Assembly: GCA_043802485.1 (NCBI GenBank)
Contig: JAZDKZ010000002.1
Coordinates: 1 to 37,598, forward strand
Reading direction: 5' to 3'
Source: Candidatus Aenigmatarchaeota archaeon
GTDB taxonomy: Archaea > Aenigmatarchaeota > Aenigmatarchaeia > Aenigmatarchaeales > Aenigmatarchaeaceae
Length of the DNA stretch: 37,598 nt
Shown here: positions 1 through 37,598 of the stretch, in pieces
Layout of the letters: every line of letters begins with the position of its first letter
Position numbering within the stretch: the first letter of the stretch is position 1
The notes under the pieces: model-generated
What the model was told of the DNA's origin: nothing
What the model saw: the letters and a program-made list of their open reading frames with translations, nothing else
Database searches by the model: none
Position numbers and translations under genes: made by a program

Positions 1-224
1 CGCGAACTCTCACATTTGGCGGGTGCGTTCACACCCAATCTTGTCATCAAACATATATTTCACATCACATATATTACAATAATACTAACCAATAACATAT
101 AATTAATCAGTCATTACACCCACTATCCATTACAATATATATTTAATTAAACAATCATCCTAACATATATCATCCAAAGAACAAATTACACATTATATTT
201 CAGATTATAATTTTCAGCGATTTC

Positions 225-563
225 TCACTTTACATTACCGTAAAAGTCATCCAAAACCCTTTTCATATACCCATAGAAGGCGTCAGGATTGAAGAAATAA
301 ACTGTCTTGTACTTCTTCTTCTCCTTGTCCTCAAAGATCCTGCGGTCCTGGATCAGCTGTATCTTCTTTAGCGGATTTATCACAAAATAGAAGGTCCTCT
401 TGGGCTTTTGGTACTTGTTCATCCCTATTCCCAATGCTTTAGCCAGCTCCTGGTACTCCATCGACCCCTCTTTTTTCAATATTTTGATGGCCTTTCCAGC
501 CATCTCACGTATGTGGGCATTCCTAGCCGACTTCCCATAGAGCCAAAGCAATAATTCGTTCAT
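225..563 (-). CDS. Hypothetical winged-helix-like DNA-binding protein (~112 aa)
   Basis: Basic ORF with HTH-like segment (GSMEYQELAKALGI) and a beta-wing-like C-terminus. ATG at 563 preferred over 614 because the upstream extension is low-complexity. Confidence 0.6.
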   Translation of the reverse strand: MNELLLWLYGKSARNAHIREMAGKAIKILKKEGSMEYQELAKALGIGMNKYQKPKRTFYFVINPLKKIQLIQDRRIFEDKEKKKYKTVYFFNPDAFYGYMKRVLDDFYGNVK

Positions 564-780
564 ATTATCCTTATGTAACCAGGAAAATATAAAGATTAAC
601 GTCAAATGTCCCATGCTCCCATAGGGGCAAAATCACCCTCCACAGATATGTCCATGAGCCATACATCTGAGCGTTTGAGCCTGATGGCTAGCCAAACGTT
701 AATTGAAATAGTTAGAAATCAACATCAACTGTCCGACCATGAAAATGGGTACCAATGGGTGTACCAAAAGAACGCTTCTA

Positions 781-1098
781 TTACTTTTTAGCAGTAACTA
801 CTTTCGGCTTGCCAGCCATTTTCAGGAACTTTCTTCTTATGCCCTCAAAGTCATGGGCTATATCCTGCCCCTCTTCGGTAAGCCTCACAAGCTTGATCCT
901 GCCCTTCCTTTCAAAGACCACCAGGCCCAGATTCTTGAACATTTCCAGCACTTTGACAGTGTGGGAGTAGGTGCAGTCGACCTCTTTTGAGACCTGCGTC
1001 GCGTACTGCACGTCATCGTGCTTCAGAACTGTCAGCATTTTGACAGGCTTGGGATGCAGAAACAAACTTTCAAAGATGTTTTTTTGGACTTTATTCAT
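781..1098 (-). CDS. MarR-like winged-helix transcriptional regulator
   Basis: YATQVSKEVDCTYSHTVKVL helix-turn-helix followed by GLVVFERKGRIKLVRLTEEG wing. GGTGG RBS-like sequence upstream. Confidence 0.8.
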   Translation of the reverse strand: MNKVQKNIFESLFLHPKPVKMLTVLKHDDVQYATQVSKEVDCTYSHTVKVLEMFKNLGLVVFERKGRIKLVRLTEEGQDIAHDFEGIRRKFLKMAGKPKVVTAKK

Positions 1099-1161
1099 TC
1101 TACCACCACACTCTCTATACTTTTTTAGGTCAAAGTTTTATTTAAGCATTTACTGTCTCTT

Positions 1162-1271
1162 ATGATATATATTTTTTGTGATATATAAAGCCAAATATAT
1201 ATCATTTCCTATTGTTTAGTGGTAATCTATTTAATAATATATTTCTTATGATATATTATTAATAATATATC
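1162..1271. promoter_or_regulatory. Inverted-repeat cluster (candidate operators) between divergent wHTH and histone genes
   Basis: ATGATATATATTT (1162-1174) and AAATATATATCAT (1193-1205) form an inverted pair. Perfect 22-bp palindrome GATATATTATTAATAATATATC at 1250-1271. Confidence 0.45.
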
Positions 1272-1447
1272 TTGTAGATTAATGGTTTCTTGGTTTGAAT
1301 TTTTAACCCTCCCGCTTCCCATGGAGAGAGTGAGAGTTGGCTTAGATGGAGAAATGGGTGAAAATGGCAGAACTCTCGCAAAAAGTGAGATTACCTTTAG
1401 GGAATTTAATAAATAGGGAGCTGCAAAATAATGTTATAGATGGTTTT

Positions 1448-1651
1448 ATGGAGATTCCCCTGGCTGTAGCAGAGAAGATACTGAAAAAGACCAATATGAG
1501 GGTCAGCAAGGACGCTATCGAAGAGTTCGCCAAGTTCCTTGAGGAGACTGCCACGGATTTGGCGTCGGAGGCAGTGGCCATAGCCAAGAGCAAGAGGCGC
1601 GCAACAGTGCAGCTGGAGGACATCTGCCAGGCAAAAAGAAAAGTTCTTTAG
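1448..1651 (+). CDS. Archaeal histone (HMf family), divergent variant, 67 aa
   Basis: MEIPLA..KILKK..MRVSKDA..LEE..DLASEA..RRATV..EDI aligns with the HMfB histone fold. ATG 1448 preferred over 1346; TATA-like TTTAATAAA near 1405. Confidence 0.9.
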   Translation: MEIPLAVAEKILKKTNMRVSKDAIEEFAKFLEETATDLASEAVAIAKSKRRATVQLEDICQAKRKVL

Positions 1652-1929
1652 CTTTTAAGAACGTTTTCCATCGAAAAGCCCTTTATACCGTCACTGTTTG
1701 TTTTTATTCCCATCCCATTTGCCACCTTGTCTATGAAATTCACCAGCATCGGGTCTAACAGGCATTCCGTGGCATAGCTGAGCAACGTAAGCCCGCCTCT
1801 GTAATTGTTAAAAACCGTGACAAGCTCCTTGTCAAGACCCTCATAAAAAGGGATTTTTGTATACCAGAACGCTTCTTTGAAAGCGGCTTCCTGCTCCAGC
1901 TCTTCCAGTTTCACCGCTGCGAACGACAT
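1648..1929 (-). CDS. Hypothetical protein
   Basis: ORF fills the gap between the histone and RPA genes, with a convergent stop overlap. No motif recognised. Confidence 0.55.
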   Translation of the reverse strand: MSFAAVKLEELEQEAAFKEAFWYTKIPFYEGLDKELVTVFNNYRGGLTLLSYATECLLDPMLVNFIDKVANGMGIKTNSDGIKGFSMENVLKS

Positions 1930-2020
1930 GATAATATTTACAATCAAAACTTTAAATTCTTGAATTCCAGTTCCGTCAGTGGTTAAAAAAGAATATAAAT
2001 TTCAGATAACAATTGGTTTC

Positions 2021-3010
2021 ATGGACTTTGAAGAGATTCTGAAAAAGATAATGGATAAGACCAAGCTCTCCGACGAAGAGGTCCAGAAGAGGATTCTTGA
2101 AAAGCAGCGCGAACTGTCAAACCTGGTGTCAAAGGACGGGGCGGCGTACATAATAGCGAAGGAGCTGGGCATCGAATTGTTCGAGAAAAAGGCGGAGAGA
2201 AGGCTGCAGATCAAGAACATTGTGCCGAAAATCAGAGTTCTAAACATCATTGGCAGGATTGTGAGGATCTTCCCTATGAAGGAGTTCGAGAGCAAGGGCA
2301 GGAAAGGCAAGGTGGCATCAATAATACTGGGGGACGAATCAGGGTCAGTCCGCCTGACGCTGTGGGACCAGCAGACCAAGATTATTGACAGCATAAAGGA
2401 AGGCATGGCTGTGGAGGTTTTCGGCGGCTACACCCGCGAGGACCAGAGGGGCGGGACAGAGATAAGGTTGAGCAAGACTGGCGGTTTGAAAATATTAGAG
2501 GACAGCGACCTGCCGGAAGTCAGCAAGATGAGCAGAGCTCCTACAAAAACAGGAAGCACCATCGCTGATTTGAAGGAGGGTGACATGACCGAGATAAGGG
2601 CTGCGGTCGTCCAATTATTTGAAACAAACTTCTTCTATACCGTTTGTCCCGAGTGCGGCAAGCGCGTCACAAAGGACAACAATTACAAGTGCCAGGACCA
2701 CGGGGAGGTGGAGCCCAGCAAGAACATCGTGCTCTCAGGAGTGGTGGACGACGGAACCGGAAATATAAGGGCAGTCTTCTTCCGCGACAATGCCCTGAAG
2801 CTGATAGGTATGGGCATGGACGAGGTGCTTGAAAAGGGCGACTCGTTCTTCAATGATTTGGACGTCCTGGGCAAGGAGTTCATGATAACGGGAAGGGTGA
2901 GGAGCAACAAGATGTTCAAGCGGCTGGAGTTCGTGGCGAACGATGTCAAGGAAGTGGACCTGGAAAGCCAAGCGAGTAAACTAATAAATAATTTGAAACC
3001 GAACATGTAG
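2021..3010 (+). CDS. rpa: Replication protein A (OB folds plus Zn finger)
   Basis: N-terminal helical domain (LVSKDGAAYIIAKELG), OB motifs (GDESGSVRLTLW; VDDGTGNIRAVFF) and CPEC..CQDH zinc finger. Directly upstream of radA. Confidence 0.9.
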   Translation: MDFEEILKKIMDKTKLSDEEVQKRILEKQRELSNLVSKDGAAYIIAKELGIELFEKKAERRLQIKNIVPKIRVLNIIGRIVRIFPMKEFESKGRKGKVASIILGDESGSVRLTLWDQQTKIIDSIKEGMAVEVFGGYTREDQRGGTEIRLSKTGGLKILEDSDLPEVSKMSRAPTKTGSTIADLKEGDMTEIRAAVVQLFETNFFYTVCPECGKRVTKDNNYKCQDHGEVEPSKNIVLSGVVDDGTGNIRAVFFRDNALKLIGMGMDEVLEKGDSFFNDLDVLGKEFMITGRVRSNKMFKRLEFVANDVKEVDLESQASKLINNLKPNM

Positions 3011-3019
3011 TATGATTCT

Positions 3020-3979
3020 ATGGCAAAAAAGAAGATAACAGACGTATCCGATCTGCCCGGCGTGGGCGAGAAGATAGGGGAGAAGCTGAAGGCAGCAGGC
3101 TACATCGACCTGATGAGCATTGCCGCTGCCTCGCCAAAGGAGCTGGGAGAGCATGCCAGCGTCGGTGAGTTAACCGCTACAAAGATAATCACCACTGCCC
3201 GCGAGGAGCTTGACATCGGCTTTGAGAAGGGATCTGATGTTTACGAAAGAAGAAAGCAGATCAAGAAGATATCGACCGGCAGCAAGAACCTTGACACTCT
3301 CCTGGAAGGCGGAATCGAGACCCAGTCTGTTACTGAACTGCATGGCGCGTTCGGCTCTGGCAAGACCCAGGTGGGATTCCAGGTAGCCGTCAATGTACAG
3401 AAGCCCATCGACGAAGGCGGCTTGGACGGGACCTGCATAATCCTGGACGCAGAGAACACCTTCCGACCAGAGAGGATAAGGCAGATTGCCGCAGGCTCTG
3501 GCATGGACCCGGAAAAGATTCTGGAAGGCATCTATGTCGCGAGATGCTATAATTCTGACCATCAGATGGTTCTGGCCGAACAGATCGGGAGCATGATAAA
3601 GGAGAAAAATGTAAAGCTGGTTATCGTTGACAGCGTCACTTCTAATTTCCGTGCTGACTTTTCAGGCAGGGGCGAACTGGCCCCAAGACAGCAGAAATTG
3701 AACAGGCATTTGCACACCTTGCAAAGATTGGCTGACGTCTACAATGTCGCAGTCTACATAACCAACCAGGTCATGGCTAATCCGGCCGTTCTGTTCGGCG
3801 ACCCCACAATGCCCATAGGCGGTCACATATTGGGACATTTCTCAACGCACAGACTGTATGTGAGAAAGTCAAAGGGCAACACAAGGATAGCAAGGATAGT
3901 CGACTCGCCGAACCTGCCAGAGGGTGAGGCAGTCTACATCATAACACCAGACGGCATCAGAGACCCTGAAGAGAAATAG
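3020..3979 (+). CDS. radA: DNA repair and recombination protein RadA
   Basis: HhH N-terminus (DLPGVG), Walker [19 protein letters not shown], Walker [32 protein letters not shown]. Confidence 0.97.
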
Positions 3980-4471
3980 TCACATTCTTTTGCGGTTGAT
4001 TACCAGCAGATGGGTTTCTGGAAAAGACAAGTGGTAGAAGCTGTCAAAGAAGGCATTGTCGGTTTCCGTGAACTTCTTTATGTCCTTTATCTTGCTGCCA
4101 ACAGGCCTTATCTGCTCGTAGCACAACAGCTGCTTGTCAGACATCAGAGCTATCCTCATTCCCTTTTTGCAATAGAGGGAGCACCATTCCTCTGAATTGA
4201 GAAGCCTGTGCTTCTTTTCAAAAAGCGTCTCCGGGACGCCCTGCTTCTTTATCTCCCAGCCCCCTTCCAGCAAGAATTTTTTGCCGCCCTGTTCCAAAGA
4301 AAGGTTGTCCACTCCTATCTCGACCATCTCTTCAGAAGCGTCCTTGTATTTGGCATGGCAGCCGACGCAAGGAAAGGATTGGACCTCGCCGGAAAGTTCT
4401 GCCTTCTTGTAAGAGAGCAAAGCCTCAGAGTTTCTATACTTCTCTAGAGAATCCTTACAAATGGAGAGCAT
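3980..4471 (-). CDS. Hypothetical protein
   Basis: 163-aa ORF directly downstream of the PRC-barrel gene on the same strand. Contains CxxC (CVGC); no family recognised. Confidence 0.6.
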   Translation of the reverse strand: MLSICKDSLEKYRNSEALLSYKKAELSGEVQSFPCVGCHAKYKDASEEMVEIGVDNLSLEQGGKKFLLEGGWEIKKQGVPETLFEKKHRLLNSEEWCSLYCKKGMRIALMSDKQLLCYEQIRPVGSKIKDIKKFTETDNAFFDSFYHLSFPETHLLVINRKRM

Positions 4472-4482
4472 TTTCCTACCGT

Positions 4483-4743
4483 TCAGACAATGTCCTTCTC
4501 GGCAACAATGATAAAGTCACCAACAGACCTAACTGCTGAGAACGGTATGAGTATCCTTCCCTTGTCGTCCTCGGCAAGTTTCAAGTCCAAAGCCTGCCTT
4601 GTTGGCTCAGAAACAATAATGTTCATCAGCTCTCCAGACTCTGTGATAAAATTAACATCGCCCACGACTCCGAACTTCCTACCAGTGTCCTCAGAAACTA
4701 TGACCTTACCGACCATCTCTTTGGCTCTTAGTTTATCGCGCAC
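4483..4743 (-). CDS. PRC-barrel domain protein (CdpB-like, possible cell-division factor)
   Basis: GKVIVSEDTGRKFGVVGDV..SGEL..IPFSAVRSVGDFIIV PRC-barrel pattern. GTG start with AAGGTGA RBS. Confidence 0.85.
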   Translation of the reverse strand: MRDKLRAKEMVGKVIVSEDTGRKFGVVGDVNFITESGELMNIIVSEPTRQALDLKLAEDDKGRILIPFSAVRSVGDFIIVAEKDIV

Positions 4744-4796
4744 AAAATCACCTTAAAATTTTCCTTAAGTATATTTTTAAACCAAGATATTTAAAC

Positions 4797-5348
4797 TTAT
4801 GCGATATTTTTCACGGTTTTTATTACTTCTCTTCTGAACTGGGGCATTGTGAGGCTGTTGTTGTCTATGGTGTGGTCGGCTTTCCTGATCAGGCCCATTA
4901 TGCCGTGGCTTCTCTCTAATTGGTCGCGGAACCTTATGTATTCCGCGGTCTCGGTGGACCCGAATCTCCTTCTTTTCAGCTCCCTTCTTGCTCGGGACTC
5001 GAAGGAGGCCTTGATGTAGATTATTACGGGTTTCTTCTTGCAGCATTTCTTCAGGTGCTTGAGCTGCTCGACTGACCTGAGGCCGTCCAGAACGACAAGC
5101 CTTCTGTTTGTTTTTCTCACCTTGTCAAAGAGGCGCCTTATCAGCAGCTTCTCCCTGCCTTCTGAGTGGTACCAGCGGGCAATCCTGGCGTCAGTCTCCG
5201 GCGTGTACTTCCAGCCGCGCCTCTTGATTTCGTCCCGTATCAGGTCGCCTGTGTTGAAGGCCCTTGCCTTGAACCTCTTCCTGATGATGTCCGAGGCGAA
5301 AGACTTGCCAGAACCAGGAAGTCCCACAATCACTATAAGGTTCTCCAT
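4797..5348 (-). CDS. P-loop nucleotide kinase, dephospho-CoA-kinase-like (UPF0200-type)
   Basis: GLPGSGKS Walker A, TGDLIRDE, VVLDGLRS, ADHTIDNN. Confidence 0.85.
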   Translation of the reverse strand: MENLIVIVGLPGSGKSFASDIIRKRFKARAFNTGDLIRDEIKRRGWKYTPETDARIARWYHSEGREKLLIRRLFDKVRKTNRRLVVLDGLRSVEQLKHLKKCCKKKPVIIYIKASFESRARRELKRRRFGSTETAEYIRFRDQLERSHGIMGLIRKADHTIDNNSLTMPQFRREVIKTVKNIA

Positions 5349-5395
5349 AGAACTAATTGGTTGAAATTAAAATAAAAAGAAAAGGAAAAAACATC

Positions 5396-5533
5396 TCACT
5401 GAGTTACATAATGTGCAAATTCTTGGTTTCTTCCTCTATACGAATTCCCTCTACTTCCTTCACGAGGAGCAAATGCATTCATGTCATGATTTTTGTTCAA
5501 TTTTCTTACGATAAGTTTTGTATCTTGATTCAT
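5396..5533 (-). CDS. Small protein, 45 aa (MNQDTKLIVRKLNKNHDMNAFAPREGSRGNSYRGRNQEFAHYVTQ), not in ORF track
   Basis: GGTGAT RBS just upstream of the ATG, TTTATATA box further upstream, and a T-rich terminator-like tract after the stop (5368-5391). Confidence 0.55.
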   Translation of the reverse strand: MNQDTKLIVRKLNKNHDMNAFAPREGSRGNSYRGRNQEFAHYVTQ

Positions 5534-5638
5534 ATTATCACCTAATAGTAGTATATGTATAACTAGTATATAAATATATCATTTTATTTACTATTCTTTA
5601 GTGATAACTTTATATAGCAGCTCAAACAATAGAATATT

Positions 5639-5971
5639 ATGACGATTTACAAACTTGATGCTAAAGATTTGCCTGAAGTTTTCATGGAATCTGATAGTAT
5701 AAATGTGAGTGGTGGGATATTGAAATTGACTAAAGGTAAAAAGACCTATTACACACAATTAGAGAACGCCATAAACGGCTATCTACCATTGGAAAGGGGA
5801 ATACAGCCAGAGCTTGCTGTGACAGACTTGTGGTCAAGATCTAGACTAAAAACTGGTTATAGTACCTCCAGAGACGCTTCTTATGGCTCTAAAGTCTCAC
5901 AAACGAAAGTAGAGAAAAACTACGATTCTTACAAATCAAAGAAAGGAAAGGTCAATCCTTTCACAATTTAG
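5639..5971 (+). CDS. Hypothetical protein
   Basis: 110-aa ORF with TTTATATA box ~25 bp upstream (leaderless). No family recognised. Confidence 0.6.
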   Translation: MTIYKLDAKDLPEVFMESDSINVSGGILKLTKGKKTYYTQLENAINGYLPLERGIQPELAVTDLWSRSRLKTGYSTSRDASYGSKVSQTKVEKNYDSYKSKKGKVNPFTI

Positions 5972-7062
5972 TTCTCAACGAACATGGTCTTTACTTTAGG
6001 CGTCAGAGCGTACATGAAGGCCTTGCCTCTGCCCTCTCTTTGGACATAACCGTCCAGCATCAGCCTTCTGAGGATGTTGTTCACAGACCTTACAGCATGG
6101 CCCTTTGACTTGTAGCTCTTCATCTCCAGCTCCTCGACAATAGTGGTCGGAGTCAGCCAGTCCCTCTTGGAAAGCAGCTCTAATATCTTCCTCTGCTTGA
6201 AGGGCAGGTTCCTGATCTGCTCGTCTGAAGGCGGCCTGGGCATGAAAGTGACCTTTGGCTCATCAACTCTCACTTTTGGCAGCTCGATTTCCTTATGCTC
6301 TTCAATGTCTTTCAGGGTTATGGCGTCCATGCCCTTTTCCAAAGCTGAATTGACCAGCCTGTCACACAATTTCAGAATCTCCCTTGGGAAGCCGCCTGTC
6401 TTGTCGTAAATCCTGCCAACAGAATCCTCTGTGAAAGGCAGTATCCCCTTGCCCCCGACACTCTCTATTCTCCTCTTTATGAGCTCCTTGGTCTCAATTT
6501 TATCCAAAGATATCAGGTTTATCCTGGTGGTTATCCTCTGGTCCAGGGTCTGCAGCTCTGAAAGCTTTTCCTCGACAACAGGCATGCCGGCCATGACTAG
6601 GCTTATGTTGTCTATCTGGTCTACTAGAACCCTTAACCACTCGAGAACCTCCTTGTTGGTCTCATGTATCTCGTCCAACAGGAACACCAGATGCTTGCCT
6701 TTGAGCTTCTTGTTGACGTATTTGGGAAGGTTGTAAAGTGAGGGTTTGTTGCCAAAAAGCCTCTCAAGGAAGCTGATTCCGAAAAGGTCGGTAAAAAGCG
6801 TGACAAACTCGTCCGGGTTCTGAGGCGGCTTTGAAACGTAGAATTTTGAGGCGTCATAATTCTTTTCGACCCATTTGAGGAAAGTGGTCTTGCCTGCCCC
6901 TGTCCTGCCTGTTATAAGGGCGATTTTGTGCTTGTTCTCTATGTGCTTCAAGGCTGCCTTGACTTGGTTGTCGTAGCCGACGAAAAGGTTTGGGTCGATT
7001 CTAAGAACAAACGGGTTTTCAGTCCATCCCCATTTTGAAAAATTATCATTCATAATGTTCAT
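5968..7062 (-). CDS. AAA+ ATPase (ExeA/AAA_22-like) with C-terminal winged-helix domain
   Basis: WGWTENPF..DP N-terminus, Walker A GRTGAGKTT, Walker B LVFLLDE, LVMAGMP, GGFPREIL. C-terminal wHTH: QRKILELL..TPTTIVEEL..VNNILRRL..GYVQREGRGKAFMY. Confidence 0.85.
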   Translation of the reverse strand: MNIMNDNFSKWGWTENPFVLRIDPNLFVGYDNQVKAALKHIENKHKIALITGRTGAGKTTFLKWVEKNYDASKFYVSKPPQNPDEFVTLFTDLFGISFLERLFGNKPSLYNLPKYVNKKLKGKHLVFLLDEIHETNKEVLEWLRVLVDQIDNISLVMAGMPVVEEKLSELQTLDQRITTRINLISLDKIETKELIKRRIESVGGKGILPFTEDSVGRIYDKTGGFPREILKLCDRLVNSALEKGMDAITLKDIEEHKEIELPKVRVDEPKVTFMPRPPSDEQIRNLPFKQRKILELLSKRDWLTPTTIVEELEMKSYKSKGHAVRSVNNILRRLMLDGYVQREGRGKAFMYALTPKVKTMFVEN

Positions 7063-7068
7063 ATAATA

Positions 7069-7500
7069 TTCACGTGAACTAGGTATTTAAATTTTACTGA
7101 ATTTCACGTGAACATGAAGTTCATATATGAAGATTCTGTGAAGATAAAATGAAGATTTTCGTGTATTTTTGATTCATGACGTGAAGGTGATAAAATCTTC
7201 CCGTTTTTTACATGGTTTTTAATCAACTTCATATGAAATTTGAATTTGTGAGTTTTGCCACGTGAAGGTTTTGTGAAGTTCATGTGATGTTCACAAAATG
7301 TTCATGTAGTTCACGTAATATTCATGTGAAGTTCACATGTTCACATGTGAAGTTAACGTGAAATACGCATTATGTTACATATTATATATATTATTCACGT
7401 GAATATTTTAAGAGATTTGGAGAGATGTGTGTAGAAAGTGTGAATAAGGTGTGAATAAAATGATTTGAGAAATGAAGGATATATGAACATTCACGTGAAT
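7069..7500. repeat. Array of TTCACGTGAA palindromes and variants
   Basis: Perfect TTCACGTGAA at 7069, 7103, 7394 and 7490. Variants: TTCATATATGAA 7120, TTCATATGAA 7228, GCCACGTGAA 7257, TTCATGTGAA 7321, TTCACATGTGAA 7340, TTAACGTGAA 7353. Many GTTCAY/RTGAAG half-sites. Confidence 0.9.
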
Positions 7501-7615
7501 CAGAAAATCGACTTTTAACGTCTATTTCAAGGTATTTTTACGTCATTTGACTTAAAACTCTCTAAGGAACATGTTTATATACATGCTATACCATTATATA
7601 TAACAGGTGTTATAG

Positions 7616-7909
7616 ATGGGTCAAGAAATACACAAAAAAACCGTAGTAAACATAACCAAAATATTAGATTTGCTCAGGGAAAATGGGGAACTACACATCA
7701 GAGGTATTTCCAAAGCACTTGACTTAAACCCTTTCATAGTCTCCAACATAGTTAACAATCATATAGATTTTTTTGTTAACTCCAGAGCCATAGACCAGTT
7801 CGGAATAAGACTAAGACTGATAGGCCTAAAATCTGGTAAGGAAGAAACTACTGTAGAGGACGTGCTAAAGTACATCAAAGTCAAGCAGAGAATCAGGGGC
7901 AAAATATGA
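7616..7909 (+). CDS. Small winged-helix DNA-binding protein
   Basis: KILDLLRENGELHIRGISKALDLNPFIVSNIV HTH pattern; AGGTG RBS. Confidence 0.75.
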   Translation: MGQEIHKKTVVNITKILDLLRENGELHIRGISKALDLNPFIVSNIVNNHIDFFVNSRAIDQFGIRLRLIGLKSGKEETTVEDVLKYIKVKQRIRGKI

Positions 7910-7943
7910 TAAAAATAAATACCACCAAAGAGTAATAAATATT

Positions 7944-8207
7944 ATGACGAACTATAGAAGTCCCACACTCAACAGACTGATGAGATTAGGGGTTTTTAAC
8001 GATGATCAAAGCGCATTAGAAGCCTACACAACACTCAGCAACCTAAAGTCTGGTGTTGTTGAATCCCATTTTATGGCAGGAATAGAATATACTTATTACA
8101 GAAGGGGTGAATTTCTTAAGAAACGTTTTGGAATAGAGTATGAAGAAAAACTACAAACAGCAATGGACGGAATAGAGAAGGAAATAATTCGTGCTAGATC
8201 TTCCTAA
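7944..8207 (+). CDS. Hypothetical protein
   Basis: 87-aa ORF downstream of the wHTH gene. No motif recognised. Confidence 0.55.
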   Translation: MTNYRSPTLNRLMRLGVFNDDQSALEAYTTLSNLKSGVVESHFMAGIEYTYYRRGEFLKKRFGIEYEEKLQTAMDGIEKEIIRARSS

Positions 8208-8538
8208 TTTCGTTGGCTATTATCTCCAATTCTCCCTTATACTCATCGACCCTTCCTAGGACTGTCACTTCCTCACCTATCTCCAAATCATAAGCTTCGT
8301 CTATGTTAGAGTTCTTGAAGGCTACTACAGTGACCTCTCCGGTGTTGTCAGCCACCTTCAGGAAGACGTGGCTGTCCCTGCTCACATACACAGAGGTCAC
8401 CATACCGTTTATCTTCTCTATCTGGCCTATCTTTATCTCGGAAACCTCGGTTATCTCCTCTTCAAAAATCATGGTTATGAAGAACAATGATACTATGCCT
8501 ATGATTGAGACTGCTATCGAAATCTTCAGGATGTCCAT
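8194..8538 (-). CDS. Membrane-anchored single OB-fold protein
   Basis: N-terminal TM helix (ISIAVSIIGIVSLFFI) then OB fold (FLKVADNTGEVTVVAF..VTVLGRVDEYKGELEI). Start at 8538 or 8580. Confidence 0.8.
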   Translation of the reverse strand: MDILKISIAVSIIGIVSLFFITMIFEEEITEVSEIKIGQIEKINGMVTSVYVSRDSHVFLKVADNTGEVTVVAFKNSNIDEAYDLEIGEEVTVLGRVDEYKGELEIIANEIRKI

Positions 8539-8627
8539 GAAATTAAAGGGCTTTCTGTTGAATTCAGTGTTGTTTACCACCTCCTGTGGTGATATGTTTA
8601 TATACTACTTACAAGTAATAATATATT

Positions 8628-8768
8628 ATGGAAAACTATAGTAATCGTGACGCTGCTACATCAGAACAATACGACAATACATGTATCAATTTAGCTATGG
8701 AGAAGGCCTGTCTTAGAGGAGATGTAATTGCTCTTGTGAACGGTCCTGATTTTGGAAAAAGAAAATAA
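8628..8768 (+). CDS. Small protein, 46 aa (MENYSNRDAATSEQYDNTCINLAMEKACLRGDVIALVNGPDFGKRK), not in ORF track
   Basis: TTTATATA box at ~8597, ATG about 24 nt downstream. Fills the gap up to the convergent thpR stop. Confidence 0.45.
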   Translation: MENYSNRDAATSEQYDNTCINLAMEKACLRGDVIALVNGPDFGKRK

Positions 8769-8770
8769 TT

Positions 8771-9325
8771 TTAAATTTTAACACTAAAAACTTCTTCGTA
8801 AACAGGCCCATTAGGCGACAGCTTTGACTGAAACAATGTTATTTTATCAACCATCATGCTGCCGACTTCTATATTTTCATAATTCCTCAGGAAAATCAGC
8901 AGCTCGTTGCTGTTGCTGCCTGATCTGACACGACCAAGCGTCATATGTGGCACGAATTTCTCTTCCTTTTCTGTTCCAAGGGAAGCCAACAATGCGCTGT
9001 CAAGGGCTTCTCCAAGAACCTTGAACTTGTCATAGCCTTTTCTAACACCTAACCATAGAACTCTTACAAAGCTCCTGCTGGGAAAGGCGCCCATACCATG
9101 AATTTCTATCTCAAAGGGACTGGCCTGACCGCAAACATCCTCAACAGCCCTCTTTAACTGGTCTATCTTGTCGTTTTCAATATCCTTGAAGAACTTTAGG
9201 TTGAAATGCAGGTTATCCTTCTCGACCTGTTTCACATCAAACTGGTCAAGGGCGTCCAATATATGCACTATTCTGGGCTTTAGACTGGGCTGAACAGATA
9301 TTCCAAGAAAGGCTCTCATAATCAT
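8771..9325 (-). CDS. thpR: RNA 2',3'-cyclic phosphodiesterase (2H family, LigT/ThpR)
   Basis: MRAFLGI start, NLHFNLKF and FVPHMTLGR 2H motifs, GAFP..RVLWLG, LFQSKL..GPVY. Confidence 0.9.
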   Translation of the reverse strand: MIMRAFLGISVQPSLKPRIVHILDALDQFDVKQVEKDNLHFNLKFFKDIENDKIDQLKRAVEDVCGQASPFEIEIHGMGAFPSRSFVRVLWLGVRKGYDKFKVLGEALDSALLASLGTEKEEKFVPHMTLGRVRSGSNSNELLIFLRNYENIEVGSMMVDKITLFQSKLSPNGPVYEEVFSVKI

Positions 9326-9373
9326 ATTATAGGTCTGTTTTTATTTTAAATAACTTCATATTTCATTTATTGT

Positions 9374-9916
9374 ATGATTTTAAGGCTTTCTACAGCAGAG
9401 ATAATAGGAATTAAGGAAATAGAAAATATGGTATTGTCAAGAATTAAATTAGATTGTGGAAACCCTTACTTACCGATAGGTTGTTTTTCTAGGGCGCTTT
9501 TCCTGGTTCCAAATGAAATGCCTGCAGTTATCTCCAATTATGTTCTGTCTTCAGAGAATTCAACATGTTATTTCAGTGATTTAAGAAAAGGAAGTAAAAT
9601 TCTTTCCGTAGATGGGTATGGAGAAGCAGCAACATCCACAGTCGAAGAAAATATCATTCTTCGCGGCCCTTCTCTTCTTGTAAAGGCTAGATGTAATGAC
9701 CTACATAACGATGATTATTCACATTTCTACAAGCGTAACGAGATTAATGTCTTTATACAAGACTCTGAAAAGTCCGGTTTGGTGGGTGAGAATGAGAAAT
9801 TGATAGGAGCAAACAGACTAGATGACAGCGACTTGGTCAAAGTCTTCATTGGATTGAAAGAATATGGAACACATTTCGGCTCATGTGTTGAGGATATAAG
9901 ATTAATTGAAAAGTGA
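9374..9916 (+). CDS. Divergent stand-alone C-terminal domain of 3-dehydroquinate synthase II
   Basis: GCFSRALFLV, TCYFSDLRKGSKIL.VD..G, IQDSE and GTHFG..VE..IEK echo the DHQS-II C-terminal half (GSxxxGLFLV, TxYLSELxxG, LQNAE, RHFG..IxEK). Confidence 0.65.
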   Translation: MILRLSTAEIIGIKEIENMVLSRIKLDCGNPYLPIGCFSRALFLVPNEMPAVISNYVLSSENSTCYFSDLRKGSKILSVDGYGEAATSTVEENIILRGPSLLVKARCNDLHNDDYSHFYKRNEINVFIQDSEKSGLVGENEKLIGANRLDDSDLVKVFIGLKEYGTHFGSCVEDIRLIEK

Positions 9917-9965
9917 TTTCATACAACACAAATCATTATAAATAAAAAATGTGTATTTTTGTTAC

Positions 9966-10012
9966 CGGCATGAAATTGTGGTCAAAATTTAGAAATACAC
10001 AACATGTTGTGG
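9966..10012 (+). promoter_or_regulatory. Tandem NrdR boxes
   Basis: ACACAACATGTTGTGG (9997-10012) fits the NrdR-box consensus acaCwAtATaTwGtg. A degenerate copy ending TTGTGG lies 31 bp upstream (9966-9981). Confidence 0.7.
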
Positions 10013-10020
10013 TTTTTCAT

Positions 10021-10455
10021 ATGATTTGCCCTTACTGTAGTTCATCTAAAACAAGGGTTGTTGACAAGAGAGACACTGATGAGAACAAGGCGATAAGGCG
10101 CAGAAGGGAGTGCCTGAAATGCAAGAACCGCTTCTCTACATACGAACGCATAAAGTCGCCCATGATAGTGATAAAAAGAAGCAAGAAAAGGGAGAACTAC
10201 AGCAGGGAAAAGGTCAGGAGCGGCATAATAAAGGCGTTCAGGGACAGGCCTGTCAACGAAAAAAAGATAGAAAAGATGCTCCAGGAAATCGAGGCAGAGA
10301 TAAAGGCTATGAACTGCATGCAGATAAAGAGCCAAGTTATAGGGGACATTGTAACAGAAAAACTGAAGAAGCTGGACAAGGTTGCCTATGTCAGGTTCAT
10401 GTCGCACTTTAAGGATTTCAAGGACGTCAAAACATTCAAAAAAGCATTAAGGTGA
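10021..10455 (+). CDS. nrdR: Transcriptional repressor NrdR
   Basis: MICPYC..TRVVDKR..IRRRRECLKC..RFSTYER zinc ribbon, ATP cone, LDKVAYVRF. Start ATG 10021. Confidence 0.95.
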   Translation: MICPYCSSSKTRVVDKRDTDENKAIRRRRECLKCKNRFSTYERIKSPMIVIKRSKKRENYSREKVRSGIIKAFRDRPVNEKKIEKMLQEIEAEIKAMNCMQIKSQVIGDIVTEKLKKLDKVAYVRFMSHFKDFKDVKTFKKALR

Positions 10456-10459
10456 TTTT

Positions 10460-12535
10460 ATGGTCAAAAAAATAAGAAAAAGAAACGGGATGATTGTCCC
10501 ATTCGAGCAGGAGAAGATAACAGTCGCTATATGGAAGGCTGCTCAGGCTGTTGGTGGAACAGATCAGGAGCTTGCCAGGGAGCTTTCCGACAAAGTAGTT
10601 GCCGTTACAGAGGAAAAGTTTACTGAAAAGTTTCCAACAGTCGAGGACGTCCAGGATATTGTGGAGAAGGTTCTTGTCGAATCCGGGCACTATAGAACAG
10701 CCAAGGCCTACATACTCTACAGGGAAGAGCACAAGAAGCTGAGGGATGTCAAGGGTGTGCTGTTGGATGTTAGCGACGTCATTGACAATTATATTTCCGA
10801 GAACGAGTGGAGGATAAAGGAGAACGCGAACATAGGCTTCTCCTATTCTGGGCTGATGTGGCACGGCATAGGCACTGTCATCGCCTACTATGCCTTGAAC
10901 AACGTTTATCCGAAGGAGATTACAACTGCCCACACAGAAGGGGACTTTCACTTGCACAACCTAAGCATGAGCCTTTGCGGCTACTGCGCTGGTTGGAGCC
11001 TAAGGCAGCTTCTGATGGAGGGCTTCAACGGCGTGCCAGGCAAGGTGGACGCAAGGCCGGCAAAGCATCTCCGCTCCGCAGTTGCCCAGATGGTAAATTT
11101 TACAGGTGTTCTACAGAACGAATGGGCAGGGGCGCAGGCCTTTTCATCTTTCGACACGTATCTTGCACCGTTTGTAAGGTCCGACAACCTGAGTTATGAT
11201 GATGTCAAGCAGTGCATGCAGGAGTACATCTACGGCATGAACATCACCTCAAGATGGGGCGGGCAGACTCCTTTTTCCAACATAACTTTGGATTGGACAG
11301 TACCTGAAGACTTGAGAAACAGTCCTGCGATAATCGGCGGCAAGCCTACCGGCAACACGTATGCTGACTATCAGAAGGAGATGGACACCATCAATAGGGC
11401 GTTCATCGATGTCATGACAGAGGGGGACAAGAGCGGGCAGGTGTTCACCTGGCCGATTCCGACCTATAACATAACAAAGAATCTTGACTGGAACAACGAG
11501 AACATGGATGCTCTGTTCAACATGACTGCAAAGTACGGCCTTCCATATTTCCAGAACTTTATCAAGAGCGATCTTAAGCCTACTGATGTTAGAGCAATGT
11601 GCTGCCGTCTGCAGCTGAATCTCAAAGACCTGAGGCACAAGACTGGAGGTTTGTTTGGTTTTGGCGAATCAACGGGAAGTATAGGCGTTGTGACTATAAA
11701 CATGCCTAGAATCGGCTTTACTTCAAGCGAGGAAGGTCAGTTCTTTGAAAAGCTTGACAGACTGATGTATCTTGCCAAGAATTCCCTGGAACTGAAGAGA
11801 AAGGTAGTCAACAGAATGATGAACATAGGAATGCTCCCATACTCGAAGAGATACATAGGCAACCTGAACCACCATTTCTCAACAATAGGACTGATAGGAA
11901 TGAACGAGGCTTGTGAGAACTTTTTAGGCCAAGGCATTGCCACAGAGGATGGAAGAAATTTTTCATTAAAAGTTCTGGATTTCATGAGGCAGAGGATAAC
12001 AGAATACCAGGAAGAGACGGGACACATTTATAATCTGGAGGCGACTCCCGGCGAGGGGACTTCTTTCAGGCTGGCAAAAATAGACAAGAAGAAGACGCCA
12101 AAAATAATAACCTACGGAAAGGACGTTCCATACTATACCAACTCCACACAGCTGCCAGTCGACCACACATCAGACGTTTTCGCTGCACTAAATCACCAGG
12201 AAGCCTTGCAGAGAAAATACACTGGCGGCACAGTGTTCCACACGTTCCTGGGAGAGTCTCCTAACGGAGGCGAGGAAGTCAAACAGCTTGTGAAGAAGAT
12301 TGCTTCAGGTTTTGCAGTTCCCTACTTTACAATAACCCCGACATTCTCTGTCTGCAGCAAACACGGTTACATCAGAGGTGAACATTTCAAATGCCCGACA
12401 TGCCAGGCAAAGACGCAGGTTTATTCGAGAGTTGTCGGCTATATTAGACCTGTGAACACATGGAACATGGGCAAGAGAGAAGAGTTCAGACAAAGAATGG
12501 AATACAAGATTCCTATCGCCAGTAGAGTAGCATGA
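10460..12535 (+). CDS. nrdD: Anaerobic (class III) ribonucleoside-triphosphate reductase with ATP cone
   Basis: ATP cone (IRKRNG..VEDVQDIVE), GYCAGW, AMCCRL, EATPGEG, YYTNST, C..H..CPTC and the YSRVVGY glycyl-radical loop. Confidence 0.97.
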   Translation: MVKKIRKRNGMIVPFEQEKITVAIWKAAQAVGGTDQELARELSDKVVAVTEEKFTEKFPTVEDVQDIVEKVLVESGHYRTAKAYILYREEHKKLRDVKGVLLDVSDVIDNYISENEWRIKENANIGFSYSGLMWHGIGTVIAYYALNNVYPKEITTAHTEGDFHLHNLSMSLCGYCAGWSLRQLLMEGFNGVPGKVDARPAKHLRSAVAQMVNFTGVLQNEWAGAQAFSSFDTYLAPFVRSDNLSYDDVKQCMQEYIYGMNITSRWGGQTPFSNITLDWTVPEDLRNSPAIIGGKPTGNTYADYQKEMDTINRAFIDVMTEGDKSGQVFTWPIPTYNITKNLDWNNENMDALFNMTAKYGLPYFQNFIKSDLKPTDVRAMCCRLQLNLKDLRHKTGGLFGFGESTGSIGVVTINMPRIGFTSSEEGQFFEKLDRLMYLAKNSLELKRKVVNRMMNIGMLPYSKRYIGNLNHHFSTIGLIGMNEACENFLGQGIATEDGRNFSLKVLDFMRQRITEYQEETGHIYNLEATPGEGTSFRLAKIDKKKTPKIITYGKDVPYYTNSTQLPVDHTSDVFAALNHQEALQRKYTGGTVFHTFLGESPNGGEEVKQLVKKIASGFAVPYFTITPTFSVCSKHGYIRGEHFKCPTCQAKTQVYSRVVGYIRPVNTWNMGKREEFRQRMEYKIPIASRVA

Positions 12536-13230
12536 TCATCAAAGGTTTGGAAAGACAGACTGTTCTGGACTATCCAGGAAAGCTAGCATGCACTGTTTTT
12601 TTATTTGGCTGCAACTTTCGCTGCAGCTTTTGCCATAATCCTGAGCTTATAGTTGATGACGGAAGGGCAGAAATAAAGCTGGAAGACGTTCTAGAATTTC
12701 TAAAAGAAAGGAAGGGGTTCATTGACGGCGTCTGCATAACAGGTGGTGAGCCTACCCTGAACAAGGATTTGCCTGATTTCATTTCAAAAATAAAGGCAAT
12801 GGGTTTCTCCGTCAAGTTGGATACGAACGGCTCCAATCCTTCTATGTTAGAAGAGTTGATATCTAAAAACTTGATTGATTATATTGCCATGGACATAAAG
12901 GCGCCTCTAGAAAAGTATGATGATGTGGCCAAAGTTTCTGTGAACAAAAAAAACATTCAGAAAAGCGTCGATATTGTCAAGGGTTTATCAGACTATGAGT
13001 TCAGAACGACAGTTGTACCTGGCATGTTTGATGAAAGTGATGCCAAAAATATAGGTGAATGGTTGAAAGGGTCAAAAAGATTCTACATCCAACAGTTCAG
13101 GGGAATAAAAACATTGGATAAATCATTGGTAGGAAAAAAGTCCTTTTCAAAAAATGAAATAGAGAATTTCCATAATATTATAAAGCCTTTTTTCGGGAGA
13201 TGTGAAATAAGAGGTCTAGACTCTGATTAA
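12532..13230 (+). CDS. nrdG: Class III RNR activating enzyme (radical SAM)
   Basis: LDYPG, GCNFRCSFCHN (CxxxCxxC), ITGGEP, KLDTNGS. Overlaps the nrdD stop. Confidence 0.93.
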   Translation: MIIKGLERQTVLDYPGKLACTVFLFGCNFRCSFCHNPELIVDDGRAEIKLEDVLEFLKERKGFIDGVCITGGEPTLNKDLPDFISKIKAMGFSVKLDTNGSNPSMLEELISKNLIDYIAMDIKAPLEKYDDVAKVSVNKKNIQKSVDIVKGLSDYEFRTTVVPGMFDESDAKNIGEWLKGSKRFYIQQFRGIKTLDKSLVGKKSFSKNEIENFHNIIKPFFGRCEIRGLDSD

Positions 13231-13944
13231 TTTGGAATGTGTTAGAGCTTTCAGTCCTTTTTCTGTCATGATAAAATCATTCTCCAGCCTACAGCCATAC
13301 TTGCCTCTGACATAGATGCCTGGCTCTATCGTGAATACCATATTCTTCTGGAACTTCATTTTCTTTATCCTTTCCCATCTTCTCCGTGCTTTCGGCTTTA
13401 ACTTCTTCACGTTCTTAGGAATTACGATAACAGGATCCTCATGAATTTTCTTGCCAAAGCCGTGGCCGAGTCCGTGCATCATCCTGAATTTGTTCTTCTT
13501 GAAATACTCGTTAACCTTCTTGAAAGGCTTCCAACAAGACTCGTTCAATTTTATGGCAGCTATCCCGACCTTGTATGCTGCAATAGTGCCATATACTACA
13601 CTCATCTCTTTTTTTCCTACATTGCCTTTGATGAACGGAACTGTTATGTCAGTCTTGTATCCTTTGTAAGAAGCACCAAAATCAACATATCCTATACCAG
13701 ATATTAGCTTGTTCGTGGCATGAGGCTTTGGATGAATCATAGCAGACCTCTTGCCACAGGCCACTAGTGTACGGAAAGACAAACTGGCTCCCTGCTTTCG
13801 TATGTTCCTTCCGATTCTTCTTCTTAGTTCTATCTCAGTTATGTCTTTCTTCAAAGAATCCTTTATTACCTTGATACAAGAGTCTGTTATCTTTGCAGAC
13901 TTTTTCAGAAGCTTTATTTCCAAAGAAGTTTTAATCATTCCCAT
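13216..13944 (-). CDS. M24-family metallopeptidase (Xaa-Pro peptidase-like, catalytic domain only)
   Basis: Metal ligands in VDFG, KTDIT, HGLGHG..IHE, TIEPG, RLEND. Confidence 0.9.
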   Translation of the reverse strand: MGMIKTSLEIKLLKKSAKITDSCIKVIKDSLKKDITEIELRRRIGRNIRKQGASLSFRTLVACGKRSAMIHPKPHATNKLISGIGYVDFGASYKGYKTDITVPFIKGNVGKKEMSVVYGTIAAYKVGIAAIKLNESCWKPFKKVNEYFKKNKFRMMHGLGHGFGKKIHEDPVIVIPKNVKKLKPKARRRWERIKKMKFQKNMVFTIEPGIYVRGKYGCRLENDFIMTEKGLKALTHSKLIRV

Positions 13945-13952
13945 CTAAAAAC

Positions 13953-15056
13953 CTAGACAAATTTGCCGTTCTTCATGACAAGTTTGCCGTCAGCAAACAT
14001 CTTGCCGTTCTTCATATCCTTGAAGAAATCCCAATGTATTGTGGAGTCGTTCTTACCACCATAACCCTTGTTCCAACCAATTGCCATATGTATTGTGCCC
14101 GCTATCTTCTCGTCAACTATTGTCATGCCTCCAGTTGGTTTTGCGTGTGGATTGGTTCCTATACCCAATTCGGCTATTCTATACTTTTCACCAGTCGCAT
14201 GCTTCATTACATCCTCAAAGTTTTTTAGTCCCTTCTCTATTTTGTAATCGACTACCTTGCCGTTCTTGAACTTGAACCAGACGCCTTCTACCCTTTTCCC
14301 AAAATGCCACAAACAAGGCAAATCAAAATATATTTCTCCGTTGGCAGATGTTTCGACTGGAGCATAGAAGACTTCGCCTGACGGCAGGTTCAAATACCCA
14401 ATCTTGTCCTTTGTCCAGAGACCACAATCGTTCATTGGCTCTCTATCTTTCACAGACAGCTCGATGTCAGTACCTTTTCCGGTGATATGAATTTTATCTG
14501 CGTTCTTTAGAATTCTTATTATCCTTTCGTTTATAGCAGAAAGTTTGTATGGGTCCATAGCTAGGGTTTTCCAGAAGATATCATCAAGTCTTTTGAAAGA
14601 CGTTCCGATAAATTTAGCTGTCTCTTTCGTAGGATAACCCAGCAAGACGGATTTTATTGTCTTGTTGGCAACTCTCTTGTCTCTTATGTCTCTAATGGGT
14701 TTGAACGCCTTCTGCCTAATTTGTATCTTCTTTTGTGGCAGTTTGTTTTCAATAAAAGGATCAGAATCGTCAAGGTATATCTGCACGTCAATGTTCTTTG
14801 CCAAGAACCTGGATAGCTTGGGTATTCTCGTCAGATATTTCATTTTAGTGTCATTGTATATTTTCAAAGAAAGCTCATCACTTCCATAGTTTATGGTTGG
14901 GTTGGCGCCTATGATTGCAGCCTCATACGCCAGCATTTCTGCGAATTTTAAAGATTTTGAACCAGCAGAAATAAAGACAGACTCTTTTTCCTTGACAAAC
15001 ATGCTTTTCCTGATGATGTTTCTCGCTATCTTCTGCATCTGAGCCTGTGAAATCAT
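13953..15056 (-). CDS. M29-family aminopeptidase
   Basis: NLPSGEVF, AELGIGTN, DEKIAGTIHMAIG, STIHWD. Confidence 0.92.
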   Translation of the reverse strand: MISQAQMQKIARNIIRKSMFVKEKESVFISAGSKSLKFAEMLAYEAAIIGANPTINYGSDELSLKIYNDTKMKYLTRIPKLSRFLAKNIDVQIYLDDSDPFIENKLPQKKIQIRQKAFKPIRDIRDKRVANKTIKSVLLGYPTKETAKFIGTSFKRLDDIFWKTLAMDPYKLSAINERIIRILKNADKIHITGKGTDIELSVKDREPMNDCGLWTKDKIGYLNLPSGEVFYAPVETSANGEIYFDLPCLWHFGKRVEGVWFKFKNGKVVDYKIEKGLKNFEDVMKHATGEKYRIAELGIGTNPHAKPTGGMTIVDEKIAGTIHMAIGWNKGYGGKNDSTIHWDFFKDMKNGKMFADGKLVMKNGKFV

Positions 15057-15110
15057 ATTATCTATATGTAAAGACCAAATAAAATGTTTTTGCTTTAAGA
15101 AAAATTAAAG

Positions 15111-15139
15111 AGGAGACAAAAAACAAAGTCTCCTTTTTT
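15111..15139. terminator. Stem-loop with T tracts downstream of dnaG
   Basis: AGGAGAC (15111-15117) and GTCTCCT (15128-15134) inverted repeat flanked by A/T runs. Confidence 0.4.
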
Positions 15140-15143
15140 AAAA

Positions 15144-16328
15144 TCATTTCAAATCTTCAATCGTTATTATGGTGACGCCCTCATTGTACCTGATCTTGCC
15201 GGTCTTCATGCCGACAATGTACTTTACGCCGTTGCTGGCGCACTGGTTTATCAGCTTCTGGTCAATGTCGCCGTCAAAAACCAGAGCGTCTGCGTCAAGG
15301 CCACGCATCGCGGAGAACATCTCCTTCACAGGAACCCTTCCCAGGATTTCCATTTTCGAGTTCAGAAAGCATGCTGCTCTTGTGCCGACCAGATCGCTTA
15401 TGGTGGACTTGAACATGTCAAACTTTTCCTTTTCTAGTTTCAAGGGCTGCTTTTTTGGCGCCTCTATCCTTTCATTTGAACTGGAACGCCTTTTGGGTTC
15501 TTTGACATCGGTTTTTCCCAGCTTGTCTATTGGCACCTTGCTTCTCAAAGATTTGTATATAAGCTTCTTGCTGAGTTCTTCTACCTCTTTTCCCCTTGGA
15601 GCCCTTGCCACAAAATCAACATCGCAAACAGACATCAACTCTTTCAAAATAAGGTCCCCACCTCTATCACCGTCCAAGAAAGCCGTAACGTTCTTGTCCT
15701 TTGAAAGCTCTACTATGGCAGGCGGAACAGACGTTCCCTCGATAGCGATGACGTTTCTTATACCGCTTCTTAGAAGGGTTACAACATCCGCCCTGCCCTC
15801 GACAACTATGATGGAATCATAGCTCTCAATGTCAGGACCGGCTGTCAGACCCTGGTATGTCTCTATCTCGCCGCCACGTATGGCTTCCTTTATCTGCTCT
15901 GTGATAGTTTCTGTGTCCGGGGCTCCTTCGTCAAACATTCTTTCCAAGAGTTCCTTTCCCCTGTCTATGACGTATTTTCTTTTGGTTATTCTGACGTCGT
16001 CTATCTTCTCTATGACTAGCTTTGCGTTGCAAGGACCCACCCTCTCTATGGTCTCAACCGAGGCTGCTATCAGGGCAGTCTCAGAGCTGTCCAAGGATGA
16101 TGGTACCATGATAAGACCCGAAGTCTTGCCGTTGACTGTCTTCAGGTCGACATCTATCCTTCCTATCCTGCCTGTCTTCTGCAGTTCCCTAAGATCCATG
16201 TCTGGCCCTAACAGACCCTCTGTCTGGCCAAAAACAGCACCGATAACGTCCGGCTTTTCAACCGTGCCTTCAGCATCAAATCTAGCATATATGACGTACT
16301 TTGAAGTTGATTGAGCTAATTTACTCAT
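15144..16328 (-). CDS. dnaG: Archaeal DnaG (primase-like, exosome-associated)
   Basis: GTVEKPDVIGAVFGQTEGLLG..DLRELQKTGRIGRI, Toprim VVEGRADV, FLDGDRGG, GKEVEEL. Confidence 0.96.
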   Translation of the reverse strand: MSKLAQSTSKYVIYARFDAEGTVEKPDVIGAVFGQTEGLLGPDMDLRELQKTGRIGRIDVDLKTVNGKTSGLIMVPSSLDSSETALIAASVETIERVGPCNAKLVIEKIDDVRITKRKYVIDRGKELLERMFDEGAPDTETITEQIKEAIRGGEIETYQGLTAGPDIESYDSIIVVEGRADVVTLLRSGIRNVIAIEGTSVPPAIVELSKDKNVTAFLDGDRGGDLILKELMSVCDVDFVARAPRGKEVEELSKKLIYKSLRSKVPIDKLGKTDVKEPKRRSSSNERIEAPKKQPLKLEKEKFDMFKSTISDLVGTRAACFLNSKMEILGRVPVKEMFSAMRGLDADALVFDGDIDQKLINQCASNGVKYIVGMKTGKIRYNEGVTIITIEDLK

Positions 16329-16674
16329 TTATAACACCTCTTAATTCCTCTATTTTTCGTATTTTCAGTTGGGTAAACAGAAAACCAATCTTGCTTCTGG
16401 TATTCTTTTCTACCTTGTATCCAAGAGGTGGAAGAATTAGGTTGAACTTTTTTGCTATTTCTCTGCCTTCGTTGTCGTAATCTGTCAGTATAATTACTGT
16501 CTTTTCATTGAGTTTTTCTGTTGTCTCGTAAATTCCTTCATTGAGTTCGACTATATTCCTGAAACCTAATAAACATAAAGCAAGTCTGTCCCTTTTTCCT
16601 TCAACTATAACCTGCTTTTCCTTGATTTCTTGAAGTAATTTGAATAATTCTTCCTTGACCTCTTGTCTAAGCAT
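16321..16674 (-). CDS. Small Toprim-domain protein
   Basis: VIVEGKRD and ILTDYDNEG Toprim motifs. Overlaps the dnaG start. Confidence 0.9.
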   Translation of the reverse strand: MLRQEVKEELFKLLQEIKEKQVIVEGKRDRLALCLLGFRNIVELNEGIYETTEKLNEKTVIILTDYDNEGREIAKKFNLILPPLGYKVEKNTRSKIGFLFTQLKIRKIEELRGVINE

Positions 16675-16715
16675 ATTAAATCCTAAAAGTATTTAAAATT
16701 AATCAAAGTGCCCTT

Positions 16716-17267
16716 TCAGACGTTCTCTTTGCATGATTCACAGACCCAGCTGTCATTGACCTTGAGCAGCTCGTCAGACTGGTTGCCGCACGACTCACAG
16801 ATGCCTTCAGTGCTTTCGTCCTCATTTTCCTCTTCAACATTCTCTGGTTCATCTATCCTTATATGCTCTGTCATGATTTCCAAGGCTGCTGGAGCCACTT
16901 TGGCTATTTCTCTTGTAGAAATAATGCCTACCAGCTTCCCTAATGAAACAACAGGGAGCCTTTCATACCGGTGCTTTGACATTATGGTTGCTGCTTCAGA
17001 TATGTCGCAGTCAGGTGTGCAGACAACAAGCTTTTTTGACATAATGTCGCCCAAAAGCACTTCGGACGGCGACTTGCTGACAGCAACAACCTTGTTTATG
17101 ATGTCTTCTCTTGTGGCAATGCCTATCGGCTTGTCCTGTTCGCATATTATGATGCTGCCAACATCTTCTTTCTTCATGGTCTTGGCGCCTTCAAGCACTG
17201 TATGGTCAGCTGTCCCTGTGACAGCGCCCTTTATCATGGCGTCGCTTACTTTGATGCCTGTTGTCAT
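16716..17267 (-). CDS. CBS-pair protein with C-terminal Zn ribbon
   Basis: Two CBS repeats (KVSDAM..VGSII..GIATREDI; DIMS..RLPVV..VGIIS) and a GICESCG..VCESC tail. Confidence 0.9.
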   Translation of the reverse strand: MTTGIKVSDAMIKGAVTGTADHTVLEGAKTMKKEDVGSIIICEQDKPIGIATREDIINKVVAVSKSPSEVLLGDIMSKKLVVCTPDCDISEAATIMSKHRYERLPVVSLGKLVGIISTREIAKVAPAALEIMTEHIRIDEPENVEEENEDESTEGICESCGNQSDELLKVNDSWVCESCKENV

Positions 17268-17365
17268 ATTCTAGTTTAACTCTCCAAAACATTTAAAATC
17301 ATATGTATTAGAAAAGTGGTTGTCAACACATTAGTTTTAAAAAGATTATACGACAGATTATTAAT

Positions 17366-18082
17366 ATGGATACACAATCTCTGGCAAAAGAGAATCTAGC
17401 CAAGAGAATAGCTGGAGAGATAGTGTTGAGTTCTGAAGCTGGGAAAATAATACAAAAATGGAGAAATGTGTTCAAGATTCCTCAAAGAAGGCTTGCGGAC
17501 GAGATGAAGATAATGCCTTCTGTGATTTCTGATTATGAAAACGGTAGGAGAAAGTCCCCTGGCATAAAGATGGTCAAGAAGATGGTAGAAGCCATGATTA
17601 CTATAGATGAGAGGCTTGGTGGTAAGATAATTCATGAGTTTTCTGACTTACCGACCCAGACAGCGCTCTCAGAAGCTGTTCTAGACATGAAGGAGTTTGA
17701 TGCTCCAATATCCATTAAAAGGTTCTGTGAATCTATAGGCGCCAATCTTGTAATTAGGGAAGATTTGGGTGACAAGATGGTTTATGGTTATACTGTTATT
17801 GATGCTTTAAAGGCAATAGTTGACCTTGCACCTATAGATATGGTAAAATTGTATGGATTGACAAGTGAAAGGGTCCTGATATTCATAGGAGCTAACACAG
17901 GCAGAAGCTCGATGGTTGCCCTTAAAGTGACCAATTTGCGGCCAGGGTTTGTGGTCTTCCATGGATCAGAAAAGATTGACGACCTGGCTAAGAGGCTTGG
18001 AGAGCTTGAGTCAATACCACTTGGGACTGTTTCTAAAAAAGACACAAAAGATTTTCTTAAAAAATTAAAGGCTTCTTTCTAG
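17366..18082 (+). CDS. XRE-type HTH transcriptional regulator (conserved archaeal family)
   Basis: IAGEIVLS..KWRNVFKIPQRRLA..PSVISDYENGRRKSPG..YGYTVIDA..LYGLTSERVLIF..TGRSSMVA. Confidence 0.85.
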   Translation: MDTQSLAKENLAKRIAGEIVLSSEAGKIIQKWRNVFKIPQRRLADEMKIMPSVISDYENGRRKSPGIKMVKKMVEAMITIDERLGGKIIHEFSDLPTQTALSEAVLDMKEFDAPISIKRFCESIGANLVIREDLGDKMVYGYTVIDALKAIVDLAPIDMVKLYGLTSERVLIFIGANTGRSSMVALKVTNLRPGFVVFHGSEKIDDLAKRLGELESIPLGTVSKKDTKDFLKKLKASF

Positions 18083-18426
18083 GCACACCCCATCATTACT
18101 AGTCGAACTCGACTTTATAGATAAAAATGTATTATATTATTATTATATATAACAATGTTATATGAAATGAAGGTTCAATCTTAATCTATATGATATCTGA
18201 AACAAGAAGATTTTCATCTCAGAACCCTTATTTCATTTGGATTTTGACTGGAAATGATAGGGTGGTTATTTCATATGAAACAAAAACCTCAAAAATCATG
18301 TAACAAAACCTTCACATGAAGGTTTTCCTAAGGAAATGATGGGGTTAACGTGAAGCAAATTATATATATGGTAATCATGATAATTACAAAGGAAACAAAG
18401 GTTCATGATATTCACGGTGCAATTTA
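18083..18426. other. Replication origin oriC with ORB-like elements and AT-rich DUE
   Basis: Directly upstream of orc1/cdc6. ORB-like copies: TTCGACTAGTAATGATGGGGT (18087-18107, -), TCCAAATGAAATAAGGGT (18224-18241, -), TTTGACTGGAAATGATAGGGT (18243-18263), TTCCTAAGGAAATGATGGGGT (18325-18345), TTACAAAGGAAACAAAGGTT (18384-18403). AT-rich tract ~18114-18163. Confidence 0.85.
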
Positions 18427-19623
18427 ATGGTCAATAATGATAATATTTTCACAAAGTTCTTGGAATCCAAACCCATATTTTCCAATAGAGAAGCATTGAC
18501 TATTTCCTTCAAGCCAGAGACCATACCTCATAGGGAGAAACAGGTCAATGACTTGGGAAGGATATTGACACCTGCTCTGAAAGGTGGTAGGCCTAGCAAC
18601 ATATTCCTCTACGGAAGGCCTGGTACAGGCAAGACGCTTGTCTCAAGGTTTGTCGGGTCCGAGCTTGAAAAAATCAGCGGTAGTAATGGCCATGAAATCA
18701 AAGTTCTATATGTCAACTGCAAAATGAAGAAAATAGCAGACACTGAGTATAGATTACTGGCTGAGTTATCCAAGGAGTTGGGCAAAGAAGTGCCGTTTAC
18801 AGGCCTTCCAACACCTCAAGTGTACAACGCTTTCTTCGAGGCTCTTGACGCCAAAAAACAGACAATCATAGTGATTATCGATGAGATTGACACACTTGTC
18901 CAAAAAACAGGCGATGAGATTTTGTATAATCTTACAAGGGTAAATCAGGACCTCAAAAACTCAAAATTGTCCATAATAGGCATAACAAACAACCTTGGTT
19001 TTATAGAGACCTTGGATCCAAGGGTCAAAAGCTCTCTCAGTGAAGAGGAACTGATATTCCCACCATACAATGCGCTTCAGCTGCAGGACATCCTAAAGAA
19101 CAGGGCATCTATAGCTTTCACACCAGATATTTTGGATGTTGGAGTGATAGAGAAATGTGCTGCCTTGGCTGCTCAGGAGCACGGCGACGCAAGACGAGCT
19201 CTGGATTTGTTAAGAGTGGCAGGAGAGCTGTCTGAAAGAAATTCTCATGATAGGGTTTCTATAGAGCAGGTTGACAACGCTGAGGAGAAAATAGACGTTG
19301 ACAGGGTGATAGAGACAGTGAAAGCTCAACCCAAGCAGAGCCAGATAGTGCTGTATTCGATAATACAGCTGGCTGAAAAGAGTAAGGAGATACAGACTGG
19401 CGAGGTCTTTGATAGATATCAGGACGTATGCAAGCAGCAGTGTATCAAGACCCTTACCACAAGAAGAGTGTCAGACCTAATTTCTGAATTGGACCTTTCC
19501 AGCGTGATAAGCACCAAGATTGTGTCAAAGGGCAGGTACGGCAGGACAAGAGTCATATCATTGAATCTGTCTGATACAGTCTACAATAAATTAAAGAATC
19601 TACTGGAAGAATTATTCTTATGA
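18427..19623 (+). CDS. cdc6: Orc1/Cdc6 replication initiator
   Basis: PHRE, NIFLYGRPGTGKT, IIDEID, LDPRVKSSL, FPPYNA, HGDARRALDLLR, C-terminal wHTH with SKGRYGRTR. Confidence 0.97.
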   Translation: MVNNDNIFTKFLESKPIFSNREALTISFKPETIPHREKQVNDLGRILTPALKGGRPSNIFLYGRPGTGKTLVSRFVGSELEKISGSNGHEIKVLYVNCKMKKIADTEYRLLAELSKELGKEVPFTGLPTPQVYNAFFEALDAKKQTIIVIIDEIDTLVQKTGDEILYNLTRVNQDLKNSKLSIIGITNNLGFIETLDPRVKSSLSEEELIFPPYNALQLQDILKNRASIAFTPDILDVGVIEKCAALAAQEHGDARRALDLLRVAGELSERNSHDRVSIEQVDNAEEKIDVDRVIETVKAQPKQSQIVLYSIIQLAEKSKEIQTGEVFDRYQDVCKQQCIKTLTTRRVSDLISELDLSSVISTKIVSKGRYGRTRVISLNLSDTVYNKLKNLLEELFL

Positions 19624-20525
19624 CCCATTTGGAAGAGCTTGTTAGTTTGGGTTTTCTTGTAGGAGAAGATGCTAGGGAATCTATAGAGAAACTCAACAAA
19701 AAGGACTTTGAGAAGGCTGTCAAGCACTTTAAGGAAGAGAAGCCTTTCATAATCACAAAGGAAATGATAGAAATTGTTCTGGCCAAAGAGATAGAGATGG
19801 TGAAGCAGTTTGAAACCAAAGACGTGTTCACTGTTCAGGATTATGTCGAGGCCCTGAACAAAAGGTATGGCTTCTTGCAGGATTTGCTGGTAAAAAAAGT
19901 CGAGCTGAAGAACATAGTGTCCATAAGCAAGGTAAGCTCAGGCAACGTGAGCGTCATTGGTATGGTCAAGGACATTGTTGAGAAGAGTGGAGGCAGGACA
20001 GTGGTTCTTGAGGATCCGACAGGGTATATAGACGTTGTCATGGACAGGAAGCTGGTCGATAGGCTGGTTCTTGACGATGTAATTGCTGTTTTTGGCCTGG
20101 CAAAAAACAAGACGCTGTTCGCAGAAAAGATGCTCTTTCCCTCAATTCCCCTAAGACCTGTGAATCTCAGTGAAAAGAGCATAAAGGTTGCCTTTACCGA
20201 CAAGAAGGTGGATGCTGACTATATTGTTTCAAAGAAAAACATCCAGGATATGATAAAGAAAAAGAAATACGACATATCTAGTCCGTGCATATTCAAAATC
20301 GGCGACATAACCATCCTCGTTCTTGTTAAAGCCAAGTCATTGGAAGTTCTGAACAAGCGCTACTTTAACAATGACAGGATCGATTTTCTTATTGAACCTG
20401 CCCCTGACATAATATTCACAGACGAGGACGTCAACATGAGCTACAAGGGAATAAGCATTGTCCCGAAAGACAATATTATAGACCTGAAGACGAGAAAAGT
20501 GGAGAAAATAGGTCAGGTGAAATGA
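19620..20525 (+). CDS. PolD small subunit (DP1) homologue, shortened and catalytically inactivated
   Basis: DP1-like N-terminus and OB fold (VSVIGMVKDI..LEDPTG..LVLDDVIAVFG..LFPSIP). Remnant phosphoesterase segments (SSPC..IGDITILV; DFLIEPAPDIIFT) lack DxH, GD, GNHD and GHxH. Translationally coupled to cdc6. Confidence 0.8.
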   Translation: MTHLEELVSLGFLVGEDARESIEKLNKKDFEKAVKHFKEEKPFIITKEMIEIVLAKEIEMVKQFETKDVFTVQDYVEALNKRYGFLQDLLVKKVELKNIVSISKVSSGNVSVIGMVKDIVEKSGGRTVVLEDPTGYIDVVMDRKLVDRLVLDDVIAVFGLAKNKTLFAEKMLFPSIPLRPVNLSEKSIKVAFTDKKVDADYIVSKKNIQDMIKKKKYDISSPCIFKIGDITILVLVKAKSLEVLNKRYFNNDRIDFLIEPAPDIIFTDEDVNMSYKGISIVPKDNIIDLKTRKVEKIGQVK

Positions 20526-20639
20526 TATGGAGTTTAAAGAGCTCTTGAAATTCATAGAACTGAAAAACAGACGCTATGAAGAATAGTACGGTTATCCTCA
20601 CAGCCAAACATTTAAGCTTTAGATACGAATAATCAGAAT

Positions 20640-23276
20640 ATGCAGGTCCAGATTCTCGACTGTGATTACATCGTTCTTAACAACAAGAAGCCAGTTGTAA
20701 GAATCTTTGGCAAGACCAAGGACGGAAAACCCATATGTGTGTTCTACAACAACTTCCTCCCTTATTTCTACCTACATGCTGCAGAGGAAAAGCATGAAGA
20801 CATCAAGAGAAAGATACTGAAAAAATACCCTGATTTGAAAATAGAGGTTGTTGAGAGAACGATTCCCATAGGCTACCAAAAGCCGTCAAAGGTTCTGAAG
20901 ATTACTGGCGACAACCCCGCCAGAACCCCTGAGATAAGGGAGTTTGTGAGGATGTTCGGCACACCTTATGAAGCAGACGTACTGTTCAAATATAGATTCA
21001 TGGCCGATTTTGGTCTGAAAGGCATGAGTTGGATAGAAGCCCAGGGCAACTATGTCAATACAAGCACTGTAAAGTGCAGGGCATTTGACGCCAAGTCCAT
21101 AAAGCCTATAGAAGTCATGGAAAACGCGCCGCTAAAGTATATGGCTCTTGACATAGAATGTTTGCCTGAGGAGGAGAGGATACCTACTGCAGACAAGGAC
21201 ACAATAATAGTGATGAGCATGGCTTTCTCAACGCCGTACAAGGGAAAGGACTCGCTTGTGCTGCTTACAAAATCAACAAGAGGCAAGGACCTGCTTGTTT
21301 GCAATGACGAGAAGAGCATGCTAGAAAAGTTCAGGGAGATAATGGAAGAGTACGATCCTGATATAGTCTGCGGTCATAACATAAACGGTTTCGACCTGCC
21401 GTTCATAATCGAGAGGATGAACAGGCTTGGCATTTCAAAGGACATCGGCAGGACGGAAAAACAGGCATATGCCAGGAAGATACAGAACGGGTTCATTCCC
21501 TACATTTCAGGAAGGACGGTCGTTGACACCTATGAAATCTACAAAAGGGACCCTTGGGTCAAGTTCAAGCGCTACGACCTGGGCACAGTCTCAAAGAACA
21601 TGCTTGGAGTTGAGAAGGTTGACCTTGGAGGAAACTTTTTCGAAAAGCTTCAGGAAGCATGGAACGGAAAAGGCCTTGACAGGTTCATCGATTATGCGAG
21701 AAGGGATGCTGTGCTTGTGCTGAGGCTGGTCATAGAGAAAAGAATGATGGACAAGTTCTTTGAAATCTCAAAGACATCAGGAGTTCTTTTGCAGGACAGC
21801 CTTGGCGGCCAGTCGCAGAGACATGAGGTCAAGCTGCTTGGCGAATTCTACAAAAGAAAGTTCATGATGCCGTGCAAGCCCAGGGACGTTGATAGCCAGA
21901 GACAGCAGGGTCTGAAAGGCGCCCTGGTATTGGAGCCTTCTGTAGGTTTTCATGAGTGGGTCATATGCCTGGATTTCACAAGCATGTATCCGTCCTTTAT
22001 CAGGGCCATGAACATATGTACAACCACTTACTTGAAGGATGACCAGGATGTTGAACATTATACTTCGCCTTACGGTTCAAAGTTCGTCAAGCAGAGCGTT
22101 CTGAAAGGCGTGATACCAGGCATTGTCGACGAATACCTTAATGCAAGGGTGGCTGTAAAGGAGCAATATAAAATTGAGAAAGACGAAGAGAAGAGGAGAA
22201 TACTGAAGGCAAAGAACCTTGCTCTGAAGGATTTGGTCAATTCTCTTTACGGTTACACAGGCTATGCCAGGTCCAGGCTTTTCGTGATGGACATAGCCAA
22301 CGCGATAACTGCATATGGAAGGGACACGATAACAAAAACCAAAAAATTGATAGAGGAGAACTACCCTGTCAAAGTCATATACGCTGACACAGACTCCGTG
22401 TTCATCACGTCAGACATAAAGGACCTGGATGAGGCAGAGAGATTCGGCAGCGAGATATCAGATTTCATATCAAAGGAATTGTATGGCTTGGAACTGAAGT
22501 TCGAAAAGACCTATAAAACTTTTCTGATAGAGGCAAAGAAGAGGTATGCTGGTTGGGCGTTTGAGAAAGTGCATGACAAATGGGTGGGCAGGATAGACAT
22601 GAAGGGAATAGAGACTGTCAGAAGGGACTGGTGCACGCTGGTTTCAGACACCATGCTTGATACCCTGAACATAATCCTAAAAGAAAGGGACATGAAAAAG
22701 GCCTCAAAGCTTGTCAGGGGAATAATAAAGGACCTTGCCGCCAACAAAGTGTCGCTTGAAAAGCTTACCATCACGAAAGGCGTAACAAAGCCCTTTGACC
22801 AGTATAACGGGATACAGCCGCATGTCGAGCTGGCAAAGAAGATAGTGAAAAGGGACAAGAGCCGTTCTGTCATAGGCGCAAGAATCGAGTATGTGATAAT
22901 CCGCGGCAACCAGATGCTCTCCAAAAGGGCAGAGGACCCAAAGTATGTCAAGGACAACAACCTGCTGATAGATTCCGAGTATTATGTTCACAACCAGCTG
23001 CTGCCGCCATTGGAAAGGGTCTTCGAGGTCTGCGGCATAAGCTCCTCAGAGCTGATAGAGGGCGTCAGGCAGCAGAGCCTTATGGATATTCTGAAAGTGA
23101 AGAAGGAGCCTTCGCCTGAGACAATGGTCCTGAAAAACTTTGAGGCAATCGTCTGCAAGAACTGCGACTGGAGTTTCAGAAGGCCTTCTCTGATAGGAAA
23201 GTGTCCAACGTGTTCTGGAACATTATATTTCTCTGGAAACGGTTCCATTGGAAAGACAGTCGATTTTAGCAAATAG
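20640..23276 (+). CDS. polB: Family B DNA polymerase with PIP-like box and C-terminal Zn finger
   Basis: Exonuclease motifs DIE, NINGFD, YARRD. Polymerase motifs DFTSMYPS, KDLVNSLYGY, YADTDS, KKRY, KGIETVRRDW. QQSLMDIL, then CKNC-x12-CPTC. Confidence 0.96.
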   Translation: MQVQILDCDYIVLNNKKPVVRIFGKTKDGKPICVFYNNFLPYFYLHAAEEKHEDIKRKILKKYPDLKIEVVERTIPIGYQKPSKVLKITGDNPARTPEIREFVRMFGTPYEADVLFKYRFMADFGLKGMSWIEAQGNYVNTSTVKCRAFDAKSIKPIEVMENAPLKYMALDIECLPEEERIPTADKDTIIVMSMAFSTPYKGKDSLVLLTKSTRGKDLLVCNDEKSMLEKFREIMEEYDPDIVCGHNINGFDLPFIIERMNRLGISKDIGRTEKQAYARKIQNGFIPYISGRTVVDTYEIYKRDPWVKFKRYDLGTVSKNMLGVEKVDLGGNFFEKLQEAWNGKGLDRFIDYARRDAVLVLRLVIEKRMMDKFFEISKTSGVLLQDSLGGQSQRHEVKLLGEFYKRKFMMPCKPRDVDSQRQQGLKGALVLEPSVGFHEWVICLDFTSMYPSFIRAMNICTTTYLKDDQDVEHYTSPYGSKFVKQSVLKGVIPGIVDEYLNARVAVKEQYKIEKDEEKRRILKAKNLALKDLVNSLYGYTGYARSRLFVMDIANAITAYGRDTITKTKKLIEENYPVKVIYADTDSVFITSDIKDLDEAERFGSEISDFISKELYGLELKFEKTYKTFLIEAKKRYAGWAFEKVHDKWVGRIDMKGIETVRRDWCTLVSDTMLDTLNIILKERDMKKASKLVRGIIKDLAANKVSLEKLTITKGVTKPFDQYNGIQPHVELAKKIVKRDKSRSVIGARIEYVIIRGNQMLSKRAEDPKYVKDNNLLIDSEYYVHNQLLPPLERVFEVCGISSSELIEGVRQQSLMDILKVKKEPSPETMVLKNFEAIVCKNCDWSFRRPSLIGKCPTCSGTLYFSGNGSIGKTVDFSK

Positions 23277-23320
23277 AAGCCAGGCAAAAGGTTATTTACT
23301 TTTGGTTCTAAACAATATAG

Positions 23321-24217
23321 ATGCATTTAACTGTAGGAATATTCGGTGACCAGGAGCTGGCAAAAAAACTGGGAAAGAAAGGAACCACCAATGATATTGC
23401 CATCTTCAATCATGGCAGTTCTGACGGAGTTTTTACCTATGTCTGTCCCAACTCTGAAAAAATACAGCCGTTGCTGCAGGTATTGAACATGATTGACATT
23501 CCAGTTCTTGTTGTGAAGGAACTGACAAAGGAAATTGGGGAAACAATAATCGGAATAGATGAGATGAATTTTGGCAAAGGCTTCATAATAACCGAATTAA
23601 AAGAAAACGTCAAGCAGTTCATAAAAGGCACGACCCTGGAAAAATTCGAGATGATAGACGAAAACGAGTTGCGCCAAAAACTTATAGAGGTAAAAACAGA
23701 AGACAAAAGCGATTCCGTGTTGATACCGATTGATAATTATTTCAATGTGAAAGGAATAGGCACTGTGGTACTAGGGACCGTAAAGGGCAGCAACATTTCT
23801 TTGCACGAAAAACTTTTCATAGAGCCTTTGGGGAAAGAGGTCACGATCAAAGGCATACAGTCACAGGACAAGGACTTTAAGGAGACAGAACTTAGGATGC
23901 GCGTCGGGCTGAACTTGAAGGGCGTGGATGCAGATGAAATAAAGAGGGGCTTTGTTTTATGCAAGGGAATGGAAAAGTCAATGGAAATAAAAATAAAGTT
24001 CAAAAAGAACAGATTCTTCAAACAAGAGCTGACTAAAGGGGCGTCAGTGCTCGTGTCAGTCGGTTTGCAGGTGGTTTCATTTGACGTAGATAATCTTGGA
24101 GAAACTCTAGAGCTAAAATCCAACCAAAACGTTGCCTACAGAAAGAATCAGAGATGCCTTGTCGCTTCTCAGAATAATGCTATACCAAGAATAATTGGTA
24201 GCGGCATCATACTATAG
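23321..24217 (+). CDS. SelB/EF-Tu-like protein with degenerate G domain (Methanosarcina MM1309-like)
   Basis: LAKKLGKKGTTNDI N-terminal motif. EF-Tu domain II (IDNYFNVKGIGTVVLG..IKGIQ..RVGLNLKGV..IKRGFVL). No intact P-loop. Confidence 0.8.
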   Translation: MHLTVGIFGDQELAKKLGKKGTTNDIAIFNHGSSDGVFTYVCPNSEKIQPLLQVLNMIDIPVLVVKELTKEIGETIIGIDEMNFGKGFIITELKENVKQFIKGTTLEKFEMIDENELRQKLIEVKTEDKSDSVLIPIDNYFNVKGIGTVVLGTVKGSNISLHEKLFIEPLGKEVTIKGIQSQDKDFKETELRMRVGLNLKGVDADEIKRGFVLCKGMEKSMEIKIKFKKNRFFKQELTKGASVLVSVGLQVVSFDVDNLGETLELKSNQNVAYRKNQRCLVASQNNAIPRIIGSGIIL

Positions 24218-25412
24218 TTATTCCCATGAAAAACAATATGCACGGAAGTATCAGACAACCCATGCCGTATGTCCTTCTGATGTTGAGATAGTTTGGAATA
24301 AGGCCGACTGCTACTGAAACTACCAGTATCAATATTCCAACAAAACCCGAGAAAATTACAGTTAATACAAAAAGGAATAATGAGGTGTATAGGCAAAGCT
24401 TCTGATAATCTATCTTTCTTAGAAAGTCGAGGGAAATTTTGGTCATCTTTAATGTCAGTATTGTTGCGATTCCAGCCGATATTAATATCAGTGAAATGAA
24501 GACAAGCGTTTCTTTCATTCCTACTTCTAGTAGTTTGCTGACGCCAACAGCAATCCCTGACCTGGGATTGCCGATAAGCCACAGAGACAGGATGGAATAA
24601 ACGATATCACAAGTGGTTATGGCGCCTATTGATATAAGAAATTCCCTCCCATCGCCCTCCTTCCTCCCGAACGCCTGCTGCGTAATGATTGTTGATTGGG
24701 TCGCGCCCAATCCTGGCAGCAGTCCAGCTATTATTCCTCCCAAACTGCCGATGCTAATACAAGACAGAATGTTCTTTCTTTCAATCTTTTCCTCTTCGTA
24801 GCTGAATTTTTCTGGCAGCTTTGTCTTCTGGAATATTGACATCAACAACATAGGCATGCCGAACAGACCTGTGAGCAGAGGGAACAGCGCGCTGTCTGCA
24901 TAGTTGTTCAGGACTATTAATCCGAGAAACCCAGAAAGTAAAAAAACCATCAGACCCATTAGTTTGTTCTTACCTTTTTCTGAAAGAACCATATAACCTA
25001 TGACAGCTATCAATAGCCAGTGTACATGTGCTCTTATTGTTTCGTATAGTGTCGGAATTATGAAAACAAACAAGGGTAATGTTAAAACCGAGAATAAAAC
25101 GCCACCAAGGCTTCCTATAAGGCAAAGCTTGATCGCCTCGTAGCCCCTGCCTTCCATCAAAAGCTTATGCCCAGGGAGAACTCCCATGACAGTCGACTCC
25201 TCAGGCGCTCCCAAAAGAATGGACGGAATGAAGTTGATGAAGGAGTTGGCAACGCCGGACGTCACGAGGATGACAGCGGTTGACAGAGGACCGAACAGAA
25301 AAGACATGCCCAATATCATCGGTATGGTGTTGTTGGGATGCAAGCCAGGCAGCAAACCTGCCACAACACCAAACACCAGCCCTACTACCAAGGCCAGAAG
25401 CATATCTAACAT
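24207..25412 (-). CDS. TctA-like (tripartite tricarboxylate transporter family) membrane protein
   Basis: GLLPGLHPN, FIPSILLGAP, VLPGHKLLMEGRG, repeated GLLPGLG. Highly hydrophobic. Confidence 0.88.
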   Translation of the reverse strand: MLDMLLALVVGLVFGVVAGLLPGLHPNNTIPMILGMSFLFGPLSTAVILVTSGVANSFINFIPSILLGAPEESTVMGVLPGHKLLMEGRGYEAIKLCLIGSLGGVLFSVLTLPLFVFIIPTLYETIRAHVHWLLIAVIGYMVLSEKGKNKLMGLMVFLLSGFLGLIVLNNYADSALFPLLTGLFGMPMLLMSIFQKTKLPEKFSYEEEKIERKNILSCISIGSLGGIIAGLLPGLGATQSTIITQQAFGRKEGDGREFLISIGAITTCDIVYSILSLWLIGNPRSGIAVGVSKLLEVGMKETLVFISLILISAGIATILTLKMTKISLDFLRKIDYQKLCLYTSLFLFVLTVIFSGFVGILILVVSVAVGLIPNYLNIRRTYGMGCLILPCILFFMGITIV

Positions 25413-25463
25413 GATTAATAATTCGAATCAAACGAGAAATTTTGGATTAACTACCCATGGTAG

Positions 25464-27137
25464 TCAGTCTTCTTTCACAAGAATCTTTCTTGCAATCGTT
25501 GCGAACGGGGGCCTTGTTATGAACACGCCTATCAATACACCGATTGTTGTAATTATAGCAAAGCCCTTCATGGCTCCTATTCCAATGAACATTAGCGGAA
25601 CCATTGCTGCTATGATTGTCCCGGCCGCGCTGAACACTATGAAGAAAGACCTCTTAATCCTTTGAGTGACATTATAGCTGTCCCTGCCACCACCCAGCAG
25701 TATCTCGTCTATCATTATTATCTGGTCGTTCGTACCAGTTCCGATGGCAGCAATCAAACCTGCGATGGAGGCCAAGTCGATTGTCCACTTGAACAGGGCA
25801 GCCGCCCCCAAAGTTATAATTAATTCGCACGCGCTCCATACCAGCATCTGCCCAAGTATCTTGAACTTTCTATATCTTATGAAAATTACCACCATTACAG
25901 AGAAAACGGCTATTATGCCTGCGATAAAGGCTTCTCTGAAGAATTCACCTCCCAATGTAGACGATATCTCGTCTATCTTTATCGTTTCAAGTGTGACAGG
26001 CAAAGCGCCGGATTGCAGAATACTTTTTAGCATCAGCTGCTCCTGGAACGCCTCGGTCCTTGTCGGCCTGAAGCCTGTTATTGCCGGCGATGTGAGAGTC
26101 TTGCCCTTCAAGTCAGAGGAAATGCCAAGGTCTGTTATCAGACCGTCGTCCAGGAAAAGATATATTCTATTCTCCAAGTAGCTCCCACCACCAGTGTCTG
26201 ACAATACCTTCATAGTCTTGGTGATTCTTGCGAACTTTTCTGCGCCATCTTGGGTCACAAAGACCTGGAAGTTGAACTCCCATCCACCACTCTGCTGCAT
26301 GACCCTTGAAACACATATGCCTGGCTGGTCCTGCAGACAGACAGATTGTATGTCAGCGCCTGTGAATATAGTGAACATTAAAACAGCGCTCTCGTTGGTT
26401 ATGTTCAGCACCTTGAATTGGATTTCCTCCATTTCGGAAGTGTCGTTGATATCAAGCCTGACGCCGTCCACTGTTATGGTGCTGCCCAAAAGATTTATCG
26501 TATGGGACTCGTCCAGAACAAGTTCTCCGCTGTTGTTGACGAAAACAATCTCCCTTGGCACCTTCCCGTCGAACTTGCCCTGCTTTGCCAGAAGGTTCTC
26601 AACCTCCTCTTTTGAGCCTCCAGCCATCTCTATCTGGACATATTTTTCATTTGTTATTCTGTCGTTTATAGTCTGGAACTTTGCCTCCTTTAGGCCAAAC
26701 ACGTTTATCCTTGTTTCTAGAGTCCCGACAATTTGCTGCATCGCTGCGTCAGAGACGTTTTCTGTCGGTTTTAACAGTACTCTTGTTCCTCCAATCAGGT
26801 CCAGTCCAAACTGAACATTTGTGGCAGAAGGCTTCTCCACGGTTATGCCCAGCTCCTCGCCTTCAAAACCTACAATGTCAAGTTTGCCTGAATGCATCAG
26901 CCTGAAGCTTCCTGTGAAGCCCTCGAACATGTAAAAGTCGTCCGGCGTGCTTATCTCCCTCTCGTTCGCCCATGTTATGAACTCTCCTGGCTTTACCACG
27001 TTGTAGAACGGCGAGTCCTTGGAAACAGAAATGACCTCGACCCCAGCCTTGGGAAAGGGATTTATTATCAATATGGAAATTATAACTGCGAATACCATTA
27101 GCAGAATTCTCCAGTTCTTTAAAATATCGAATTTCAT
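25464..27137 (-). CDS. secD: Protein translocase subunit SecD
   Basis: FGLDLIGGTRVLL, RINVFGL, LQSGALPV, STLG, DLASIAGLIAAIGTG, GFAITTIGVLIGVFITRP. Confidence 0.93.
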   Translation of the reverse strand: MKFDILKNWRILLMVFAVIISILIINPFPKAGVEVISVSKDSPFYNVVKPGEFITWANEREISTPDDFYMFEGFTGSFRLMHSGKLDIVGFEGEELGITVEKPSATNVQFGLDLIGGTRVLLKPTENVSDAAMQQIVGTLETRINVFGLKEAKFQTINDRITNEKYVQIEMAGGSKEEVENLLAKQGKFDGKVPREIVFVNNSGELVLDESHTINLLGSTITVDGVRLDINDTSEMEEIQFKVLNITNESAVLMFTIFTGADIQSVCLQDQPGICVSRVMQQSGGWEFNFQVFVTQDGAEKFARITKTMKVLSDTGGGSYLENRIYLFLDDGLITDLGISSDLKGKTLTSPAITGFRPTRTEAFQEQLMLKSILQSGALPVTLETIKIDEISSTLGGEFFREAFIAGIIAVFSVMVVIFIRYRKFKILGQMLVWSACELIITLGAAALFKWTIDLASIAGLIAAIGTGTNDQIIMIDEILLGGGRDSYNVTQRIKRSFFIVFSAAGTIIAAMVPLMFIGIGAMKGFAIITTIGVLIGVFITRPPFATIARKILVKED

Positions 27138-27955
27138 TTTGATTTCCTCTCAACATGCCACCTTAGCAAAGGCGTGGCGAACAGCCACGTGTTCTGAAGG
27201 TCCAATACAAGGCCTATTATCAGGATTGACGCTATCTGGGTTATCACCACTGAAAGGGACATTGCATATAAGGCCATAAGGGCCACAAGGGTTGCTGCTG
27301 TTGTGGTGAAGCTGGTCTTGTAGCTTCCCTTTATCTTCTCGTCCATGCTGCCCTCGCCTTTCAATATCCTTGTTGTGATCATGACGTCGTCGTCAACAGA
27401 ATAGCCTATTATCATAAGCAGGGCAGCGAAGCTGGCCAAGGAAAGTTTTATCCCGATCATTTGTGATATTGCCAGCGTTGCTATGATATCAAAAGCAGGG
27501 CACAGGGTGACGTAAAGGCTTACTATGGGTATCTTGAAAATGAAGAGAATTGTTATGGCCATGAAAACAAAGGCTATAACAAGAACTATCAGTGCCTGGT
27601 TGAACGAAGCCGCACCAAGGCTTGGCCCGACCGTCTGTATTGAATAGTCATCAAAGCTGTAGCCGTTATCTTCAAGGGTGTCGAGAACGTCCTGCGTGTC
27701 AATGCTCTCGTCGAACTCGATAAAGGCCGAATAACCTGTCAAGCCGGATGCAATCCTTATGTTGGCATCATACTCTTCCAATATACCTTCCAATTCCTGC
27801 TCATTCAGCGCCCTGTTTGACTCTACTATTATCTGCGTCCCTCCTTTCAGATCAATGTCCAGGTTCAGGCCTTCGGTGCTCAGCTTCAGGAACAGATAGG
27901 ATATAGACAATGTTAAAACAATTAAAGGGACGGCAATCAATAATTTATAATTCAT
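27134..27955 (-). CDS. secF: Protein translocase subunit SecF
   Basis: IDLKGGT, VGPSLG, AALLMIIGYSVDDD, IGLVLD..NTW. Coupled to secD. Confidence 0.93.
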   Translation of the reverse strand: MNYKLLIAVPLIVLTLSISYLFLKLSTEGLNLDIDLKGGTQIIVESNRALNEQELEGILEEYDANIRIASGLTGYSAFIEFDESIDTQDVLDTLEDNGYSFDDYSIQTVGPSLGAASFNQALIVLVIAFVFMAITILFIFKIPIVSLYVTLCPAFDIIATLAISQMIGIKLSLASFAALLMIIGYSVDDDVMITTRILKGEGSMDEKIKGSYKTSFTTTAATLVALMALYAMSLSVVITQIASILIIGLVLDLQNTWLFATPLLRWHVERKSK

Positions 27956-28000
27956 AACAAATAGATATGATAGTAAAGTATTTTAAGCTTAAATGATAAC

Positions 28001-28969
28001 ATGAGAATCGGTATAGTTGGCTGCGGCATAAACGGCTCCTATTTGGCCTGGAAGCTCTCAAAAGAGCATGACGTCACTGTGTTTGAGAAGAAAAAAAAGA
28101 TAGGAAAGGACGTCTGTTCTGGCTTAGTTTCTGAAAGAATATGGAATTTCATACCAAAATCCGAAAAGCTGATTGTCAATGTGATAAAGGAGGCTGTGCT
28201 TCATTTTTCAAAGAAAGATGTCCATCTCAAGTTCTATCCTGATATGCTTGTCCTGAAGAGAAAGCCTCTTGACAAGTACGTTGCCTCGATGGCCCAGGAG
28301 GCCGGGGCAAAGATAATGCTGGGCTCAGAGATCAAGCGAGTGTACAATGTCAGGGGCATGAAGCCTCAGGTGAAGGTTGGCGGCAAGGTCCATGAGTTCG
28401 ACCGTCTTATCGGCGCTGACGGCTACTTTTCTGTTGTAAGGAAGAGTGTTGGTATCAGGGACCCGAAATACAGATTAGGCATCTATACGTACGTCAACAA
28501 GAAGGCAGACTCACAGTCGGTTGACATCTATCCGACAAGGAACGGCTTTTCCTGGGTCATACCGAGAAAGAAGAACCTAGAGTACGGCATCCTTGAAGAG
28601 CCTTCGGTTGCTAGGAAGATGTTCAATAGTTTTTGTAAGAGCAAGAGGATAAGACCGAAGAGGATACATTCTTATGTTGTTCCCACAGACCTGACTGATG
28701 CTGAGAGGGGAAAGGTGGCTCTATGCGGCGACGTGATAGGCCTGACAAAGCCATGGAGCGGTGGCGGTATCCTTTGGAGCATGAAGGCTGATGATATATT
28801 GGTAAAGAACTTTCCTGATTTCAGAAAGTATGACAGGGATTTGAGGCATTATTTTGAGCCTAAGATATTGTTCTCTAACTTTGCCCAATGGCTGGGCAAA
28901 GGCGTTGCCAACAGGGTTCCTTTCCTTGCGCCGAAGGAAGTATCATTTGATAGTGACTGGATATTTTAG
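28001..28969 (+). CDS. FAD-dependent oxidoreductase, geranylgeranyl reductase family
   Basis: IVGCGING Rossmann motif, VFEKK, CSGL, IGADG..SVVR, FSWVIP, GDVIGLTKPWSGGGI. Confidence 0.85.
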   Translation: MRIGIVGCGINGSYLAWKLSKEHDVTVFEKKKKIGKDVCSGLVSERIWNFIPKSEKLIVNVIKEAVLHFSKKDVHLKFYPDMLVLKRKPLDKYVASMAQEAGAKIMLGSEIKRVYNVRGMKPQVKVGGKVHEFDRLIGADGYFSVVRKSVGIRDPKYRLGIYTYVNKKADSQSVDIYPTRNGFSWVIPRKKNLEYGILEEPSVARKMFNSFCKSKRIRPKRIHSYVVPTDLTDAERGKVALCGDVIGLTKPWSGGGILWSMKADDILVKNFPDFRKYDRDLRHYFEPKILFSNFAQWLGKGVANRVPFLAPKEVSFDSDWIF

Positions 28970-29755
28970 ATTTTTCTCATGAATGTGGCCGCTGCTTCCA
29001 GAACATATAAAACCAGCAAGTCTTCCCATATTAGCCATCTTCGGAAACACATCATATTCAAGCGAGTTTCCAGGCATGTTAAAAATATCTGGATGAGAAA
29101 TAAATATGCCTGTATAAATAAGGTTGGAATTTGTTTTATTGGGTTTCTCGGAGAACTTTTCTATCTGATTGCCGTTCATTGTCACAACGCCCCACTTTGC
29201 AGGCGTTTGAGTTGTTTTTAGTAAATTTGTTACAACAGCGCTGTTGCCTTTATGAAAATTCCATACAACGTCTAGGTTGTAATTAAAAAGTATATCACAG
29301 TAAGAGCAAATAAATGTGGTTTTTACTTTGTCCTTCAAAAGCTTCAGTGTCCTTGCCGAGTCTTGCGTAGTGGCCGACTTTCCAACCTTTTCCTCCACAT
29401 AGTTTAGATTTATACCAAATCCTGATCCATCCCCAAGACTTTTGAAAATTTCACTAAGTGTGTTCTTCCTACCAACTAAGAATATATCTAAGAAATTATA
29501 CCTTCTAAAGTTCTCTATCATCCTCTCTATGACAGTTTTGCCCTTAAACTTTACGAGAGGCTTCAATACGCCGTTGAATTTGAGCTTATCCTCGTCGCCA
29601 CCAGCAAGTATCACAGCTACCCTCCTCTCAGAGGTTGACTTTCTTATCAAAGATTCAATTGCCTGAGACATGTTCCTTATCTTTATGCCGTCTATCAACA
29701 ACTTGACTTCATTTAGCACGTCGCTGTCTATAGTGACGGATATCTTCTTCTTCAT
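28943..29755 (-). CDS. Ribbon-helix-helix plus sugar-phosphate nucleotidyltransferase-like fusion
   Basis: MKKKISVTIDSDVLNEV..IRNMSQAIESLI RHH, then AVILAGG..LKPLV..YVEE..YCDILF..WGVV..FSEKP..LIYTGIF. Start ATG 29755. Confidence 0.85.
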   Translation of the reverse strand: MKKKISVTIDSDVLNEVKLLIDGIKIRNMSQAIESLIRKSTSERRVAVILAGGDEDKLKFNGVLKPLVKFKGKTVIERMIENFRRYNFLDIFLVGRKNTLSEIFKSLGDGSGFGINLNYVEEKVGKSATTQDSARTLKLLKDKVKTTFICSYCDILFNYNLDVVWNFHKGNSAVVTNLLKTTQTPAKWGVVTMNGNQIEKFSEKPNKTNSNLIYTGIFISHPDIFNMPGNSLEYDVFPKMANMGRLAGFICSGSSGHIHEKNLKYPVTIK

Positions 29756-29846
29756 GTTAAATAATCCGAATTTTATGTTTATATTTTTATCGGATAAGGT
29801 AGCATATAGGTAAGATTTATATACAAAGTTTGTCAATAAACAACTA

Positions 29847-30734
29847 ATGAAAAGGATTAGCATAATCGGTTCTGGGTATGTGGGCCAGGGAACCGGCAAA
29901 GGTTTTGCAGAAAAAAACAATGTCATATTCTACGATATCAACAAAAAAACTCTTGATGGTCTAAAGGGAGAAGGTTTCAGCACAACAGACAGCCTTGAGC
30001 AGGCGATAAAGGGCTCTGACATATCCTTGGTGGCTGTCCCTACGCCATCAACAAAGGAGGGAATAGACCTTAGCTGCATCAGGCAAGTAACAGAGGACAT
30101 ATCAAGGATACTGGCGGACAAAGAGGAGCCTCATGTTTTCATTTTCAAATCAACTATAGTGCCAGGCACAATCGAGAACGTGATAATACCGAGCCTGGAA
30201 AAACATTCCAACAAGAAGGCCAATGTAGATTTTGGCGTGGTCTTCTTGCCAGAGTTTCTAACAGAGATTGCACACTCATGGACAGACGATTCTGAATACA
30301 AAAGGGACTTTAGGACAGAAGATAAGATAATCATAGGCGAGGGTTCAAACAAGAAGTTTGGGGACATGGTTGAGCCGCTTTTCAAACATCTGAACACGCC
30401 GATAATAAGGACAGATTACAAGACGGCTGAAATAATAAAGTATGCGAACAACTTGCGTTTAGCAACTGCCATATCTTTTTCAAATGAGATGTACCAAATC
30501 TGTGGGAAACTTGGAATAGACGGGCAGAAGGTAGCAGAGATAGTTGCCATGGACAAGAGAATTGGAAAGTATGGGAGTGTTTGTGGCAAGGCTTTCGGAG
30601 GGAAATGCTTCCCAAAGGACCTGAGGGCGATGATAGGCTTTGTTGAGAACAATACTGACCACGACCCGGTATTACTGAGAGCAGTAGAAAGTGTTAATGA
30701 GACTATGAAAGAGAAGCACGGTGTTAGGGAATGA
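29847..30734 (+). CDS. UDP-glucose/GDP-mannose dehydrogenase family protein (short form)
   Basis: IIGSGYVG, VAVPTP, KSTIVPGT, PEFL, AEIIKY..N, FGGKCFPKD with catalytic Cys. Confidence 0.92.
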   Translation: MKRISIIGSGYVGQGTGKGFAEKNNVIFYDINKKTLDGLKGEGFSTTDSLEQAIKGSDISLVAVPTPSTKEGIDLSCIRQVTEDISRILADKEEPHVFIFKSTIVPGTIENVIIPSLEKHSNKKANVDFGVVFLPEFLTEIAHSWTDDSEYKRDFRTEDKIIIGEGSNKKFGDMVEPLFKHLNTPIIRTDYKTAEIIKYANNLRLATAISFSNEMYQICGKLGIDGQKVAEIVAMDKRIGKYGSVCGKAFGGKCFPKDLRAMIGFVENNTDHDPVLLRAVESVNETMKEKHGVRE

Positions 30735-31582
30735 TAAAAAAAGCAGTGATAACCGCCGGTGGGTTGGGAACCAGGTTCCTGCCCTTCACAAAGGAGTTTC
30801 CAAGGGAAATGCTTCCGCTTTTCTGCAGGGACAAGGAAAAAATAATTGTCAAGCCTCTGCTACAAATATCATTTGAGGCTCTCTTTAGCATAGGAATCAG
30901 AAACTTTTGTTTTGTTGTTGGAAGGGGCAAGAGAAGTATAGAGGACTACTTTACGCCAGACAAGAAACATCTGGAATACCTTAAAACCAAGAATATTGTT
31001 GCCAGCAGGCAGCTTGAAAAGTTTTACGAAAAGTTGGAAGAGTCTGAAATAACTTGGAAGCAACAGCCTGCGCCTATTGGGTTTGGTGATGCCGTCTATA
31101 GGGCAAAATCATTTGTAGGTTCGGATGATTTCATAGTGTGGGCGGGGGACGATTATATCCATTCACCAAATAATGATTTCATAAGGAACCTGATTTCAAC
31201 GTTTGAAGAAAACAACGCCAAGGCCGTGCTCTCGGCTGAAAGGGTTCCAAATCCAGAAAGATTTGGCGTTATCTTTGGGAAGGAGATTACCAAGGGCTTG
31301 TACAAGGTCTCAAAGATAGTGGAAAAGCCAAAAAATCCGGAATCAAACCTGACAGCCGTCGCCATATATGTTTTCAGCCCGGAAATTTTCAATAGCATAG
31401 AGAAAATCCCGTTCGGAGTTAACAACGAAAAACAGCTGACAGACGCTATACAAGGCTTGATTGACCAAAACTATAATGTCTTTGCAGAGGAGTTGAACGT
31501 GAACGCGATCAGGATAGATGTTGGCAAGCCAGAAAGCTACAAGTTGGCTTTGGAAAGGAGCCACGTTTTGCTGAAAGGGTAA
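30731..31582 (+). CDS. Sugar-1-phosphate nucleotidyltransferase (GalU-like)
   Basis: KKAVITAGGLGTRFLPFTK..PREMLP, GRGKRSIEDYF, GFGDAV, GDD, IVEKP, QLTDAI. Confidence 0.92.
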   Translation: MIKKAVITAGGLGTRFLPFTKEFPREMLPLFCRDKEKIIVKPLLQISFEALFSIGIRNFCFVVGRGKRSIEDYFTPDKKHLEYLKTKNIVASRQLEKFYEKLEESEITWKQQPAPIGFGDAVYRAKSFVGSDDFIVWAGDDYIHSPNNDFIRNLISTFEENNAKAVLSAERVPNPERFGVIFGKEITKGLYKVSKIVEKPKNPESNLTAVAIYVFSPEIFNSIEKIPFGVNNEKQLTDAIQGLIDQNYNVFAEELNVNAIRIDVGKPESYKLALERSHVLLKG

Positions 31583-31621
31583 TTTTATTTAAATTCCCTT
31601 TACTAAATTTTAAGTGATTGT

Positions 31622-32683
31622 ATGAGAATGCTTGTTACAGGCGGGGCCGGTTTCATAGGAAGCCATTTGGTTGACCTTCTTATTGAGGAAGGGCATGATG
31701 TTGTTGTTATCGACGACCTTAGCGGCGGCTTTAGGGAGAATGTGAACAAGAAAGCAGAGTTCGTGCTGGGAAGCCTGAACGATGTCAATCTCGTGAACAG
31801 AACAATGAAGAATGTTGACACAGTTTTCCATCTTGCCGCATATGCTGCCGAGAGCCTTAGCCACTTTATAAAAAATTTCAACTATAACAGCAACCTCATA
31901 GGCAGCGTTAATCTCATCAACGCAGCTGTCAACGAGAACGTTGAAAAGTTCCTTTTCACTTCCTCCATGGCCGTGTACGGGACGAACCAGACGCCTTTCA
32001 ACGAGGACATAATCCCGAATCCGGAGGACTCTTACGGCATAAGCAAGTATGCTGTTGAAAGGGAGCTGAAGATTTCCAACGACCTTTTCGGCCTCAAATA
32101 CGTCATAATAAGGCCTCACAACGTCCACGGCGAGAGGCAGAACATAGGCGACCCGTACAGGAATGTCATCGGCATATTCATGAACAGGATAATGAAAGGC
32201 CTGCCCCCGATTATTTACGGCGACGGTGAGCAGACAAGAGCATTCTCTTACATAAGCGATGTTGCCCCTTGCATAGCAAAGGCTCCTTTCATCAGGCAGG
32301 CAGAGAACGAGATTGTAAACGTCGGTGCTGCAGAGCCTTATAGCATCAACAAGCTTTCTAGGGTTGTTCTAAAGGCAATGAACTCTGATCTAAAGCCTTT
32401 ACACGCCCCTCCGAGGTACGAGGTCAAGCACGCGTTCTGTACCATAGACAAGTCCGTAAGGGTCTTGGGCTACAAGACAACAGTTAACCTGGACGAGGGT
32501 GTCACTAAAATGGCAAATTGGGCCAAAAAAGTTGGTCCGAGAACATCAAAGATATGGGAAAGGGTGGAGATAGAGAAGAACCTTCCCGTGTTCTGGAAGA
32601 GTCTCATGGAGACAGGCGAGCTCAATGTCCCAACAGAAGAGCATGCAGAGCTATCAAAGCCTAAAGAGAAGAAAGAAGCTTAG
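31622..32683 (+). CDS. NAD-dependent epimerase/dehydratase
   Basis: [27 protein letters not shown] (YxxxK), GDGEQTRAF. Confidence 0.95.
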
Positions 32684-32758
32684 GCTTTAGAAAAAGTATT
32701 TAAAAGTCTGCCACACTCAATGTTTAATAGACTTTCAAATCGAGACAGAGGTATATAG

Positions 32759-34255
32759 ATGGATATTGAAATAAAGAAAGAGCAAATCCCACTTATCTTG
32801 ATAATAGCGTTAGGTATTTTCTTTATATATCTGGCTTCTCAGACTCAGATGCTCGGCGAGGACGAGGCTTTTTATTATTCTTTGGGAAAAGATTTTTCAG
32901 AAATGAAATATCCTGCATTTTACGGTCCCAACAGTCCGATGGTGCTTATGCCTTTCTTGCCTCTTGTATACGCCATACCCTTTGCAATATTCGGAGCTTC
33001 TCTGGGATTAGCTAAGATGATAGTTGCTATATTCGGCATTCTAACCATGATAATAGTTTATCTTATAGGGAAAAAAACCAACTTCTATTACGGGTTGTCT
33101 GCTGCTTTTTTATTGCTTTCTATCACACTGTTCACTCACTTTATGTTCATATCTTATCAAGAGGTCCCGATAGCGTTCTTCTCCTCACTGGTCACATACA
33201 TGTTGCTTACAACAGACTCGAAGAAAAAGTCAATTCTTACCGGGGCGGTGCTGGCTCTTGCATTCTTTACCAAACAAAGCGCCCTGATATTTTTGCCTAT
33301 TATAATACTTTATGCGATTTTCATATACCTTTACAAGAAAGACAGAAAATACTTGAAGTTTTCATTCATATCAGTCGTCGTTGCCATAGTGCTGATATCC
33401 CCGTTCGTGATTAGGAATATCATTCTCTACAACTATCCGTATACACAATTATTAAATTCTATTTTCACTTCTCCACAAAATGTGGGATGGGAGGGCTTAA
33501 CCAGTAGAATGCTATCTCCCATAATGCTGTCTGTAGGAAGCTATGCGTCTAGCTTTGGATGGCTCATAGTGTTATCAGTGATTTTCGGTATGAGCTGGTT
33601 CATTGTAGACGTAGGCTCAAAAAACAAGATATCTAAAGAACTGTTTTTATTTACCTTGATATCAGTGGTACTTTTAGTATCCTATTATATGTTCTATATT
33701 TTGGATGTACAAATTGTCGAGCCGAGGTACATTGCAATAATATTTCCACAACTTTCATTGATAGGGGGTTTCTTCTTATGGAAGCTTAAGGAAGCAAACA
33801 AATATTTCATAATTATAATTGGTTTGGTTCTAATCATATCTATATATTCTAGCGCATTGACCGCTTACACAACATCAGTATCACAAAGGTATCCGGCAGA
33901 TTACATTCAGGCATTGACATGGCTTAGACAGAGTACACCTAACGATTCCTTGATATTGACTACGTATGGTGGCAGTGTGAAATACTTTGCAGAAAGAGAT
34001 ACAATATGGAACATAAAGGAACTGCCTACAGTCATGTCATCTCAAGATAGTACATACATTTACGATATAATGGAAAAATACAATGTGTCATACATTCTGG
34101 TCTGGCGCGGTGTTCTTGGTCAAGATTTCATAATCCCTCAGAGCAACTTGATAGGGATGTTTACCTATAATTTTTTGAACAATGTTATGAACGACACCCA
34201 GAATTTCAACATAACTTACCAGAATCAAAACAACGTTATATTCAAGGTCTTATAA
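32759..34255 (+). CDS. ArnT/PMT-like (GT-C fold) membrane glycosyltransferase
   Basis: DEAFY motif after the first TM, ~12 TM helices, LAFFTKQ, EPRY, soluble C-terminal domain (ALTWLRQSTP..KYNVSYILV). Confidence 0.8.
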   Translation: MDIEIKKEQIPLILIIALGIFFIYLASQTQMLGEDEAFYYSLGKDFSEMKYPAFYGPNSPMVLMPFLPLVYAIPFAIFGASLGLAKMIVAIFGILTMIIVYLIGKKTNFYYGLSAAFLLLSITLFTHFMFISYQEVPIAFFSSLVTYMLLTTDSKKKSILTGAVLALAFFTKQSALIFLPIIILYAIFIYLYKKDRKYLKFSFISVVVAIVLISPFVIRNIILYNYPYTQLLNSIFTSPQNVGWEGLTSRMLSPIMLSVGSYASSFGWLIVLSVIFGMSWFIVDVGSKNKISKELFLFTLISVVLLVSYYMFYILDVQIVEPRYIAIIFPQLSLIGGFFLWKLKEANKYFIIIIGLVLIISIYSSALTAYTTSVSQRYPADYIQALTWLRQSTPNDSLILTTYGGSVKYFAERDTIWNIKELPTVMSSQDSTYIYDIMEKYNVSYILVWRGVLGQDFIIPQSNLIGMFTYNFLNNVMNDTQNFNITYQNQNNVIFKVL

Positions 34256-35682
34256 TGAAGATTTTAGTTTTAAACCCTCCGGGACCGTATTGTAGAGCAG
34301 GCTCCCGTTGGCCTCATAAAAGAGCTTCAAACGGATTGAAATACAATCCATTCCCCTTCTTCATTGCATATGCCACCTCTACACTTCTGAAGGCTGGGTA
34401 TGAGGCTGACATAAAAGACTGTATAGCTTTGGAGTGGGATAGAAGGGAGCTGTTGAATTACACGTCGTCGTTTAATCCGGATTTGATAGTGATGGAGACA
34501 AGCGCCCCGAGCTATTATTATGACATAGAGACGTTAAAACGATTAAAGGTACGTGGCAGAAAAATTGTTGCAGTTGGCTCGCACGCTTCTGCAACCTCAA
34601 AGGAACATATCAGGGACGGTTTCGATTATGTAATCATAGGTGAGTATGAAATATCATTGTTGAAGCTTGTTCAGCATCTAGACGGTAAAGTCAAAAGAAT
34701 GCCCAGGAGTGTCTATCACAAGAAGAACCAGAGGGTTTCATACAGTAAACTTATTGATGACTTGGATTCTCTGCCATGGCCGCCATGGAACCTGATGCCG
34801 ATGAAGGCATACAACGACCCATTCTGCTTTGGTAAAAACGTTGCCGTGATGTCTAGCAGGGGGTGTATTCACAACTGTTCCTTTTGCACAATAGCGCTGT
34901 TCTATGGAAGACCCGGCTGCAGGCTAAGGGATCCGGTCAAAGTTTGTGATGAGATATCATACTTGGTAGAAAAATACAAACCAGATGACATATACTTTGA
35001 AGACGATTCTATAACAATTTTTAAAAAACATATCATAGCAATGTGTAAGGAATACAAGAAAAGAAAATTCGGAGTACCGTTTTCATGCATGGGTGACTGT
35101 GCAGTTGACAACAAAACATTAAAGATTATGGCTGAAGCTGGATGTAGGGCATTCAAGTTCGGTGTGGAAAGTTTTGATCCAAAAGTCCTCAAGATGATAC
35201 CAAAACACATAACCATAAAAGATGTGAAAAGGGTTGTTAAGAGGTGCAAAGAACTTGGAATCAAGACACACCCGACATTTGTTCTAGGCCTTCCAGGAGA
35301 GACGCTTGAAAGTGCGAGGAACACTGTTAACGAGGCCTTCAAGCTAGACACCGATACGCTGCAGTTCAGCACAGCGACACCATATCCTGGAACAAGACTG
35401 TATAAAATGGCAGAGGAAAATGGTTGGCTATCAAAAAAGGGCTGGAAATTCTTTGACGGTAGTGGTGAAGTAGTTATAAGCTATCCAGAATTCACCTCAA
35501 AGGAGATAATGGATATTTACAAGAATGCTTGGGTGAGATGGGAGAGGCGCTTGGTTTTCAAAAAACCAGGAACATTGTACCAGCACTTATATGGAAAATA
35601 TAGGAGAGAGGGCGCAATACCTACTCTGCGAATGATAATTTCTGGAACAAAAAAACTTGTAAAAGGGGAGAAGATAGGTTAA
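34255..35682 (+). CDS. B12-binding-domain radical SAM protein
   Basis: N-terminal cobalamin-binding-like domain (VGSHAS..DYVIIGEYE), SSRGCIHNCSFC, YFEDD, FGVES, TPYPGT. Confidence 0.92.
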   Translation: MKILVLNPPGPYCRAGSRWPHKRASNGLKYNPFPFFIAYATSTLLKAGYEADIKDCIALEWDRRELLNYTSSFNPDLIVMETSAPSYYYDIETLKRLKVRGRKIVAVGSHASATSKEHIRDGFDYVIIGEYEISLLKLVQHLDGKVKRMPRSVYHKKNQRVSYSKLIDDLDSLPWPPWNLMPMKAYNDPFCFGKNVAVMSSRGCIHNCSFCTIALFYGRPGCRLRDPVKVCDEISYLVEKYKPDDIYFEDDSITIFKKHIIAMCKEYKKRKFGVPFSCMGDCAVDNKTLKIMAEAGCRAFKFGVESFDPKVLKMIPKHITIKDVKRVVKRCKELGIKTHPTFVLGLPGETLESARNTVNEAFKLDTDTLQFSTATPYPGTRLYKMAEENGWLSKKGWKFFDGSGEVVISYPEFTSKEIMDIYKNAWVRWERRLVFKKPGTLYQHLYGKYRREGAIPTLRMIISGTKKLVKGEKIG

Positions 35683-35683
35683 C

Positions 35684-37030
35684 ATGACCAAAGTAGCTCT
35701 GATAAATCCAGGTCTTAGAAAAATATTAGGAACTAAAAAGTTAAGTTCAATTGGAGAGGTTGCAAAAGCCCCGTTAGGTCTAGGCTTTCTAGCATCATAT
35801 CTAGAAAAGAATGGGATTGAGGTTTTTATTGTTGATGAAATGGCAGGCGATAATGTTGAAAATAAACTTAAAAACATAAATCCAGATCTGATTGGTTTAA
35901 CCTCAATGACCATGTTTGTTCCTGAGGCTTATAGAATTGCTAAATGGGTAAAAAATAATTTTGATGTTCCGTTGATTATGGGTGGTGTTCATGCTACTGC
36001 CCTACCTGAAGAAGTCATCAAACATGTTGATACTGTTGTTGTTGGAGAAGCAGAAAAAGTTCTTTTGGAAATGGCAAAGAACCCATCAAAAATAAAAAAA
36101 GGAATAATACAAGGTCAGACAATTGAAAATATTGATGAAATCGGAATGCCTGCTAGACATTTGATGAATATGAAATTCTATTTGTCTCAAAAGGACCAGA
36201 TAGCAGGAATTGAGATGAAAGCGGAATCTATCATAACAAGCAGGGGATGTCCTTATAGATGCATATTTTGTAGAAATTCTCTTAGGCCGGAACCAGTGAG
36301 ATTTAATAGTGTTGACCATGTAATAAACGAAATAAAATATTTAAAAGAAAAGTACGGAATAGAGGGGCTGGCATTTACAGACGAATGCTTTACTGCCAAT
36401 AAACCTAGACTAATTGAAATATGCAAAAGAATGATAAAAGATAAAATTGAGATAAAATGGGAATGTCAGACTAGATCGAATCTTATAGATTTAGACCTTG
36501 TAAAATTAATGAAAGAAGCAGGCTGTATCCAAATAGGAATTGGGTTTGAAAGCGGTAGTGATAGAATTCTAAAAGTTTTGAATAAAGGAAATACAGTTGA
36601 ACAAAACACAAAGGCTATTAAAATATGTAAAGAAGCTGGAATGAGATTAAGAGGATGTTTCATGATAGGAAACCCGACCGAAACAAAAGAAGATATAAAT
36701 TTGACAAAAAAATTTATAGAAGAGAACAATATAGACTTTTGTGGTGTTTTCTTAACAACACCATATCCAGGTACAGAACTATGGAATTATGCTCTTAGAA
36801 ATAATCTGATACCAAAAGATTTGGATTGGTCAAAATTTACTACAGGTTCTGAAGTAATTCCGTTTGCAAATAATATAATAACTGTTGAAGAGCTAAAAAG
36901 AATACATAATGAAATTAACATGAAATGTAACTTACGAAATTATTCTTTTTCACATCTAATAAAAAGAGCTATTAAACATCCAGCAACTGCAACCGGCATA
37001 TTAATTAAATACATAAAGGGTAAATTATGA
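35684..37030 (+). CDS. B12-binding-domain radical SAM protein
   Basis: PLGLGFLASYL, MGGVHAT, VVGEAE, TSRGCPYRCIFC, IGFESG, FMIGNP, TPYPGT. Confidence 0.93.
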   Translation: MTKVALINPGLRKILGTKKLSSIGEVAKAPLGLGFLASYLEKNGIEVFIVDEMAGDNVENKLKNINPDLIGLTSMTMFVPEAYRIAKWVKNNFDVPLIMGGVHATALPEEVIKHVDTVVVGEAEKVLLEMAKNPSKIKKGIIQGQTIENIDEIGMPARHLMNMKFYLSQKDQIAGIEMKAESIITSRGCPYRCIFCRNSLRPEPVRFNSVDHVINEIKYLKEKYGIEGLAFTDECFTANKPRLIEICKRMIKDKIEIKWECQTRSNLIDLDLVKLMKEAGCIQIGIGFESGSDRILKVLNKGNTVEQNTKAIKICKEAGMRLRGCFMIGNPTETKEDINLTKKFIEENNIDFCGVFLTTPYPGTELWNYALRNNLIPKDLDWSKFTTGSEVIPFANNIITVEELKRIHNEINMKCNLRNYSFSHLIKRAIKHPATATGILIKYIKGKL

Positions 37031-37598
37031 ATAATGAAGCTAAGTTTTTTGATAAGAAGGCAGAAATAGATTATAAGGTTTTAGATGACGACGATTATTT
37101 AAAAGTTCTTAAATTACACTTTCCAGAACTATTCAATAAGAATATGAAAATATTAGAAATAGGTTGTGGTTGTGGAGCTTTCGGAAGACATTTTAAAGGT
37201 AAAGTAAAGGGTATAGAAATATCTCCAAAATTAGCAAAAAAAGCCAATAATTTTTTTCCTTGCGTTTTAGGTGATATTCGTCATCTTCCGTTTGCAGATA
37301 AAAGTTTTGATATAATTTTTTCGGGGTTCGTTTTACATCATGTTGTTAACGATATAAGTAAAGTTGTTAAAGAATGTAAAAGAGTTCTTAAAAACAAAGG
37401 AAAAATATTTTTAATAGAACCCAATGCAAAAAGTTTATTTGAAGAAATGCAAAGATTTAGAAATCCAAAAGGATACTCTAAAGAAGAAAGAGCAATTACT
37501 GTAAATGAATTAAGAAAATGGTTCAAAGATTTTGATTGTGAATTTACTGTCGAACATTATACTTATAGAGTACAAAAAAATATAAGATTATATAAATT
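37027..37598 (+). CDS. Class I SAM-dependent methyltransferase (runs off the window end)
   Basis: ATG 37027 overlaps the upstream stop. ILEIGCGCG motif I, GIEIS, GDIRHLPFADKSFD, VLHH, RVLKNKG. Open to the window edge. Confidence 0.9.
   Translation, partial: MNNEAKFFDKKAEIDYKVLDDDDYLKVLKLHFPELFNKNMKILEIGCGCGAFGRHFKGKVKGIEISPKLAKKANNFFPCVLGDIRHLPFADKSFDIIFSGFVLHHVVNDISKVVKECKRVLKNKGKIFLIEPNAKSLFEEMQRFRNPKGYSKEERAITVNELRKWFKDFDCEFTVEHYTYRVQKNIRLYK

Follow-up and report, generated by a model that had tools for sequence, protein, structure and literature searches.

A single intergenic region upstream of an AAA+ ATPase gene in a Candidatus Aenigmatarchaeota genome holds a dense array of short half-sites that are phased to the DNA helix. 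Related genomes repeat the arrangement, with one array per genome, phased at 10.5 bp, placed before the ATPase gene and lying 5-32 kb from cdc6 where the two share a contig. Among the roles that a sequence-only reading had offered for this region, a centromere-like site is the preferred one, at a rough probability of 0.5: the ATPase would polymerise on the array and tether it to the membrane. Positions refer to the window, i.e., the whole stretch of 37,598 nucleotides that was analysed. The array and its two flanking genes comprise the following features.

5968..7062, minus strand: 364-aa AAA+ ATPase with a C-terminal winged helix, the likely array reader
7063..7615, no strand: phased array with 17 TTCAC/GTGAA half-site centres on one helix face, period 10.5 bp
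7069..7078, no strand: perfect palindrome on the downstream side of the TATA-like box of the ATPase gene
7084..7091, minus strand: TATA-like box of the ATPase gene, a putative promoter element, between two palindromes 34 bp apart
7103..7112, no strand: perfect palindrome with the top PWM score genome-wide
7257..7362, no strand: dense core, built of half-sites and near-palindromes at a period of 11 bp, which covers the TRF repeat
7379..7395, no strand: AT-only run of 17 bp
7394..7403, no strand: perfect palindrome
7490..7499, no strand: perfect palindrome at the far array end
7616..7909, plus strand: 97-aa small wHTH protein, a putative accessory, class-wide neighbour of the ATPase and of a coiled-coil replacement

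The array consensus is about A-W-N-TTCA-YR-TGAA, and the array is unique in the genome. Four perfect copies of TTCACGTGAA (at 7069, 7103, 7394 and 7490), the extension of the 7394 copy to 14 bp, the AT-only patch and at least six near-copies had been reported from the sequence; all are present, the near-copies being seven sites with one or two mismatches (at 7176, 7228, 7257, 7279, 7310, 7321 and 7353). The spacing had been called irregular, but the half-sites are phased at 10.5 bp, with a mean cosine of 0.75 that was reached by 0 of 5000 random placements, and TRF gives an 11-bp period at 7272-7335. Pooled homologous arrays have best periods of 10.55 and 10.4 bp. The region is not a CRISPR, as had been stated, the repeat unit being a 5-bp half-site without regular repeat-spacer units.

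The genome-wide count that had been proposed as a check reveals strong clustering. Four of the five perfect copies of TTCACGTGAA in the 769-kb assembly (7 contigs, 89% complete) fall in the array; the 550-bp array has 17 half-site centres against at most 6 in any other counting window of the whole genome and a mean of 0.92; and 9 of 17 above-threshold sites in a PWM scan lie in the array or oriC. The fifth perfect palindrome (C6:119613) is beside a TATA-like box that precedes the gene of a basic 88-aa protein, which by eye resembles a ribosomal protein. Contigs from three public runs (two studies) span parts of the array, some of them identical throughout, so the array is not an assembly artefact. 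A hidden ORF was rejected, in line with the earlier statement that no long ORF is present: the longest inside the region is 59 aa and is not seen at matching places in relatives. A structured ncRNA was also rejected, since an Rfam search gave no match at E<=1 and the presence of half-sites in both orientations accounts for an RNA fold z of -3.1; no RNA holder is listed for the array. A sigma-70 promoter scan, a type of scan unsuited to archaea, gave chance-level counts. Judged from its letters, the array is a candidate protein-docking site. The earlier proposal tied it to a flanking wHTH protein, and that tie stands, with the 97-aa protein a less likely binder than the winged helix of the ATPase on grounds of helix conservation.

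Evidence for the link to the ATPase came from the same region in related genomes, where the array is kept upstream of the same ATPase gene across the class and the gene at its other side varies. Among 28 same-order loci, a perfect palindrome lies upstream of the ATPase gene in 27 and a phased pair pattern likewise in 27; the corresponding counts among 39 other-order loci are 22 and 32. These counts include kin that are not independent. The 40 other-order loci were hand-picked to span families, and 20 loci from families f16 and f19 were likewise picked from wHTH-positive rows; loci without upstream DNA (L004, L029, L057) and duplicates of other loci (L031-L035) were left out. The palindromes around the TATA-like box of the ATPase gene are 31-34 bp apart in the ten closest loci. 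Across the phylum, the ATPase was found in 178 of 251 genomes, 176 of them with strong matches, and a triple phased pattern in 137 of 251. Of 176 genomes with the ATPase, 131 have the pattern, versus 6 of the 75 without the ATPase, in a 2x2 count that left out the weak ATPase matches of G244 and G055. The pattern is missing in 45 of the 176 ATPase genomes, and is strict in that it misses the present genome (G000); in one of the 6 pattern-positive, ATPase-negative genomes, the array is at a contig end beside the small wHTH gene. Several loci have weak or unphased arrays, and family f10 (G042, G142) keeps the ATPase and its recognition helix with an array of 2-3 half-sites. Families without the ATPase also lack origin-type Cdc6, so co-occurrence alone cannot separate the ATPase from Cdc6 as the reader. 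One fragmented genome, G045, is a counter-case in which origin-type Cdc6 is present and neither ATPase nor array was found.

At one locus (L013:2581-3339, minus strand), an ORF of 252 aa, in which two LAGLIDADG-like motifs were spotted by eye, lies between array and ATPase start, shifting the array 750 bp upstream. The present genome also has an ATPase paralogue at C4:51532-52512, with 29% identity, a different wHTH helix and no upstream array, which serves as a negative control.

Two segments of the ATPase are central to its proposed role.

6055..6105, minus strand: predicted recognition helix of the ATPase wHTH, with R325, N328 and N329 invariant in 52 of 52 family members
6739..6780, minus strand: amphipathic aromatic/basic insert, residues 95-108, a predicted membrane-targeting helix

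The Walker A and B motifs, R176 and R227 are invariant in all 52 family members as well. The predicted structure (pLDDT 86) has an AAA+ domain plus C-terminal wHTH, i.e., an initiator fold, and as modelled its full length appears to match Cdc6/Orc1 best (2qby_A, E 2.8e-13; Z 18.5-19.1). For the AAA+ core, MuB (Z 17.7, rmsd 3.8 over 230) and TnsC (Z 17.3) are matches just as near. By sequence, the family is ExeA-like (E 1.5e-28, below cut-off); against the Orc1/Cdc6 family TIGR02928 the protein scores 16 bits, where the cut-off is 181, and a domain search found no match to Cdc6_C or Cdc6_lid. A search of the Atlas returned solely unnamed archaeal AAA clusters.

The ATPase is likely to be the protein that reads the array, because its recognition helix is conserved, its winged helix has a BlaI/MecI-like geometry and palindromes surround its own TATA-like box. 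Identity is 0.76 within the helix versus 0.45 across the whole protein; the corresponding values for the small wHTH in the same lineages are 0.35 versus 0.31. The resemblance to BlaI/MecI is weak: the BlaI/MecI box TACANNTGTA, as given in the accessible part of PMC1935004, shares a 4-2-4 geometry with TTCANNTGAA, whereas the ATPase has no dimerisation domain of that type, is an AAA+ fusion and faces many phased sites. A match of its winged helix to AspA is non-significant (E 0.07). The palindromes around the TATA-like box suggest that the ATPase regulates its own expression.

The insert varies in sequence (0.39) and length but stays aromatic, basic and amphipathic, and is net positive in 47 of 52 family members. 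It resembles the C-termini of MinD-like proteins of this genome, and MinD-like ATPases have an amphipathic C-terminal helix (PMC11407121, from the accessible part). The four ParA/MinD-family genes elsewhere in the genome all have amphipathic C-termini and are, on sequence grounds, probably MinD-like. A membrane pattern, defined post hoc on sequences already seen and among kin that are not independent, is present in 38 of 52 ATPase family members. In a comparison of 129 of 150 representatives (21 without an aligned insert were left out), it was present in 21 of 44 wHTH-bearing representatives without transmembrane helices, in 13 of 43 with neither wHTH nor transmembrane helix, and in 0 of 42 relatives with predicted transmembrane helices, where the inserts are hydrophilic. 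The family is predicted to work at the membrane, via the helix or a transmembrane anchor. The insert is at the position that we take to be that of the DNA-contacting initiator-specific motif of Orc1/Cdc6, and it could contact DNA or protein instead of membrane.

In the proposed mechanism, each winged helix would read one TTCA half-site, and ATP-dependent AAA+ oligomers would align along one DNA face, nucleating at full palindromes. The amphipathic insert would bind membrane weakly alone and strongly once many copies are on the array. The just-replicated origin region would be captured at the membrane, where sisters would be held or moved apart, with ATP turnover for release. The ATPase would repress its own promoter and, in this order alone, may also sit at the cdc6 promoter and last ORB, linking the anchor to initiation. 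The 97-aa wHTH would be an accessory and may perhaps read a second word, GTGAG.

The alternative that survives best, although unlikely, is that the array is a second or auxiliary origin, or serves initiation control. The Orc1-shaped ATPase would be an alternative initiator on phased iterons, opening the AT patch and loading MCM, or else titrating or licensing the ORB origin. The relevant features of the window are as follows.

4483..4743, minus strand: PRC-barrel protein, listed as context; each of the nine other regions compared has it 1-2 kb downstream of the ATPase
18083..18426, no strand: canonical oriC preceding cdc6, containing ORB-like boxes and an AT-rich stretch
18088-18107: inverted ORB look-alike
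18325-18344: ORB-like box
18427..19623, plus strand: Orc1/Cdc6, above the NCBIfam cut-off

The position of oriC, ~11 kb from the array in the sequence-only reading, is supported by the ORB-like box, the inverted look-alike and the AT-rich stretch upstream of cdc6. Histone, RPA, RadA, primase, Orc1/Cdc6 and PolB genes are present in the window. The array is thus origin-proximal, and the ATPase and cdc6 are separated by 11-23 kb in 16 same-order genomes that have both on one contig and by 5-32 kb in 8 of 10 genomes from other orders; in G050, ~240 kb of contig upstream of the ATPase has no cdc6 match. Origin proximity is common to a conserved RadA-RPA-PRC-ATPase block, and need not be selected for the array since the whole block shares this position.

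An auxiliary origin would be consistent with the top full-length structural matches being Cdc6/Orc1, and with phased repeats and an AT-only run near an initiator. The array word also occurs at three sites in oriC (18270, 18311, 18345) that flank the last ORB and the cdc6 promoter region; 22 of 30 same-order genomes share this arrangement, compared with 1 of 12 from other orders and none of 32 distant cdc6 copies. An ORB-like pattern, which was self-defined from the window sequence and the accessible part of PMC1904270, is present in 21 of 30 cdc6 upstream regions versus 0 of 67 arrays. Arrays are less AT-rich than oriC, with a lowest 40-bp GC of 0.15, in this array and as the median, versus 0.075 in the oriC unwinding region. 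The ExeA-like rather than Orc1 sequence family, and a replacement protein without an ATPase domain (below), also argue against an initiator.

Strand-switch models fitted to the four-fold degenerate sites of ten regions bear on both origin readings. The best switch was at the ORB in five of the ten (G057, G176, G026, G131 and, weakly, G010); the other five do not inform the comparison, G000, G006 and G139 being uninformative and G023 and G152 being fitted better by a no-switch model. In the five ORB-favouring regions, an array-only model is worse by 4-41 log units. A two-origin model fits 7-23 log units less well in G057 (where the skew has the opposite sign), G176, and G026 and G010 (where few genes lie beyond the ORB), and is about equal to the ORB-only model in G131 and G139. 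Log-likelihoods summed over all ten regions are 260 (ORB), 207 (both) and 156 (array). Whole-contig GC skew of the present genome is too weak or mixed for origin placement. Because the fitted strand switches favour the ORB, the array is probably not the main origin, and the suggestion of a second iteron-like origin is weakened.

Other observations concern the surroundings of oriC. A palindrome, ATAACA-N-TGTTAT, lies beside the oriC AT-rich stretch (18148-18162) and is found at 24 of 30 same-order cdc6 loci and also in other orders; further sites are at 7599-7614 and at C1:14248 and C6:129101 of the same genome, and a one-base-longer form is in the small wHTH promoter. A 301-aa ORF (19620-20525), located after cdc6 and followed by PolB, matches the N-terminal/OB part of the PolD small subunit alone, well below cut-off. 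Relative to other genomes, G057 (C2) and G026 (C4) carry the cdc6-PolB block in inverted orientation about the ORB region.

Somewhat less probable again is an extended operator, where the ATPase-wHTH would be a transcription factor that senses nucleotide and wraps the divergent promoter of its own gene plus a few others, those of cdc6 and the ribosomal-protein-like gene; sequestration at the membrane would switch it off. MalT-like and BlaI-like proteins are precedents for this type of regulation. The palindromes on both sides of the TATA-like box, the lone sites near other promoters (18311, C6:119613) and the retention of promoter-level sites alone in f10 are all in keeping with such a role. 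However, ~15-30 phased half-sites over 400-600 bp, kept class-wide in reduced genomes, far exceed the needs of autorepression, and the 17 PWM matches, 9 of them in the array or oriC, leave very few other strong sites genome-wide.

It is improbable that the 97-aa small wHTH is the centromere-binding reader, in a ParG/SegB/AspA-like role, with the ATPase as its motor. The small wHTH gene is 0.2-8 kb from the ATPase gene in 10 of 10 large regions (iterated profile), it is the sole part common to the replacement system, and GTGAA differs by one base from the GTGAG found upstream of the replacement gene. Nevertheless, its recognition helix shows no more conservation than the remainder of the protein, yet the word is invariant; and its gene occurs in 46 of the 64 f16 and f19 genomes, families that yielded no ATPase, TTCAC array or origin-type Cdc6. 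Fold searches with the small wHTH gave solely generic winged helices. Cdc6 copies in f16 and f19 are solely distant ones (30-36% identity), and origin-type Cdc6 seems to have been lost along with the ATPase.

Families f16 and f19 (L259-L278) instead have a coiled-coil wHTH gene, with phased repeats of lineage-specific words inside its 5' coding part and oriented GTGAG sites upstream. Strong matches to this replacement came from 56 genomes, with the ATPase present as well in one of them, and the protein is without an ATPase domain. The mean count of GTGAG is 4.5 per 600 bp in front of the replacement gene and 1.9 per 700 bp in ATPase arrays, relative to a background of 0.55 per 600 bp; these counts faintly suggest that the shared small wHTH may read GTGAG. 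A phased array, a winged helix and a predicted membrane helix are common to both versions. Since the ATPase domain alone differs between them, an anchoring role is favoured over helicase loading. Homology of the winged helices in the ATPase and the replacement is not claimed, the profile match being weak (probability 47%, E 2e-4).

An archaeal parS cluster bound by ParB can be largely dismissed: the central 10 bp do equal the core of the 16-bp parS consensus TGTTNCACGTGAAACA (accessible part of PMC7022226), as had been pointed out, and the array is origin-proximal, but the flanks differ, the unit is a phased 5-bp half-site, and ParB_N (PF02195) was not found in the 89%-complete genome with a control positive in 10 of 14 genomes. 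This array has 4-5 mismatches to the 16-bp consensus and is without the TGT/ACA flanks, the 67 homologous arrays never have fewer than 3 mismatches, and the flanks favour non-parS bases, position -3 being A in 286 of 368 sites. With the 16-bp site missing and ParB_N not found, parS/ParB identity was rejected, and convergence, which the sequence-only reading had raised, fits the parS likeness; the window indeed has no ParA or ParB. The SMC search that it had recommended found an 825-aa SMC with a hinge. This protein (C6:168174-170651; L165, L168) is short for a condensin SMC, and its gene is near a third-position T/A skew switch, possibly the terminus.

The array and its ATPase have parallels in several known systems. 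Like bacterial ParABS, the array has a palindromic 10-bp centre near oriC; unlike ParABS, it forms a dense 10.5-bp half-site lattice, and the adjacent ATPase is AAA+ rather than ParA-type. Archaeal Orc1/Cdc6-ORB (accessible part of PMC1904270) shares the AAA+ domain with C-terminal winged helix, gene-adjacent repeats and an AT-rich patch, whereas the 67 arrays have no TTCC..GAA ORB core and a separate cdc6/ORB origin carries the skew switch. Palindromic centromere-like sites upstream of their own gene are also seen in SegAB-segS of Sulfolobales and AspA-ParBA of pNOB8, and AspA is a wHTH protein that spreads over 200 bp (PMC11381335, 10.1101/2025.04.15.649018 and PMC5120986, as far as their accessible parts go). 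Those systems, as described there, use a Walker-type ParA and a separate DNA binder, in contrast to the ATPase and reader predicted here as one chain with a membrane helix. In Bacillus, Noc is a site-specific DNA binder whose amphipathic helix recruits DNA to the membrane (accessible part of 10.1101/2021.02.11.430593); it is a ParB-family CTP clamp on scattered sites, rather than an AAA+ fold on one origin-side array. MuB/TnsC/ExeA-type ATPases have the closest AAA+ core by rmsd and the ExeA-like family match, but here there are no adjacent transposase or secretion genes, and the gene is single-copy and class-wide with a conserved wHTH. By analogy, the system may work like segS/SegB or AspA sites combined with Noc membrane recruitment, while being a member of none of these.

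In the literature searched, which covered few subscription papers and included the accessible parts of 10.64898/2026.05.13.725050 and 10.1101/2023.03.28.534520, the array and the ATPase family are undescribed. The parts and their layout appear to be new, and from them we infer the function. A tentative proposal, at slightly less than even odds, is that Aenigmatarchaeota have their own anchoring and segregation machine, consisting of a phased centromere beside oriC, a filament-forming, membrane-plugged AAA+ reader and a small wHTH accessory, and that in some families a coiled-coil wHTH membrane tether, with new repeat words, took the place of the ATPase. The defined site of 550 bp, the two small proteins and point mutants are testable in vitro and in E. 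coli without growing the host. If the proposal is true, the machine would be a type of partition that uses neither ParA, actin nor tubulin and is built on an Orc1-like scaffold. The known archaeal systems, SegAB and AspA-ParBA, are from other lineages, and the finding bears on how chromosomes are positioned and segregated in DPANN archaea with sub-megabase genomes.
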